DNA of 64,000 nt from an uncultured delta proteobacterium (lineage in GTDB: Bacteria > Desulfobacterota > RBG-13-43-22). Below the pieces are notes generated by a model that worked only from the letters and a program-made list of their open reading frames with translations, made no database searches and was not told where the DNA came from. The stretch lies in assembly GCA_963843145.1 (NCBI GenBank), contig CAWJJC010000028.1:224001-288000 (forward strand), written 5' to 3'. Position numbers and translations under genes: made by a program. Shown here one piece after another: positions 1 through 64,000 of the stretch. Numbering within the stretch: position 1 is the first letter of the stretch; each line of letters begins with the position of its first letter.

Positions 1-318
1 TTCGGCCAGGGTCCTCCCGGTAATGTATTCCATGCAGATGTACTGGAATTCATCGGTCTCCCCGTAGGAATGGATGGTGACGATATTGGGATGGGAAAGG
101 CGGCCGGCAGCCTGGGCCTCCTGAATCAGCCTTTTGCGGGCTTCCACCATGGCCGGCGTGGTAAATTCCACCTTCTTGGATATCAGTTTTAGAGCCACGA
201 CCCGGTTTAAAATGGTGTCTTTGGCCTTATAGACCATGCCCATTGCCCCCTGGCCGATAAACTCTTCCAGGCGAAATTGATCGATTTCTTTTCCAATGAG
301 GTTGCCGGGGTTGAACAT
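1..318 (-). CDS. Hanks-type Ser/Thr protein kinase, N-terminal part (runs off the window edge)
   Basis: My translation of the minus strand from ATG at 318: MFNPGNLIGKEIDQFRLEEFIGQGAMGMVYKAKDTILNRVVALKLI...EAQAAGRLSHPNIVTIHSYG...CMEYITG. It has the Gly-rich loop GQGAMG, the VALK lysine and the HPNIV motif. Not in the supplied ORF track. Confidence 0.92.
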   Translation of the reverse strand, partial: MFNPGNLIGKEIDQFRLEEFIGQGAMGMVYKAKDTILNRVVALKLISKKVEFTTPAMVEARKRLIQEAQAAGRLSHPNIVTIHSYGETDEFQYICMEYITGRTLAE

Positions 319-342
319 AGGTAAAAAGGCTCCTTACGGGTC

Positions 343-3300
343 TTAAGAGAATAACACCTTGTGGGCCGCTAAAACTCGGTTATTAACATCCAGTATTTCC
401 AGTATCAGGGACATCGGTTGATTAGGCGTTGTCAGTTGAATATAGCCGCTGAAAAATCCCCGGTTGTCCAATGGTGAAGTAAATTGGGGCTGAGCCGGTT
501 CGTTTTCCAGGTAAGCCCTGACCTGTTTGCCGTCCGGAGTCCCCTGGGACTGCCCGTAGAGGACCAGCCGGTATTTTCCCGTGGCGGGATTCAATTGCGC
601 CGAGCGGAGCCAGTCAACGGAAGCCGGGCTGGTCAGGCCCACGTTCGTGGCGCCCTGGACGTTGGGGATGGTCAATAAAAGTTGCCCTCCGGCGGCCGAG
701 GGGCTTGGTTTTTGGGGTTGGCCGGCCGGAGAAGCCAAAGCGGCGGCCGGGCTGGGGGACTCCGGGGCAGCGCCGGTGGCCCCGGTAAAAATAAACACAT
801 AGCCAATAAAGAAAAGGAGCAAGACCAGCAAGTGGGGGAGGACGCGGGCAAAGATATTCTTTTCCGACATTCTTCGGGCGATCATAAAGAGGGCGATCAG
901 GGAGCCCAGCATTCCCCCGCTGATCATCATGAATTTCAAAAAAGTAATAATGGAATGGTGAATAAAGGGAGAAAGGGTTGGCTCCTGACTGCCGATCGGA
1001 ATCCCGGCTGTCAGGTAATTATATAATTTACCGATGTATTTTAAGAATTCATAGACCCCCGAGCTGAGAAATTCATGGGCCACGTGGGAAAGGTGCCCGG
1101 CTAGAGCCAGCGGAATAAAGGCCATCCCGTAATGGGCCATGTTTTCCGATACTTTTTCTTGAGAAGCCGCGGCCGAAAGAGTGGAACTTAAGGCAAAGGG
1201 GATGAAGGCCATCAGGACAAAAGAAGAATAGAGCACCGTGTGGGTGACCCATTCGGCCCAGCCCAGCGAACCTTCGATGTTCAGCCAGAAAGTGAGTTTG
1301 GGAAATTGATGCCGGGCCATCAACCCGACCAAAATCACGCCGAAGAGGGATAAACTGAGGACAGGCTGGGATTGACGCCAGAGTTCCTGCAAGGGCGGAC
1401 GGAGGTTGATTTGAACCCCTCGGTTATCGCAGCTCTTGAGGCAGTTCAGGCACATCATGCATTCCGTGCTGGATGATATCGAGGCCGGGTAGGAAAACAT
1501 GGGACAACCCGGGGCCTGTTCTGTCCCCTTGTAACAGAGGTGCTGACCGCATTGGGTCTGGCAGACCTTCTTATTGCCCCGGACTTCGAACAGACTCATC
1601 GTGGAGTAGGTCCCCAGCATCCCGGCCAGCGGGCAGAGGTAACGACAAAAAGTTTTCCGTTCAAAGAGGACACAAAAGAGTACGGAGAAGCCCACGATGA
1701 TGACTAACAGCAGCCCGGTAGCCAAGGGTTTATCCGCCACCCCGAATAATTCTTCGGAATAATCAAGGACCATAAAGGAAATCACGACAACCCAGAAATC
1801 CATCCGTTTAAGAATTTTGGGTACCGGCAGGTTGAATTTTTTCACCCGGGAGACCAGCTCGCCAATACCGGCGATGGGGCAGGCGGTGCACCACACCCGG
1901 CCGAACAAAAAAGCCGAGATGGGCAGGATAGGAAACCAGACCAGCCAGGTGATCAGCATCCCCGGGTTGTTGCCGAAATCGTTCAGGGGGTGGCCCTCCG
2001 GACGGGAGCCGCCAAACAGGGTGAACCCGGCCATGACCACCACCATAAAAATATTGAACCAGATAAAGACCTTGGGGATTAAGGGATGACGCAGGAAATT
2101 TCGGATCCGGTCATTGCGAACCAGGTTGATCTTGTGGATTTCCTTTTCCGAAGGGACGACAAAAATCAAGTCTCCGGGTATGATCATATCCTCGGAAGAA
2201 ACGATCGCCGCCCGTTGAATCACATTCTCCAATTCCTTGATGTTCCCGGGCCAGGTATAGGAAACCAATCTTTCCGTGGCCTCCCGGGATAACCCGCTGG
2301 TTCGTTTCCCGTCCTTTTTGGAAAAAAAGTTTAGATAGTGATTGGCTAAGAGGGGGATATCCTTCAATCGCTGAATCAGGGGCGGCAGAACGACGATTCG
2401 ATCCTTGAGCAGTTCCCTCAGTTCGGGGATGAATTTGTCTGACACCTCCGCTTCCGTCCCGGTGGCTAAGAGAATGACTTTGGTCTGGGCCTTGACGCTG
2501 GCCTGGCCGTAGACCCGGTGAAACCAGCCATACTTGAGATAGGTGACCAGTATGCTCTGCTGGTGGGCGTCCAGTTGCTCGGCGTGGGCGATGGCCAGGG
2601 TGCCGCTCTCGATCATCTCCAGGTAGCCGACCTGCCCCTTCATGTGGGTGGCTTCCGGGTCGGGCTCGATGCCGAAGATAGCCGCCCCCACGGTGCTTTC
2701 CTCCAGGTCGGCTAAGGATATTTCCACATAGGGATAATCCGGATGGCCGCCCATTTTATGGAAATAGCGGGCCATGGTTTTTTTGCCGGTCCCGGAAGGC
2801 CCGATGATCAGAGCGGTCTTGCCCTCCTTGGCCAGTTTTTCGATTTTATTCCTGGCTTCCTTGATCTTGCGGTCTTCCCCGATGATCTGGACATCGGTGG
2901 AGGTGATGATGTGCCGTAAGTTGTCCTGGCGTTTACCCTCCTGGTCCGATTCGGACTGGGCCGTGCGCAGTTTCTTGAGGACCATCCGATAAAAAGCCTG
3001 GTTGAGCTCCGGCTTTTTTTGGAGTAATTCATTCAACCGCTCTTTCCGAAGCTCCAAAAGGTAGAGGTCCACGCTGGCGATCATGGAGAAATTACCCGTT
3101 TCCCCGGCCAGCAGCGCCCGTTCACCAAAAAAATCTCCCGGTCCCAGACGGTCAATATTCCGTTCCCCTCCCTCCTCATTTACTTCCACGATCCGGATTT
3201 CTCCGGAATAGAGGAAATACATGCTTTCAACCAGGGTGTTCTGGGCCAGGACGACGGCATTTTTCGGAAAAAAGCGAACTACCAGGTTTTGGGCCAATAA

Positions 3301-3906
3301 AATCTTGGTTTCCTGGTCCAGCCAGTTTAACAGGTCGCTTTTATTGATAAAAGATACCTTGTCCCCTAAGGAAATTTCGGGTTCCTTCTGGGTGAAGAGC
3401 AGGACGGAGTCCCCTAAGGTAATGCGATCGCCGGATTTGAGCAGCATTTTATGAATGAGCTGATCGTTGACCTGCACCCCGTTGGTTGAGTTCAGGTCCT
3501 CAACGACATAATACCCATCTTCAAAATGTATCTCGGCGTGGGAACGGGAAACTTTTTCATCGTCCAGGACCAGGGCGTTGTAATTGGATCGGCCGATGGT
3601 TAATTTTTCCTGGCCCAGATTAAAAACCTTCTCGTTGGCCAATCCGCTAACTACTTCTATGGTGGGTTGGATGACATCTTCTTTTTTAAAGGCCGTAAAC
3701 GGTTTAAAGGCTACCGTGGCCATTCCGTCATCCAGGAGGGGTTTGGGGAGGCCTTCCGGAAAACTATCGGACCCTTTCCCCTGGCCGGCACCCGGGGAGA
3801 AGAGTTGGGTCTGGTCTCCCAGGGGTTTGGGTAAAGAGGGCTGGCGGTGACCTTCTCCCTCCGCGTTACGCCGGGAGGTTTGGTCAAATGGTTCCTGGTC
3901 CTTCAT
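343..3906 (-). CDS. Multidomain membrane protein: FHA + cNMP-binding + degenerate sigma54-type AAA+ + NapH/RdxA-like 4Fe-4S membrane domain + C-terminal extracytoplasmic domain
   Basis: FHA (IGRS...VSRSHA...DLNSTNG), cNMP domain (GDFFGERALL), GPSGTGK and WPGNIKELENVIQRA, Cys motifs WCTACP, FCRYLCP and CMMCLNCLKSC among many TM helices. Start at ATG 3906 (MKDQEP) preferred over 3927. Confidence 0.85.
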   Translation of the reverse strand: MKDQEPFDQTSRRNAEGEGHRQPSLPKPLGDQTQLFSPGAGQGKGSDSFPEGLPKPLLDDGMATVAFKPFTAFKKEDVIQPTIEVVSGLANEKVFNLGQEKLTIGRSNYNALVLDDEKVSRSHAEIHFEDGYYVVEDLNSTNGVQVNDQLIHKMLLKSGDRITLGDSVLLFTQKEPEISLGDKVSFINKSDLLNWLDQETKILLAQNLVVRFFPKNAVVLAQNTLVESMYFLYSGEIRIVEVNEEGGERNIDRLGPGDFFGERALLAGETGNFSMIASVDLYLLELRKERLNELLQKKPELNQAFYRMVLKKLRTAQSESDQEGKRQDNLRHIITSTDVQIIGEDRKIKEARNKIEKLAKEGKTALIIGPSGTGKKTMARYFHKMGGHPDYPYVEISLADLEESTVGAAIFGIEPDPEATHMKGQVGYLEMIESGTLAIAHAEQLDAHQQSILVTYLKYGWFHRVYGQASVKAQTKVILLATGTEAEVSDKFIPELRELLKDRIVVLPPLIQRLKDIPLLANHYLNFFSKKDGKRTSGLSREATERLVSYTWPGNIKELENVIQRAAIVSSEDMIIPGDLIFVVPSEKEIHKINLVRNDRIRNFLRHPLIPKVFIWFNIFMVVVMAGFTLFGGSRPEGHPLNDFGNNPGMLITWLVWFPILPISAFLFGRVWCTACPIAGIGELVSRVKKFNLPVPKILKRMDFWVVVISFMVLDYSEELFGVADKPLATGLLLVIIVGFSVLFCVLFERKTFCRYLCPLAGMLGTYSTMSLFEVRGNKKVCQTQCGQHLCYKGTEQAPGCPMFSYPASISSSTECMMCLNCLKSCDNRGVQINLRPPLQELWRQSQPVLSLSLFGVILVGLMARHQFPKLTFWLNIEGSLGWAEWVTHTVLYSSFVLMAFIPFALSSTLSAAASQEKVSENMAHYGMAFIPLALAGHLSHVAHEFLSSGVYEFLKYIGKLYNYLTAGIPIGSQEPTLSPFIHHSIITFLKFMMISGGMLGSLIALFMIARRMSEKNIFARVLPHLLVLLLFFIGYVFIFTGATGAAPESPSPAAALASPAGQPQKPSPSAAGGQLLLTIPNVQGATNVGLTSPASVDWLRSAQLNPATGKYRLVLYGQSQGTPDGKQVRAYLENEPAQPQFTSPLDNRGFFSGYIQLTTPNQPMSLILEILDVNNRVLAAHKVLFS

Positions 3907-3963
3907 AAAGATGATTCCTGTCCTCAAGAAAAATGGTGAAAAAAGGGTCCTGCCAGGTTCAGA

Positions 3964-4003
3964 TGGGGGGATCTCCTGCCTGGTACCGGCGGAGATCCCC
4001 CCA
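3964..4003 (-). terminator. 13-bp GC-rich stem-loop between the lipoprotein gene and the FHA-cNMP gene
   Basis: TGGGGGGATCTCC (3964-3976) pairs perfectly with GGAGATCCCCCCA (3991-4003). Terminator or mRNA-stabilising hairpin. Confidence 0.55.
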
Positions 4004-4019
4004 GGGATGGACTCCGCGG

Positions 4020-4409
4020 CTAATGCATTTCCACTGCCGTTACCTGATTATTCTGAAATTTTACTTCCACCTTTTGCGGTGTATAATATTTATATTCGGT
4101 GATCGCGCCTTTTTGCTTTATTTCGGCCGGGTTGCCCATGATCTGTTTGACCTGGTCTATGGTCATACCGGTTTGCACCTGGGATATGTTGGGCGCCGGG
4201 GCTCCAGGCTGGGCCGCCGGGGCTGCTCCTGGTGTTGTGCCGGCCGGTGCCGCCGGTGCTGGTGCCGCCGGTGCCGGGGCCGCCGCTTGCGGCGGTGGCG
4301 GAGGGGCCTGTTCACGGCTACAGCCGACCCCTAACATCAAGGCCGAAACAAAGACAAATAAACCCATCCAGACTGCCAACCTACGCGTTTCTTTTTTTCC
4401 CATTCCCAT
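4020..4409 (-). CDS. Pro/Ala-rich lipoprotein with SmpA/OmlA (BamE)-like C-terminal domain
   Basis: SD AAGGAG before ATG 4409/4403, signal peptide with lipobox LGVGC, PAAPA linker, then QVQTGMTIDQVKQIMGNP. Confidence 0.7.
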   Translation of the reverse strand: MGMGKKETRRLAVWMGLFVFVSALMLGVGCSREQAPPPPPQAAAPAPAAPAPAAPAGTTPGAAPAAQPGAPAPNISQVQTGMTIDQVKQIMGNPAEIKQKGAITEYKYYTPQKVEVKFQNNQVTAVEMH

Positions 4410-4597
4410 TCTCCTTTTTTGCGATTCGCTTTTCAGGTAACTAGCTGATTTTTGGATCTTCAAGCCTAATCCTTTTAAGTATATAAGAAAAGTATATAAT
4501 TTCAATAAAATTATTATAAAAACCCCGGTCTTTACTGTTGACAAGCAGGCCCCTTCGTGGAACAAAAAAGATGGATTTTTTGTGGGCAGTTCTATAG

Positions 4598-4736
4598 GGT
4601 CTCAAGATAGTACCAAGATCGAAGGGCGTCATTCCCGCGGTGCTTCTGGGCGGGAATCCGGTTTTTCCCAGGAAACGCTGGATCCCCGATTAAAGCCTTC
4701 GGGGATGACGAGCAATTATAGGTCAATAAAATAAAG
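4598..4736 (+). repeat. MITE/REP-like palindromic element (GTCATTCCCGCG...GCGGGAATCC...CTGGATCCCCG...CGGGGATGAC)
   Basis: Two internal hairpins. Aligns by eye over most of its length with the reverse complement of 43522-43674. Confidence 0.8.
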
Positions 4737-4752
4737 GAAAAATTTTCGCCCT

Positions 4753-5658
4753 ATGCCTTCCAGGCAGATTCACTTCTTCCAGCCCGCATTCAGGACCTAT
4801 GAGCCGGGATTTTTTTCGGAGACCGTCTCCTGCGGTACCACCGCGCTGTCCATAACCGGGACGGAATGCCGGCTGCTTTGTAAACATTGCGGGGGAAGGG
4901 TCCTGCGCAATATGAAAGCGGCCGTCACTCCCCCGGACCTTCGCCGGGAGGCCGAGAGGGTATTTCAGAGGGGAGGACGCAGTCTATTAATCAGCGGCGG
5001 TTCCGGGGAGGAGGGGGGCGTGCCCCTGGCCCCTTTTCTTCCCACCCTGAAAGAAATCCGATCCGAATGGGGATTGAAGGTCTTGGTCCACACCGGATTG
5101 GTGTCTTCTGCTCTGGCGGACGGCTTGGCCGAGGCCGGCATTGAGGCCGCTTTGTTGGATATAATCGGCCATGAAGATACCATCCGTCAGGTTTACCATC
5201 TGCGGGCAGCGGTCAGGGATTACGAGGAGTCCTTGAAGCGACTGACTGAAAGGGCCATTCCCACGGCGCCGCACGTCATCATGGGGCTTCATTTCGGTCA
5301 GCTTAAAGGCGAAATACGGGCCTTGGAAATCATCGCCCGCTATCCGGTCCAGGCCGTGGTTCTGGTGGGACTCCGGCCGCTTCCCCGGACGGCCATGGCC
5401 GGGGTCAAGCCTCCCGATCCCGAAACGCTGGGGGAGTTCTTTGCCCGGGCCCGGAAAATGTTTCCCCGAACTCCGGTGGTCTTAGGCTGCGAAAGACCCC
5501 TCGGCCGTCATCGGCAGCAGACCGATATCCTGGCCGTAACCTTGGGGCTGGACGGCATTGCTTTCCCCAGCGAGCAGGCTTTGATTTTGGCCCGGGAGCA
5601 GGGCCTGGAAATACGGACCTCGCCGGAATGTTGTGCCTTGATTCAATCCTTCCGATGA
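4753..5658 (+). CDS. lipS1: Radical SAM lipoyl synthase subunit LipS1-like
   Basis: CRLLCKHC radical SAM motif, C-terminal GCER and CC motifs of the LipS1 type, next to a lipoate ligase. Confidence 0.75.
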   Translation: MPSRQIHFFQPAFRTYEPGFFSETVSCGTTALSITGTECRLLCKHCGGRVLRNMKAAVTPPDLRREAERVFQRGGRSLLISGGSGEEGGVPLAPFLPTLKEIRSEWGLKVLVHTGLVSSALADGLAEAGIEAALLDIIGHEDTIRQVYHLRAAVRDYEESLKRLTERAIPTAPHVIMGLHFGQLKGEIRALEIIARYPVQAVVLVGLRPLPRTAMAGVKPPDPETLGEFFARARKMFPRTPVVLGCERPLGRHRQQTDILAVTLGLDGIAFPSEQALILAREQGLEIRTSPECCALIQSFR

Positions 5659-7268
5659 CCTGGCGAGTGATCGACACCGGATTATTGAGCGCGGCGGAGA
5701 ACCTGGCCTGGGATGAAGCCCTGTTGACGGCTCGCTGCCGGGAAATTATACCAAACACCCTGCGCTATTTACGATTTACTCCTCCAGTGGCGCTGGTCGG
5801 CTATCACCAGTCCGTTCCGGAGGAGATCCGGACCGACTACTGCCAAGCCAGCGGTATCCAGATCAACCGGCGGGTTACCGGGGGAGGGGCGATTTATTTC
5901 GATGAAGGCCAGTTGGGCTGGGAGTTGATCTGCTCCCGGGAGGCACTGCCCGGCGGGTCGGATCTGGCCGGAATCACGCGGGCGATCTGTCAGGCGGTTG
6001 CCCAGGGATTGCAGACCCTGGGCCTGAAGGCCGAGTTCCGGCCCAGGAACGATATCGAAGTGGATGGCCGCAAGATTTCCGGGACCGGTGCCGTCCTGGA
6101 GGGAAACAGCCTTCTTTTTCAGGGAACCCTGCTGATCGACTTCAATCTGGAACACCTGATCAAGGCCCTGCGGATCCCGACGGAAAAACTGAATGCCCGC
6201 GAATTATCCTCGGCCCAAGAGCGGGTGACCAGTCTGAAGGAACAATTGGGGTTTGTCCCTTCGTTGGAAACGGTCAAAACGGCGATCGAGAGGGGGCTTC
6301 AGGAACACCTGGGCCTCCGGACGGTCCCCGGCGTCCTGGGGCCGGAGGAATGGGCCCTTTTCCGCCGACTGCTCCCCCGCCGGCAATCGAGCGAGTGGAT
6401 CGAGGGGGGACGAATTCCCCTCCGACCGCAGGATATCCTGCGGTCTATTCACAAGGAGGAGGGGGGGCTCATCCGGACGGCGGTCAAGGTGGACCGGAAG
6501 CGAGGGAGGATTGCCGATATCTTGATCACCGGCGACTTTTTTATCCATCCGCGGCGGGCCGTTTATGATCTGGAAAGGTTCCTCAAGGATCGGCCGATCC
6601 AAAATCTGCCGGAGATCCTGGAGGATTTTTTCAGGGATCGCCGGGTGGAACTTTTTGGCCTTGCTCCCCGGGATTTCATAAAATCCGTTACCCTGGCCTT
6701 GGATAAATGTTCCTATCCTGACTTCGGGTTCACCCTGGAGGAGGCGGATCACCTGACCACGTTTCACGGGACCCTGGAGGGGATCCTCTCCGGCAGCGAT
6801 CTGCTCTTGCTGCCCTACTGCGCCAAACAACCGGACTGTGAGTACCGTTTTCGAGAGGGATGCGAGCAATGCGGGGCCTGTACCATCGGCGAAGCCTATG
6901 CCCTGGCCGGGGAACAGGGTTTGACGGTCAAGACCATCCAGAATTACGAGCATCTGGTGGATGAACTTACTCAGGAGAAAAAAATCGGGACCCGGGGGTA
7001 TATCGGCTGCTGTTGCGACGCCTTCCAACTAAAAAGGCAGGAGGCCTTTAAAAAGGCCGGGTTGCCGGGGTTGCTGCTGGACATCGAGAACACTACCTGT
7101 TACGAACTGAAACAGGAAGATCAGGCCTACCGAGGCTCCTTCGAAACCCAGACTCATCTGCGGCTGGACTTGCTGAAGAAAGTGCTGGACGCCCGGAAAA
7201 AATTCTGGACGGCCCCAGGAGCGGGGCTCGGGAGGAGGGCCGGAAATGGACGATCTGCGAACCTGTGA
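5655..7268 (+). CDS. Lipoate-protein ligase (LplA catalytic plus C-terminal domain) fused to a Cys-rich DUF116-like domain
   Basis: RRVTGGGAIYFD, NDIEVDGRKISGTG, ITGDFF; C-terminal LPYCAK...CEQCGACTIG...GCCC. Start overlaps the lipS1 stop (ATGA). Confidence 0.85.
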   Translation: MTWRVIDTGLLSAAENLAWDEALLTARCREIIPNTLRYLRFTPPVALVGYHQSVPEEIRTDYCQASGIQINRRVTGGGAIYFDEGQLGWELICSREALPGGSDLAGITRAICQAVAQGLQTLGLKAEFRPRNDIEVDGRKISGTGAVLEGNSLLFQGTLLIDFNLEHLIKALRIPTEKLNARELSSAQERVTSLKEQLGFVPSLETVKTAIERGLQEHLGLRTVPGVLGPEEWALFRRLLPRRQSSEWIEGGRIPLRPQDILRSIHKEEGGLIRTAVKVDRKRGRIADILITGDFFIHPRRAVYDLERFLKDRPIQNLPEILEDFFRDRRVELFGLAPRDFIKSVTLALDKCSYPDFGFTLEEADHLTTFHGTLEGILSGSDLLLLPYCAKQPDCEYRFREGCEQCGACTIGEAYALAGEQGLTVKTIQNYEHLVDELTQEKKIGTRGYIGCCCDAFQLKRQEAFKKAGLPGLLLDIENTTCYELKQEDQAYRGSFETQTHLRLDLLKKVLDARKKFWTAPGAGLGRRAGNGRSANL

Positions 7269-8310
7269 CGTACTGGTGGTCGGCGCCGGCCCGGCCGGAA
7301 GCGTCGCGGCCCGAACGGCTGCTCGCCGAGGGGTTTCGGTGCTGCTGGCGGAGCGCCGCCGCCGGGTGGGGGTCCCGGTCCGCTGCGCCGAATTCGTGCC
7401 GCTGCCGGTCAGTAAGCACCTCGATTTGTCCAACCGGGACATTACGGTTCAGCCGGTGAGGGCCATGCGCACCTTTCTGCCCGGCGCGGACCCGAAAGAG
7501 AACCTTTTCCCCGGAGTCATCATCCGGCGGGAGCGGTTCGATCAGGAACTGGCTCGGCTGGCGGTGGAGGCCGGGGTCGTCCTGGTAACCGGGCTTCAAG
7601 TCTATCGGAGTACTCCGGAGGGGATCCGGGCCTGGGACGGGCACCGGGAAGTCGCCATCCGTTCCCGGGTGATTGTGGGGGCCGACGGCCCCTGCTCCCA
7701 GGTGGCCCGCTGGATGGGGCAAACCCCCGGACCTTTTCTGGTCGCCGCCCAGGTTTCCCTGAAATTGTCAAGACCCCTGGATCATACCCGGATTTATTTT
7801 CACCCGGAAATTTCGGGGGGGTACGGCTGGGTTTTCCCCAAGGGGGACCGGGCCAATCTGGGAGTGGGCCTGGACGCGGGACAGTCCAGAAATTTAAGAA
7901 TCACGCTGGACGGGTTTAAACGGGAGCGGATGGAAGAAGGCCTGGTGGAAGCGGCCGAAAAGCCGGCCGGCGGAGGCCTGGTGCCGGTGGGCGGCTTGAA
8001 GGGCCTCTGGCTGGAAAACCTGATTTTGGCCGGGGATGCCGCCGGGACCTGTCATCCCATCAGCGGTGCCGGGGTAGGAAACGCCCTAATCTCCGGAGAG
8101 CTGGCCGGGGAAGCGGCCGCGGCGGCCGTCCTCCAGGGCACCTCCGGTCCCTTGGCCGGCTACCGGGATGAACTGCATGACCTGCTGGGGCCTTCTCTGG
8201 CCCGGGCGGCCGCCAAAAGAAAAAAGATGATCCGGCATTGGAAGCGAATGGATTTTGCCGAATTGATCAAAGAAAATTGGATCGCCTTCAAAGAATACTA
8301 CCGGTCCTAA
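7246..8310 (+). CDS. Geranylgeranyl reductase-family FAD-dependent oxidoreductase (LipT-like)
   Basis: DVLVVGAGPAGS, VGADG, YGWVFPKG, LAGDAAG...PISGAG; lies inside the lipS1/lipS2 cluster. Confidence 0.85.
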   Translation: MDDLRTCDVLVVGAGPAGSVAARTAARRGVSVLLAERRRRVGVPVRCAEFVPLPVSKHLDLSNRDITVQPVRAMRTFLPGADPKENLFPGVIIRRERFDQELARLAVEAGVVLVTGLQVYRSTPEGIRAWDGHREVAIRSRVIVGADGPCSQVARWMGQTPGPFLVAAQVSLKLSRPLDHTRIYFHPEISGGYGWVFPKGDRANLGVGLDAGQSRNLRITLDGFKRERMEEGLVEAAEKPAGGGLVPVGGLKGLWLENLILAGDAAGTCHPISGAGVGNALISGELAGEAAAAAVLQGTSGPLAGYRDELHDLLGPSLARAAAKRKKMIRHWKRMDFAELIKENWIAFKEYYRS

Positions 8311-8368
8311 ATGTCTGTTGCTTTAACTTGGTAACAATTTTATTTACCTAGCAAGGAGCTATTATCTA

Positions 8369-9435
8369 ATGTCAAATGAAAATCACCAGCCGGCACCGGC
8401 GGAGCCCGTGAGCAGTCCGGGAGCCCTTCAGTTGAGCCTGGCCGCGGCCATGACCCTGAATTTGAAGGAAGGGTTGTTTTTTCGAAACGCCCGGCTGTAT
8501 TGCCTGAACCTGCTGCTGACCTATCCCAGCGGCTGCCGGGGTAACTGCTCCTATTGCGGCCTCCAGAAATCCCGGGACGGCGTCTTTTCGGAAAAGAGCT
8601 TTATCCGCGTGAGCTGGCCCACCTACGATCTGGAAACCATCATTCGGAGAACCCTGGAGAACCGGCACAAGCTGCACCGGGTCTGCCTCTCCATGATCAC
8701 CCACCCCCGGGCCTTGGAAGACACCCTTTACTTGACCCGTCGCTTCCGGGAAGAAGTGGGGCTGCCCATTTCGGTTTTGATGAACCCGACCAGTATGAAA
8801 ACGGGGGATGTAGCCGCCTTGCGCCAGGCCGGGGCCCAGATGGCGGCCGTGGCCCTGGACTTGGCCGATGAGGCCCTCTTTGACCGGCACCGGGGATCCG
8901 GGGCCGGGGGGCCGCACCGGTTTGAGCACTATTGGTCGCTGCTGGCGACTACGGCCGAGGTTTTCGGAAAAAACAGGGCCGGCTGCCACCTGATCTGCGG
9001 GATGGGGGAACGCGAGGAGGACCTGATCCGTCGTATTCAGTCGGTGCGCGATCTGGGAGCCCGGACCCATCTTTTTTCCTTTTATCCGGAGAAAGGATCC
9101 CGGCTGGCGACGCTTCTCCTTGCGCCGTCGGGCCAGTACCGGCGGGTCCAGTTGGCCCGATTCCTGATCGATAACGATCTGGCGAGGGCCGAGGATATGC
9201 GTTTTGATGGGCAGGGCCAGGTCAGGATTTCGGTCTGGAGCAATACGCTGTGGAACGATGGATCCATTCGGGTCGGCCCTTTATGACCAGCGGCTGCCCG
9301 GGGGGGGGACTGGAAACCGCCTGCAACCGGCCCTTCGGGGACGGGCCGCCCAGCGACATCCGCAGTTATCCTTTTCCCCTGGAGCCGGAAGATGTAGCCC
9401 GAGTCAAGGACGAAATGAGTTGGGGAGTAAACTGA
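8369..9435 (+). pseudogene. lipS2: Radical SAM lipoyl synthase subunit LipS2-like, frameshifted near 9224
   Basis: CRGNCSYC motif in ORF 8369-9286. The LipS2 signature MTSGCPG...CNRP lies in another frame (9226-9435). Could be a sequencing error. Confidence 0.75.
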
Positions 9436-9436
9436 C

Positions 9437-10414
9437 ATGAACGATGTGGTCGGCTTGGGTTCCCTGAATGTGGATTATATCTACGAAACGGAGGATCTCG
9501 CTTTTCTGGAACCGTTTTACCCCGAGGGGAAAAAGCGTCGGGAGTGGGTGCTGATCGAGCCCGCTGAAATACAGGCCGTACAGCGGGCTATCCGGGAAAA
9601 AACCCGATTGATCTCCCGGACCGGCGGCGGGAGCGCCGCCAATACGGCTTTTTCTTTGGCGAAAATGGGCTTCCAAAGCGGTATGATGGGTAAGGTCGGG
9701 CAAGATGAGGACGGGGATTTTATCTTGCGGGAAATGGCCCCCATCCCTCGGCTGCACCTGGAGCGGGATCAGCGAACCGGCCAGGCTCTGATCATCCTGG
9801 GACCCGACCGGGACCGGATCATCCTCTTGCTGCCCAACGCCAACCGGGAACTCACCTGGGCGGACCTGGACCCGGATTTCGTCCGGACTTTCCGGATGCT
9901 GCATCTGACTTCCATCCTGGGAGAGGGCCTGGCGCTCCAGGAACGCCTGGTCCGAGAGGTGGCCGGACAGGTCCAAATCAGTTTTGATCCGGGGGAGGTT
10001 TATGTTCAACGGGGTGTCCTGGACTTGGCCCCTCTGCTGGCCCGGTGTCAAATCCTGTTCATCACTCAGGGAGAGCTGGAACTGCTGACCGGACGGAAAT
10101 GGCGCGACGGGGTAAAAGAAATTCTGGACCTGGGGACCCGGATCATTGCCGTAAAGAAAAAAGGTTCCGGCGCCTTCATCCAAGAGGCTGCCGGCGTCTG
10201 GGAACTTCCGGCTGCGATCATCCAAGCCAAAGATACCACCGGCGCCGGCGATGTCTTTGCCGCCGGATTCCTCGGCGGGTATTTGCGGGGCCTGCCCCTG
10301 CCGGCCTGCGGTTCCCTCGGCCTGACCATGGCCCATCAAAGCATGGGAGGGGTAGGGCGGGAAGCCTATCCGACTCGGGAGGATTTTGAAGCAGCGGTCA
10401 ACCGAAAGGATTAA
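9437..10414 (+). CDS. PfkB-family carbohydrate/nucleoside kinase
   Basis: GGSAANTA and DTTGAGDVFAAGF signatures. Confidence 0.9.
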   Translation: MNDVVGLGSLNVDYIYETEDLAFLEPFYPEGKKRREWVLIEPAEIQAVQRAIREKTRLISRTGGGSAANTAFSLAKMGFQSGMMGKVGQDEDGDFILREMAPIPRLHLERDQRTGQALIILGPDRDRIILLLPNANRELTWADLDPDFVRTFRMLHLTSILGEGLALQERLVREVAGQVQISFDPGEVYVQRGVLDLAPLLARCQILFITQGELELLTGRKWRDGVKEILDLGTRIIAVKKKGSGAFIQEAAGVWELPAAIIQAKDTTGAGDVFAAGFLGGYLRGLPLPACGSLGLTMAHQSMGGVGREAYPTREDFEAAVNRKD

Positions 10415-10462
10415 GAAGAAGCCCGCGTCCCCGCCGACCAAACCATCCTTCGCTACAAAACC

Positions 10463-10485
10463 GGCAGGCGAGACGCCTGCCCTAC
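10463..10485 (-). repeat. GTAG-type REP palindrome overlapping the stop codon of the TPR gene
   Basis: Minus strand reads GTAGGGCAGGCGTCTCGCCTGCC. A degenerate partner lies at about 10419-10439. Confidence 0.65.
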
Positions 10486-12767
10486 TTGATCTTCTGCAGC
10501 GTGACCTTGGCCTCTTCCGCCCCGGAAAATTTGGGGTCCAGTTCCAGGGCTTTATTCAGCGCTTGTTTAGCCAGGTCTTTTTGGTTGTTTTTGAAATAGG
10601 CTAATCCCAAATGGTAATAAATGACCGGGTTGTCCTTGACCTTCTCCAACGCTTCCTTGAAATAGACGATTGCCCGGGTGTAAATAGTCTTCTGGTAATA
10701 GACCCAGCCCAGGGTGTCGGAAATGGACGGATCTTCCGGGAACTGTTCTTTGGCGCTTTGGGCCAGGTTTAAGGCCTCGTCAACATGCTCTCCCTTGTCG
10801 GCGTACAGGTAAGCCAGATTATTGGCTGCCGGAGCAAACTTGGGATTAACCTTCAGGGCCTTCTGATAAGCCTCTTTGGCCTGGTCGATATGATTCTGCC
10901 CCTGGTAAAGGATACCCAGGCCCATAAGAGCGGGCAAGGCCTTGGGGTTCTGTTGCAGGGCCAGGTTAAATTCCTTGATGGCCTTGTCGACCAGGGTATG
11001 ACGGGCGTAGAAACCGGCCAGGGAAAGGTGAAACCCGGTGACGTTAGGGTCCAACTCCACGGCTTTCTTGTAGTTGGCTTCGGCCTTCTCCAGTTCTTTA
11101 TTGAGTTCCTGGAGTCTTCCCAGCAGATTGTAAAAGAACGGGTTTTTGGGGTTCAGTTGGATTTGGGCCTCGACCCGCTGCAGGGCCTTCTTCATATCCT
11201 TCTGGTTGACATACAGGCCGACGAGCAGGTTGAGCGCTTCCAGATAATTGGGCTGCAGGGAAAGGGCCTTCTCCAACTGGACCACCGCTTCTTTTTCTTT
11301 TTTCTGGGCCAACAACACCCGTCCTTTTTGATAATAGCCTACCGGGTTCTGGGGAGCGGCCTGAATGGCTTCATCAAAGGCCTTGGCCGCTCCGGCGCCA
11401 TCTTTTTTCATCAAGAAGGCATTCCCTAACAACAGTTGAGCCTGGAAGGATTTGGGGTTATCCTTCAAAACGGCTTGCGCCTGTTCGATGGCTAGATCGG
11501 GAGCGCCTCCCCGAAGGTGCAGGTCGGCCAGCAGCAGGCGCGCCTCGTCCCCGCGGGGATTGAGTTTGATGGCCTCCCCCAGTTCATTTTTAGCCTGCTG
11601 GACATCTTTATCGCCCAAATAAGCCAGCCCCAGAAAGTAATGGCCCATGGCGGATTTGGGGTTTTCCTTCAGGTAGGGCTGAAAAAGACCGCTGGCTTCT
11701 TTGAATTCTTTTTTGGCCAAATGCAGTCGCCCCTTGAGGAAGGTTCCCTCCTGGCTTTTAGGATTGGTTTTAAGAATTTTCTCCACCTGTTCCGAGGCCT
11801 GATCAAACTTTTTTTCTTTCAGGGCGATTTCGGCCAGTCGGGCCAGAGAGGGGATGCTCTTCGGATCCTCTTTCAGCGCTTTTTGAAGGGTTTCAACGGC
11901 CTTATCTTTCTTGCCCCAGGCTAAGTAGAAATCGGCCAAATGCAGTTGGGTGGGGATTTTTTTGGGATCCAGGGCCACCGCTTTCAGAAACTGTTTTTCG
12001 GCCTCCTCCGGCCTGTTCAGGGAAGCGTAATATTGTCCCAGGTTCATAACCGGTCCGATATCCTGGGGGGCGGTTTTAACGGCCTCCAGCAATTCGGCTT
12101 CGGCCTGTTCTTTTTTTCCGGTCTGCTGATAAAAACCGGCCAGGGCATAATGGGCCTGGAGCGATTGGGGGTCGACCTTCAAGGCCTCTTTAAGGGTTTG
12201 TTCGGCTTGGACCAGATCCTTGGTTAAGAGGTAGAGCTTAGCCAGTTGCAGGTAGGCCTCTATTTTTTTCGGGTCTTTTTCAAGCGCTTTGCGGGCCTCG
12301 GCGATGGCTTTGTCCGGATTCTTTTCCACGGCGTACAGGGTGCTGCTGAGAAGATGGGCGGCGGGGTTTTCGGGTTCCTTGTAAACGATCTTCTCCACCT
12401 GCTCCCGGGCCTTGGGTAGATCCTTCGCCAGAAGGTATAGATAACCCAATTGCAGCCTCGCGTCGGTCAGGTTGGGGTCCAGGTCCACGCTTTTTGAAAA
12501 TTCGGAAAAGGCCGCCTGAGGGTTGCGGACCCGGATATAAGCCAAACCCAATTTATAGTGGGCCCGGGCATCCTTGGGGTTGAGCTGGACCACGTTTTTG
12601 TATTCGATGATGGCTTCGTTGATTTTGTTTTCAGAAAGAAATTTTTCGGCTTTTTTCCAGTGGCGGGCCAGTTTGGCCTCCCGGCTGCAGCCCACGAAAG
12701 CGGCCATCAAAAAGGCGACTACGACCAGGGTGATAATCTGGGATCCTTTGGGGGACATTCGACGCAT
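10482..12767 (-). CDS. TPR-repeat lipoprotein, PrsT-like (PEP-CTERM/exosortase-associated type)
   Basis: SD GAGGAGG, lipobox FVGC, many TPR repeats, C-terminal AANNLAYL...DTLGWVYY. Confidence 0.8.
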   Translation of the reverse strand: MRRMSPKGSQIITLVVVAFLMAAFVGCSREAKLARHWKKAEKFLSENKINEAIIEYKNVVQLNPKDARAHYKLGLAYIRVRNPQAAFSEFSKSVDLDPNLTDARLQLGYLYLLAKDLPKAREQVEKIVYKEPENPAAHLLSSTLYAVEKNPDKAIAEARKALEKDPKKIEAYLQLAKLYLLTKDLVQAEQTLKEALKVDPQSLQAHYALAGFYQQTGKKEQAEAELLEAVKTAPQDIGPVMNLGQYYASLNRPEEAEKQFLKAVALDPKKIPTQLHLADFYLAWGKKDKAVETLQKALKEDPKSIPSLARLAEIALKEKKFDQASEQVEKILKTNPKSQEGTFLKGRLHLAKKEFKEASGLFQPYLKENPKSAMGHYFLGLAYLGDKDVQQAKNELGEAIKLNPRGDEARLLLADLHLRGGAPDLAIEQAQAVLKDNPKSFQAQLLLGNAFLMKKDGAGAAKAFDEAIQAAPQNPVGYYQKGRVLLAQKKEKEAVVQLEKALSLQPNYLEALNLLVGLYVNQKDMKKALQRVEAQIQLNPKNPFFYNLLGRLQELNKELEKAEANYKKAVELDPNVTGFHLSLAGFYARHTLVDKAIKEFNLALQQNPKALPALMGLGILYQGQNHIDQAKEAYQKALKVNPKFAPAANNLAYLYADKGEHVDEALNLAQSAKEQFPEDPSISDTLGWVYYQKTIYTRAIVYFKEALEKVKDNPVIYYHLGLAYFKNNQKDLAKQALNKALELDPKFSGAEEAKVTLQKIK

Positions 12768-12959
12768 GGGGTTTCCTCCTCAAAAACGCAGGTAAAGGGT
12801 GATGATCTGGTTATCTTAGAATGTATCGGAATGTAATAGCATATATTTAATATTAAACCAAAAAAGAATTGTCGCCCTTTATCCGGTTCTCGGCCTCCGG
12901 AAGGGAAGGAGTACAGGCGATCCCGGTTAGTCCGAGCAACCGGCTGGCGGGGGTAGGGT

Positions 12960-13135
12960 TTAAGGGCTTCTGGAATCCCTCCGGGCTGCGGAGAAGGATT
13001 TCTTTGGCCAGTAAACCGCTTCCAGGTTGCTGTAAGCCTCCGACAAGTGGGGATTCAAGCGAATAGCCTCTTGGTAAGCGGCGATCGCCTCCGCGAAGTG
13101 CCCTTGCCGGGCTAAGAGCAGCTTCTCCGATCTAT
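12960..13135 (-). pseudogene. Isolated TPR-repeat gene fragment
   Basis: LLLARQGHFAEAIAAYQEAIRLNPHLSEAYSNL is about one TPR unit with no credible start. Confidence 0.5.
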
Positions 13136-13236
13136 TCAAAGAGCGCCCTCCACGGAAGCGGTGCACTTTTTGATTGCCAAGGATGCCGGATAGTCCGCAT
13201 AGTGTAAGAATAGAACGTCAGGGTTCGAGGGCACAA

Positions 13237-13932
13237 GTGAAAAAAATAAAAGGTTCTTATATTATTTTCTCCCTCCTTCTCCTCCTGGTCCTTCTGGGGG
13301 GCTGCCAGGGCGTTTATTTCCGTGGAGAGACGGATGAAAAAGTAGTGGCCCTGACCTTTGATGACGGCCCGCACCCGATTTACACCCCGCGGGTCTTGGA
13401 TATACTGGAGCGCTTCGGGATCAAAGCCACTTTCTTCCTGATCGGTCGGGAAGTCCGGTCCTATCCGGAAATCGTTCGGCAGATTAATACCCGAGGCCAT
13501 GAAATCGAAAACCATTCCGACCATCACCTCTTTTATCTGCCCTGGCTCCCCCCCGATCGGATTCGTCGAGAAATTGTCGAGGCCCAAGACGCCATTTATC
13601 GGATCACCGGGCGCTATCCGGCATTTTTTCGATCTCCGCTGGGGTGGGTATCTAATGACCTGGTTGCGGTCTGTCGGGAATTGAAACTGCCGATTATCAA
13701 CGGATCGGTGAAGGCCAGCGACGTTTCCCTCCCGGGAACAGAATACATCATCCAGACGGTCCTGGATAAAACCCGCAACGGGGCTATCATCATCCTCCAC
13801 GATGCCGGAGGGGTCGGCTTTTACCATGATCGAACCCAGACCCTGGACGCCCTGCCTATTATCATTCGAAACTTGAAAGATAGAGGATATAAATTTGTTT
13901 TAATTAAAGAATTAATTAATAGTCCTTCTTAA
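13237..13932 (+). CDS. Polysaccharide deacetylase (NodB/CE4 family), probable lipoprotein
   Basis: TFDDGP, HEIENHSDHH, FRSPLG, IILHD; lipobox LGGC; GTG start at 13237. Confidence 0.9.
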   Translation: MKKIKGSYIIFSLLLLLVLLGGCQGVYFRGETDEKVVALTFDDGPHPIYTPRVLDILERFGIKATFFLIGREVRSYPEIVRQINTRGHEIENHSDHHLFYLPWLPPDRIRREIVEAQDAIYRITGRYPAFFRSPLGWVSNDLVAVCRELKLPIINGSVKASDVSLPGTEYIIQTVLDKTRNGAIIILHDAGGVGFYHDRTQTLDALPIIIRNLKDRGYKFVLIKELINSPS

Positions 13933-13957
13933 ATTCTCCCTCCTCTAAAGTAATAAT

Positions 13958-14009
13958 TTGACAGTTCGACGTTAATGATTATAATGAAAATGAATTTCAT
14001 TTTCATTAT
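13958..14009 (+). promoter_or_regulatory. Sigma70 promoter (TTGACA-N16-TATAAT) overlapped by a perfect 14-1-14 palindrome, probable Fur box
   Basis: TTGACA 13958-13963, TATAAT 13980-13985; ATAATGAAAATGAA-T-TTCATTTTCATTAT at 13981-14009. Confidence 0.85.
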
Positions 14010-14451
14010 GGATAAAAAAATTTTCAAAGACTATGTTAAATCCCAGGGTCTTCGGCAGAGCGCCCAACGGAATCTGATTGCGGATACCTTTCTTTCCAAC
14101 CGGGGGCATAGTTCCAGCGAAGAGCTGCTGGCTGAGGTGCGGAAAAAGGACCCCAAGATAGGATTGACCACCGTCTATAGAACCTTAAAGTTGCTGACCC
14201 GGTGCGGTCTGGCCGCAGAAAGAAAATTTAATAGACAAACCAGTTACTTCGAATCAATTCCTCATGGAAAACATCATGATCATTTGATCTGTCTGGATTG
14301 TGGCCGGATTCTGGAATTTGAAAATCCGACGATCGAATCCCTGCAGGGACTGGTGGCGCAAGAGCATCATTTTATCATATCCCACCATATCCTGGAACTC
14401 TACGGGTATTGCCGGCACTGCGCTCAGCAGAGACGCTCGGATTCAGGCTAG
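14008..14451 (+). CDS. fur: Fur-family transcriptional repressor
   Basis: IGLTTVYRTLKLL, HHDHLICLDCG, LYGYCRHC. The upstream in-frame ATGs fall inside the operator. Confidence 0.92.
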   Translation: MDKKIFKDYVKSQGLRQSAQRNLIADTFLSNRGHSSSEELLAEVRKKDPKIGLTTVYRTLKLLTRCGLAAERKFNRQTSYFESIPHGKHHDHLICLDCGRILEFENPTIESLQGLVAQEHHFIISHHILELYGYCRHCAQQRRSDSG

Positions 14452-14460
14452 CCTACCGTT

Positions 14461-16440
14461 ATGACTGGACCACAATCAATACCTGAACCTCTTCTCGATA
14501 CCCCGGACAAGGTTATCTTGGTGGGAAATCCCAATGTGGGGAAGAGCGTCATTTTCAATTACCTGACCGGGGCCTACCGGGTGGTTTCCAACTATCCGGG
14601 GACCACGGTGGAGGTCTCCTCCGGGTCGTGCGGGCATAAGGATCACCAATTTACCATTCTGGATACCCCGGGGATCAACAATCTCACTCCCAATTCAGAA
14701 GATGAAAAGGTTACCCGGGATATCCTGCTGGCGGAGAAAAACTATACCGTGCTATCCGTGCTGGATGCCAAGAATCTAAACCGGGGTCTGACCATCACCC
14801 TGCAGCTTATCGAAATGGGACTGCCTCTGGTATTGGCGCTCAACATGGTGGACGAGGCCAAAAGCCGGGGTATAGAGATCCAGCATCCAATCCTGGAGGA
14901 AATCCTGGGAGTGAAGGTGCTTCCCACGGTGGCCACCCGGAAGAAGGGTCTCGACCAGATTCTCCCCAACCTGCTCAGGACCAATAAATCAACCTATCGT
15001 TTCACTTACTCGGCCTTGATCGAAGAAGCGGTTGAACAGTTAGTACCCCTGCTTCCGCCGGCCCCGATCAGCGGCCGTTCCTTGGCCTTGATGCTTCTTT
15101 CCGGAGACGAAACCCTGAGGCCCTGGCTGGAAAAAAATTTAAAGGCGGCGGCCATCCTGGAGGTCGAAAAGATCTGCGTCCGCTACCAGCGCCTGTACTC
15201 GGAGCCCATCGGGTATCGGATCAACGTAGAGCGATTGGAACAGGTGGAGGCCTTATTGTCGCGGATTTTGTCCAAGCGTCAAGGAGCCGCTCAGGCCTGG
15301 GGGCAACGGTTAGGGGATCTCTCCACCCACCCGCTGTATGGTTGGATCGGTCTGGGCCTGGTCCTTTACCTTTCCTATTGGATCATCGGGGTTCTGGGGG
15401 CGGACCTGGCCGTGGGTTTCATGGAAGATGTTGTTTTTGGGACCTACATTAACCCTTGGGTTTCCCGTTGGTTTAAGGTCTTCATCCCCTGGGTTTTCAT
15501 CCAAGAACTATTTGTGGGACCCTACGGGATCCTGACCATGGCCTTGACCTATGCCCTGGCTCTGATCCTGCCGATCGTCACTTTTTTCTTCCTGATTTTC
15601 GGTTTTCTGGAGGATTCCGGCTACCTGCCAAGGCTGGCGGTCATGAGCAACCGGGTCTTCCGCTTAATGGGGCTGAACGGGAAAGCCATTCTGCCCATGA
15701 TTCTGGGGCTGGGCTGCGACACTATGGCCACCATGACCACTCGGATCTTGGAAACTCCCAAAGATAAGATCATCGTCACCCTGCTCCTGGCCCTGGGAGT
15801 TCCCTGTTCGGCCCAACTGGCCGTGGTCCTGGGCATGCTCTCCGGGTTTTCCGTCTGGGTCATCATATTTTGGGTAGTGATTATCGTCGGCGTGATTATT
15901 CTAGTGGGATTTCTGGCGGCCCGGGTAATACCGGGAGAGAGCACGCAATTTATCCTGGAACTGCCCCCGCTGCGCTGGCCCCAATTCAGTAATATTCTGA
16001 TCAAGACCCTGTCTCGCCTGGAGTGGTATCTCCGGGAGGCGGTCCCCCTGTTTATTTTAGGGACCTTGCTGCTTTTCGCCTTGAACAAAACAGGGTCCCT
16101 GGCGGCGTTGGAGCGCTGGGCTACCCCGATAGTGGTCCAATGGCTGGGTTTGCCGGCCCAAACCACCGGCTCATTTCTCCTCGGGTTTCTGAGAAGAGAC
16201 TACGGAGCGGCCGGTTTATTTACCCTGGCCCGGCAGGGCCTTTTGGATCAGAATCAGGTCCTGGTGGCTTTGGTGACCATCACCCTCTTTGTCCCCTGCG
16301 TAGCCAATTTTTTTATGATGATCAAGGAACGGGGTTGGAAGGTGGCCCTGGGCATTGCCTTGGTGGTCGTCGTGATCGCCCTGCTGGTGGGGGGGCTATT
16401 GCACTGGGCCCTGTTCTTTTCGGGCTGGAAGATCGGTTAG
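14461..16440 (+). CDS. feoB: Ferrous iron transporter FeoB
   Basis: GNPNVGKS, NYPGTTV, DTPG, NMVD, LEDSGYLPR, LELP, TM gate domains. Confidence 0.95.
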   Translation: MTGPQSIPEPLLDTPDKVILVGNPNVGKSVIFNYLTGAYRVVSNYPGTTVEVSSGSCGHKDHQFTILDTPGINNLTPNSEDEKVTRDILLAEKNYTVLSVLDAKNLNRGLTITLQLIEMGLPLVLALNMVDEAKSRGIEIQHPILEEILGVKVLPTVATRKKGLDQILPNLLRTNKSTYRFTYSALIEEAVEQLVPLLPPAPISGRSLALMLLSGDETLRPWLEKNLKAAAILEVEKICVRYQRLYSEPIGYRINVERLEQVEALLSRILSKRQGAAQAWGQRLGDLSTHPLYGWIGLGLVLYLSYWIIGVLGADLAVGFMEDVVFGTYINPWVSRWFKVFIPWVFIQELFVGPYGILTMALTYALALILPIVTFFFLIFGFLEDSGYLPRLAVMSNRVFRLMGLNGKAILPMILGLGCDTMATMTTRILETPKDKIIVTLLLALGVPCSAQLAVVLGMLSGFSVWVIIFWVVIIVGVIILVGFLAARVIPGESTQFILELPPLRWPQFSNILIKTLSRLEWYLREAVPLFILGTLLLFALNKTGSLAALERWATPIVVQWLGLPAQTTGSFLLGFLRRDYGAAGLFTLARQGLLDQNQVLVALVTITLFVPCVANFFMMIKERGWKVALGIALVVVVIALLVGGLLHWALFFSGWKIG

Positions 16441-16498
16441 TATGATAATAGATTCTTGCCTCCATTGGATGAATTGGGGGATGATCACTGAAAAGAAT

Positions 16499-16529
16499 GA
16501 ACATCGAACATCGAACGCCCAACATCGAA
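16499..16529 (+). repeat. Heptamer tandem repeat arm (GAACATC family)
   Basis: GAACATCGAACATCGAACGCCCAACATCGAA; an inverted copy lies at 17831-17874. Confidence 0.7.
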
Positions 16530-16638
16530 GGCTTAATGGGAAAAATTGATTAATTATTAATATCCTATGGTGAGGGTGTTGTTTTGCCCTTATATTTTCA
16601 GGCCTCACGGGTGCCCTCGCGGGGCAGAGGGAGGCTGG

Positions 16639-16848
16639 GTGGAATCTCCGGAACGGTACCACTGTCCTTTGTGCGGTCACGAATTTGTTTTTAATCCGAG
16701 CAGTTGCCAAGGCGCTTGCCCCCTGGGGAAGCACTGCAACCTGGTTTGCTGCCCCAACTGCCGCTACAGTTTTCCCAAGGATTCCAAAATCGTTACCCTG
16801 ATAAAAAAGATATTCAAGAAAGGGAAGGGCCATGTCACCTCTTCATGA
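16639..16848 (+). CDS. Small Cys-rich protein associated with feoB
   Basis: SD GGAGG then GTG; CPLC...CQGACPLGKHCNLVCCPNC (8 Cys). Confidence 0.7.
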   Translation: MESPERYHCPLCGHEFVFNPSSCQGACPLGKHCNLVCCPNCRYSFPKDSKIVTLIKKIFKKGKGHVTSS

Positions 16849-17554
16849 TCACACCGAAAAAAACGGCCAGGGCCTTCATTGGCATGGCGGGCGTATTCTC
16901 AAGACTCAGGAGGAAGGGATTGATGAGCTCCTGGAACTGATCTGGACCCTGCGGGAGAAGGGCCTTACGAGTCTCTCTGACCTACTGGCGCAGGCCCGGG
17001 ACCCGGAGGCCCGAGCCATCGTTCGGCAAATGACCACTGAAGGCCTGGTGGAAGTGGAAAGGGAGGTCCTCCGGTTGAGTGAAAAAGGAGAGCTCCTGGC
17101 GGAAGGAATCATCCGCCGCCATCGGCTGACCGAGCGACTGCTCATGGAATTGTTCGAGCTCTCCGAGGAGGAGGCCGAATCCGAGGCCTGTAAACTGGAG
17201 CACCTGCTCAGTCCGGCGGTCACGGACAGCGTCTGCTCTTTTTTGGGGCACCCGCCGGTTTGTCCTCATGGAAAACCGATTCCCAAGGGGCCCTGCTGTC
17301 ATAAGCTGACCCGGCAGGTCCAGCCCCTGATCCAGCCCCTGACCAATCTGGAACTGGGTCGGGAAGGAAAGGTGGTCTTTATTTCCACCCGGGTCAAAGG
17401 GCGGCTGGAACCGCTTAGTGCCCTGGGGATTATACCGGGTACCGTTATTCAGCTTAAGCAGCGACGGCCCTCCTACGTGATTCAAATCGGTGAGACTTCG
17501 GTAGCTTTGGACGAACAAATCGTCCGGGAGATTTACGTTAGGACGGTAGTCTGA
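16832..17554 (+). CDS. DtxR/MntR-family metal-dependent regulator with C-terminal FeoA domain
   Basis: IRRHRLTERLL, EACKLEH, CPHGKPIP; C-terminal LSALGIIPGT...VALD. Confidence 0.88.
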   Translation: MSPLHDHTEKNGQGLHWHGGRILKTQEEGIDELLELIWTLREKGLTSLSDLLAQARDPEARAIVRQMTTEGLVEVEREVLRLSEKGELLAEGIIRRHRLTERLLMELFELSEEEAESEACKLEHLLSPAVTDSVCSFLGHPPVCPHGKPIPKGPCCHKLTRQVQPLIQPLTNLELGREGKVVFISTRVKGRLEPLSALGIIPGTVIQLKQRRPSYVIQIGETSVALDEQIVREIYVRTVV

Positions 17555-17653
17555 TTTTACGTTTTTTCCGAAATTTTATTTTTAGCTAACCCTTACTGCC
17601 CGGGGCGGGCACACCGAAGCATGAAAACAGGCTTTTAACGGGTCGAGTCAGCT

Positions 17654-17760
17654 CGTCATTCCGGACAAGCGAAGCGCGATCCGGAATCCAGGCCTCAGTT
17701 AAGCCTCAATGGACCTGGATGCCGGATCGAGTCCGGCATGACGGCAAAAAACTGAGGCCT
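17654..17760. repeat. REP-like palindromic element (CGTCATTCCGG...CCGGAATCCAG...CTGGATGCCGG...CCGGCATGACG)
   Basis: Same architecture as the elements at 4598 and 43522. AGGCCTCAGTT (17690-17700) also pairs with AACTGAGGCCT (17750-17760). Confidence 0.75.
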
Positions 17761-17830
17761 AAAAAGCATTGGTAGATTCTATTTTCGTATTGTTGAGCGT
17801 CGAACCTTCAAGATCAAAGGTTGAATGGAG

Positions 17831-17874
17831 GTTCGTTTTCATTCGAGGTTGGAAGTTCGATGTTCGACGTTCAG
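17831..17874 (-). repeat. Heptamer tandem repeat arm (GAACATC family) directly after the GT2 stop codon
   Basis: Minus strand reads CTGAACGTCGAACATCGAACTTCCAACCTCGAA. Confidence 0.65.
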
Positions 17875-18705
17875 TCATCGGTTTTTCCTGCGTGCAGCTA
17901 AACTAAGGTAGCGCTTCCCTTCCTCGATCTTCCCCCGTTTCAGACACCCTTGCCCGTAGATCCGGCATTTACGGTCCAGCTCCTGCCAGGCCAAATCATA
18001 TTGCCGGGGTGACAGCAGCCCGGAGTCGAGTAATTTCCCCAGCGACTGGATACGGTAGCGGTCCAGGGAGGCCAGACAACGGGAGAGCTGGTCTGGGTGC
18101 CCCCCGCGTTTGACCACCAGCGGCTCCTCGATCAGGAATACCGGTTTCCGGCAGGAGATCCGCAGCCAGAGGTCGTAATCTTCACAGGCCGGAAGGGACT
18201 GATCGAAAAAACCCACTTCCTTGAGCAGGCTCATTTTCAGCATCACGGCCGAGGGACTGACCAGGCAGAGCGATAAAGAAGGAGCAAAGATGTCCCCCGA
18301 AGGTTTCCGATGTTTTTTCCTGGGGTTCACCCGGCGGCCGTGCCGAATCCAGATTTCCTCGGTCTGGCAGATTTCCGCCCAGGGGTTCCGGTGTAGGAAA
18401 TCGACCTGGGTTTCCAGTTTTTGTGGAAGCCAGAGGTCATCCGAATCGAGAAAGGCCAGCCACTTCCCGGCGGCCATTTTCAGGCCCCGGTTCCGGGCGG
18501 CGCTGACTCCCTGCCGGGTCTGGTAAACAACCCTCAGGCGATCCCCATAAAGACCGAGCCCTTCCCGGGTAGTATCGGTGGAGCCGTCGTCCACCACAAT
18601 TAATTCAAAATCCCGAAAAGTCTGGGCCAGCACCGAATCGATGGCCTCCCGGACCCAGGTCGCCCGGTTGAAGGTGGGGATGATCACGCTGACCAGGGGA
18701 GGCAT
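17875..18705 (-). CDS. Glycosyltransferase family 2
   Basis: VSVIIPTFNR, VVDDGSTD, FLDSDD, EDYDLWLR. Confidence 0.92.
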   Translation of the reverse strand: MPPLVSVIIPTFNRATWVREAIDSVLAQTFRDFELIVVDDGSTDTTREGLGLYGDRLRVVYQTRQGVSAARNRGLKMAAGKWLAFLDSDDLWLPQKLETQVDFLHRNPWAEICQTEEIWIRHGRRVNPRKKHRKPSGDIFAPSLSLCLVSPSAVMLKMSLLKEVGFFDQSLPACEDYDLWLRISCRKPVFLIEEPLVVKRGGHPDQLSRCLASLDRYRIQSLGKLLDSGLLSPRQYDLAWQELDRKCRIYGQGCLKRGKIEEGKRYLSLAARRKNR

Positions 18706-18741
18706 AAGGAGTATCGTCAGGCCAGGTTGGGGGGGTAAGCC

Positions 18742-18931
18742 AAATCCGAAATCCGAAATCCGAAATCCGAAACAAATTCAAATGAACGAAATCCGAAATT
18801 CAAAACCATCTGCCCCGGAAGCACAACAATCCCCCCAAGGGAGAGGATGTAAAGTTTACCCCGTCCCGGACGGGGAGGAGAATTCGTTTCGGTCATTTGG
18901 GTTTTGGACATTGCCGTTTGTTTCGAATTTT
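18742..18931. repeat. Empty pair of inverted AAATCCG-heptamer arms
   Basis: (AAATCCG)x4 AAACAAATTCAAAT on the left and GTTTCGGTCATTTG...TTTGTTTCGAATTTT on the right, with no gene between. Confidence 0.8.
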
Positions 18932-18937
18932 CACCCG

Positions 18938-20662
18938 TCAGGGGACGATCAAGGCCAGTAGCCCGGAGAGAATAAAAGTGAATTCCACCAGGGCCTCAAA
19001 ATAAATCCCTCCGGGTAAGGCGTATTTTTTCTCAAAAAGAATCAGGAATAAAAAGAGGTAGGCCGCGGGAAGGAGGAGCCAGAGCCCGAAACCGGGGATC
19101 CGTCCCATCAGGGTGAGCAGAATTAGCAGGGATAAGGTGACGGCGCCCAACCCTTCCAGCAATTTTAAGGTTTTCTTCTCTCCGATCAGGATCGGCAGGG
19201 TTTCCTTGCCCACAATTAAGTCCCCCTGGATATCGAGGATATCAAAAAGGCCGGAGCGAACATAGACCAGGCTGCAGATGATAAACAAAATAAAGAAGAT
19301 ATTCGGATCGGTCCAGGTTTTTTCGGCCAGGACCGGGATCAGGGTGGTGACCCCGCCCCAGCCTAAAGCCACGGACAAGGATTTGGAGGCGGGGATGTCC
19401 TTGATTTTTTTTAATCCGGAAAAATGCCCCCGGGTGGGGAGGATGCGAAAACTGTAAAGGATTCCTAAAATAGTCATGGCCGAAAGGAGCGTAAAAGGGA
19501 GCCAGCCCAAACGCCAGGTAAAAAACAGCGAGAGGACGGCCGCGCCGACACCGGTGGTCATGAAAAGTCCTCGATGCCGCTGGTAGAGGAGAGAGCGATC
19601 CGGGTCGTTGTATTCGGCCGCTTCGGTATCCAGGAGGTGATTCAGGATGTGCAGGGCATAGATATGGAGAAAGGTGATGCTAAAATAGAGGCCGCTCAAG
19701 GGCATCTGCCGGAGCCGGGAAGAGGCCAGGCTTAAGCCGGCGGCTCCCAGGGCCACCAGCAGGTTGCCCTTTAGAAGGATCCGGACCAGGTTGAAAAGGA
19801 TGGCCCGTAAGGGGGAAACGCTTTGGCTGCGGATGGATTCCACTTCCTGGACTACTTTTCGGATCATCCAATTGGGCGTCGAAGCCCCGGCCGTGACCCC
19901 GATGGTTTTCATCCGGCTTAATCTTTCGCGGTCCACTTGCTGTTCCGATTCCACCTGGTCGCAGGAGGTGCCGACCGAGCGGGCGATTCCTACCAGACGC
20001 CGGGTATTCCCGCTGTTAAACCCTCCGACCACCACCAGGCCGTCCACCTCCCGGGCCAACTGCCGGACCTCTCGCTGGCGTTCATGGGTGGCGTTACAGA
20101 TAGTATTGAAGACCTTCAGGTCGGGATAGCGGCGTGCTAAGGCCTCAACCACCTGCTGAAAGAGGGTTTCGTCCTGGGTGGTCTGGGCTACTACGATCAC
20201 CCGGTCTAAAGGGGGCAGTTGCTCCAGTTGCCGGAGATCGGAAATGACGATCCCTTTATCTTCAGAGTAACCCAGAAGCCCGATGACTTCGGGATGATCC
20301 TGATCCCCGACGATAATGGGGGTGTAGCCCTCCTCGGCGTAGCGTTTGATAATGGCCTGGACTTTGATGACCCGAGGGCAGGTGGCGTCGATGACCCGGA
20401 AGCCGGCCTGTTCGAGTTTTTCAAATTCCTGAGGCGGAACGCCGTGGGCCCGGATGATCACCGTCCCCGGTTTTTCAACGGAAGGGTCGCCCAGAACCGT
20501 AATCCCTTTTTTCTCCAGCATGCGCAGGACCTGGGGATTGTGGATCAGGGGGCCGTGGGTGTAAATAGGATCCTGGTGGCGGTGGGCGGCCTCCAGGACG
20601 ATTTCCATGGCCCGTCGCACCCCCATGCAGAACCCGGCGGTTTTAGCTAAGCGGACTTTCAA
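18938..20662 (-). CDS. ispH: 4-hydroxy-3-methylbut-2-enyl diphosphate reductase fused to a UbiA-like prenyltransferase membrane domain
   Basis: GFCMGVRRA, IHNP, RAHG, DATCP, QTT, TICNAT, GVTAGASTP; C-terminal TM domain with NHLLD and DILDIQGD motifs. Confidence 0.9.
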   Translation of the reverse strand: MKVRLAKTAGFCMGVRRAMEIVLEAAHRHQDPIYTHGPLIHNPQVLRMLEKKGITVLGDPSVEKPGTVIIRAHGVPPQEFEKLEQAGFRVIDATCPRVIKVQAIIKRYAEEGYTPIIVGDQDHPEVIGLLGYSEDKGIVISDLRQLEQLPPLDRVIVVAQTTQDETLFQQVVEALARRYPDLKVFNTICNATHERQREVRQLAREVDGLVVVGGFNSGNTRRLVGIARSVGTSCDQVESEQQVDRERLSRMKTIGVTAGASTPNWMIRKVVQEVESIRSQSVSPLRAILFNLVRILLKGNLLVALGAAGLSLASSRLRQMPLSGLYFSITFLHIYALHILNHLLDTEAAEYNDPDRSLLYQRHRGLFMTTGVGAAVLSLFFTWRLGWLPFTLLSAMTILGILYSFRILPTRGHFSGLKKIKDIPASKSLSVALGWGGVTTLIPVLAEKTWTDPNIFFILFIICSLVYVRSGLFDILDIQGDLIVGKETLPILIGEKKTLKLLEGLGAVTLSLLILLTLMGRIPGFGLWLLLPAAYLFLFLILFEKKYALPGGIYFEALVEFTFILSGLLALIVP

Positions 20663-21635
20663 AGGGGACGATCCCTTCTAATTCGACGAAGTACAGGTTA
20701 AAAAGTTCCTGCAATGTTTCCTGCGTCCGGGCCAAACCCACCTGTTGCCGGAATTGGCCGCTCCCCGGAAGGCCCCGGGTGAGCACGAACAAGGCGCGCC
20801 TCAAGGCCTTGATCTGTGCGTTTCCCTGATAATGATCCAGGATCCAGCGGCGGTATTCGTCGACCAGATCTCTCCGGGCTTTGAGGTCGGGGTCGACCAC
20901 CGGAAGACCCGCCTTCAGGGCCTCGATCTGCCTGAAAATCCAGGGGGCCCGGAGGGCCTGGCGACCGATCATGACCCCGTCGCAGCCGGTCTCCTTAATG
21001 AAGGTCAGGGCCTGAGCGGCGTTTAGGATATCCCCGTTGCCGATCACCGGAATGGTGAGCCTTTTTTTAAATTCGCCCACCAGCGCCCAGTCAGCTTGTC
21101 CGGTGAAACCTTGCACCGCCCAGCGGGGGTGCAAAGCCACAGCGGCAAAACCGCAATCCTCGGCCATTTGGGCCACGAGCATTCCGGTCGGTTCTTCCGG
21201 GCGCCAACCCGGTCGGAGCTTGACGGTTAGGGGGAGGGTGGTGGCTTGCCGGACGGCCTTGAAAATAGCTTGCGCCCGGGAAGGGTCTTTCAGCAGGGCC
21301 GAGCCCGCCCCGGTCTTAACCACTTTTTTTACCGGACAGCCCAGGTTGAGGTCGATGATATCCGCCCCCCAGTCCTCCAGGTAGGCGGCCGCCCGGGCCA
21401 AGGCCTCGGGACGTCCGCCGAAGAGCTGGACGGTCAAGGGATGATCCGCCGGATCTCTTTCGAGCAGTTCCAGGGTCAGGGACTTTTGTCGAAAAAGTCC
21501 TTCGGCGCTGATCATCTCCGTATAGGCCAGCCCGCAGCCCAAGCGCCGGGCCAACAGCCGAAAAGGCAGGTCCGTATAGCCGGCCAGGGGAGCCAGGATA
21601 TAAGGGAGAATGATGGAGTGTTTGCCTATGAACAT
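20643..21635 (-). CDS. dusB: tRNA-dihydrouridine synthase
   Basis: LAPLAGYTD, TEMIS, IDLNLGCPVKKV...GAGSALL, VIGNGDI, GVMIGR. Confidence 0.92.
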   Translation of the reverse strand: MFIGKHSIILPYILAPLAGYTDLPFRLLARRLGCGLAYTEMISAEGLFRQKSLTLELLERDPADHPLTVQLFGGRPEALARAAAYLEDWGADIIDLNLGCPVKKVVKTGAGSALLKDPSRAQAIFKAVRQATTLPLTVKLRPGWRPEEPTGMLVAQMAEDCGFAAVALHPRWAVQGFTGQADWALVGEFKKRLTIPVIGNGDILNAAQALTFIKETGCDGVMIGRQALRAPWIFRQIEALKAGLPVVDPDLKARRDLVDEYRRWILDHYQGNAQIKALRRALFVLTRGLPGSGQFRQQVGLARTQETLQELFNLYFVELEGIVPFESPLS

Positions 21636-21669
21636 GGGGAAATAGATTTGGGGGAAAATCGATCATTTT

Positions 21670-21726
21670 CCCGATAAGCAGGTAACGGACCTGGTATTGG
21701 TTAAACAGACGGATCAGTCCGTCCAC
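21670..21726 (-). pseudogene. 5' stub of a nucleotidyltransferase-like gene
   Basis: VDGLIRLFNQYQVRYLLIG resembles the N-terminus of small NTase-fold proteins (...VRYLLIGG) and stops abruptly before dusB. Confidence 0.5.
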
Positions 21727-21907
21727 TTGAACCACCCATCCGGGCAATTTCCAGAAGGTACTGTCGCTTCCATTCATTCATCTCCTGGTAGGAGTTGAAT
21801 TTTTTTGCACTGAAAGGCGGCCAGGCCGTCGGTTTGGGAAGTTTCGTAACCCTTGGATGCAAAGCCCAATATCTTATTTTTGCTTCATAATCATCGGTGG
21901 TTTTCAA
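21701..21907 (-). CDS. Small hypothetical protein, probable partner of the truncated NTase
   Basis: 68 aa with SD GGAG and a KKFNSYQEMNEWK segment; overlaps the NTase stub. Confidence 0.55.
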   Translation of the reverse strand: MKTTDDYEAKIRYWALHPRVTKLPKPTAWPPFSAKKFNSYQEMNEWKRQYLLEIARMGGSSGRTDPSV

Positions 21908-22053
21908 AAATCAGCCCCAACCCTCTCCAGGAAATTGAAAACGTAGGGTGGATTAACCGAAGCGGATCCACTATCCTTTATCTTAATACATTTTCCTGAG
22001 AAAAATAACAGCAAAAACAGACAGGAAGATCCTGATCTTGACAGCCAGTTTGC

Positions 22054-22082
22054 TTGACTTGACCGGTCCGGAAGTTTATAAT
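22054..22082 (+). promoter_or_regulatory. Sigma70 promoter of selC
   Basis: TTGACT-N17-TATAAT ending 10 nt before the tRNA. Confidence 0.75.
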
Positions 22083-22092
22083 CCCTTTCTAC

Positions 22093-22189
22093 GGAAGTGG
22101 AAAGCTCACTGGTGGGGCTCCCGGACTTCAAATCCGGTGTGCCGTCTGAGAGGGCGGCAGGTGGGTTCGATTCCCATGCACTTCCGCCA
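22093..22189 (+). tRNA. selC: tRNA-Sec (anticodon UCA)
   Basis: GGAAGTG/CACTTCC acceptor stem, CCGGA-CTTCAAA-TCCGG anticodon arm, long variable arm TGCCGTC/GGCGGCA, GGTTCGATTCC T arm, encoded CCA; 97 nt. Confidence 0.95.
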
Positions 22190-22227
22190 GTTTATTCACG
22201 GCAGGATTTGAAGGCGGAGGAATAGGC

Positions 22228-22487
22228 ATGCCCGTTGAATCGAGCGCTCTGTTTTTTAATGTGCTGATAAAAAAAGAGGAAGACTGCTACCTGGCCCCTT
22301 GCCTGGAATTGGACCTCGTAACCACCGCCCCCACGAAAGAGTAGGTGCGGGAAGATATTCCGACGTGATTGCCTGCCAGGTGGACTACGCTTTCGCTCAC
22401 GACAATCTGGATTATCTCTATCACCCGGCCCCGCCGGCGGTGTGGGCGGAATTCTTTTCCTGCCGCGGTCAGTCCGACGAAATCTGA
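22228..22487 (+). pseudogene. HicB-like antitoxin pseudogene
   Basis: MPVESSALFFNVLIKKEEDCYLAPCLELDLVTTAPTKE, internal TAG, frameshift, then DVIACQVDYAFAHDNLDYLYHPAPPAVWAEF. Confidence 0.65.
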
Positions 22488-22627
22488 CGTCCTTCCGAAC
22501 CCCCCGAACGAGCCGTCCCGATCTGGATCATCGCCAAAACCTTTCAGGCCGTTGAAGGTACCCTGTGGCAAAAAGATTACTTTGTTGAAAATTTAGACTA
22601 ATAATCCTTGTTTATCCATGTGGGGTT

Positions 22628-22655
22628 AACCAATATAATAGATTTTATATTGGTG
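22628..22655. other. Perfect 10-6-10 palindrome; dif-like recombination site or operator
   Basis: ACCAATATAA-TAGATT-TTATATTGGT at 22629-22654. Confidence 0.45.
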
Positions 22656-22749
22656 GTTCACTTTTTGATCCGACAACGGGTGAAACCGACGGGTTAGGAA
22701 TTCTGGCAGGAAATTTTGATCTGTCTGGTCGGACTTGAGATTTATTAGG

Positions 22750-23700
22750 ATGCCTATAATAAGAAAAATTCTGGTTATTAGCACTGCCCTGATGGCTACG
22801 GTCATCATTGGGTTTCTGATTTGGATGAATTTCGCGCCCCAAAAAATGGTTGCAGAGACTATCATTCAATTCCAGCGTACCCGGGCAGGCCTCAAGGCCA
22901 AAGCGATAGAGATTCCGGGATTCCGTGTCGCCTACCTTGAAGGCGGCTTCGGCGATCCCTTAATACTTATTCACGGCAGCGGTGAAGATAAGGACAACTG
23001 GATAGAGGTGTCGAAATATTTAACAAGACACTACCGTGTGATCGCCCCAGACCTGCCCGGCTTTGGTGAGAGCGATAAACCGGCAGGACGTTCTTACGCG
23101 GCGCTGGTCCAAGTGGAGAACGTAAAGGCCTTTGCTCGTGCCTTGGGCCTTAAATCTTTCCATCTCGGAGGCCATTCGCTTGGCGGTAAAATTTCAGCCA
23201 TTTATGCCGCCAAAAACCCTTCCGAAGTAAAGAGCCTCTGGCTGCTGGCTCCGGCCGGGGTGTACTCCTCACAACCGAGCGAGATGCAACAACTTATAAA
23301 CCAGGGAACCAGGATTCCGATTTCCGGCCGGACCTTGAAGGCGTTCGATCAACTGTCTACTTTTGTTATGAAAAAACCTCCTTACCTGCCCCGGCCGGTC
23401 AAAGAACTCCTGATCGAACGCGCTATACTCGATTATGAATTGCATAATAAGATATATGAAGAAATTCATGACGAAGCCTTCGCTCTGGAGGACATCGCCG
23501 AGGAAATAACCATGCCAACCCATATCGTCTGGGGGATTCAAGACCGAATACTCCATCACTCCGGCGCCGATATCCTGGATAGCTTATTGCCGAAATCTTC
23601 CGTATTGATCCTGAAGGGAGTCGGACACGTTCCCATGATTGAGGAGCCCAAACGAGTGGCCGAAGATTATATCGCCTTTAGACAATCGGCTTTAAACTGA
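22750..23700 (+). CDS. Alpha/beta hydrolase (lipase/esterase) with N-terminal membrane anchor
   Basis: LIHG, PDLPGFGES, nucleophile GHSLG, WGIQD, GHVPMIE. Confidence 0.9.
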   Translation: MPIIRKILVISTALMATVIIGFLIWMNFAPQKMVAETIIQFQRTRAGLKAKAIEIPGFRVAYLEGGFGDPLILIHGSGEDKDNWIEVSKYLTRHYRVIAPDLPGFGESDKPAGRSYAALVQVENVKAFARALGLKSFHLGGHSLGGKISAIYAAKNPSEVKSLWLLAPAGVYSSQPSEMQQLINQGTRIPISGRTLKAFDQLSTFVMKKPPYLPRPVKELLIERAILDYELHNKIYEEIHDEAFALEDIAEEITMPTHIVWGIQDRILHHSGADILDSLLPKSSVLILKGVGHVPMIEEPKRVAEDYIAFRQSALN

Positions 23701-23879
23701 TTGCCTCGCCCTCTTTTTCAAATGCCAGGAAGGAAACAAGAGGGCCTCAGGATGAACAGACTTCAGCCGGGGGCAGAATTGACCGGCCGGGCTAAACGGA
23801 GTTGATTATAACTGAGCTTTATGAGACGATGCCCGTTAATGAGGGTTTCATTACTGTTAATACCAGGTTTGTCGAAACC

Positions 23880-24410
23880 ATGTTTTTCTCCCGTAATACT
23901 GTTTCGCTCTTTTCCTTCCTATTTTTTACCCTGATTCTCGCCCCTCCAGCTTTTGCGAAAGGCGGATCACCCGATCTCCTGGCGGCGAAGGGGAACTCCC
24001 TGGGTCCAGTAGGGCATTCTAACCCGGAAGGCCGGCTCATTTCATTGATAAATCACACCAGAACCAAAATGGGATTGCGGCCCTTGAAGCCTTCCCGACT
24101 TCTGGGGGAAGTGGCTCGGGCCCATAGCCACGACATGAGCGTGAGAAATTTTTTCTCCCACGACAGTCCGGACGGACGGGGTCCAAAGGAGCGATTGGAA
24201 AGGGCGGGATTTTCCTGGAGGGCCTATGGGGAGAATATCGGCTGCGGGCAGGATACCGCGGAGGAAATCCTGCGCACCTGGATGGACAGTTCCTCTCACC
24301 GGGAAAACCTACTGGATCCGGCTTATACGGAAGTCGGCGTTGGCCTGGTCCGGGGCGGCAAATGCTGGACCTACTGGACGGCCTTATTCGCCCGCCCCCG
24401 GGGTCGCTAA
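23880..24410 (+). CDS. Secreted CAP (SCP) domain protein
   Basis: ARAHSHDM...FFSH, GENI, WMDSSSHRENLL; signal peptide. Confidence 0.88.
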   Translation: MFFSRNTVSLFSFLFFTLILAPPAFAKGGSPDLLAAKGNSLGPVGHSNPEGRLISLINHTRTKMGLRPLKPSRLLGEVARAHSHDMSVRNFFSHDSPDGRGPKERLERAGFSWRAYGENIGCGQDTAEEILRTWMDSSSHRENLLDPAYTEVGVGLVRGGKCWTYWTALFARPRGR

Positions 24411-24417
24411 GGGTCTT

Positions 24418-25812
24418 TTAAATCGATTTTTCCTTTAGGATGAGAGGCAAAAGGAAAAAGTTCAGCCCCGTCCCCCCGGTGAATACGTAGGCCTCGCCCC
24501 GGTCGGCCTCACGGCCATCGGCTCCGACCAGAACCGTGTCGCTGCTGATGGCTACCGAAAATCCAAACCTGTCACTGGTGGCTCCGGCGAAGTCGCTCAA
24601 GGCGCTCGTCTGGCCCCGTGTCCCGCTCCAGCCCAAGATGGGCCTGACAAACACGAAGGCCGATCCCTGGTCGGCATTGAGGCCGACGGCGGAGTGGGGA
24701 GCCCCGACCAGGGCGATGTCGCTGCGGATGGCTACCGAAGACCCGAAACCGATCCCAGCGGCACCGCCGAAGGCGGTCAAAATGGCGGTCTGGGATCGGG
24801 CGCCGCTCCACCCGTCCACCGGCCTGGCAAAGACATAGGCCAGGCCCTGACCGGCATTGAGGCCGAGGGCGGAATCAGGTGCTCCGACCAAGGCGGTGTC
24901 GCCGCTGATGGCCACCGAAGAGCCGAAATGATCGCCGGCTCCGCCCCCGAAAGCGCTCAATTCCGCGGTCTGAGACCGGGTGCCATTCCACCCGGCCAGC
25001 GGTCTGGAAAAGACATAGGCCAGGCCCTGGCCGGCATTGAGGCCGACGGCGGAATCAGGTGCTCCCACCAGGGCGGTGTCGCCGCTAATGGCCGCCGAAG
25101 AGCCGAAATGATCTCCGGTGCCGCCGCCGAAAGCGCTTAATTCCGCGGTCTGAGGCCGGGTGCCATTCCACCCGGCCAGCGGCTTGACAAAGACGTAGGC
25201 CAGGCCCTGGTCGGCATTGAGGCCGACGGCGGCATTGGGCGCCCCGACCAGGATGGAATCGCCGTCAATGGCCACCGAAGAGCCAAAGCCGTCGCCGGCG
25301 GCGCCGTCGGAGGCAACCAGTGCGGCGGTCTGGGTTCGGGTGCCGCTCCATCCGGTAATCGGCTTGGTAAAGACATAGGCCAGGCCCTGGCCGGCATTGG
25401 TGCCGAGGATGGCTTTAGGCGCCCCGACCACGATGGTATCGCCGTTAATGGCTACCGAAGAGCCGAAGCCGTCGCCGGCGGCGCTGCCGGAGGCAATCAG
25501 GGTGGCGGACTGAGTTCGGGTGCCGCTCCACCCGGCCGGAGGCCTGACATAGACGTAAGCCCTGCCCGGCGAGGCCGCCCCGACCACGATGGTATCTCCG
25601 CTGACGGCAACTGACCGGCCGAAATGGTCGCTGGCGACCCCGCCGGAGGCGGTCAGTTTGGCGGCTTGGGTCCAGGGGACCGGCGACAAAGCGGCGCCTG
25701 CGCTGGGTCCGCTGCCCTGGGCCGTCCCGGCGGCCCAGGGAGAAAAAACGGAGGCCGTCATAAACAACGTCATGAACAAGAAGAAAAGGCTCAAGCCCCA
25801 TGCTTTTCTCAT
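24418..25812 (-). CDS. Secreted FG-GAP repeat (beta-propeller) protein with C-terminal LPLILK motif
   Basis: Seven FGxSVAI.GDT..VGA repeats, most spaced 180 nt apart in the DNA; signal peptide; ends NFFLLPLILKEKSI. Confidence 0.88.
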   Translation of the reverse strand: MRKAWGLSLFFLFMTLFMTASVFSPWAAGTAQGSGPSAGAALSPVPWTQAAKLTASGGVASDHFGRSVAVSGDTIVVGAASPGRAYVYVRPPAGWSGTRTQSATLIASGSAAGDGFGSSVAINGDTIVVGAPKAILGTNAGQGLAYVFTKPITGWSGTRTQTAALVASDGAAGDGFGSSVAIDGDSILVGAPNAAVGLNADQGLAYVFVKPLAGWNGTRPQTAELSAFGGGTGDHFGSSAAISGDTALVGAPDSAVGLNAGQGLAYVFSRPLAGWNGTRSQTAELSAFGGGAGDHFGSSVAISGDTALVGAPDSALGLNAGQGLAYVFARPVDGWSGARSQTAILTAFGGAAGIGFGSSVAIRSDIALVGAPHSAVGLNADQGSAFVFVRPILGWSGTRGQTSALSDFAGATSDRFGFSVAISSDTVLVGADGREADRGEAYVFTGGTGLNFFLLPLILKEKSI

Positions 25813-25956
25813 CCGGTCTCCTTAACGCCAGGTTGAAATGACCTGTTCGCTCCCCGCCCAGGGAGCGTTCAGAAAATAGTATATTGCTTCATACCTTTTT
25901 GGGCGGGGAAACCCCAACCCAAAAAAATCGGGAAAAATATTTTCCCGATGGCCAGG

Positions 25957-27324
25957 TTATTTTTTCATCGCGCCTCGGATCCGCTCTTTCAACCGGTCCT
26001 GGATACGCAGGAAGGCGTCCACCACATCCGGGTGGAACTGGGCGCCTCGTTCCCGGGCGATGATTTTCACCGCTTCGGCATGAGGGCGTTCGGTCTGGTA
26101 GCAGCGGTCCGAGGTCAGGGCGTCGTAGGTGTCGGCTACCGCCACGATGAGGGCCGATAAAGGAATTTCCTCCCCCTTTAAGCCATGGGGGTAGCCGCCG
26201 CCGTCGTAGCGTTCATGATGGAAGAGGGCGATTTCCCGGCCCATGGCGATGAAGCTGGCCTGCCCCAGCTTTTCATCCATATCGCGCAGCGCCTCTCCCC
26301 CGATAGAGGTGTGGCGTTTGATGGCCTCGTATTCCTCGGCGGTGAGCGGGCCCGGTTTGAGGAGGATGGCGTCCGGAATCGCCACTTTGCCCAGGTCGTG
26401 CAGGCTGCAGGAGTCGGTCAGGTTGTCCACAAATCCGGCGTCAATCCGGCCTTGGTATCTCTGGTCCCGCCCCAGTTCCAGGGCGATTTCCCGGCAGAGG
26501 GTGCGGATTCGATCCAGATGCTCGCCGGTATATTTATCCCTGGAGTCGGCCAGTTTGGCCAGTCCGAATATCGTCGCCTGCTGGGTCTTCAACTGAACCT
26601 CCTGCTGTTCCTCCAACTGTTTGACCTTTCGGACCAGGGCCTGCTGTTTCTTATCCACCAGGACTTCCAGAGAACTGGAGTGCTCCCGTAGCATGGCCTG
26701 CACCCCTTCCAGGTCCACCCGCAGCAGATACTCTTTCCAACGGAGGCGCATATTGGTATGGGCGCCCACGTAGGCGATGACCAGGGTCGCGACGACGAAA
26801 AGGTTGTTGGCCAGGAAAACAAAGTCATAATGGGGCCAGTTTATAGTCAGCGTCAAGGTCAAATAGATCGCGTAGAGCACCAGGGTGTGCAGCAAGGTGC
26901 GACTGGCCCGGACCGGGAGGAGGAGGCAAAAACCTATGAACACCAGGTTCAACCCGGCATAATAGGGGGTGGATAAGCTGTCCAGGTTCAGGATCATCAT
27001 GATGATGATCCCTCCGACCAGGTAGAAGGCCGTCAATCCCAGGTAAAAACTCTGGTCGCCCCATTCCCGGGAGCGGTTAACGGCCCAGAGGATCAGGCAG
27101 CCGCCGGAGGCAATCATCCGATAGACCAGGAAAGTCCTCCATTGGGCCGGGTAGAGGAAATAATCCAGCAGGGCGAAAAGAGGCACCAGAAAGACTCCCA
27201 GCAAGAGGATGACGTCCACCCGATGACGAAGGAGGGGAGTCAGGTCTTGATAAAAACGCGAAACCTGTTCCGGATTCGTTTCGGTGGTCTTCCAATCTTC
27301 GAAAAAAGATTTGCTGAGTACGAT
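25957..27324 (-). CDS. Membrane-bound HD-GYP (c-di-GMP phosphodiesterase-type) protein with multi-TM sensor domain
   Basis: About six TM helices including YYAGLNLV, a coiled coil, LHDLGK and HHERYDGGGYP. The frame stays open upstream of GTG 27219 to an ATC at 27324 behind SD GAGGAGG; the start is uncertain. Confidence 0.85.
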   Translation of the reverse strand: MVLSKSFFEDWKTTETNPEQVSRFYQDLTPLLRHRVDVILLLGVFLVPLFALLDYFLYPAQWRTFLVYRMIASGGCLILWAVNRSREWGDQSFYLGLTAFYLVGGIIIMMILNLDSLSTPYYAGLNLVFIGFCLLLPVRASRTLLHTLVLYAIYLTLTLTINWPHYDFVFLANNLFVVATLVIAYVGAHTNMRLRWKEYLLRVDLEGVQAMLREHSSSLEVLVDKKQQALVRKVKQLEEQQEVQLKTQQATIFGLAKLADSRDKYTGEHLDRIRTLCREIALELGRDQRYQGRIDAGFVDNLTDSCSLHDLGKVAIPDAILLKPGPLTAEEYEAIKRHTSIGGEALRDMDEKLGQASFIAMGREIALFHHERYDGGGYPHGLKGEEIPLSALIVAVADTYDALTSDRCYQTERPHAEAVKIIARERGAQFHPDVVDAFLRIQDRLKERIRGAMKK

Positions 27325-27339
27325 GGGTTCCTCCTCAGG

Positions 27340-28872
27340 CTAAAGTGGCGCGGCCGTTTTACGGGCGATCAGGAAAAGGTTGACCCCTTCCGGTTCGGAA
27401 TAAACTTCCACCTCGGCACCGAAAGGCGTGTCGGCCAGAAGGCTGCGGAGCTTCTCCGGATCGCGGTGAATCAGCTTCCATTGCAACAGATGATCCATGA
27501 AGGCCCGATTGGGGTTTCCGGGTCCGAAGTTTCCGGCCACAAACACCCCGCCCGGCTTGAGGTATTCAGAGGCTCGGCGGGCCAGGGCCTGGAAGAGATG
27601 ATCCTCCAAGTAGTCGGTCAGGCCGGCCGAGTAGATAAAGTCCAGGGGGCCAAAGGGATGCTTTTCCCGGCCGATGATCCAGCGGAGCACATCGGCCTGC
27701 ATAAAACGAATGACGGCCTGGTGGGAAAAGACATTGACCTTTTGATGGGTAAATTCCAGCGCCTCGGGGTCCGCATCCAGGCAGATGGCCTCGACGGGAG
27801 CCGGGTCCGTTCTTTCACCCAGGAAGTCAAATAGTTCCCGGCAGGATCCGCAGGCCAGATTGAGGATGCGCATGCTCTCCCGCCGGGAAGCCAGGCGGGC
27901 GGCCTCCTGTTCCAAAAGTTTTTTGAGCAGGCTCCGCCGGCCGCGCACCGCCCGGGCGGCCGAGGTGTTCAGGCACCATTGGTCCACCAGTCCCCCCAGT
28001 CGTCCGTCTCCTTGGGGCCGGTTGGCGTAAATCATTTCCATCATCTGAAAATCGCCGGCGTAGCCCTTCGGTTTATAGTAGGCCCGCTCCGCGAAGCGAC
28101 TGCGCATAAAGTAGGGAAAAATCTCTTTAAAGACATATCCCCAAAAAGGGCCCTCCAGGTCGTGGCCCTCAATCGAACGGCGAAGATCCTCCAATTCCGT
28201 GTTGAAGTGGTCCAGGATGATCTGACAGCGTTCCTGGAAAGGCTCCGGGGGTGATCCCTCCGGGAACTTTTGGAGCCGAATGGACAGGTCAAATAAGTCG
28301 GCTTTAAAGGTTTCCACCAACTGGTTAACCTTCGGCCAAAAGGGGCTTTGAAAGGAGCGAGCCGTCAAGGCCTCGGATTCCTGAAAAGACCGACGGCCGG
28401 TGGAAAGGGCCGCGGAGTAGGCCACCAGGGGTTCCCGCTCCTCGAGGACCCGTCGGAATTTGGCGCAGATTGATCGGGCCAGCAGGGTGACAAAGGCGCT
28501 GTAGAGGGCCGGGGCCCGGTTCTTCATTTCTTCCATGGATTCCTGATCCCAGGTCCGGATGACCGAGTCTTCCGTGGCTCTCAAGGTGCGGACCCGAGAA
28601 TGGTGGTCGAAGAAACCGATTTCCCCGAAAAGTTCGCCGGTTTTGATAAAGGCCACGATGATGGCCTTTTCCAAACCACCGTAAGTTACTTCCACAGTTC
28701 CAGACTCGACATAATTGAGGTTAAAGGCCTGGCTCCCCTCGGTCATAATTACCTCATATTTCGAATAGGGAAGAGGCCGGGACCATTCGATCAATGCCTG
28801 CCAGGTGAGCGGATCGCTCCCCAATCGCCGAGAGGGGGAATCCTCCCTCGTGATTTTCGCGGTGTTGGTCAT
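27340..28872 (-). CDS. cNMP-binding domain fused to a class I SAM methyltransferase of the PhcB (3-OH fatty acid methyl ester synthase)-like type
   Basis: GELFGEIGFF cNMP motif; KPKGYAGDFQMMEMIY, ILNLACGSCRE, DFIYSAGLTDYL, WKLIHR. Confidence 0.72.
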   Translation of the reverse strand: MTNTAKITREDSPSRRLGSDPLTWQALIEWSRPLPYSKYEVIMTEGSQAFNLNYVESGTVEVTYGGLEKAIIVAFIKTGELFGEIGFFDHHSRVRTLRATEDSVIRTWDQESMEEMKNRAPALYSAFVTLLARSICAKFRRVLEEREPLVAYSAALSTGRRSFQESEALTARSFQSPFWPKVNQLVETFKADLFDLSIRLQKFPEGSPPEPFQERCQIILDHFNTELEDLRRSIEGHDLEGPFWGYVFKEIFPYFMRSRFAERAYYKPKGYAGDFQMMEMIYANRPQGDGRLGGLVDQWCLNTSAARAVRGRRSLLKKLLEQEAARLASRRESMRILNLACGSCRELFDFLGERTDPAPVEAICLDADPEALEFTHQKVNVFSHQAVIRFMQADVLRWIIGREKHPFGPLDFIYSAGLTDYLEDHLFQALARRASEYLKPGGVFVAGNFGPGNPNRAFMDHLLQWKLIHRDPEKLRSLLADTPFGAEVEVYSEPEGVNLFLIARKTAAPL

Positions 28873-29179
28873 AAGGCGCCCATTTCTGTCGGTTTTTTCC
28901 CTCCCATATAGCCTGAAGGGCTGCGGGAGGGGAAAGTTTTGTCTTCACTTTTTATTATCTGACAGGAAGGTAGAGAAGATGAAAAATAATATGTATCCCT
29001 AACCATTATCGGAATAATCGAAAAAAAAATAAATGTAAATCCTTAATTTTTTTTGAGGATGACGGGGAAGTAAAAAAGATCTTTAATTTACAATGGTTAC
29101 ACAATTTTTAGGGTCCAAGCCGATAAAACCTCCATCGATATCAGGCCGGTGAACCTAGAGGGAATGATTCCCTTCTTCC

Positions 29180-29208
29180 TTGACCCTCCAGAGGAAACGG
29201 CGTACAGT
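29180..29208 (+). promoter_or_regulatory. Putative sigma70 promoter of the helicase gene
   Basis: TTGACC-N17-TACAGT. Confidence 0.5.
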
Positions 29209-29296
29209 TCCATCCGTTGAAAACCCTTTCGCCGAGACGCGGCATTCATCCCCGGTAGAGGGGTATCCACCCCGGAGGACGAACCGTAATAAAAGT

Positions 29297-30871
29297 ATGG
29301 CTAAGACTAATTCCGTAGAGATCAACGAGCAATTTCAACGGGCCCTGGACCTGATGGAGAAGACCCAGCGGCAGGTCTTCATCACCGGCAAGGCGGGAAC
29401 GGGCAAATCCACACTGCTTGATTATTTCCGGAGAACCACGAAAAAGAAAGTGGCCGTGCTGGCGCCCACCGGAGTGGCCGCCCTCAACGTTCAGGGCCAG
29501 ACCATCCATTCATTCTGCGGATTCAAACCGAATATATCTCTGGAAAACGTCAAAAAGATTGCCCGCAAGGACAGTCCCCGGGCGGTTCTCCTTCGGAATC
29601 TGGACACCCTGGTAATCGACGAGATCTCCATGGTCCGGGCCGATCTCCTGGATTGCGTGGAAAAATTCCTGCGTCTCAACGGGCCCCGGTCCTCCCAGCC
29701 GTTCGGGGGACTCCAGATGATTCTAATCGGCGATCTGTATCAGCTTCCTCCGGTCCTCACCTCGGCGGAAAAAACCGTCTTCAGCCTTCACTATGAGACG
29801 CCCTACTTCTTTTCCGCCCATATTTTGAATGACCCGGAGTTCAACCTGGAATTGGTGGAACTGGAGAAAATTTACCGGCAGACCGATGCTGATTTCATCG
29901 GTTTGTTGAATGCCATCCGCAACCGCTCGGCGGACGAGGAGGACCTGACCCGTCTGAACCGTAATTGCAACCCGGCCTTTGTCCCCCCGGAGAACGAATT
30001 TTACATTTACCTGACCAGCACCAACGATCAGGCCCTGACGCGGAACCGGGAAAAGCTGGGCCGTCTGCCCGGCCGATTTTATACCTATGAGGCTACGGCC
30101 CAGGGGGATTTTGAACGCTCCGCCTATCCGACCGACGAGCACCTGGAAGTGAAGCGGGGGGCCCAGGTCATGCTTCTGAACAACGACTCCCTGGGCCGCT
30201 GGGTCAACGGCTCGATCGGCCGGATTGTTAAAATTCATCGCCAGGCCGACGGGGAAGATCGTATCGAAGTGGAATTGCCCAGCGGCCGGAGGGTGGAGGT
30301 AACGCCCTTCCGCTGGCAGATTTTTCGTTTTGACTATGATTCGGAGGCCAAAAAGATATTTTCGGAGCCGGTGGGATCTTTTACTCAATATCCCCTCAAA
30401 CTGGCCTGGGCCATTACCATTCATAAGAGCCAGGGGAAGACCTTCCCCAAAGTGGTCATCGACATCGGTCGCGGCACCTTTGCCCACGGCCAGATTTATG
30501 TGGCCTTGAGCCGCTGTACCGGGCTTGAGGGGTTAATCCTCAGCCAGCCCATCCGGAAACAGCATATCCTGATGGATTACCGGGTAGTGAATTTCCTGAC
30601 GCGTTTTCAATATCAAAAGGCCGAGGAAAAGCTGTCCCACCAGGAAAAGGTGCTCCTGGTCAGAGAGGCGATTGCGCAAAAAGGGGATCTCGATATCGTT
30701 TATCTGAAACCGGACGACACCAAATCCCGGCGCCGCATCCGTCCGGAAGCCTTTGGGCCGATGGAGTACCAGGGAAAGGCCTTTGAGGGCCTGCGGGCCT
30801 ACTGTTATGAGCGGAAGGGCCAGCGGACCTTCCGCCTCGACCGGATGCTGGAAATTACCCGGACCGGGTAA
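29297..30871 (+). CDS. PIF1-family (SF1B) helicase with C-terminal WYL domain
   Basis: GKAGTGKS, APTGVAA, TIHS, DEISM, FGGLQ...GDLYQLPP, AWAITIHKSQG, YVALSR; WYL-like end IVY...SRRRIRP...LRAYCYER...RTFRLDRM. Confidence 0.9.
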   Translation: MAKTNSVEINEQFQRALDLMEKTQRQVFITGKAGTGKSTLLDYFRRTTKKKVAVLAPTGVAALNVQGQTIHSFCGFKPNISLENVKKIARKDSPRAVLLRNLDTLVIDEISMVRADLLDCVEKFLRLNGPRSSQPFGGLQMILIGDLYQLPPVLTSAEKTVFSLHYETPYFFSAHILNDPEFNLELVELEKIYRQTDADFIGLLNAIRNRSADEEDLTRLNRNCNPAFVPPENEFYIYLTSTNDQALTRNREKLGRLPGRFYTYEATAQGDFERSAYPTDEHLEVKRGAQVMLLNNDSLGRWVNGSIGRIVKIHRQADGEDRIEVELPSGRRVEVTPFRWQIFRFDYDSEAKKIFSEPVGSFTQYPLKLAWAITIHKSQGKTFPKVVIDIGRGTFAHGQIYVALSRCTGLEGLILSQPIRKQHILMDYRVVNFLTRFQYQKAEEKLSHQEKVLLVREAIAQKGDLDIVYLKPDDTKSRRRIRPEAFGPMEYQGKAFEGLRAYCYERKGQRTFRLDRMLEITRTG

Positions 30872-32135
30872 AAGAAAAGCTTTTGTTCCCCAGTTTGATT
30901 TCATCCCCTTCCTTCAGTGGTGCGGATTCCACCTTTTGGCCGTTTACAAATACCCCGTTGGTGCTGCCCAGATCCCGGATAAAGAAATTTTTTCCCTCTC
31001 GGAAAATCTCGCAGTGATGTCCCGAAATGGTCTTTTCCTGAGGGAAAGCCAGGTGGTTGTCGCCCGCGCGACCGATTTTTACTACCGGGAGACGCAGGTC
31101 ATAGAATTCTTTTTGCCCGGCCGGGGACATCGAAATAAGTTGGGGGGGGCCGACCATTAGAGTGGCCTCCAGATCCAGGGGGCGAGGCGGGGACCCCGGG
31201 GTCGGCCGGGGAGTTTCTTGCGGAAGGGGAGGGGGGGCAGGATTGGAAACGGGTGGGCTGGACGCGGGTTGGGGGGTCTGGACGGCGGGTGAAGGCGTCC
31301 GAGGCGGCGCAGGGATTTCCATCACGGGAAACCCGCAAGCCGGGCAGAATTTCGCCTCCGGATCCGGGATCGGGGTATGGCAACTAAGGCACAGGGGCGC
31401 CCTGGGGTGATAGGCCGGTTTCGGAGGTTCAGGGGGCGTGGCGGGTTTGGCCGGTTGGGGCGCCCTGGCCGGTCCCGAGGGCCGTTGCGGGGGAGGCGGC
31501 GCGACCGGCGGTCCGGACCGGGTCCCCGCCTCGACGCCCGAAGCGCTATTTTCCAGGAGGTCGTCATAAAAGCGGGCCACGGCGGTCTGTAGATAAGGCA
31601 TGATCCACAAAAACCCGATGCCCATGGTCAAGGCCCCCAGCAGGAACCAGCCGAAAAAACGGAGGAAGAGACAAAACAGTTTCCAGCGGTTGCCGTTCAT
31701 CAAGGTTTTGCTTCTCAGCAGGGCCTCCTTTCCTTTCAGTCCCGGATTTTCCGCCATCAGGAAAAAGGTCAGGGCATAGGACAGAGCGGCCATGATTCCG
31801 GGGATGATGAACAGTAGGGACCAGAGGAAAATGAATAAGGCCATCAAGAGATAAGTAATCAGGGCGTCCACGAACCGTTGCAGCCCGTCAAAGAGCTGGG
31901 ATAAGGCCGCCTCTTGTTTCCTCGACAGGGTCAGGATGAAGTAGGTAAGGCCCAGGAACAGCGGGCCCCCGATGATCAGGGTGGATACACGTCCAATCAG
32001 CGGGATGAACTGTCCCACGCTGATCAAGGCCAGGTAGATTAAATTTCCAACCACGGCCAAGCCCCATTTCCCTTTTAGGGCTTCCCGGGCCTGCTGCATC
32101 AGATCTCGATTAGCGGTCAGCATGGTTCCCTCCAC
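30855..32135 (-). CDS. DUF975 membrane protein fused to Pro-rich linker, zinc ribbon and FHA domain
   Basis: AREALKGKWG, LWSLLFIIPGI, SKTLMNGNRWKLF; CLSC...FCPACG; KIGRA...ISGHHC...DLGSTNG. Confidence 0.85.
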   Translation of the reverse strand: MEGTMLTANRDLMQQAREALKGKWGLAVVGNLIYLALISVGQFIPLIGRVSTLIIGGPLFLGLTYFILTLSRKQEAALSQLFDGLQRFVDALITYLLMALFIFLWSLLFIIPGIMAALSYALTFFLMAENPGLKGKEALLRSKTLMNGNRWKLFCLFLRFFGWFLLGALTMGIGFLWIMPYLQTAVARFYDDLLENSASGVEAGTRSGPPVAPPPPQRPSGPARAPQPAKPATPPEPPKPAYHPRAPLCLSCHTPIPDPEAKFCPACGFPVMEIPAPPRTPSPAVQTPQPASSPPVSNPAPPPLPQETPRPTPGSPPRPLDLEATLMVGPPQLISMSPAGQKEFYDLRLPVVKIGRAGDNHLAFPQEKTISGHHCEIFREGKNFFIRDLGSTNGVFVNGQKVESAPLKEGDEIKLGNKSFSFTRSG

Positions 32136-32331
32136 CTACCGTTTTAGTAGCGCCTTCTATTTATAAAGCATAACATAGGTTTAAGGAAAGTGTAAATAGC
32201 TCAGAACACCAAGCGAGGTGTTCCCAAAAAGAAAAGTCTTTTGGGATCCTTAGCCTAATTGTTCTGAGTCCTGACTCCTGACCGCCGTAGTCCTTGCATC
32301 TTTTTCCAAACTGCTTTAAATAAGAAACACG

Positions 32332-35300
32332 ATGAATGAAACCTTCTGGGAAAATGAGGTGGCCCGCTTAAGCCGGGCGGGTGATGCCTTGGAAAGGCTG
32401 ATCCAAGCTATTGGCGGAGGGCAGCTCCCGGCGCGGTTGCGGGGCCTGCAAGGTTCGGCCGGGCCCTACGCTACCGCTCAAATCCGGTCCGGCAGTCAGC
32501 GGCCGGTAATGGTGATCTGTCCCGACGCCCGGTCGGCTTCATCCTTCTACCAGGATCTCCTCTTTTTTACCCAGCGTCAACTCCTGGAGGGGGCTCACCT
32601 GCTTTCCGATGCCCCGATCCTTTTCCCGGCCTACGAAAAGTCCGATTTTCGGGAATTTGTCCCCCAAACAGACCTGGCCGCCCAGCGACTGGGCTGTCTC
32701 TACGCCCTGCTGACGCACCCGGGGCAGGCCCTGGGCGTGACCTCCCTGGAGGCCCTGCTGAGCCCGGTGATTCCCCGAGAGGTCCTTTCCGAAAATGTGG
32801 ATTACCTGGCCAGAGGTGAAGAGGCGGATCGGGAAAAAGTCCTGGCGCAACTGGTCTTCTGGGGATACGCCTCAACGCCCCTGGTCGAGGAGCCGGGGGA
32901 TTTCAGCGTCCGCGGGGGGATCCTGGACGTCTACCCGCCCCTTTATGCCAACCCGGTGCGGATCGAATTTTTCGGCGACCTGGTGGAGTCCATCCGGGAG
33001 TTCAACCCGGCCACCCAACGGTCCCTCCGGGACCTCCCGGAGCTGTACCTGCTGCCGATCAGCGAAGTGATCGTGGCGCCCGAAAGGCTGGCCAAGGCCC
33101 AAGCGCGGCTGGCCGCAGCCCAGGCCGCGGAGGCCCTATCGGAAAAAGAGGCCAACTGGCTGAGGCACCGTTTGGAAGAAGGCCTGCCGGCAGGCGGGGT
33201 CGAACGTTGGCTGGACTGGTTTTATGAGCCGGCCGGGACCGTCCACGATTATCTCCCGGCCAATACCCTCTGGATCTGGAACGGTTCCCTGTCCTTACAG
33301 CGAAGCTGGGAGACCCTCAGCGATGAACCCTGGGAAACGTTCTTTCGGAAATTTGCCGGCCGGGATTATTTGCTCCTGGAAGACCTGCCTTTGGAAGGCG
33401 GAGCCGAGGAGGAGGGCCGAATCTGGCATTTGCCGGCCGTTGAAAACCAGGATGTCCGGCAAATCATCCGGGGCCAGTCCACTTCCCGGGAATCGTGGGC
33501 TGAAATGTCCCGCTTGATCACGGGCTGGTTGGAATTGGGCCAGGAAATCTGGCTGGTGGTTTCCCAGGATCATCAGGCCCGCCGTCTCCGGGATATTCTT
33601 TCTTTTTACCAGATGAAGGCCCAGGTGATCTCCGAACAAAAGGTGAATTTCGGCCGCCAGGGGACGGGTCTGTACCTGGTCACCGGGAGGTTGTCCGCCG
33701 GGTTCCGCCTTCAGGTCCCGCCACTGGTGGTCATCACCGAAGAAGAGATCTTTGAGCTAAAAAAAGAGGTGCGAAGAAAAGGGCAGGCGGAAAACATCCA
33801 GGCCTATATCAGCTCCCTGGACGATCTCCAGGTAGGGGACCTGGTGGTGCATCGGGAACACGGTGTCGCCAGTTATCAGGGCCTACAGCGTTTCACGATC
33901 GACGGCCTGGAAGGAGAATTCCTTTTCCTTTCGTACGCCGAGGGGGATAAGCTCTATTTGCCGGTCGACCGGCTGCAGGGGATCCATAAATTTTTAGGAT
34001 TGGAAGGACAGGTCCCCCGGCTGGATCGTTTGGGGGGGCTCTCCTGGAACAAGGCCAAGTCCCGGGTCAAAAAGGCGGTGGAAAAAATCGCCCAGGAACT
34101 GCTCGACCTGTACGCCCGCCGGTCGCTGACCAAGGGCTTTGCCTTTTCTCCGCGGGACCAGTTATTCAAGGAATTCGAAGCCGGCTTTCCCTATGAGGAA
34201 ACCCCGGACCAGCTCCGAGCTATCGAGGACGTCCTCTCGGACATGGAGGCGGAAAAACCCATGGACCGCCTGGTCTGTGGGGACGTGGGGTACGGTAAGA
34301 CCGAAGTGGCCCTGCGGGCGGCCTTCAAGACCGCCATGGACGGCAAACAAGTGGCTTTCCTGGTCCCGACCACGGTTTTGGCCGAGCAGCACTATCAAAC
34401 CATGGTGCGACGCTTTGAGGGTTATCCCCTGGAAGTGAGGATTTTAAGTCGATTCAAATCCCCCAAGGAGCAGAAGGAGACCCTGGCGGATCTGGCCGCC
34501 GGGAAGGTCGATGTGGTGGTGGGCACGCACCGCCTGCTGCAAAAAGACCTTCAGTTCCGGGACCTGGGTTTAATCATCGTGGACGAAGAGCAGCGATTTG
34601 GGGTGACCCACAAGGAGCGGCTCAAGACCCTGCGAACGCAGGTGGATTCCCTGACCTTGACCGCCACCCCCATACCTCGGACCCTGCACCTCTCCCTCTC
34701 CGGGATCCGGGACCTGAGTACCATCGAAACCCCGCCCGAAGAACGACAGTCCATCCGGACCTACATCGTCCGCTTCGAAGAAGACAAGATCGTCGAGGCC
34801 GTGCAGCGGGAATTGCTCCGGGGCGGGCAGGTTTTCTTCGTCCATAACCGGGTCCACAACATCCAGGCCATGGCCTTTTACCTGCGAAAAATCCTCCCTC
34901 AGGCCCGTATCGGGGTGGCCCATGGACAATTGCCGGCCCATGAGCTGGAGCGGGTGATGCTGCAATTCGTCCATCGGGAGCTCGACCTGCTGGTCTGCAC
35001 CACCATTATTGAGTCCGGGTTGGACATCCCCAGCGCCAACACCATTATCATCAACCAGGCGGACCGACTGGGGCTGGCTCAGATGTATCAGCTCCGGGGG
35101 CGGGTGGGACGCTCTCGGGAGCGGGCCTATGCCTATCTGCTCATCTCCGGGGAAAGTACCCTCACCCGCGATGCCCAGAAGCGGCTGAAGGTCCTCATGG
35201 ACTTCAGTGAACTGGGGGCCGGTTTTAAAATCGCCCTCCACGACCTGCAGATCCGCGGGGGCGGCAACCTCCTGGGCACCAGCCAGTCCGGGCATATTGC

Positions 35301-35820
35301 CGCCGTGGGGTATGAATTTTATATCGAGATGCTGGAGCAGGCCATTAACGGGTTAAAGGGGGAAAAGATCGAGGCGGACTGGGAGCCCGAAGTCCGGGTT
35401 CGAGCGGCGGCCCTGATTCCGGAGTCCTATATCCCCGCTACCGGTCAACGGCTTTCCGTCTACAAGCGTCTGGGGTCCACCCCGGATGAAGATCGACTGA
35501 TGGAAATCGCCGGGGAATTAAAGGATCGTTTCGGTCCCATCCCCCCGGAGTTGGAAAATCTACTGAAGATCATTTCTCTCAAAATCAAAATGAAACCCCT
35601 GGGCATCCAGCGGCTGGAATTATTGGACCGGGAGATGGCCCTGGTCTTTTCACCCCAGGGGGACTGGAACCTCGACCGCCTGATCGAATTGGTTCACCAG
35701 GAACCCCGAACCTATCAGTTTAAAGGAGAGGGGAAGCTGCTTGTGGCCCTGGGGGAGGAACCCGATTTATTGGAGGCCGCCGGCCGGTTTCTGACGAGGC
35801 TTAAAATATTGGTCGATTAG
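32332..35820 (+). CDS. mfd: Transcription-repair coupling factor
   Basis: VRGGILD, VVHREHG (CarD/RID), ETPDQ, GDVGYGKT, DEEQRFG, TATPIPRT, QLRGRVGR, TRCF C-terminus. Confidence 0.97.
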   Translation: MNETFWENEVARLSRAGDALERLIQAIGGGQLPARLRGLQGSAGPYATAQIRSGSQRPVMVICPDARSASSFYQDLLFFTQRQLLEGAHLLSDAPILFPAYEKSDFREFVPQTDLAAQRLGCLYALLTHPGQALGVTSLEALLSPVIPREVLSENVDYLARGEEADREKVLAQLVFWGYASTPLVEEPGDFSVRGGILDVYPPLYANPVRIEFFGDLVESIREFNPATQRSLRDLPELYLLPISEVIVAPERLAKAQARLAAAQAAEALSEKEANWLRHRLEEGLPAGGVERWLDWFYEPAGTVHDYLPANTLWIWNGSLSLQRSWETLSDEPWETFFRKFAGRDYLLLEDLPLEGGAEEEGRIWHLPAVENQDVRQIIRGQSTSRESWAEMSRLITGWLELGQEIWLVVSQDHQARRLRDILSFYQMKAQVISEQKVNFGRQGTGLYLVTGRLSAGFRLQVPPLVVITEEEIFELKKEVRRKGQAENIQAYISSLDDLQVGDLVVHREHGVASYQGLQRFTIDGLEGEFLFLSYAEGDKLYLPVDRLQGIHKFLGLEGQVPRLDRLGGLSWNKAKSRVKKAVEKIAQELLDLYARRSLTKGFAFSPRDQLFKEFEAGFPYEETPDQLRAIEDVLSDMEAEKPMDRLVCGDVGYGKTEVALRAAFKTAMDGKQVAFLVPTTVLAEQHYQTMVRRFEGYPLEVRILSRFKSPKEQKETLADLAAGKVDVVVGTHRLLQKDLQFRDLGLIIVDEEQRFGVTHKERLKTLRTQVDSLTLTATPIPRTLHLSLSGIRDLSTIETPPEERQSIRTYIVRFEEDKIVEAVQRELLRGGQVFFVHNRVHNIQAMAFYLRKILPQARIGVAHGQLPAHELERVMLQFVHRELDLLVCTTIIESGLDIPSANTIIINQADRLGLAQMYQLRGRVGRSRERAYAYLLISGESTLTRDAQKRLKVLMDFSELGAGFKIALHDLQIRGGGNLLGTSQSGHIAAVGYEFYIEMLEQAINGLKGEKIEADWEPEVRVRAAALIPESYIPATGQRLSVYKRLGSTPDEDRLMEIAGELKDRFGPIPPELENLLKIISLKIKMKPLGIQRLELLDREMALVFSPQGDWNLDRLIELVHQEPRTYQFKGEGKLLVALGEEPDLLEAAGRFLTRLKILVD

Positions 35821-35863
35821 TGGGTCGGAGCGGATCCGGCTGGTCTCGATCAGACCCACTAAT

Positions 35864-37801
35864 TTATGTGGTGACCGGCAAGCGCAGCATGACCGTGGTC
35901 CCGTTTCCTTTTTTCCCCTTGATCTCGACGGTTCCACCGACAATCAAAGCCCTTTCCCGCATCCCCACCAACCCCAGGGAATTGGACTGGGCGATCTCTT
36001 CGGCGGAAATTCCCAGCCCGTTGTCCCGGATCGTCAGGACCAGGCCCAGGGCGTCCCTCTTCAGCAAAGCCTCAATCCGGGACGCCCCTGAATGGCGGAC
36101 AACGTTGGTCAGGGATTCCTGAAATATACGGAAAGCGGCTATCGAGAGGGCGGGGTTTAGATCAAGCTGCCGAACGCTTGACCGGAAACGGCAGGTGATC
36201 CCGGTTTTTTTGGCAAACTCCCCGGCCTGCCATTCCAAGGCAGCGACCAGACCGAAATCATCCAGGATCCGGGGCCGCAGTTCGCTGGAAATCCGCCGGA
36301 CGGTTTGCACGGTTTGATCGATCAATTGGCCCATGGCTTGAGCCTTCGCTCTCAGTCCCGTCTGGTCCGGATTGGAATGACGGAGGATCCAGGAGAGATC
36401 CATCTTGAGACCGGTCAGGAGCTGACCCAGGTCATCATGAATTTCCCGGGATATGTTGGCCCGCTCCTCTTCCCGTACCGATTCAAGATGGGCGGAAAGA
36501 GCCCGCAGCCTTTCTTTGGATTTTTTTAAAGCCTCTTCGGACTGCTTGCGCTGAGTGATATCCAACGCATACCCGATCGTACCGGCTACCTTTCCCTCAT
36601 CATTGTAGTACACCAGCTTATCCACGTGGCTCCAGCCAATCTTCCCTGACGGTTTTTGGTGGGTCTCAATGATGCCGAGTTCAGGCGTTTCGGAGTCCAG
36701 AATTCTCCGGTCGGCACTGATGGATTGGTCTGCAATATTAGCGGGAAAGAGGTCGTGATCCCTCTTGCCCAGAATGTCGTCCTCGGCCAGGCCCAGTATC
36801 CGGCAGGCCGCCTTGTTCACGGCCACGTACCTCCCCTCCCAGTCTTTTTGCCAGATCATGGCCGGGACCGTATTGAGAATGAGTTGGAGTTGTTTTTGGC
36901 TCTTCAACAGGGCTTCCTCGGCACGTTTTTGCTCCGTGATGTCAGTGACAATGGCAATATGACAAGTTGGGCCTTTAACATCCAGAACGCGTGCGGACAA
37001 TAGGCCGTTATGTATATCCCCATTTTTGTGTCGGAATCGGAATTCAAGTCCAAGGACTTCCCCGGTCTCTTTTAAGGCGGCAGCAAAAGGATCACGGTCT
37101 TTCTGATCGATCCAAAGAGCCAGATCGCCCGGAAGGGGGGATCGCCCGACAAGTTCCTTCTTGGAATATCCTGTCACTTTGGTGAAACTATCGTTGACGT
37201 CAAGATAGACCCCATCGAAGGTCCGAGAGATAGCTATCGCGTCAGGGCTGGTTTTAAAGATCTTTGAGAATCTCTCCTCGCTCTCACGCAGTGCCTTGTC
37301 AGCTTTCTTGCGTTCGGTGATGTCAAACTCGATTCCATCCCAGCAAATCGATCCGTCAGCCAAGCGTCTGGGGTGAGACATAAACAGAGACCACCTGATC
37401 CCCCCCGTAGGATCCATCATTCTTACTTCGGACCTGAAAGGCGACAGGGTGCGATTGGCTTCCTCTTCTTCTCGGAAGAAACGAATCCGATCTTCCTCAT
37501 GGATCTGACCATAAATGCGACTTGAATCCGCTAATCCCTCTTCCGGTGTAATGCCGTAAAAGCGACGGACCGTGTCGCTCAAATAGGTAAAAACCGTGGT
37601 CCCGTCATTCTTCCGGATGACCTGATAAATCATCCCCGACAGGAGGTTGTTACTGATAGTCTGGATGGTTAATTCCCTGTCCGGCAGTGCATCCAGCGAT
37701 TGCCGGTTCCGGGATTCTAATTTTTCGAAGTCAGCAATCCTCCGGCGGAGCGCTTCCAATTCCTGAATGAGCTGCTCTTTGGTCTTTTTCTGATCGTTCA
37801 T
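35864..37801 (-). CDS. Cytoplasmic multi-PAS sensor histidine kinase (HisKA_3, NarX/UhpB type)
   Basis: Three PAS/PAC units ending DIT, ISREIHDDLGQ, FQESLTNVVRHS, DNG, GLVGMRERA. Confidence 0.92.
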   Translation of the reverse strand: MNDQKKTKEQLIQELEALRRRIADFEKLESRNRQSLDALPDRELTIQTISNNLLSGMIYQVIRKNDGTTVFTYLSDTVRRFYGITPEEGLADSSRIYGQIHEEDRIRFFREEEEANRTLSPFRSEVRMMDPTGGIRWSLFMSHPRRLADGSICWDGIEFDITERKKADKALRESEERFSKIFKTSPDAIAISRTFDGVYLDVNDSFTKVTGYSKKELVGRSPLPGDLALWIDQKDRDPFAAALKETGEVLGLEFRFRHKNGDIHNGLLSARVLDVKGPTCHIAIVTDITEQKRAEEALLKSQKQLQLILNTVPAMIWQKDWEGRYVAVNKAACRILGLAEDDILGKRDHDLFPANIADQSISADRRILDSETPELGIIETHQKPSGKIGWSHVDKLVYYNDEGKVAGTIGYALDITQRKQSEEALKKSKERLRALSAHLESVREEERANISREIHDDLGQLLTGLKMDLSWILRHSNPDQTGLRAKAQAMGQLIDQTVQTVRRISSELRPRILDDFGLVAALEWQAGEFAKKTGITCRFRSSVRQLDLNPALSIAAFRIFQESLTNVVRHSGASRIEALLKRDALGLVLTIRDNGLGISAEEIAQSNSLGLVGMRERALIVGGTVEIKGKKGNGTTVMLRLPVTT

Positions 37802-37805
37802 TGGT

Positions 37806-38759
37806 CTAACCGTCCATGCTGGGAAAATGCTTTTTCAGGCATTCAGGGCAGATGCCATGGCTGAAATCGGCTTGGGAATGCTTTTGGATATAAACCTCCA
37901 CCTGTTCCCAAAACCCTTTATCGTCTCTAATCTTTTTACAATAGGAACATAAAGGCAATATACCTCTTAATGTTTTGATCTCTTTTAATGCGTTTTGAAG
38001 TTCCTGGATGAGTTTTTCCTGTTCTGCTCCTGTTCGTTTGCGCTCGGTGATGTCCCGGCAGATACAGAATATCAGCTTCTGGCCGCGGTAAACTGCGCCA
38101 TTGGTACTGATCTCCATATCGCAGAGCGTGCCGTCTTTGCGACGGTGGCGTGTTTCGAAGTGATCGCCCGTCTCATCGACGGCTTCGATCATGCCCAGCA
38201 GTTGTTCCTTCGTAAATTGAGTGTCCCAATCCCAGATATAAAGCTGTTGGACTTCTTCCATAGAGTAACCCAGCATATGAGCATATTGTTGATTCGCCTC
38301 AAATACCTTGCCGTTTAGGTCGAGGACAACGATCCCGTCCCTTGATTGCTCGACCAGCATACGTCGCCGGGAGATTTCATCCTTAAGAAACTCTTCCGCC
38401 TCTTTGCGCTCGGTAATATCCTTAAGGTGTCCAATGACTCCCGCTGCCTGGCCATCAACCTCTTCAAGCCGAAACATAGAAACTTCAAACCATTCGCTAG
38501 GGCTCCGGGCGGATGGATAAGGGAAAACCAGCCTGTGCGGCTTTCCATTTTCAAGAGCCGTAATAGAGGGGCATTCCAAACAAGCCTCTTGCCTCTGCTG
38601 AAAAATTGTATAGCACTTCTTGCCGGCCAAGGGCATTTTAGAGGCGAACTTTATTTCCATCCAGCGATTGACCCGAACAATGGTAAGATCCCGATCCAGG
38701 ACGAAGATTCCGTCCTGGAGGGCATTAAGCACATTTTCTAATAAACGGTCTTGAGTCAT
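37806..38759 (-). CDS. Dual PAS protein with C-terminal Cys-rich module
   Basis: Two PAS domains, then LRGILPLCSYCKKIRDDKGFW...FSHGICPEC. Confidence 0.85.
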   Translation of the reverse strand: MTQDRLLENVLNALQDGIFVLDRDLTIVRVNRWMEIKFASKMPLAGKKCYTIFQQRQEACLECPSITALENGKPHRLVFPYPSARSPSEWFEVSMFRLEEVDGQAAGVIGHLKDITERKEAEEFLKDEISRRRMLVEQSRDGIVVLDLNGKVFEANQQYAHMLGYSMEEVQQLYIWDWDTQFTKEQLLGMIEAVDETGDHFETRHRRKDGTLCDMEISTNGAVYRGQKLIFCICRDITERKRTGAEQEKLIQELQNALKEIKTLRGILPLCSYCKKIRDDKGFWEQVEVYIQKHSQADFSHGICPECLKKHFPSMDG

Positions 38760-38872
38760 TTTTAACTTCCTTACCTCGACCTTGTCCTGATCAGGACTTT
38801 ACCGGGTCATCATACCCGAAAATAAAAAGATACGCAATTTTGCCTGGGCACTCCTTCTGGCCTGAGCAAGGT

Positions 38873-39060
38873 CTATCCGTTCAACGAGAACGGCCGCCGG
38901 CCATATTTTTTGAGCAGCCCCCGGTCGATTTCTAATCCAAGTCCGGGTCGGGTAAAGGGCTGCAGCATCCCGTTGGCATCGGGCAGTATGGGGGCGGATG
39001 ATGCCTTCGCGGTACCGCGGTATCCAGGAAGGCTCTTCCAGGGGGTATTCCAGGGGCAGG
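38873..39060 (-). pseudogene. C-terminal fragment of a mandelate racemase/enolase-superfamily gene
   Basis: PLEYPLEEPSWIPRYREGII, frameshift, then PILPDANGMLQPFTRPGLGLEIDRGLLKKYG. Confidence 0.55.
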
Positions 39061-39222
39061 ACGTTGTCCGGTAGAGTTCGATCAACGAAATTTTCAAATA
39101 GATTCTCCTTGGCCCGCTTGTCTTTCAGCGCCTTTTATGACGATGGGGGCTGGCTGAATACTCAATGGGTTATCCCCCCTTCTGGTCTTCCATCAGTTTT
39201 GCGAAGGTTATCTGACCGCTAC

Positions 39223-40287
39223 TCATGACCGCCGTTTCAGCTCTTTGATATCCCGAAAACCGACAAGCTTATTCTTGTCTTCATCCCAGAGGCTCAGGAA
39301 GAGGGCGTCCAAGCTTCTACGGAGGGTAAGCCCCTTTACGTGCAATTCCTTCGTTTCAGCGTAGCACTTGGGAAGGTTGTAGTTGGGGATACGGGGACGC
39401 ACGTGATGGGCGTGATGGAATCCGATGTTTCCGGTGGCCCATTGAAGGATAGGAGGGAGCTTGTAGTAAGAGGCGCCCCTTAAGGAGGCCGTCAGATGGT
39501 TCCACTCTTTCTGGCGGACGAAATAGGTGCCCGGAAAATTATGCTGGAGATAGAAGATCCAAACACCAAAAGTCCCGGCAATGAGGGCGATCGGCATTTG
39601 AATAAGGAGGTATTCCCTGATGCCTATGGTGTACCAGGCCGTAATGACAATAGCGGCGATGGCCAGGTCTGTGAAGTATACGCTTCGTCGCCTTTTTAGA
39701 TCGTCATCGCGATGGGGAAACCGGTATAGTATGATAAAGGTATAAAAATAACCGAGACCGAACATGATGAAGGGATTCCGATATAAGCGGTACTTGATCC
39801 GCTGCGACAGTGAAGCCCCGAGATACTCATCTACAGTCATTATCCTTACCGCTCCGGGACCGCGGCGGTCAAGATTCGCAATGCTGGCATGATGAAGGGC
39901 GTGGTCATGCCTCCATTGCTCGAAGGGCGTAAAGGTTAGTATGCCGCAAACATAGGCCAAGAGGGTATTCGCTTTCTTGTTCCGGAAAAAGGAACCGTGG
40001 CCACAATCGTGGAAAAAGATAAAGATCCGGATATAGAAGGGAACGGCAATCAAAGCCAGCAGGAAAGTGGCCCAGTAGGAGACGCCCAGTCTGATGGTCA
40101 CCAATATCAGCGAGAGCAGTAAAAAGTAGGGTACAAACGTGCCGACCATTTGTTCAATCGCCAGCCCCAGATTGGGATTGTCGTAGCGGGACAGATTTTT
40201 GACCCATTCCGGGCTTTCTTCCGTCCTGTCAAATTTTCTTGGAGCAGCCGATTTATCGGATCTTAAATCGATTCCCTTCTGTTTCAT
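39223..40287 (-). CDS. Membrane fatty acid desaturase (Bacillus Des-like)
   Basis: His boxes HDCGH, HALHH and HHAHH; FYLQH; RIPNYNL. Confidence 0.9.
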   Translation of the reverse strand: MKQKGIDLRSDKSAAPRKFDRTEESPEWVKNLSRYDNPNLGLAIEQMVGTFVPYFLLLSLILVTIRLGVSYWATFLLALIAVPFYIRIFIFFHDCGHGSFFRNKKANTLLAYVCGILTFTPFEQWRHDHALHHASIANLDRRGPGAVRIMTVDEYLGASLSQRIKYRLYRNPFIMFGLGYFYTFIILYRFPHRDDDLKRRRSVYFTDLAIAAIVITAWYTIGIREYLLIQMPIALIAGTFGVWIFYLQHNFPGTYFVRQKEWNHLTASLRGASYYKLPPILQWATGNIGFHHAHHVRPRIPNYNLPKCYAETKELHVKGLTLRRSLDALFLSLWDEDKNKLVGFRDIKELKRRS

Positions 40288-40579
40288 CTGTCCTCACTCT
40301 TAAGAATCTCAAACATAGGTCAATTGTGGTCTCACGGCTACAAGTTGTCAAGCAGGGAACTTCTAAAAAAGTTCGATTTTCGTTATTTAAATCTAAGGCA
40401 GGGGCAGGCTTTACCGAAAGCTTTCGTTAATGCTGAGGAAGTTAGTGAACCCAGTGAACAACGTCCCTCTGCCCCTACCACAATCTTCAAGCAAATGCCG
40501 AAAACAGAGTTAATAAATACTTAGAAAATTTGGAGAGGTTTCCGGAAAGCCTAGTTCCCGACATAATAAATAAGTGAGG

Positions 40580-42160
40580 CTAAAAAAAAGGCAGAAGTCC
40601 CTTTCCTCGGAGCATTCTGATATCCGTCAAGGCTTCTTTCTCTGTTTGGTACGGTGCGGCTTCCACACGATACCAGGATTTACGGTGAGAAACTTTTTTA
40701 GGTTGGACGGCTATTCTTTTGCCCGGCAAGGCGAGGCCGTTTCTGAAGAGCGCTACCTGGCTAAGACTTGAAAAGGTTCCCAAGTGGATGCGGATTGTTT
40801 TGTCCGGCGCCTGCGCCAGTAACGCTTCTTCCTTTAATTCCGGAAGGTGTATCTCCTGGTTCACCAGAATGAGATCGGCGTTGGTAATGGAAGGATTGCG
40901 GGTTAAAATCAAATCGACCAGGGATTCATTGGATTTGCCGTAATACTGAAAGGCCAGTTTAGACAAGGTCTGCCCTTTGGTTACCTTTATCGTCCGGGAT
41001 ATCGACTTCCCGGACCTATAGTCACCCCCTTCCGGGGATTCCCCCCGGGTGGCGTTCTTATCGGTGTCAGGTGCGACCGTCAGGACCTCGTGTTTTTCCG
41101 TCGGCTCGGCCTTGGGGGACGGACTTAATTCGGCCGGAGGTTCCCTCCCTTCGGCGGATTTTTTGATTTCCCGCGGAATTTTCGATGGGATCATGCGGTT
41201 TGCCAAATCGGGGCCCGTCCAATACAGGAAAACGCCCACAGCCAGGCCCGCTAAAACGATCAGCCCATACCGGAAAGCCGGGATTGATAGTACCCGCCGG
41301 GAAGGCTCCTCCCCGGAAATCCTGCCCCGCATTTTTCTTTTGACGTCCGGACCCTCGAGGTTTCCGATTATCTCCCGGATGACCCCGACCTCAATCCTCT
41401 TTAGAGATTCGCTGTATCCGGCCAGGAAGGCGTTCTCACAGATGATGTTGATGACCCTGGGAATGCCGCGGGCATATTTGGCTATGAGGGACAGGGCTTG
41501 GGGGGAAAAAACGGCGGCGGAACTGCTCCCGGCAATTCTGAGCCGATGCTCTATATATCCCAATGATTCCTTTTCGGAAAGAGGACTGATTTTCACCCGC
41601 AGGACGGGAACCTTTGGGCGATATCGCATCAGGGCGTTATCCAGCAGGGTATCGAGCTCGGGCTGCCCGACCAGGACCAACTGGAAAACCTCCGGAATCC
41701 ATGACTCGCATTCGAAAAGGGAAAAAAGTTCTTTGATCACCTCCCCGGAAAGTTTCTGGGCTTCATCGATGAAGACGGCGAATATTTCCCCCCGCTCCTT
41801 CAATTCGCTCATGTAGGAAACAAGATGATTCTTTAGTCCGCCGATTCCACCTGTGATTCCCGTTTCGCCCAGTTCATTTAAAATTTCTTCCAGCAATTCC
41901 TTGAAGTTGTAGGTCGGGTGGAAAATCAGGGCGGTTTTTGTCTTTTCAAGGAGCCTTCCCAGGAGACCGTGAATTAAAATGGTTTTGCCGGTTCCAACCT
42001 CCCCGGTCAGGACGATCAGCCTTTTCCGGTTTTCTAAACCCCCCAGGACGGTCCCCAGGGCATCCCTGTGGCCGGGGGTGAGGAAAAGAAACTTTAGGTC
42101 CGGTGATAATTCAAAGGGTTTTTCAGAAAAATCGTAATAATCTAAATACATAGCTGGCAT
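40580..42160 (-). CDS. ExeA/GspA-like AAA ATPase with TM helix, LysM and SPOR-like domains
   Basis: YYDFSEKPF, GEVGTGKT, IDEAQ, LVGQPEL, GIPRVIN; KGQTLSKLA...YG (LysM). Confidence 0.85.
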   Translation of the reverse strand: MPAMYLDYYDFSEKPFELSPDLKFLFLTPGHRDALGTVLGGLENRKRLIVLTGEVGTGKTILIHGLLGRLLEKTKTALIFHPTYNFKELLEEILNELGETGITGGIGGLKNHLVSYMSELKERGEIFAVFIDEAQKLSGEVIKELFSLFECESWIPEVFQLVLVGQPELDTLLDNALMRYRPKVPVLRVKISPLSEKESLGYIEHRLRIAGSSSAAVFSPQALSLIAKYARGIPRVINIICENAFLAGYSESLKRIEVGVIREIIGNLEGPDVKRKMRGRISGEEPSRRVLSIPAFRYGLIVLAGLAVGVFLYWTGPDLANRMIPSKIPREIKKSAEGREPPAELSPSPKAEPTEKHEVLTVAPDTDKNATRGESPEGGDYRSGKSISRTIKVTKGQTLSKLAFQYYGKSNESLVDLILTRNPSITNADLILVNQEIHLPELKEEALLAQAPDKTIRIHLGTFSSLSQVALFRNGLALPGKRIAVQPKKVSHRKSWYRVEAAPYQTEKEALTDIRMLRGKGLLPFF

Positions 42161-42444
42161 CTGTCTCTTTTGGGGTACCCCACGATGAACTCACGATCAG
42201 TAATGAGATAATGGGGCTTTATCCGAAACCATTCCCCGTGAGTCGTCCGGAAAAGATGGCCTATTCTAACACATGGAAAAGGGGACATCACTTCATTCAG
42301 TTGTGATTTCCGTATCTATTCTTTTAATTGCCATAGCCATCTCTGGTCGTCCCACTCCCAACCTGGCGAGGGATCGCAGCCATAAGCACCCCAAGTAATT
42401 CTTGAATGAAGAAATTGCTTTCTACGGCCATTTGCCCGACCCCC

Positions 42445-42762
42445 TCAATGATTCAGAATCTGTTCCCGAAGCGCCTCGCTGAATTCTTTCAGATCGGAAT
42501 CTTGGATGAGTCCGCGGTGGTGCATGAGGAGAAGATACCACTGCATTTTCGAACGCGAATGACCGTCGAGGCAATCGGTCAAGACCTTGGCTTCTTCTTT
42601 TATCTTCTTCTTTGCATCCCAAAACCGCACGGTGTAGGTCTTACTTTCGTCTGCAAGAATGCCGATGATCTCCTTATTTTTCTTCAAGAGATAGCGCTCT
42701 CGCCACTCGGGGACGCGTTTTCGAAAAGTCTTCCAGTCAGATTCCAAAGGTCCTCTCTCCAT
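42445..42762 (-). CDS. Small conserved-looking hypothetical protein
   Basis: 105 aa, SD GAGG, ESDWKTFRKRVPEWRERYL...SRSKM. Confidence 0.6.
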   Translation of the reverse strand: MERGPLESDWKTFRKRVPEWRERYLLKKNKEIIGILADESKTYTVRFWDAKKKIKEEAKVLTDCLDGHSRSKMQWYLLLMHHRGLIQDSDLKEFSEALREQILNH

Positions 42763-42833
42763 CTTTTCCTCTATATCTCACGATTGGAGATCGGCTGTGT
42801 ATATCGTGGCCGTTGATCGTGCGGTTCCAACCG

Positions 42834-42940
42834 TTTGGCCGGTTTAACCTTCTTTTCCAGGTCGCCTTCCCGGAGGATCATCATCCGCTGGGCCTGGGAG
42901 GAGCCGGCGCCGTGCAAGGACTCCACCAGGGCCGTGCCGC
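42834..42940 (-). repeat. 107-bp degenerate direct copy of the near-3' part of the abfD gene (43791-43897)
   Basis: Manual alignment gives 5 mismatches in 107 nt and no gaps. Confidence 0.9.
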
Positions 42941-42942
42941 TT

Positions 42943-43473
42943 TTACTGTTTTTGGATGATCTCTTTCAAATCCGGATCAAGCAATTCCCAAAGGTGGAGG
43001 TGGCTTTCTACTAAACGGGCAATGTCGCCCAGGTCTTTAAATTTTTTGCTTTGTCTTCTTTCCGTATCTCGCCAGGCTTTGATTTTTCCGCGCAAGGTGT
43101 CGTTCAAAGACGCAACCCGCATGAGGATCCCGTGTATATCTGCTGGAACGGATCGACTCGGGAAATCTTTGTAGAAATCCTCCGTACTCAACTGAAGACC
43201 GACCTTTGAACTACCACGAAAATTGACTGACCAGGGAAAACGTTCCGCTTTGAATCCGGCTTCCTCGAGGAGTTTCGTTGCCAGGTCCACTTTTTCTGCC
43301 GCCACTACGAAATCAACATCTTGGGTGACCATGGCTTCAACCGCCCAATGATTAACAGCGATGCCGCCAATCGCACACCAGGAAAGATCTGCGCGCTCGA
43401 GACAATCAACCAGACGCATGACATCGTCTGTGCCGCCGGCTGTCTGCCAATCAAAAAATTGTTTTGGGGTCAT
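42943..43473 (-). CDS. Nucleotidyltransferase-fold protein (AbiEii/DUF6036-like)
   Basis: AIGGIAVN...TQDVDFVV...K...KDLGDI. Confidence 0.75.
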   Translation of the reverse strand: MTPKQFFDWQTAGGTDDVMRLVDCLERADLSWCAIGGIAVNHWAVEAMVTQDVDFVVAAEKVDLATKLLEEAGFKAERFPWSVNFRGSSKVGLQLSTEDFYKDFPSRSVPADIHGILMRVASLNDTLRGKIKAWRDTERRQSKKFKDLGDIARLVESHLHLWELLDPDLKEIIQKQ

Positions 43474-43521
43474 GTGGCGATCCTTGGGACTCCAGGAAAG
43501 TTGTTCATTTTATTCAGTTAA

Positions 43522-43674
43522 TAACGGTCTCTTTATTATTTTTGCATATAATTTCTCGTCATCCCCGAATGTCTTTATCGGGGATCCAGTGTTTCCCGAG
43601 AAAAACCTGGATTCCCGCTCAAAAGCCCCGCGGGAATGACGCCCTACGATGTTGGTTCTATTTTGAGACCGTTA
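43522..43674 (-). mobile_element. MITE-like element with 10-bp terminal inverted repeats enclosing a REP-like double hairpin
   Basis: TAACGGTCTC (43522-43531) and GAGACCGTTA (43665-43674); homologous to 4598-4736. Confidence 0.72.
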
Positions 43675-43699
43675 ACAATATCTTCTCCTCGGCGCCTCG

Positions 43700-43736
43700 G
43701 AAAAGAAGGGGAGACGGGATGCTCTTCCCCTCTTTC
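43700..43736 (-). terminator. Probable intrinsic terminator after abfD
   Basis: Imperfect stem AAGAAGGGGA / TCCCCTCTTT followed by a T-rich run on the minus strand. Confidence 0.45.
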
Positions 43737-45212
43737 TTAAGCGCGAACCTCCACCTTCTTGGCCCGGGTAGGCGGGATCCCGGCCAGGGCTTTGGCCAGT
43801 TTCACCTTCTTTTCCAGGTCGCCTTCCCGGAGGATCATCACCCGCTGGGCCTGGGGGGAGCCGGCGCCGTGCATGGACTCCACCAGGGCCGTGCCGCCGG
43901 TCATGGCCTCGATCAGGCGGCCGATCTTGATGCGGTCTTCAGTGGGGATATTGGCTACCCCGGAGAAGTATTTTTTCACCAGGTGGCCCACGTCTTCGCT
44001 GCGCAAGTCGTATTCGCTGGGCATGGTGGCCAGAAATCCGCCGGCCAGATCGGCGGCCAGGCGGGCCACTTCGAAATGGAAGCGGGTCACGTTCTGTTTG
44101 CAGACGTTGGCCAGCATGGTGTCCACCAGGAAGGCCCCGGAGGGTGTGGGTTTGCCTTCGGCCGAGCAGGCGATGGAGGAGCTGTAGAGGGTCTCGGAAA
44201 GGTGGATCATTTCGGTGATCTTGTCCTTGACATGGGAGGCCTTGGCCGTGCCCTGGATCTGGGTCAGATAGGCCACGGCGCCGGTCAGTACGTCGATCAG
44301 GCCGGTCTTGCAGGCCCCGTAATTGGCCCGGTGGTGGGCGGCGAAGCGGTAGACCAGCAAGCTGGTAAAATCCGTTTCGCCGTTCATAAAGACCCGCTCC
44401 CAGGGGACGAAGACATCTTCAAAGGCAATCACCGCTTCTCCCCCCACCGCGGCAAACGTGGGTTTCCCGGAATCCAGCCGTTCTTTCTTATCCCGCCGGT
44501 CGTCATTGGCCTGGCGGCCGAAAATCATGGTCACCCCCGGGGCATTGGCCGGGATCGCGCAGACCACGGCGTAGTCTTTGGACTTCTCATCCATGGCCGT
44601 GGTGGGCATGACCAGGATCTCGTGGGAGTTGACCCCGCCGGTCATGTGCAGCTTGGCGCCGCGGAGGACGATGCCATCGGCCCGCCGCTCCACGATATGG
44701 AGATACTGATCGGGATCGACCTGATCGGCCGGCCCTTTGGAGCGGTCGCCCTTGGGATCGGTCATGGCGCCGACCACCATCCGATTTTCGTCCTGGATGT
44801 AGATCAGCCATTTTTTGAATCGTTCAAGATAGTCGGTGCCGTATTTCTGGTCGATTTCAAAGGTCACGGAATAGACGGCATTGATCCCATCCAATCCCAC
44901 GCAACGTTGGAAACAGGTGCCGGTCTTTTGGCCCAGCACCCGGAGTAGCTTTACCTTTTTAATCAAGTCCTCCATATTCTGGTGTACATGGGTAAAGCGG
45001 CTGATGGTTTTTCCGGTCAGATGGGAAGTGGCCGTGGCCAGGTCCCTGTATTTCGGGTCGTTAGCCAGGGAATAGGTCATGGCCGCCGAGCGGACATGGG
45101 GCGCCGTAGCCGGGTGCTTGGTGACGTCCTTGATCCGTTTCCCTTTATAGTAAACGACGTGATTCAGTTCCCGAAGGCTTTTCAGATAGTCTTGCGCGGT
45201 TTTGATTTTCAT
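43737..45212 (-). CDS. abfD: 4-hydroxybutyryl-CoA dehydratase/vinylacetyl-CoA isomerase-like protein
   Basis: QKTGTCFQRCVGLD, AMTDPKGDRS, HHRANYGACK, ESMHGAGSPQAQR; the 4Fe-4S Cys/His ligand motifs are present. Confidence 0.85.
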   Translation of the reverse strand: MKIKTAQDYLKSLRELNHVVYYKGKRIKDVTKHPATAPHVRSAAMTYSLANDPKYRDLATATSHLTGKTISRFTHVHQNMEDLIKKVKLLRVLGQKTGTCFQRCVGLDGINAVYSVTFEIDQKYGTDYLERFKKWLIYIQDENRMVVGAMTDPKGDRSKGPADQVDPDQYLHIVERRADGIVLRGAKLHMTGGVNSHEILVMPTTAMDEKSKDYAVVCAIPANAPGVTMIFGRQANDDRRDKKERLDSGKPTFAAVGGEAVIAFEDVFVPWERVFMNGETDFTSLLVYRFAAHHRANYGACKTGLIDVLTGAVAYLTQIQGTAKASHVKDKITEMIHLSETLYSSSIACSAEGKPTPSGAFLVDTMLANVCKQNVTRFHFEVARLAADLAGGFLATMPSEYDLRSEDVGHLVKKYFSGVANIPTEDRIKIGRLIEAMTGGTALVESMHGAGSPQAQRVMILREGDLEKKVKLAKALAGIPPTRAKKVEVRA

Positions 45213-45371
45213 GGCTTATATCCTTTTCTGTTTTATTATCTCCAAGTTGTTCCTAACCTAAAAAAAACATAGGTTTTTTTGATCTAAAAAGCAAGTTTTT
45301 TGGGGGAATAGAACCAGGAGAAGGGGAGTTATAATTTTTCTTGACAACTTGACCAATAAATATCAATATCC

Positions 45372-45632
45372 ATGAATAGGAGAAAGAAAATAATGGAGAC
45401 CATAGCGATTGGTGAATTGAAAGCCAATTTTTCAGCCATTCTGGGGCGAGTCAAAAAAGGGGAAAGAATAGTCATCGGTTTTGGGAAGAAAAAGGAAAAG
45501 GTAGCGGTGCTAATGCCCTATGTGAACGGTAAACCCAAAAAAAGTCGAAAACTCGGATTGCTCAAAGGGAAGTCCGGTTACGCGATCAAAGAGGATTTTC
45601 AAATCAGGGACGAAGAACTCCTTTCTCTATGA
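45372..45632 (+). CDS. Phd/YefM-family antitoxin
   Basis: IAIGELKANFSAILGRVKKGERIVI...RKLGLLKG; overlaps the PIN toxin start (ATGA). Confidence 0.88.
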   Translation: MNRRKKIMETIAIGELKANFSAILGRVKKGERIVIGFGKKKEKVAVLMPYVNGKPKKSRKLGLLKGKSGYAIKEDFQIRDEELLSL

Positions 45633-46027
45633 ATTATCTCATTGATACCCATACCTTTTTGTGGGCGGTCTTTGACCCTGACCGGCTGGGTAGTAAAGCC
45701 GGGACCATCCTTCAGGACCCGGATCACATTATCCATGTCAGCGCGGTTTCCTTTTGGGAAATTTCACTCAAATACGCGATTGGGAAGCTCGAACTGTTAA
45801 ATATTCTACCCGATCAATTTCCTGAGGTGGCCAAGCGGATGGAGTTTGAAACGCTCAACCTGACCCCTCAAGAGGCGGCCACTTTTTACAAACTCTCCAA
45901 AGCAGGGCACCAGGATCCCTTTGATCGAATGATTATCTGGCAGGCGATTCACCAAAAAATGGTTCTCATTTCCAAAGACAAGCAGTTTAAGCATTACAAA
46001 GAAATTGGGCTTAAGGTGGTCTGGTAA
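45629..46027 (+). CDS. vapC: VapC PIN-domain toxin
   Basis: YLIDTHTFLW, SAVSFWEI, HQDPFDRMII...ISKD. Confidence 0.9.
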   Translation: MNYLIDTHTFLWAVFDPDRLGSKAGTILQDPDHIIHVSAVSFWEISLKYAIGKLELLNILPDQFPEVAKRMEFETLNLTPQEAATFYKLSKAGHQDPFDRMIIWQAIHQKMVLISKDKQFKHYKEIGLKVVW

Positions 46028-46051
46028 GATTCCTTGACTCTACCCGTTTTC

Positions 46052-47806
46052 TTAGGCCCAGCCTCGCAACCGATAGTAATCTTTCAACATCACTTGTAAA
46101 TCTGCTTCTGTAATCACCTTGCCGCTTTCCGGCAGCGCTTCGAGGTGAAACCGTTTAGGCAGAAGGTCGTCGGCCGGGGTCCAGCCTTCCCGGACATTGA
46201 ATTGATGGGTCAACCCGATAACGTGGTTGGTCATTTTTTCAATGTCTTCCTTCCCCCAGGTAAGGCCGGTGGTCATGTGGATGATCCGGGACAGCTCCGG
46301 CCAGGGGTAGAGGTCGCGGTAGAAACGGCAGAGGATCAGGGTGTCGAACAGGCAGAGGCGGTCCTCGAAATCCAGGAATAATTCAGCCTTGCCTTCGACC
46401 TGATCCGGATCGATCATCTTGGTCAGTTCGGCTTTGTAAAAAGTGGCCCGCAGGTGGCAGGCGCCCCGGTCGGAGGTGGAATACCCCAGGCCCACGCCCT
46501 TGAGCACCCGCGGGTCATAGCCGGCCGGCTCCATCCCCTTGACGTGGATGGCGATGTCCTCCAGACCCCATTCCCGGGCCGCGTGCTTGATCCCCTCGGC
46601 CAGGACGGCGCCGATTCCCTGACGATAGACGATTTGCTTGAGCAAGTCCGCAATGGCCGGCACGTCTCCGTATTCCAGTTTGTCCGGGATCTTTCCCCGC
46701 CGGGAGGCCTCGATGGCCAGCCCGGCCAGGTTGCCGGCGGTGATGGTATCGATGCCCAGGCGGTCGCAGATGTCGTTGAGGTAAAGAATCTCCTCGATGC
46801 TCGGAATCAAGCATAGACCGCCGAAGGCGTAAATAGTCTCGTATTCGGGCCCTTCCAAGGTCATACCCTGGCGCGGGCCTTCCTTGACCTTGCTCATCCG
46901 GCCGCAGGCGATGAAGCAGCGGTTGCAGGCCCGGGGCTGGACTTCGCAGCGTTCGTGGAGGCTCTGGGCGCTAATGGCCTCCCAGCCTTCCATCCGGCCC
47001 TTGGACCAATATTGGGTGGGGAAAGCGTTCACGCTGTTAAGGACCGAGACCATCATGGGGGTGCCGAAGTTGCGGTAATTCTGGGCTCCCTTATCGTCTT
47101 TCCCTTTGGCCAGGATCTCCTGGGCAAAGGCCTTCACCTCGTCCGGAAAGGCCATTTCCCGTTTTTGCCGGCCGTAAAAACAAAGGCCTTTGATTTTTTT
47201 GGAACCCAGCACGGCGCCGGTCCCGGTCCGGCCGGCGGAACGCCAGTAGTCGTTTTCCACTACGGCGAAGCGGACCAAATTTTCTCCGGCCGGGCCGATG
47301 ACCAGGGCCGCTCCCCGCTCTTCCGGGGCGCCCATCCGCTTTTTGCCCAGGCGCTTCAGGATTTCATCCTCGGCCGCGTAGGTATCCATCCCCCAGAGGT
47401 CCTGGGCCGGGTGAAAGCGGACCATCTCATCGCTGATCTCCAGGAAGACGGGTTCTCGGGAGGCGCCGGTGATCAGGATGGCGTCGTACCCGGTGCGGCT
47501 GATGGATTCGGCGGCCTTGCCCCCGGAATAGGATTCAGCGTAAAAACCGGTCTGCGGGCTCTTGGTGAAAATCCCGTGGCGGCAGGAGCCATAAATCGGC
47601 GTGTCCGTTACCGGTCCCCCGGCGATGACCAAATGGTTCTCCGGGGCCAGGGGGTCGACACCCGGAGGGTTGTGGTCCAGTAATAAACGGGTGCCCAAGC
47701 CTTTCCCCCCCAGGACCTTTTCCAGTACCTGATCCGAAATTTCCTCCACCCGGAAATACCGCGTCCCCGCGTTGATTTTTAATAGGCGATTAAAAAAGCC
47801 TTTCAT
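46052..47806 (-). CDS. aor: Aldehyde:ferredoxin oxidoreductase (tungsten AOR family)
   Basis: GGKGLG, TKSPQTG, IGPAGEN, GRTGTGAVLGSK, CNRCFIACG, EGPEYET, DRLGIDTI, RGACH. Confidence 0.93.
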   Translation of the reverse strand: MKGFFNRLLKINAGTRYFRVEEISDQVLEKVLGGKGLGTRLLLDHNPPGVDPLAPENHLVIAGGPVTDTPIYGSCRHGIFTKSPQTGFYAESYSGGKAAESISRTGYDAILITGASREPVFLEISDEMVRFHPAQDLWGMDTYAAEDEILKRLGKKRMGAPEERGAALVIGPAGENLVRFAVVENDYWRSAGRTGTGAVLGSKKIKGLCFYGRQKREMAFPDEVKAFAQEILAKGKDDKGAQNYRNFGTPMMVSVLNSVNAFPTQYWSKGRMEGWEAISAQSLHERCEVQPRACNRCFIACGRMSKVKEGPRQGMTLEGPEYETIYAFGGLCLIPSIEEILYLNDICDRLGIDTITAGNLAGLAIEASRRGKIPDKLEYGDVPAIADLLKQIVYRQGIGAVLAEGIKHAAREWGLEDIAIHVKGMEPAGYDPRVLKGVGLGYSTSDRGACHLRATFYKAELTKMIDPDQVEGKAELFLDFEDRLCLFDTLILCRFYRDLYPWPELSRIIHMTTGLTWGKEDIEKMTNHVIGLTHQFNVREGWTPADDLLPKRFHLEALPESGKVITEADLQVMLKDYYRLRGWA

Positions 47807-47837
47807 GGATAGGACCTCTTGAATTCTGAGATAGGGT

Positions 47838-47884
47838 TATTTGAATTTGTTACGAATTTAGTGTTTCGAATTTCGGATTTGAAT
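47838..47884 (-). repeat. Solo AAATCCG-heptamer arm between the ADH and AOR genes
   Basis: Minus strand reads TTCAAATCCGAAATTCGAAACACTAAATTCGTAACAAATTCAAAT. Confidence 0.75.
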
Positions 47885-47887
47885 TAA

Positions 47888-49048
47888 TTACCAGGCTTCC
47901 TCATATATATGCCGCGCGTCTTCCAGGGCGATGCGCCGGGGATTGTTGGCCAGGAGCCGGGTCACTTTCATGACGCCTTCCGCCAAGGTCGGGATAGCCT
48001 CCTGGGGGATATTCAGGTCCCTGAGCCTCCGGGGGATATTCAGGTCTTCCATCAGGTCCTCGACGGCCTCCAGGGCTTCCAAGGCCGCTTCCTTGTCGGT
48101 CAACGGATCGGTATCGAGGCCCAGGGCCGAACCGATGTCGGCAAACTTGGGCAGGTTGCCCAGCAGGTTGAAGCGCATCACGTGAGGCAGCATGACCGAG
48201 TTGGCCAGTCCGTGGGCCAGGTGGAATTCTCCTCCGAGGGGATAGGCAAAGGCGTGCACCGCCGTCACCCCGGCGTTGGCAAAGGCGATCCCGGCCAGGA
48301 GACTGCCTTCCAGCATGCGGGAGCGGGCTTCCAGGTCTTCCCCCCGGGCATAGGCGGTGCGGATGTTGTCGTAGAGTAGTTCCATGGCCCGGAAGGCCAG
48401 GTGATCCGTCAGGTCGAAGGCGTTGACCGAGGTGTAGGCCTCGATGGCGTGGATCAGGGCGTCCAGACCGGTGAGGGCCGTGACCAGGGGCGGAAGCCCG
48501 ACCGTCAGTTGGGGGTCGAGCAGGGCTACTTCCGGGAAGAGATAGGGACTGACAATCCCTTTCTTTAATTTTTCCTTGGTATCGGAAAGGATGGCGATGG
48601 GGGTGACTTCGCTGCCGGTGCCGGCCGTGGTCGGGACCAAAATTAGCGGCAGGCCGGGGTTGGGGACCAGGTCGATCCCGAAGAGGGCGTCGATCGGGCC
48701 GGGGTTGGTCAGCAACACGGAGGTCACCTTGGCGATATCCAGGGAACTCCCGCCGCCGTAGCCGATGAGCAGGTCCGCAGCCTCCTGACGGGATTTTTCC
48801 GCACACTGCTCCACCACTTCGATCCGCGGGTCGGATTCCACCCCGTCGAAAAGGGCGAAGGGCAGTCCGGCCGCCTTTAAGGGATCGGTCAGGGAATCCA
48901 GCAACCCGGCTTGGATGATGCCCGGGTCGGTGACCACCAGAACTTTTTTCCCCTTGAGAAGCTGTACCTCCGCTCCGATTGTTTCAACGGCCCCGGGGCC
49001 GAAGACGATTCGTTTTGTGGTTCTAAACAAGGTAATGCGGTTTAGCAT
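47888..49048 (-). CDS. Iron-containing alcohol dehydrogenase
   Basis: GGGSSLD, PTTAGTGSE, DALIHAIE, HAFAY...HGLAN. Confidence 0.93.
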   Translation of the reverse strand: MLNRITLFRTTKRIVFGPGAVETIGAEVQLLKGKKVLVVTDPGIIQAGLLDSLTDPLKAAGLPFALFDGVESDPRIEVVEQCAEKSRQEAADLLIGYGGGSSLDIAKVTSVLLTNPGPIDALFGIDLVPNPGLPLILVPTTAGTGSEVTPIAILSDTKEKLKKGIVSPYLFPEVALLDPQLTVGLPPLVTALTGLDALIHAIEAYTSVNAFDLTDHLAFRAMELLYDNIRTAYARGEDLEARSRMLEGSLLAGIAFANAGVTAVHAFAYPLGGEFHLAHGLANSVMLPHVMRFNLLGNLPKFADIGSALGLDTDPLTDKEAALEALEAVEDLMEDLNIPRRLRDLNIPQEAIPTLAEGVMKVTRLLANNPRRIALEDARHIYEEAW

Positions 49049-49070
49049 AGTAACCTCCTCTTGGAAAGAT

Positions 49071-49718
49071 CTAATCAGCCTGAAACACCACTCCCCGATC
49101 TATCTGGAAAATGTGGTTCAGCAAGCCGGCAGAATGTTGCAAATTGGACTCCGAAAGGATGACCGAAAGCCCCTCATGGATTAATCCCCCCACCACTTCC
49201 ACCAGCCGCTGAGATAGAGCCGGGGCCACGCCTTCAAAGGGCTCGTCCAACAGCAATAGCTTATGGCCGCACATTAACGCCCGGCCGAGGGCCACGAGTT
49301 TCTGTTGCCCGCCGGAGAGTTGAAGGGCCTTTCGCTTGGAGAAGACCTCTAATTCGGGTATCTCCTCGTAGATCTTCTTCAGACGCCGGGCCGCTTCCGG
49401 GTCCCGGCTGGCCCAGGCCGGGAGGAGGATATTTTCTTCTACGGTCAGTTCCGGTATCAAGTCCCGCTCTTCCGGCATATAACCGATTCCCAAACGAGTG
49501 CGGGCGTAGGCCGGGATGGCTCTTAAACTTACCCCGTCGAAATCAACCAGCCCGCTGCTGGCGGGGAGCAAACCCATGATACTGCGCATCAGGGTTGTTT
49601 TCCCGGCGCCGTTGCGGCCGATCAATCCCGCCACCGCCCCGGTCGGGAGCTCAAGCCCCACGCCCCGCAGGATCCTGACCGATTGGATGGAGACATTCAA
49701 ATCCCTAATTTTTAACAT
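49071..49718 (-). CDS. livF: Branched-chain amino acid-type ABC transporter ATP-binding subunit
   Basis: GRNGAGKTT, LSGGQQK, LLLDEP. Confidence 0.88.
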   Translation of the reverse strand: MLKIRDLNVSIQSVRILRGVGLELPTGAVAGLIGRNGAGKTTLMRSIMGLLPASSGLVDFDGVSLRAIPAYARTRLGIGYMPEERDLIPELTVEENILLPAWASRDPEAARRLKKIYEEIPELEVFSKRKALQLSGGQQKLVALGRALMCGHKLLLLDEPFEGVAPALSQRLVEVVGGLIHEGLSVILSESNLQHSAGLLNHIFQIDRGVVFQAD

Positions 49719-50517
49719 GATCGGCGCTCCCTTTTTTCCCGGACGCCGGTTGTCCCCCGCCGATGACATACTGGCGCACTTCAGGGTCGGCTAAGACGTC
49801 CTCCGGGTTGCCGTCGGCCAGGACCCGGCCTTCGTAAAAGGCCAGGACGCTGTCGGCGTAGCGGCTGACGATGTCCATATCATGCTCGACAAAAAGGATG
49901 GTTACTCCTTCGGCCCGTAAGGCCTCCAGGATCATGTCCATAATACCGAATTTTTGATCGGCGTTGATGCCGCTGGTCGGTTCGTCCAACAGCAGGATTT
50001 GGGGTTTCCCCACCATGGACATGGCGATGTCTAATACCTTTCGAACCCCCCCGGCCAACACCCGAGCCGGTTTGTTCCGGTAATCGGCCAGGCCGAACCG
50101 CTCCAGCATCGCTTCGGCGGCCTCCAGGTCCGATCGTTTTCGGCCGGGTGAGGGGGCCGTCTTTCGCGAAAAAAAGGATTTTCGGGCCAGGCGAGCGACA
50201 ATTCCCAGCCCGACCAGCAGATTATCCAGCACCGAAAGGGAATCATATAACTGGGGAATTTGAAACGAACGGCAGACGCCCAGCCGGGTGATTTCGCGGG
50301 GCGGCAGGGGGGTGATGTCCAGCCCCCGGAAGTGGATCGTTCCGGAACTGGGCTTCAGATACCCGGTAATCATATTGATGAAGGTGGTCTTTCCGGCGCC
50401 GTTGGCCCCGATAAGGCCGACCACCGTGTCCTTGGTGATGCTGGCGGATATATCCACCGCCGCCGTCACGGCGCCGAAATTTTTGCAGAGGCCATGGGCC
50501 TCCAGGATGGCGTCCAT
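49705..50517 (-). CDS. livG: Branched-chain amino acid-type ABC transporter ATP-binding subunit
   Basis: GANGAGKTT, RSFQIP, LLDEPTSG, VEHDM. Confidence 0.88.
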   Translation of the reverse strand: MDAILEAHGLCKNFGAVTAAVDISASITKDTVVGLIGANGAGKTTFINMITGYLKPSSGTIHFRGLDITPLPPREITRLGVCRSFQIPQLYDSLSVLDNLLVGLGIVARLARKSFFSRKTAPSPGRKRSDLEAAEAMLERFGLADYRNKPARVLAGGVRKVLDIAMSMVGKPQILLLDEPTSGINADQKFGIMDMILEALRAEGVTILFVEHDMDIVSRYADSVLAFYEGRVLADGNPEDVLADPEVRQYVIGGGQPASGKKGSADHVKN

Positions 50518-50518
50518 A

Positions 50519-51463
50519 TCACCCGCTCCTTTTGGCCGAGGTAAAAACGGACCAAAGCCCGGAGGGCAGGAAAAAGATAACCAGCAGCAGCGCCGTCCCC
50601 AGGACCATCTGCCAGGTGTTGGGGGAATACTCGTAGGCAAAGCTGCGGATGGCTTCAAAGATCAAAGAACCCAGAAAGGGGGCGGCCACGTGGCCCGTGC
50701 CGGCCAAAATGGCGATAAAGACAAACTCCCCGGAGTTGGTCCAGTAGGACATTTCCGGATCGATATGCCCGACGGTAATGGCCAGCAAGGCCCCGCCCAA
50801 GCCGGCCAGCGCGGCGGCGATGACGTATTTGACATGGATGGCGTTGCGCACCGAAGCCCCCATATACTCTACCCGGATCTCATTGTCCTTGATGGCCGGC
50901 GCCAGACGCCCCAGCGATGTTTTCAGATAGGCGTCCATGAGCAGGGCGACGATTACCAGGGAAACGAGCGACAGGGAGTAAACCCCATAGCGGGTCCAGG
51001 GAGTACCGGCCAAATGGAACCCGAACAGGGTGGGGATGGCCACATTAAAACCATCGGTGCTTCCCAGCGCCGAAGTTTTGACCAGCAATCCATAGAGGAT
51101 CATGGACAAGGCCAGGCTGAGCATGGCAAAGAAAATGCTGCGATAGTTGGCCAGGAGAAACCCCAGCAGGACGGCCACGATCCCGGCGACCAGGGCCCCG
51201 CTGAGTAATAAGAGGGAGCCATCGGTAATCCCGAAGGTGAGACCCAGCCACCCGGCCGTGTACCCGCCCAGACAATAATACAAGCCTTGGCCGAAGGATA
51301 CCAGGCCGGTCCGCAGTAACAGCATCAGCCCCAGGACTACGAATCCTTTGGCGGCCGAGATGGTGACTAAAAAAAGCAGCCAGCGGGGGAAGAAGTAGCC
51401 CGCGGGAAGCAGCACGATCAGGGCCAGGATCAGTCCCTTGGCGGTAAAATCGGTTTTTTTCAT
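50519..51463 (-). CDS. livM: Branched-chain amino acid-type ABC transporter permease
   Basis: GLVSFGQ, FAMLSLA, AIKDNE, multiple TM helices. Confidence 0.88.
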   Translation of the reverse strand: MKKTDFTAKGLILALIVLLPAGYFFPRWLLFLVTISAAKGFVVLGLMLLLRTGLVSFGQGLYYCLGGYTAGWLGLTFGITDGSLLLLSGALVAGIVAVLLGFLLANYRSIFFAMLSLALSMILYGLLVKTSALGSTDGFNVAIPTLFGFHLAGTPWTRYGVYSLSLVSLVIVALLMDAYLKTSLGRLAPAIKDNEIRVEYMGASVRNAIHVKYVIAAALAGLGGALLAITVGHIDPEMSYWTNSGEFVFIAILAGTGHVAAPFLGSLIFEAIRSFAYEYSPNTWQMVLGTALLLVIFFLPSGLWSVFTSAKRSG

Positions 51464-52356
51464 ATCTTGCGGGCCTCCAGGCCTCCGAATAAGCCTTGCG
51501 GTCGGAAGATCAGCACCAGGGCCATGACCAGATAGATGCTGAAAAGTTCGAATTCGGGCAAATAGTGAACCGCCATGGAGCGCACCAGGCCCACGATCAA
51601 GGAACCCATGGCGGCGCCGGGCAGGCTGCCCAATCCGCCGATGACGACCACGGCAAAGGCCAGGACGATCACCTCGATGCCCATACCGGGGACTACGGAT
51701 ACCGTCGGGGCGGTAGAGGCCCCCCCGATGGCCGCCAGCATGGCCCCCACGGAAAAGGTTACCAGGTAATAGCGGTTGACGTTGATGCCCATGGCCAGGC
51801 TGACTTCCTGGCTGTGGATGACGGCCAAGAGCAGCTTGCCGTGCCTGGTTCTCTGCAGGGCCCAGGTCAGCCCGACCCCGACGACGACCGCCAAACCCAC
51901 CAGGGCGAGACTATAGACGGGATAGGTCAGGCCGGCCAATTCCACGCTCCCCAGCAAGCCGTAGGGCTCGGAGACAAAATAGGGATCGACCCCCCAGATC
52001 AGCTTGATGGCGTCTTCCAGAATAAGAAACAGGGCGAAGGTCACCAGGAGGAGCAGAACTTCATCCTTCCCGTACATGAAACGGAGGAAACCCCGTTCCA
52101 CCAGCGGCCCCATCACCAGTCCCACCGCCACGGCCGCCAGGGCCAGCATGGCGTAACTGCCCAGGGGCGGATAGCCCTGCCCGAGCCAGAAGCTGACGGC
52201 GGTTGCCGCCGTATAAGCCCCCAGGGCGTACAGACTGCCGTGGGCCATGTTCAGGATTTTCAAGACGCCATAAATCAGGGTCAGACCCGCGGCGATGTTG
52301 AACAACCAGGAGGCGTACATGATGCCGTCCACCAGAACGGCCAACCATTCACCCAT
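51460..52356 (-). CDS. livH: Branched-chain amino acid-type ABC transporter permease
   Basis: GLTLIYGVLKILNMAHG, FAVVVIGGLGS, RPQGLFG. Confidence 0.9.
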   Translation of the reverse strand: MGEWLAVLVDGIMYASWLFNIAAGLTLIYGVLKILNMAHGSLYALGAYTAATAVSFWLGQGYPPLGSYAMLALAAVAVGLVMGPLVERGFLRFMYGKDEVLLLLVTFALFLILEDAIKLIWGVDPYFVSEPYGLLGSVELAGLTYPVYSLALVGLAVVVGVGLTWALQRTRHGKLLLAVIHSQEVSLAMGINVNRYYLVTFSVGAMLAAIGGASTAPTVSVVPGMGIEVIVLAFAVVVIGGLGSLPGAAMGSLIVGLVRSMAVHYLPEFELFSIYLVMALVLIFRPQGLFGGLEARKI

Positions 52357-52372
52357 TTTATGCTCCCGGGAT

Positions 52373-52397
52373 GACCGGGGCCTCGAGGGCCCCGGTC
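52373..52397. other. Perfect 10-bp stem-loop between the SBP and permease genes
   Basis: GACCGGGGCC-TCGAG-GGCCCCGGTC; typical position for an mRNA-stabilising hairpin. Confidence 0.6.
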
Positions 52398-52415
52398 CGG
52401 ATTTGAATATTCAGG

Positions 52416-53726
52416 TTATTTCTTGGTTTTAAAACCGGATTTGATCCAGTCTTCACTTTTTACGCCTTCAGGGGGATTCACCTTCTCCGCCGGGTAGCGT
52501 TTGATGTTCACGATTTTCAACTGTCCTTTTTCATGTTTGACCGTGCCGTAGGCGGTTTCCTGAATGGCCTGGTGTCCTTTGCCCAGGGCCATATTCACTT
52601 TACCGCTCGGGGTCTCATAGACCAGGTTTTCCAGGGCGGCGATGATCTGATCCTGCGTGGGCGCCTTGCCTGCCGCGGACCCTTGCGCTTTTTCATAGGC
52701 GGCTTTCAGGCCCAGAACGGCCATGGCCATCTTATAAGCGGGATAGGTGGGCGGGGTGGCATACCGATCTTGATAGGCTTTGCGGAACCAGCGGTTCAGT
52801 TCGTTGTCGGGGGCAAATACCCCGTGCGGACCGCGCCCGCCGATGATGGCCCCATCAGGGATCTGGGTAGCCAAGCGGTACATGGCCGTTTCTCCGGCGG
52901 TCATGACCACCAGACTTTTCTTAAACAGTCCCCGCGGGGCCGCCTGAAGGACGAAGGCTTCCAGGTCGCCGCCCCAGAAACTGGTGTGGACCACGTCCGA
53001 ACCGCTGGAGAGCAGGGAAGAAATTTCGGCGCCGTACTGACCGGCATAAATCTTGGGCATCTGGGAAACGCCTACCTGCGCGCCGGGGAACAAGACTTTC
53101 ATGGATTCCTCAAAGTCCTTCCAGGAATCCAGACCCCAGGCATAATTCTGATTGATGCCGGAGAACTTTTTGACCTTGGGTTTTAAATCGCGCACATAAT
53201 AGGCCGCGGCCACATTATCCATGGTGGCATGGGCGCCGGTCCGAAAGACGTATTTATAGCTGGCATCCTCGAAGATACGGGGGGTGCCGGCGTCAAAAAT
53301 AACGGTCAGCCTTTTGAGTTCCTCGGCCACCGGGGCGATGGCGATGGCATCCCCGCTGGAGATATAGCCGATGACCATATCCACGTTCTGTCGCTGCACC
53401 AGATTACGCAGTTCCATCACCTGCTTGGTGGCTCCGCCGGCCTCATCGATGAACACCACCTCGACGGGCGCTCCTCCAAATCCCTTGGTGGCATAAGGCG
53501 CGGCTACTTTTCCACCGGCGTTCAAGGCCTCGATCAAGACCTCAGCCCCGTTCCGGGCCGGGACTCCGAAAGGACCGGCGGCGGCGCCCGAAAGAAAGGT
53601 AACGATCCCAATTTTTATCGGTTTTTCTTCGGCTGCCAGGGAAGAGAGGGTGTTTCCCAGGGAAAGGGTCAGGACTACGAAGGATACAAAAAGAATCAAC
53701 CTCCACCGTTTACTATTCCGCTTCAT
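52416..53726 (-). CDS. LivK-type ABC transporter substrate-binding protein
   Basis: Signal peptide, PIKIG...LSGAAA, YKYVFRT, NYAWG; SD AAGGAGG. Confidence 0.9.
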   Translation of the reverse strand: MKRNSKRWRLILFVSFVVLTLSLGNTLSSLAAEEKPIKIGIVTFLSGAAAGPFGVPARNGAEVLIEALNAGGKVAAPYATKGFGGAPVEVVFIDEAGGATKQVMELRNLVQRQNVDMVIGYISSGDAIAIAPVAEELKRLTVIFDAGTPRIFEDASYKYVFRTGAHATMDNVAAAYYVRDLKPKVKKFSGINQNYAWGLDSWKDFEESMKVLFPGAQVGVSQMPKIYAGQYGAEISSLLSSGSDVVHTSFWGGDLEAFVLQAAPRGLFKKSLVVMTAGETAMYRLATQIPDGAIIGGRGPHGVFAPDNELNRWFRKAYQDRYATPPTYPAYKMAMAVLGLKAAYEKAQGSAAGKAPTQDQIIAALENLVYETPSGKVNMALGKGHQAIQETAYGTVKHEKGQLKIVNIKRYPAEKVNPPEGVKSEDWIKSGFKTKK

Positions 53727-54105
53727 TGCTAACCTCCTTGGTTGGATATTAAATGCGAAGAAATCGGGTTGGTGGCCAACCGGTCACGATCCGGGGTTGG
53801 CTGAAAGGGCCGGCAAGATCAGAAGCCGCTATCTCCCCGTTTAAACCTTCTATGGTCGCGCTGTCGTTCCCCCCTTTCTTTTTTGGACTCCAAGGGCCCG
53901 GTAAAGCCCCAGAAGACAGGTCGAATTAGGCATTGTAGGTCTTTTAAAAAAGATTTGTTGGAAACGTAGATCCGGATTCGAAGTCCCGAGTACCTTTTGG
54001 AAAACTCCTGCGCCGGGAGCCGTCGGCCGTCCAGGCCCGATTTGTGGGTTAATCTTCCCCATCTGGCGGCCATCCCCCCCCCCAGGCGAACCATCGAATG
54101 ATATA

Positions 54106-54122
54106 ACCAAGAAATGTGCCAA
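54106..54122 (-). promoter_or_regulatory. Sigma54 (-24/-12) promoter of the liv-adh-aor region
   Basis: Minus strand reads TTGGCAC-ATTTC-TTGGT (consensus TGGCAC-N5-TTGC). Confidence 0.7.
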
Positions 54123-54175
54123 AATAAAATGGTATAGATAATAAGCGGTTAGGATATTGATGCCGGATGAACCGG

Positions 54176-54283
54176 TGCAATAATGCAAAATTAAGTCGGA
54201 TTCGTGAGAATCTATAACTATTTTATAATATTATCAAATAGATCAATATATTGCATTTGTGCAAAGCAATTGCAATTATGCAA
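54176..54283. promoter_or_regulatory. Three TGCA-N4-TGCA palindromes, probable enhancer sites of the adjacent activator
   Basis: TGCAATAATGCA 54176-54187, TTGCATTTGTGCAA 54251-54264, TTGCAATTATGCAA 54270-54283. Confidence 0.7.
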
Positions 54284-54284
54284 T

Positions 54285-56042
54285 CTAGGAACGCATTAGT
54301 CCGTGTTGACGGACTTTCCGGGAAATGGTCGAAGGATTGACTCCGAAGGCCAGAGCGACTTGGGAAATCGTTTTATGTCGTTTCAGCGCCTCTTCAATCA
54401 ACCCTTTTTCAAATTCGCTGACCATTTCTTTCAGTCCACCCGGCGCCTCTCGATCGCGGTTCGGCGGTCGGCCTTCCTGGATAATGGCCGGCAGGTCCTC
54501 CGGCCCGAGGGTCTTTTTGTCGCTCATGACCACCAGTCTTTCGACGATGTTCATAAGCTCCCGGACATTGCCGGGAAAGGAATATTGTCCGAGTAATTCA
54601 TAAGCCCGGGGGGTCAAGGCCTTTTTGGCTTGATCGGGGCGGGTGAATTTCTTTAAGAAATGGTTGATTAAAGGAATGATATCATCCCGGCGCTCCCGCA
54701 GGGGCGGCAGATCCAACGGCAGGGTGCTGAGGCGGAAATAGAGGTCTTTCCTGAAATCTCCGCGCTGCACCAGGGAAAGCAAGTCCCGGTTGGTGGCGGC
54801 GATGATTCGAAAATCGATATGTTTAGGTTTGGTCCCGCCCAACCGGGTAATTTCCTTATCCTCCAGGACGGCCAGAATTTTCACCTGCAAATACAGGGGG
54901 AGGTCGGCAATTTCATCTAAAAATACCGTTCCGCCCTGCCCGATTTCGAAAAGTCCGGCCTTTCCTTCGGTGCGGGCGCCGGTGAAGGCGCCTTTTTCGT
55001 AGCCAAAGAGTTCGCTTTCCAGAAGGGTTTCGGGAATAGCGCCGCAGTTGATTTTTATAAAGCTTTTTCCTTTGCGCAGGCTGTTTTTATGGATGAAGCG
55101 GGCCAAGACGTCCTTTCCCACCCCGGATTCGCCGGTCAACAGGGCGGCCGAATCTACCCGGGCCATTTTGATCGCCTTTTGCATGACCAGCCGCATGGAC
55201 TCGCTTTTTATAAGCAGTTGCTGTCCCGCCTGGTTCAGGACCTGCTGTTCGATCAGCTCATCCTGATAGCGGCGCGTCAGTTGCTTGCTCTCTACCAATT
55301 CGTTTTTAAGTTGATTCAACTCCGTTAGATCGCGCACATTGGTCACCACCCGGGTAATCCGGTTCTGGGAGTCAAAAATAGGGTTTCCGGTGACGATGAC
55401 GACTTTGCCCCCCTTGATCTCCTGCATGATGGTCTGGGGACGGCGCTCGCGGATCACTTCCAGGGTGACCGAAGGATCGAATATGCCTTCGGACACCAGT
55501 TCACTGGTCTTTTTGCCGGTTAACTCCTCCTTTTTTAGACCGGTAATCCTTTCATAGGCCTGGTTGACCCGCAAGGTTTTGGCTTTCCCGTCGGTTATGT
55601 AAAGGCCATCATAGGAGGATTCGATGATGGCATCCAATTCTTCATTCAAGCGCTTGAAGGATTCCAGATCGGTGCTGACCTTTTCATACTCCGAGATATC
55701 CTGAAAGATGCTCATTACCCCGACTACCTTTCCTTCAAGGAAAATGGGAGTCCGATTGGCGATAAGGGTCGATCTTCCCAGATTGATCTTTTTGGCAATC
55801 TGAGGGACACCGGTCCGGATAATCTCTTTCATGTCCTGCCAGGCTTTGGGATTGATTTCCTTGATCGGATGGCCGGCCAGATCGTTCGTGGATATGCCCA
55901 GCAGTTTTCGGGCCGCCTGATTATAGACCTGGATGGAGCCCTGCTCATCGATGATCACCACCCCGTTGTAGGCCATATCGTAAAGGCTGCGGAGTTGACT
56001 CAGGTTCTCCTTCCAGAGGCTTTTTTTTGGTTTAGGACCCAT
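54285..56042 (-). CDS. Dual-PAS sigma54-dependent transcriptional activator
   Basis: GESGVGK, ESELFGYEKGAFTGA, FLDEI, AATNR, FPGNVREL, C-terminal HTH. Confidence 0.95.
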   Translation of the reverse strand: MGPKPKKSLWKENLSQLRSLYDMAYNGVVIIDEQGSIQVYNQAARKLLGISTNDLAGHPIKEINPKAWQDMKEIIRTGVPQIAKKINLGRSTLIANRTPIFLEGKVVGVMSIFQDISEYEKVSTDLESFKRLNEELDAIIESSYDGLYITDGKAKTLRVNQAYERITGLKKEELTGKKTSELVSEGIFDPSVTLEVIRERRPQTIMQEIKGGKVVIVTGNPIFDSQNRITRVVTNVRDLTELNQLKNELVESKQLTRRYQDELIEQQVLNQAGQQLLIKSESMRLVMQKAIKMARVDSAALLTGESGVGKDVLARFIHKNSLRKGKSFIKINCGAIPETLLESELFGYEKGAFTGARTEGKAGLFEIGQGGTVFLDEIADLPLYLQVKILAVLEDKEITRLGGTKPKHIDFRIIAATNRDLLSLVQRGDFRKDLYFRLSTLPLDLPPLRERRDDIIPLINHFLKKFTRPDQAKKALTPRAYELLGQYSFPGNVRELMNIVERLVVMSDKKTLGPEDLPAIIQEGRPPNRDREAPGGLKEMVSEFEKGLIEEALKRHKTISQVALAFGVNPSTISRKVRQHGLMRS

Positions 56043-56276
56043 TGGACTACCTTCTAGAATCTTTTCTTGACAGGGACGAAAGGGGATTGATAATGATATA
56101 CAATTTTTAATAATTTATAACAAGCTGAAATTATTTCTCTACCGCCTTTCAGCCCGTCATCCTGGGGCATGAATTCCGTGGGAAAATCGTTGAGGTCGGG
56201 GAACGGGAAGACGGTGGGAGAGTAAGGGAGCGGGCCGCCGTTCATTGCTTGGTCTTACCGCGATTAGGAGAGAGAG

Positions 56277-58160
56277 ATGTTCAAGAAAAAGAAGGCCGCA
56301 GCGGATAAAAAAACGCCGTTGGATAAAAAGACTACCGAATTGCTGGGATTGATTTTTGAAAAAATGCCCCGCAGGATTGAACTTTTGCTTTTTACCAGCC
56401 CCGGTCGGAACGAGCCCTATAGCGCGGCGATTCGGGAGTTTTTCCGATCGGTCGGTGATTTGACCGACAAGATCGATTTCAGGGAATACGATTTGACCCA
56501 CGAACTGGCCGCCGTCCACGAGGCGCAGGAATCGCCTACCCTGGTGATAGACCCGAGCCATATGCGCCTCCGCTGGCTGGGGGCCCCTGTCGGCCAAGAG
56601 GCCGCGGCATTTTTGACGGGCCTGGTCATGATCGGTCACCGCAAGGCCAATCTGGAAACACAATCCCGGAAGATACTCAATAGTATAGAGGAACCTCGCC
56701 GGATAAAGATATTTGTCAGCCCGACCTGTCCTTATTGCCCCCAGCAGATCATGAACGCCCTCAAAGCGGCCGTGGAGCGCCCCGATCTCATTTCCCTGGA
56801 GATTATCGATGTCCCGGCCATGGCCGAATTAGCCGAAAAATACCAGGCCTTCAGTACGCCCACCGTTTATGCCAATGAAAAACGGATCGCCCGGGGGGCC
56901 CAATCCGAAGAACTGTTCATGGCCAGTCTGAAGAAGCTGGAAGAAGAGACCATCTTCATTCCGGACAACGAAGCCGAAGAGATCGAAGTGGATCTGGTGG
57001 TGGTCGGTGCCGGTCCGGCCGGCCTCTCGGCCGGGATCTATGCCGCCCGCAGCGGATTACGGGCGGTAGTCGTCGAAAAAGGTGTCCTGGGGGGACAGGT
57101 GGCCATGACCCCGATAGTCGAAAATTACCCCGGTATTCCTCAGATAGGCGGCAAGGCCCTGGTGGACATCATGGTCGTTCATGCCCTGGAGTATGCCAAC
57201 GTTTTTCCAGGGGAAGAGGTCATGGAAATTAAACCGGGCCAGCCCCTGGTGGTGACTACCAGCCGCCGACGCTTTCTGACCCGGGCCGTTTTGTTGGCCA
57301 GCGGCGCTGTGTATCGACGGTTGGGGGTCCCCGGCGAAGAGCGCTTGTTCGGGCGGGGGGTCAGCTATTGCAGTACCTGCGACGGACCGCTGTTCAAGAA
57401 GGGCAAGGCGCTCATGGTGGGCGGAGGGGACAGCGCCGTCACCGAGGCCTTGCATCTGCATCAGATCGGGGTCGAGGTAACCCTGGCCCACCGGCGGGAG
57501 ACCCTGCGGGCGCAGGCCCAACTGAAGGACAGCCTCAAGGCGGCCAAGATCCCGGTCCTTTTCAATACCGAAATTCAGGAGATCAGGGGTGAGGAGCGGG
57601 TCAAAGAGGTGGAGCTGGTCAATAACCTCAGCGGAACAAGGCAGGTGATGGCCGTGGACGCAGTCTTCGTGTCCATAGGCTATGCCCCGGCGGTGGAGTT
57701 GGCGCGTCGGACCGGAGTAGCCCTCACCGAGGACGGGTATATCAAAAAGGACTCCCGCCACCGCACCAACATCCCGGGGATTTATTCGGCCGGGGATGTG
57801 GAGGGCGGCTATAAACAGATCGTCATCGCCGCCGGTCAGGGATCCGAGGCCGCCTTAGCAATTTTCGAGGATTTGGTCAATCCCTATTGGGTTTCTAATC
57901 AGAATCGGGCAAGGGTCTCGAGGCCTGAGCGCGGGGGACACCACGTCAGGCTTGTAGACCCGGAAGCGGGGGGACAGAGGCAATGCTCGGAGACCCCCAG
58001 GCTAAGAAATCACCAGGTACCATCCACCAATTGGCGTTTTTCTTCCAGATATTCTTCCAGTTCATCCAACTTCAGGTGGAGAAAGTCCTGGATCGATAAT
58101 ATACTTATCCATGGGTCCCGGAAGGGTTTTCGACGGGGCGCTCTCTTAATTCCTTTTTGA
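56277..58160 (+). CDS. Thioredoxin reductase (TrxB) with N-terminal AhpF-like thioredoxin domains; aberrant C-terminal extension
   Basis: CPYC in the thioredoxin fold, GAGPAG, ENYPG, GVSYCSTCDG, GGGDSA, AGD. Reductase-like sequence ends near NPYW (about 57890). Confidence 0.85.
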   Translation: MFKKKKAAADKKTPLDKKTTELLGLIFEKMPRRIELLLFTSPGRNEPYSAAIREFFRSVGDLTDKIDFREYDLTHELAAVHEAQESPTLVIDPSHMRLRWLGAPVGQEAAAFLTGLVMIGHRKANLETQSRKILNSIEEPRRIKIFVSPTCPYCPQQIMNALKAAVERPDLISLEIIDVPAMAELAEKYQAFSTPTVYANEKRIARGAQSEELFMASLKKLEEETIFIPDNEAEEIEVDLVVVGAGPAGLSAGIYAARSGLRAVVVEKGVLGGQVAMTPIVENYPGIPQIGGKALVDIMVVHALEYANVFPGEEVMEIKPGQPLVVTTSRRRFLTRAVLLASGAVYRRLGVPGEERLFGRGVSYCSTCDGPLFKKGKALMVGGGDSAVTEALHLHQIGVEVTLAHRRETLRAQAQLKDSLKAAKIPVLFNTEIQEIRGEERVKEVELVNNLSGTRQVMAVDAVFVSIGYAPAVELARRTGVALTEDGYIKKDSRHRTNIPGIYSAGDVEGGYKQIVIAAGQGSEAALAIFEDLVNPYWVSNQNRARVSRPERGGHHVRLVDPEAGGQRQCSETPRLRNHQVPSTNWRFSSRYSSSSSNFRWRKSWIDNILIHGSRKGFRRGALLIPF

Positions 58161-59640
58161 TCACCTTGCCTCCGGGATTCCGGGGCAACTCCGGCAAGAA
58201 GAGCACCCGGGCCGGTACCTTGAAATCGGCCAGGTGCTGTCGGCAATATTCCAGGATCTCCTCGACCGTGGCTTCCGTCTCCGGCCGCAGGACAACGCAG
58301 GCCCGGACCACTTCCCCAAAGATGGGATGCGCTTCCGGAACCACCGCGGACTCCAGGACCTGGGGGTGGGAGTTCAGGACCGATTCCACCTCGATAGAGT
58401 AAATGTTTTCCCCTCCCCGGACGATCATATCCTTCATCCGATCCACGATAAAGACATAGCCTTCGTCATCGATGCGGGCCACATCGCCGGTGTGCAGCCA
58501 GCCTTCCTTCAGGGCCTTCTGCGTCGCCTCCGGTTGGTTAAAATAGCCTTTGACGATGTTGGGTCCTTTGATGAGTAATTCTCCCGGATCTCCCGGTTGG
58601 ACTTCGTTCCCCAAGACATCCATTGCTTTTATTTGGACCCCGGGAACCGGCAAACCCACCGAGGGGGCCTTGCGGATGGCGTCGCAGGCGGGCAGGACGG
58701 TGGTTAGCGAAGAGGATTCGGTCAGGCCGTAGGCGTTAAAAAGTTCCAGGCCCAATCTGTTTTTCAAGGCCAAAATGGTTTCCTTATCCATAGGGGCCCC
58801 GCCGTAGGCCGCCAGGCGCAGGGAGTGCAGATCCCTATCCGCCAGGGCTTCGTTGATCAGCATCAGGACATACATGGTGGGAACATTGAACAAAACGGTG
58901 ATCTGATGGCGTTCAATGGCCTGGATCATCTCGATCGTCTTGTAGGCCTTCAGGATCACGCAGGTTCCGCCCAGGTAGATAAAGGCCACCAACTGGCTGT
59001 TTAACCCGGTGACGTGAAAAAGAGGGACCACGATCAGGGTGATGTCCTTCTCGGTGTAGGTGAGCATGGCTCCGCAATTTCGGGCGTTGGTGAAGATATT
59101 ACGTTGGGTCATCATGGCCCCTTTGGGCAGGCCGGTGGTGCCGGAGGTGTACATGATGGTGGCTACGTCTTCGGGGTTCAAATCCGGAAAAATGGGTAAG
59201 TCCGAGGCTTCCAGGAGATCGTTAAAAAAAAGGGCCCCCGATTTTCGTTCCGTTCCGGCATAAATGAATTCCTTGACCCGCGATAAATCCGGTCGAATCG
59301 CCTGGGAAACATCCCAGAATTGGTAACCCACTACCAGAACCCCGGCTCCGCAGTCATTCAAGATATAAACCAGATCTTTCCCGGTCAAACGGTTATTAAG
59401 CGGCACGGCTATGGCCCCGATAGCGGCGCAGGCATAGTAGGACACGGCCATTTCAATGCAGTTCGGAAAGAGCAGGGCCACCCGGTCCCCTTTCCGGACT
59501 CCCAGCTTTTGCAGATGGTAGGCCAGAGATAACACCTGTCGTTGCAGTTCCCTATAAGTCAGGGCTTCCTCGTCGCAGAGCAGGGCGGGTTTGTTGGGGA
59601 GGCGATCGGCAGTGGCCTGAAGCATTTGGTAGATAAGCAT
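58105..59640 (-). CDS. AMP-dependent acyl-CoA synthetase (long-chain fatty acid--CoA ligase family)
   Basis: YTSGTTGLPKG, PLFH, AYGLTE, LHTGD, DRMKDMIVRGGEN, LPRNPGGK. Confidence 0.93.
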   Translation of the reverse strand: MLIYQMLQATADRLPNKPALLCDEEALTYRELQRQVLSLAYHLQKLGVRKGDRVALLFPNCIEMAVSYYACAAIGAIAVPLNNRLTGKDLVYILNDCGAGVLVVGYQFWDVSQAIRPDLSRVKEFIYAGTERKSGALFFNDLLEASDLPIFPDLNPEDVATIMYTSGTTGLPKGAMMTQRNIFTNARNCGAMLTYTEKDITLIVVPLFHVTGLNSQLVAFIYLGGTCVILKAYKTIEMIQAIERHQITVLFNVPTMYVLMLINEALADRDLHSLRLAAYGGAPMDKETILALKNRLGLELFNAYGLTESSSLTTVLPACDAIRKAPSVGLPVPGVQIKAMDVLGNEVQPGDPGELLIKGPNIVKGYFNQPEATQKALKEGWLHTGDVARIDDEGYVFIVDRMKDMIVRGGENIYSIEVESVLNSHPQVLESAVVPEAHPIFGEVVRACVVLRPETEATVEEILEYCRQHLADFKVPARVLFLPELPRNPGGKVIKKELRERPVENPSGTHG

Positions 59641-59658
59641 AAAATCTCCACTTAAGCT

Positions 59659-59740
59659 AAATTCGAAACTCGAAATTCGAAATCCGAAACAAATTCAAAT
59701 GTTCGAAATCTCGAATGATCAAAACAGAAAATTCAAAAAT
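59659..59740 (+). repeat. Left AAATTCG/AAATCCG heptamer arm of the four-helix-bundle cassette
   Basis: AAATTCGAAACTCGAAATTCGAAATCCGAAACAAATTCAAATG. Confidence 0.85.
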
Positions 59741-59754
59741 CCACAGTCCAGGAA

Positions 59755-60120
59755 TTATTCACATTTGCGGATGATGGAACCGAAAATGTTCATTAGTTCG
59801 GTTGTTTCATCGATCAGGTCTATTCGTTCTTTCTCTCGGTCTGGATTTTCATTGATTTCAATGAGCCTCAACCAATAGCGGCTTTCTTTGGCTTCTTTAC
59901 GACAGATTTTGACTCTCAAGATGAAGTCTTTTTTGCTCAAAGACTCATTGGCTTCAATATAATTTGCTCCGATGGATCCGGAGGATTTGATAAGTTGTTT
60001 TCCATCTTCGATATTGGCTAACGTTTTCGGTAGTTCTTTTACGAATTTCCGCACGCGCTTAGCGAAAAGAAAGGTTCGATCCTCGAGGTCGAATTGTTTT
60101 GAGTTTTGATATTCGGTCAT
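59755..60120 (-). CDS. Four helix bundle protein (TIGR02436 / 23S rRNA IVS-like family)
   Basis: DLEDRT..FA, QLIKSSGSIGANYIEAN...SKKDF..RVKICRKEAKESRYWL; AT-rich. Confidence 0.92.
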   Translation of the reverse strand: MTEYQNSKQFDLEDRTFLFAKRVRKFVKELPKTLANIEDGKQLIKSSGSIGANYIEANESLSKKDFILRVKICRKEAKESRYWLRLIEINENPDREKERIDLIDETTELMNIFGSIIRKCE

Positions 60121-60161
60121 TGTAATTTGTTTCGAATTTCGGGTTTCGAATTTCGAATTTT
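60096..60161 (-). repeat. Right (inverted) heptamer arm, containing the start of the four-helix-bundle gene
   Basis: Minus strand reads AAAATTCGAAATTCGAAACCCGAAATTCGAAACAAATTACA-ATG-ACCGAATATCAAAAC. Confidence 0.85.
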
Positions 60162-60165
60162 CGGC

Positions 60166-60930
60166 CTACCAGGCCGTCCACCCTCCATCCACAAAGATGG
60201 TCTGTCCGGTGATGAAATCCGAGGCCTTCGAGGCCAGGAAGATCACGGTCCCTTCCAGTTCTTCCGGTTGTCCCCAGCGGCCCATGGGAGTTCGCTCGTT
60301 GATAAAGCGGAACCTTTCCGGATCGTTCCGTAAGGCAGCCACCAGAGGGGTCTCAAAATACGTGGGTCCGATGGCGTTCACCTGGATGCCGTGCCGGGCC
60401 CATTCCAGGGCCATGACTTTGGTCATCTGAATCACCCCGCCCTTGCTGGAGGCGTAGGGCAACTGGTTTTCCAGGCCCACAGCCCCTAAGATGGAGGCCA
60501 TGTTGATGATCTTGCCTTTCCTTTGTTTGATCATGGCCGGGGCTACGGCCTGGGCCACCAGGAAATAGCCTTTCAGGTTGGTATCCAAAACCTGGTCCCA
60601 GTCGGCTTCGGTCAGCTCCAGCACCGGTTTGCGGATATTGACTCCGGCATTGTTGACCAGGATATCGATTCGGTCAAAGGCGGATAAGACTTCTTCCACC
60701 GCCTGGGTGACGCTGCGCTGATCCAGCACATCCAGGGGAAAGATCCGGGCCTGGACTCCATAGACCTGTGCCAGGGCACGCGTCTTTTCCAGGTCATCCA
60801 GATTCCGGGCGCAGAGGGCCAGATCGGCCCCGGCCTTGGCCAGTCCGACCGCCAGGGCCTGCCCCAGTCCTTTGGAGGCCCCGGTAACCAGGGCCACTTT
60901 TCCGGTCAAATCAAAAAGATCTAACGCCAT
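60166..60930 (-). CDS. Short-chain dehydrogenase/reductase (KduD/gluconate 5-dehydrogenase-like)
   Basis: TGASKGLG, NNAG, YASSKGG, NAIGP, ITGQTIFVDGG; SD GGAGG before ATG 60930. Confidence 0.92.
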   Translation of the reverse strand: MALDLFDLTGKVALVTGASKGLGQALAVGLAKAGADLALCARNLDDLEKTRALAQVYGVQARIFPLDVLDQRSVTQAVEEVLSAFDRIDILVNNAGVNIRKPVLELTEADWDQVLDTNLKGYFLVAQAVAPAMIKQRKGKIINMASILGAVGLENQLPYASSKGGVIQMTKVMALEWARHGIQVNAIGPTYFETPLVAALRNDPERFRFINERTPMGRWGQPEELEGTVIFLASKASDFITGQTIFVDGGWTAW

Positions 60931-61059
60931 GCTGCTTCTTACCTCCTTTTGTAGTAACCCCTCCTGTCCGAGGGGACACCCCGAAGCTTGAAAATAAAAG
61001 GAACATAAGCCACACTGACTGACATTAATAATTAGTCCTTTTGATGTTAGCTGCAATCG

Positions 61060-61340
61060 TGGGCACAACCAGGGACAGAGTCTATTGCGATTGAATGCTG
61101 CCTTCCGAGAACGTCCTGGAATAGCCTGATCGGGTCGATCACCGAGTGCATATCGATATCGACACGACGGTGGAGACTGTCTATGGGGCTATTGAAGGAG
61201 CCCGAAAAGGCCATAATACTCAACACCGGGGCGAGAAGGGACTGCGGCCGGTTTTACTTTTCTGTAGGAGACCCGTGAGTATCTGGCCGTGACTTTCCGT
61301 CGTGGGGAAACGATTTCCTTCGAATTAGCTCGTTTTATTT
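61060..61340 (+). mobile_element. IS1380-family transposase remnant
   Basis: My translation across frameshifts: VHIDIDTTVETVYGAIEGARKGHNTQHRGEKGLRPVLLF...ETREYLA.TFRRGETIS. Confidence 0.7.
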
Positions 61341-61534
61341 TTTCCTTCTGTCTGTTGTTGCCGGAATGCGTTCGGCAAGTGATTATTGGGCGTATTCGGA
61401 ATTTTACAGTGGTACGGTTATCAAGGCCTGTGAACGCGTCACTATATTATATTATCTCGGCCAAAAGCACCCATCCGGACTATGACTCCCAGCCTTGGTA
61501 TTCCTCACGGCTCATCTGGATAAACGAGACAATA

Positions 61535-61740
61535 CCTTTAACCAAAGTCGTACGGGTTTTATGAAATATCGTCCGCGCCGTCAGGCTAGTTTTTGTACGA
61601 ACGACTTGCTATCCAGAATGTTTCTGGTCCTGATAAACCAGGCTTCCCTATGTCCAGATCGGGGACATCTGAATCCATTGGGCTTTCGAAGACTCGCAGA
61701 TGCTCTGCGCAAGCTTCTTCGGTGGAAAATCCCTCTGAAA
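61535..61740 (-). mobile_element. IS1595-family transposase N-terminal remnant
   Basis: Across frameshifts: TEEACAEHL...PNGFRCPRSGHREAWFIRTRNILD...SLTARTIFHKTRTTLVK (decayed zinc-ribbon region). Confidence 0.7.
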
Positions 61741-61814
61741 ATAAAGGTTAATAATCAATTGTTAATTATTAATTATTGATGAATGCCCGAGTGGCGCCGG
61801 GTTCTATTTTCGTA

Positions 61815-62357
61815 CTAAAAAGAGGGAGGGTGGTTCACCCAGAGGACAACGGCCTCTTCGTTCCTTTTATTCAGAAATTCATGTTCGATGTGCGATTTCA
61901 GATAAAAACTGTCTCCGGCCGAAAGGAGATAGGTCTCTCCGGCGTAACGGAGTTCGAGATCGCCCTGGATGACGTACCCGAACTCTTCCCCTTCATGGTG
62001 ATAGCTCCCTCGGGAACCCCCGCCCGGGCTGATGAAAGCCATGCGGGCGTCCATTTTCTTGTTGCGGGGGTTGGGAATTAAGGTCTCGACCGTGGTCTTT
62101 GATTTGGGAAATTTAAAAATCTCCCGCTCTTTCTTTTTTAAGATGACTTTCTCCGCGTAATCGGTGCGGAAGAAGTCGATAATGGTGATATCCAGAGCGG
62201 TGGAAATTCTTTTGAGCGTCGAGATCGAAGGGTCGGCCTTGCCGCTTTCCAACTGGCAGATGTAGGCCGGGGTGCATTTGACTTTTTGAGCCAGTTCCTT
62301 CTGGGTCAACTTTCTTTGGCTCCGGAGTTTTTTTAATTTGGTGCTTAAATCGGGCAT
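61815..62357 (-). CDS. XRE-family HTH plus cupin transcriptional regulator (PuuR-like)
   Basis: LTQKELA...YICQLESGKADPSISTL; HHEGEEFGYV...GDSFY...H. Confidence 0.92.
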   Translation of the reverse strand: MPDLSTKLKKLRSQRKLTQKELAQKVKCTPAYICQLESGKADPSISTLKRISTALDITIIDFFRTDYAEKVILKKKEREIFKFPKSKTTVETLIPNPRNKKMDARMAFISPGGGSRGSYHHEGEEFGYVIQGDLELRYAGETYLLSAGDSFYLKSHIEHEFLNKRNEEAVVLWVNHPPSF

Positions 62358-62553
62358 GGGTTTTTTTAGAAAAAATTAATAAATAATTAATCCGTTGTTT
62401 AAAGATCTTTGGAGGAAATCAGCCTAATCCATCGTCTAGTAGGGGCTTTGAATTTGCTTGACAGGATTTCCGCCCATTTGTTATTAGAATAAAATTAAAT
62501 CATAGTTAATTGTTTGATTGCAAGTAGAAAAAATTTCACCAAGGGGGGAAGCC

Positions 62554-63852
62554 ATGACTAAAGAACAGATGGATCGGCGGCATTTTCTTAAAATGGTGGG
62601 AAGCGGGGCTTTGGTGGCGGGGGCCGGCGCCTTGGGGTCCGGGGTGATGATCCCCACGGGCCTTTGGGCTCAGACACCTAAAATCAAGGGGCCCCTCAAG
62701 GTCGGCTATCAGGCGGTCTTGTCGGGGACCCTGGCCGGCTATGGGGAGTTCCACAAAATGGGCGCTCAGATGGCGGTGGAGGAAATCAACCAGAAGGGCG
62801 GCATCGCCGGCGTCAAGGTGGAAATGGAGTTTCGGGATTCCACCCTCAAACCGGACGACGCGATTAAAAATGCCCGTTACTTCGTCGACAGTTGGGGCGC
62901 CGATTATCTGGCGGGGATCGATTCCTCCGGGCAGGCCTTGGCCCTGGCCCCGTTGATGGATAAATTAGACCGGGTTCTAATGGTCACCCACGCGGCCACG
63001 GAAAAATTAACCGAGGAGTGGGTTTTTAAGAAAGGGATCAAACAGATTTTTCGGATAGTCACCCCCACTTATCAGGACGGCAACGCCGCGGCCTTCATCG
63101 CCAAGGACCTGCCGGCTATGAAATGGGCCACGGTCAGTCCCAAATACGAATATGGATTCACCTGCTGGAAGATGTTTCAGGAAACACTGAAAAAGCTCAA
63201 GCCGGGCGTTTCCTTTGTCGGTGAGTCCTGGGCGCCTTTTGGCACTACGGATTTCCGTTCCCATATCAACACCATCATGGACGCCAAACCGGACGGTCTG
63301 TATTCCACCGAGTGGGCCGGTGAATTGATCACCTTCGTGAAACAGGCCAAGCAGGCCGGTCTCTTTGAAAAAATCAAATACGTCATGTTTCCGGTAGGCG
63401 CGGCCATGGATGTCCTGGAAGGGTTGGGCCAGGAGATGCCGGACAATGTCTGGATCTCCGGTCGCTATTTCTTCCTCTACCCGAACAATAAAGGCAACAA
63501 CGACTGGGTGGCCGCTTTCCGCAAGCGCTGGAACCACTATCCGGCCTATGTATCCGAATCCGGGTATTCCGCGATTTATGCCTTCAAGGCGGCCGTGGAA
63601 AAGGCGGGCTCCAAGGAGACCAAGGCCCTGATCCAGGTCCTGGAGGGGATGGGACTGGACACCCCGGCCGGCCATCGGGTATTCCGTAAGGAAGATCACC
63701 AGGCCATGTATGACGTCCCCTGGGGAAAGACCAAGGGTGACCCGAAATACCCCTTTAAAATCATGGGCGAGCAGAAGCTCATTCCGGCCAAGGTCTGCTT
63801 CAATCGTCCTCCTTTCGAGGGAGCGGGGAGCGAACCGCCGTTCAGCAGTTAA
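62554..63852 (+). CDS. Tat-exported LivK-type ABC transporter substrate-binding protein
   Basis: DRRHFLK twin-arginine signal, LKVG...LSG...YG, EINQKGGI. Confidence 0.9.
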   Translation: MTKEQMDRRHFLKMVGSGALVAGAGALGSGVMIPTGLWAQTPKIKGPLKVGYQAVLSGTLAGYGEFHKMGAQMAVEEINQKGGIAGVKVEMEFRDSTLKPDDAIKNARYFVDSWGADYLAGIDSSGQALALAPLMDKLDRVLMVTHAATEKLTEEWVFKKGIKQIFRIVTPTYQDGNAAAFIAKDLPAMKWATVSPKYEYGFTCWKMFQETLKKLKPGVSFVGESWAPFGTTDFRSHINTIMDAKPDGLYSTEWAGELITFVKQAKQAGLFEKIKYVMFPVGAAMDVLEGLGQEMPDNVWISGRYFFLYPNNKGNNDWVAAFRKRWNHYPAYVSESGYSAIYAFKAAVEKAGSKETKALIQVLEGMGLDTPAGHRVFRKEDHQAMYDVPWGKTKGDPKYPFKIMGEQKLIPAKVCFNRPPFEGAGSEPPFSS

Positions 63853-63928
63853 AAAACGGTTCAGGGGGCAGGAGGCCGGAGTCGCAGACAACCGGAACAT
63901 TGACCTTAGAAAATGACATGTTGGCTTC

Positions 63929-64000
63929 AAATCCGAAATTCGAAGCACGAAATCCGAAACAAGCACGAATTTTCAAAATCCAAATGATCCAAACAAATCG
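63929..64000 (+). repeat. AAATCCG-heptamer arm at the window edge
   Basis: AAATCCGAAATTCGAAGCACGAAATCCGAAACAAGCACGAA. Confidence 0.8.

Follow-up and report, generated by a model that had tools for sequence, protein, structure and literature searches.

Introduction

Intervening sequences (IVS) that carry an open reading frame (ORF) have been known from rRNA genes since the 1990s, and to our knowledge neither the function of the IVS protein nor the way in which IVS move is understood in the field. Intergenic DNA also contains short palindromic multi-copy repeats, such as MITEs, REP/BIME, Correia and RUP, which often lie in operons and vary between strains. The STRR heptamer repeats of cyanobacteria are tandem 7-nt units in intergenic DNA, and their function is unknown. 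Among the ORF-bearing IVS, that of Coxiella burnetii is described as a 428-nt selfish element located in helix 45 of the 23S rRNA (PMC4990558). In the part of this account that we draw upon, the 28-bp terminal stem of the IVS is cut by RNase III in vitro, tandem GACAGAT heptamers, the number of which varies among strains, lie upstream of the S23p ORF, and this ORF seems to be decaying; the IVS of Leptospira is cited there as a further ORF-bearing case in 23S rRNA (PMC4990558).

Genes of the same protein family are reported from other locations as well. Inside cas loci, 18 23S_rRNA_IVP genes were recorded, for example between cmr3 and cmr2, and were discussed as possibly CRISPR-associated (PMC3936711), and the 23S_rRNA_IVP family is also described from rRNA insertions of CPR bacteria (PMC11270868). 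Like the gene analysed here, these are wedged between unrelated genes or lie in rRNA genes; the parts of the two accounts considered here make no mention of flanking heptamer arms or of gene-less copies (PMC3936711, PMC11270868). In those parts of the openly accessible literature, main texts rather than supplements or subscription journals, that our search covered, we found no description of heptamer-armed cassettes outside rRNA or of gene-less copies. Here, we analyse an element that combines these features. We read it, with a probability of about 0.62, as a selfish, horizontally moving palindromic cassette akin to the ORF-bearing 23S IVS, which resides in mRNA spacers and has MITE-like derivatives.

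A heptamer-armed gene between the SDR and ligase genes

The element lies in the 64,000-nt stretch of DNA that was analysed as a whole (hereafter the window; coordinates without a contig name refer to it). It is 504 nt long (59658..60161, minus strand), was delimited by its heptamers, by nhmmer and by its predicted fold, and consists of an arm, a four-helix-bundle gene and a second arm. The gene (59755..60120, minus strand) encodes a 121-aa protein of the S23p type (TIGR02436 / PF05635), as assigned by HMM and structure. The gene-proximal arm (60095..60161, minus strand) contains four CGAAAYY heptamers that end in CGAAACAAATT, precisely the arm end given in an earlier reading of the letters alone (hereafter the sequence-only reading), and continues into the ATG and codons 1-9. 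The gene-distal arm (59658..59730, minus strand) is an inverted copy located 3' of the stop codon of the gene. The heptamer runs themselves occupy positions 59658-59697 and, inverted, 60124-60161, and the half-hits of the full element in the nhmmer search fall at C28:283659-283730 and 284071-284160. Upstream lies a host gene for a short-chain dehydrogenase (SDR; 60166..61068, minus strand) and downstream one for an AMP-dependent ligase (58105..59640, minus strand). A gap of 4 nt separates the SDR stop codon (60166-60168) from the element, and one of 17 nt the element from the start codon of the ligase gene (59638-59640); the GGAG ribosome-binding site of the latter is untouched. The unit occupies an operon spacer without disrupting either neighbour, as the sequence-only reading would have it, and has the layout of an ORF-bearing rRNA IVS.

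In the best local alignment, the inverted repeat formed by the arms is 66 nt long and crosses the ATG (60118-60120) into codon 9, so that the ATG and codons 1-9 of the proximal arm pair with the distal arm. Together with the HMM matches, this repeat bears out two earlier claims, namely that a four-helix-bundle gene sits inside inverted heptamer arms between the SDR and ligase genes and that one of the arms supplies its ATG and first codons. The sequence TTCGAAAYYCGAAA, allowing for two mismatches or fewer, has 19 matches in the window versus 3.39 expected, and none of 100 shuffles got to 19. The arms had also been proposed to form a long stem, and the predicted folds agree with this: the full element folds with a basal stem around the gene at a minimum free energy of -139.1 kcal/mol (z -4.0), and one of the gene-less copies described below at -68.5 kcal/mol (z -11.2). 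No Shine-Dalgarno-like sequence is seen by eye before the 121-aa gene, and a search of its strand in the window gave no promoter-like site.

As far as the available part of the published account (PMC4990558) allows the comparison, the element resembles ORF-bearing 23S IVS in size (about 0.43-0.5 kb), in its single PF05635 ORF and in its terminal inverted repeats, which form a stem, and it resembles the Coxiella IVS in particular in having tandem heptamers directly before the ORF, here the four CGAAAYY units before the ATG. Also in common with 23S IVS, going by the same part of that account, are an ORF that tends to decay and a sporadic distribution, which suggests horizontal transfer. However, while 23S IVS lie in helix 25 or 45, the present element is found between protein-coding genes, its heptamer arrays are inverted on both sides and it is accompanied by 118 gene-less copies. 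The two also differ in how the stem is known, that of the Coxiella IVS from its cleavage by RNase III in vitro, as the same part of the account has it, and that of the present element from prediction. With the cyanobacterial STRR repeats the arms share the tandem 7-nt intergenic units, although both the taxon and the heptamer words differ.

The 121-aa protein

The encoded protein matches TIGR02436 with an E-value of 2e-20 and 73 bits (cut-off 24) and PF05635, 23S_rRNA_IVP, with 4.3e-13 and 49.9 bits (cut-off 33.8). Among PDB entries, 2RLD is its sole sequence match (2.4e-12). The AlphaFold (AF2) model, with a pLDDT of 92.7, has four helices arranged as a four-helix bundle; residues 1-8, which are encoded by the arm, have a confidence below 50. 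In Foldseek searches with this model, 2RLD (TM 0.71-0.79) and 2GSC occupy the top ranks, followed by Avd (4DWL, TM 0.68/0.74, E 0.049) and by 8UB7, a DGR ribonucleoprotein, through its Avd chains. The protein accordingly has a four-helix-bundle fold similar to that of Avd (PDB 4DWL, 8UB7), which in DGRs is complexed with RNA and a reverse transcriptase. Unlike in the case of DGR Avd, however, there is no adjacent reverse transcriptase, and no significant sequence match connects the two proteins.

Between both intact gene copies at the SDR-ligase site (genomes G000 and G007, see below), pN is 0.139 versus a pS of 0.84, which argues that the protein is constrained where intact. At the protein level, entropy is 1.74 in codons 2-10 versus 1.04 elsewhere in the gene. 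The corresponding third-position entropies are 1.17 and 1.50, with merely 2 conserved codons within codons 2-10. The low third-position variation in the arm-encoded codons weakly suggests a constraint acting on the nucleic acid.

Gene and arms across bacterial phyla

The best 80 homologues of the window's protein, with identities of 61-77%, span at least 12 phyla. Judging by the labels of the MAGs, the hosts include Planctomycetota (Pirellulales, Phycisphaerae, Brocadia), many CPR lineages and Deltaproteobacteria/Thermodesulfobacteriota, and further Chlorobiota (Chlorobiaceae), Pseudomonadota (Gammaproteobacteria), Chloroflexota, Verrucomicrobiota, Bacteroidota and others. The copy from a sister genus is 74% identical and thus no closer than those of Pirellulales (75%) and Nealsonbacteria (77%). 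Arms were called where at least two CKAARNN heptamers occurred upstream and their complement downstream. By this definition, 54 of the 78 testable loci have arms on both sides, 17 on one side and 7 on neither, versus 0/74 (both sides) and 9/74 (one side) for control windows shifted by 500 nt. Across phyla, the junction ...CGAAACAAATTCAA-ATG-ACC... is repeated almost unchanged.

The arms exist in two dialects, CGAAA in 42 loci and CTAAA in 20, with three mixed loci, and each dialect occurs in many phyla. On a protein tree of 48 rows, from which the arm-encoded residues were left out, the CG/CT dialect requires 4 changes, whereas shuffled labels average 15 and never fall below 10. Since the arms accompany the same gene and their dialect follows the protein tree, gene and arms move as one unit, and the spread of this unit over the phyla indicates that they travel together independently of host phylogeny. 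The match between dialect and protein is expected from co-inheritance alone and is not by itself a sign of binding. The sequence-only reading had envisaged fixed arms that exchange their cargo; this idea is not supported, given the recurrence of the same arms with the same gene across phyla and an arm dialect that follows the protein tree.

The gene has the same orientation as its upstream neighbour in 60/63 loci and as its downstream neighbour in 52/60. Gene-bearing copies therefore sit sense behind a host gene, an orientation that fits a dependence on host read-through transcription.

Gene-less copies in the same genome

Other members of the arm family in the window are gene-less. The pair of arms at 18742-18931, which had been described as empty, does belong to the family, but it has a 69-nt GC-rich apical insert, and its second arm is degenerate and shortened (18742..18930, plus strand). 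The solo arm noted at about 47838-47884 is a half copy, consisting of one arm and subterminal sequence (47812..47880, minus strand), between two minus-strand genes. The arms at the window edge (63929-64000) proved to belong to a gene-less copy on the minus strand that is complete with 137 nt; its first 72 nt lie in the window, and it extends to 64065 (C28:287929-288065) and sits downstream of a 444-aa ORF that ends at 63852. A further cargo gene had been suspected just past 64000; there is none, the gene-less copy being complete by 64065.

With a strict regular expression, 166 arms and 53 convergent pairs were found genome-wide. The commonest inner distance in these 53 pairs is 71 nt, and an inner segment longer than 222 nt occurs in 1/53, the gene-bearing pair of the window. 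When 22 complete copies without the gene were used to build an nhmmer profile of 139 positions, the search produced 246 hits in the genome, which were merged into 135 clusters, 52 of them spanning nearly the whole model, and then into 119 loci. This genome-wide catalogue of arms, which the sequence-only reading had proposed as a check, contains the gene at 1/119 loci, leaving about 118 gene-less. Without the gene, the element forms a nearly perfect palindrome of about 113-140 nt. Its two ends can be told apart, and one of them retains an ATG and about eight codons resembling the start of the gene. Because both ends of the gene-less copies align to both ends of the full element, the short form looks like an internal-deletion derivative of the gene-bearing element. 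The median identity among 40 complete gene-less copies is merely 84%, so that no recent burst is apparent. The 23S gene of this genome (C22:352849-355871) contains no inverted repeat of at least 16 nt, hairpins being confined to the flanks of the rRNA gene.

Nearly all of the loci, 116/119, are intergenic, most of them no more than tens of nt away from a start or stop codon; 2 of the others lie inside an ORF call and 1 at a contig edge. On the basis of a crude purpose-made gene caller (4599 genes), 87 of the intergenic loci are in co-directional, 17 in convergent and 12 in divergent spacers. The co-directional share amounts to 73% of loci versus 76% of all spacers of the genome. Within co-directional spacers, 17 complete copies are sense and 17 antisense, that is, there is no orientation bias, and the orientation rule that had been put forward for the arms does not hold for gene-less copies. 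The pattern on which it was built, an A-rich strand after a stop codon and a T-rich strand before a start codon, does exist, but it is automatic for a palindrome on either strand and is not an orientation bias.

In several respects, the family is similar to MITEs: the copies are short and AT-rich, have terminal inverted repeats, are intergenic and multi-copy (119 loci) and lack a transposase. T...A flanks, seen by eye in about 70% of 22 gene-less copies, are compatible with a TA duplication, or else they are part of the repeat. Since 10 Y1_Tnp genes are also present in the genome, one may ask whether these are ordinary MITEs, i.e. non-autonomous derivatives of DDE or Y1 transposons that are moved in trans, with the four-helix-bundle gene as a passenger. 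We consider this unlikely. None of the Y1_Tnp genes is within 5 kb of a copy, their distances to the nearest element being 5.1-113 kb. No transposase-bearing element with the same termini was found in the genome, where the sole long form holds the four-helix-bundle gene, and across phyla it is this gene that the arms accompany. Moreover, a passenger would need neither a strong sense-orientation bias nor purifying selection. The family also departs from MITEs and REP in that its long form encodes solely the 121-aa four-helix-bundle protein and its arms are tandem 7-nt units, and from REP/RAYT (REPtron) in that no Y1 transposase gene is flanked by the repeats or linked to them.

Mobility through RNA is another conceivable route, in which the Avd-like protein would recruit a reverse transcriptase of the host or of a phage to copy the hairpin RNA into DNA. 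The sense orientation of gene-bearing copies behind host genes fits an RNA intermediate, the fold resembles that of Avd and the genome has 4 RVT_1 genes. Nevertheless, none of the latter is within 27 kb of any copy, the Foldseek E-values to Avd are weak and the gene-less copies have no orientation bias; a template/variable repeat pair was not noted either, in inspection short of a dedicated search. We regard this route as very unlikely.

Apical inserts of 57-151 nt are present in at least 16 copies. Ten of 16 such inserts are unique sequences, 2 match solely each other and 4 match short repeats elsewhere in the genome. An Rfam search with 18 longer copies and one plain copy returned nothing above threshold, and the far sub-threshold hits were microRNA precursors alone, owing to the long hairpin shape; in the window, the sole match at gathering score is a tRNA-Sec. 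The same arms thus occur with the gene (1 locus), with an insert or with neither, as might be expected if they were recombination or excision sites for swapped cargos, as in an integron. The make-up of the inserts, most of them unique and none in an Rfam family above threshold, speaks against regarding them as swapped cargo. Whereas an integron cassette has a single attC and variable cargo, the present element has two flanking arms, and its cargo gene recurs from phylum to phylum. The best 80 cross-phylum loci, which were chosen by homology to the protein, have this one arm family, no other gene was found between such arms within the genome and, among the enzyme families searched, which did not include integrases, no recombinase is linked to the element. 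A system of exchangeable cassettes is therefore hardly credible, and we retain the reading of a selfish cassette whose gene-less copies are its derivatives.

Orthologous sites in related genomes

At the SDR-ligase junction, the element is found in six genomes from three genera. The gene is intact in G000 and G007, has one frameshift in G003 and at least three in G002, and has suffered deletions at both ends in G001 and a 3' deletion in G005. In G015, which belongs to a fourth genus, the SDR-ligase spacer is about 50 nt long and contains no element. Filled, decayed and element-free states are thus all represented at orthologous sites, in agreement with the filled and empty alleles postulated in the sequence-only reading. 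The pS between G000 and G007 is higher for the gene (0.84) than for the adjoining SDR gene (0.48), suggesting that the copies at the SDR-ligase site may not be simple orthologues. No other copy of the gene with more than 46% identity was found in G001, G002, G003 and G005, the assemblies of which are 77-94% complete. Gene-less copies are numerous in these four genomes, though the sole cognate gene found there is broken. This leaves two options, namely that the copies date from long ago or that they spread without the help of the protein.

The gene-less copies are likewise variable. One of them, in the cob operon, occurs in G000 and G003 but not in G001 and G002, while G007 has a 28-nt mini-hairpin; the 25-nt flank of this copy is unique in the genome, and gain and loss are equally compatible there. 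Two more spacers of the cob operon and two spacers of C27 hold, in relatives, heptamer hairpins of other families or other small repeats, and the flanking genes of these replaced spacers are 93-97% identical between the relatives. In one compared spacer, three relatives have an insert and G000 has none. Three comparisons between spacers of G000 and those of G001, G002, G003 and G007 yielded replacements by other elements or ambiguous junctions, and no clean empty junction. Gene-less copies have thus been gained, lost or replaced between close relatives.

These comparisons bear on the possibility that the hairpins are beneficial to the host as operon punctuation, that is, as REP/BIME-like mRNA stabilisers or processing sites under selection, the gene copy being incidental. 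Very stable predicted stems and an intergenic location of 116/119 loci, mostly so close to stop or start codons, speak for such a role. However, the orthologous spacers of near relatives hold unrelated hairpins or none, and the spacer types equal the genome background, with co-directional shares of 73% and 76%. Within-copy compensatory evolution was not detected among 40 complete copies either, the paired fraction being 0.914 versus 0.917 in partner shuffles and the compensatory cells numbering 8 versus a shuffle mean of 16.6. The gene-less copies drift neutrally, and a punctuation function under selection is improbable.

Paralogues of the protein in the same genome

Of the 17 TIGR02436 matches in the genome, 13 are short genes or fragments. 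Measured against 300 control genes, the inverted repeats that flank 11/13 of these exceed the 95th percentile, and an inverted-repeat score of at least 40 is reached by 8/13 of them versus 2/300 control genes. Both short paralogues that fail the inverted-repeat test are truncated genes with a single arm. In eight short paralogues, the best period of the arms is 7 nt. The heptamer word varies among the paralogues (CGAACAT, GATGACR, CAATTAA and GGGGTAG types) and is common to closely related pairs alone; arms of the CGAACAT family lie, for instance, at C28:508950-509450. The four longer proteins, which match TIGR02436 weakly at the N-terminus, are without arms.

Discussion

Our preferred reading, that of a selfish palindromic cassette related to the ORF-bearing 23S IVS, brings the above results together as follows. 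The recurrence of the arms around the same gene and the agreement between arm dialect and protein tree show that the gene and its heptamer arms are passed on as a single unit, by inheritance as well as by transfer between phyla. Substitution patterns point to purifying selection on the protein where it is intact, yet at a fixed place in the chromosome the gene decays. From a single family of arms, about 118 gene-less near-palindromic copies have arisen in intergenic DNA.

As for the mechanism, the leading proposal is that the cassette would act within mRNA as a hairpin of the IVS type. Its transcription would come from read-through of the host operon, and the arms would form a stem 45 bp long or longer. 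By analogy with the Coxiella IVS, as described in the available part of its account (PMC4990558), RNase III may cut this stem, so that the cistrons on either side would come apart with little polarity. The long stem probably makes the cassette harmless to the operon. The Avd-like protein probably acts on its own heptamer arms by binding RNA or DNA, promoting the copying or persistence of the element, and the gene-less copies would be its non-autonomous derivatives.

A bolder proposal, which we put forward tentatively and consider rather doubtful, is that TIGR02436 proteins read 7-nt arrays in a sequence-specific manner and bring about the copying of their own cassette, although they contain no nuclease, recombinase or polymerase that could be recognised. 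If this were true, the cassettes would represent a class of mobile element of their own, new to science, and each protein subfamily would go with its heptamer word because of recognition, beyond co-inheritance. Insertions of such cassettes would also account jointly for the ORF-bearing rRNA IVS, for stray 23S_rRNA_IVP genes within operons, cas loci among them, and for many of the heptamer arrays between genes.

The finding also calls for caution in annotation, in that 23S_rRNA_IVP genes in operons, for example in cas loci, should not be read as functional members of these operons. It suggests a possible origin for at least part of the 7-nt repeat hairpins found between genes in this genome and its relatives. 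On the reading given here, the IVS would come to be seen as members of a widespread group of mobile elements, with the rRNA gene as one of its landing sites.

Additional TIGR02436 matches and possible composite copies

The four-helix-bundle family TIGR02436 has further matches in the genome under study (G000). Four longer TIGR02436-like ORFs of 204-240 aa (G000:C29:16758, C16:5217, C28:474993 and C27:146307) match the family weakly at their N-termini (E 2e-7 to 1e-5), and flanking heptamer arms are absent at all four. These ORFs appear to form a separate, longer TIGR02436 subfamily. Three other matches are found within less than 10 kb of contig C19 (G000:C19:73775-83582), each with a different heptamer word; one of them is truncated and another contains an in-frame TGA.

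Some copies may be composite. Three members of the CGAAAYY arm family in G000 (C28:731490-731755, C9:15473-15704 and C22:461160-461316) carry the same nested insert of ~25 nt (CGACYCGGCT...GCAGGC) within a heptamer arm, and this insert is reminiscent of a secondary insertion element of very small size. A four-helix-bundle remnant at G000:C2:35234-35560 that matches weakly (E 1.2e-3) has its own GTACGAG-type arms and is directly adjoined by a CGAAAYY half arm, an arrangement in which one cassette may lie inside another or two may abut.

Surroundings of RNA genes

Hairpins are located near the 23S rRNA gene of the rRNA operon on G000:C22, at positions 1353-1428 and 5425-5515 of the extracted stretch L067. 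A hairpin of AAAGCTG-type heptamers is present ~75-150 nt upstream of the gene and a CGAAAYY half copy ~900 nt downstream, and no heptamer hairpin of these kinds was found inside the 23S gene of G000. As a separate observation, the window encodes a selenocysteine tRNA on the plus strand (22093-22185; Rfam RF01852, 75.1 bits).

Turnover at orthologous sites

By eye, the frame of the gene upstream of a gene-less copy in the cob operon (G000:C20:153874-154079) seemingly runs ~30 codons into the arm. In the relative G001, the same gene pair lacks the element and the two genes overlap by ATGA. Outside the window, contig C20 also carries a separate repeat of ~320 bp (G000:C20:42673-42996; 3673-3996 of stretch L148). 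This repeat is missing at the orthologous site of G002, where the flank alignments adjoin, overlapping by 8 nt. Elsewhere, G002 has more than 25 copies at 81-94% identity, and G001 has several. The repeat looks like a distinct small mobile element that was recently active.

Orthologous operon spacers in the near relatives G001, G002, G003 and G007 (stretches L039-L047 and L152-L158) contain hairpins from different heptamer families (GCGCAAA, GGAGTAA, CAATTAA and CGAACAT), and those of G002 contain a G/C-run repeat with CCCCC...GGGGG blocks. Operon spacers behave like hot spots in which small elements succeed one another.
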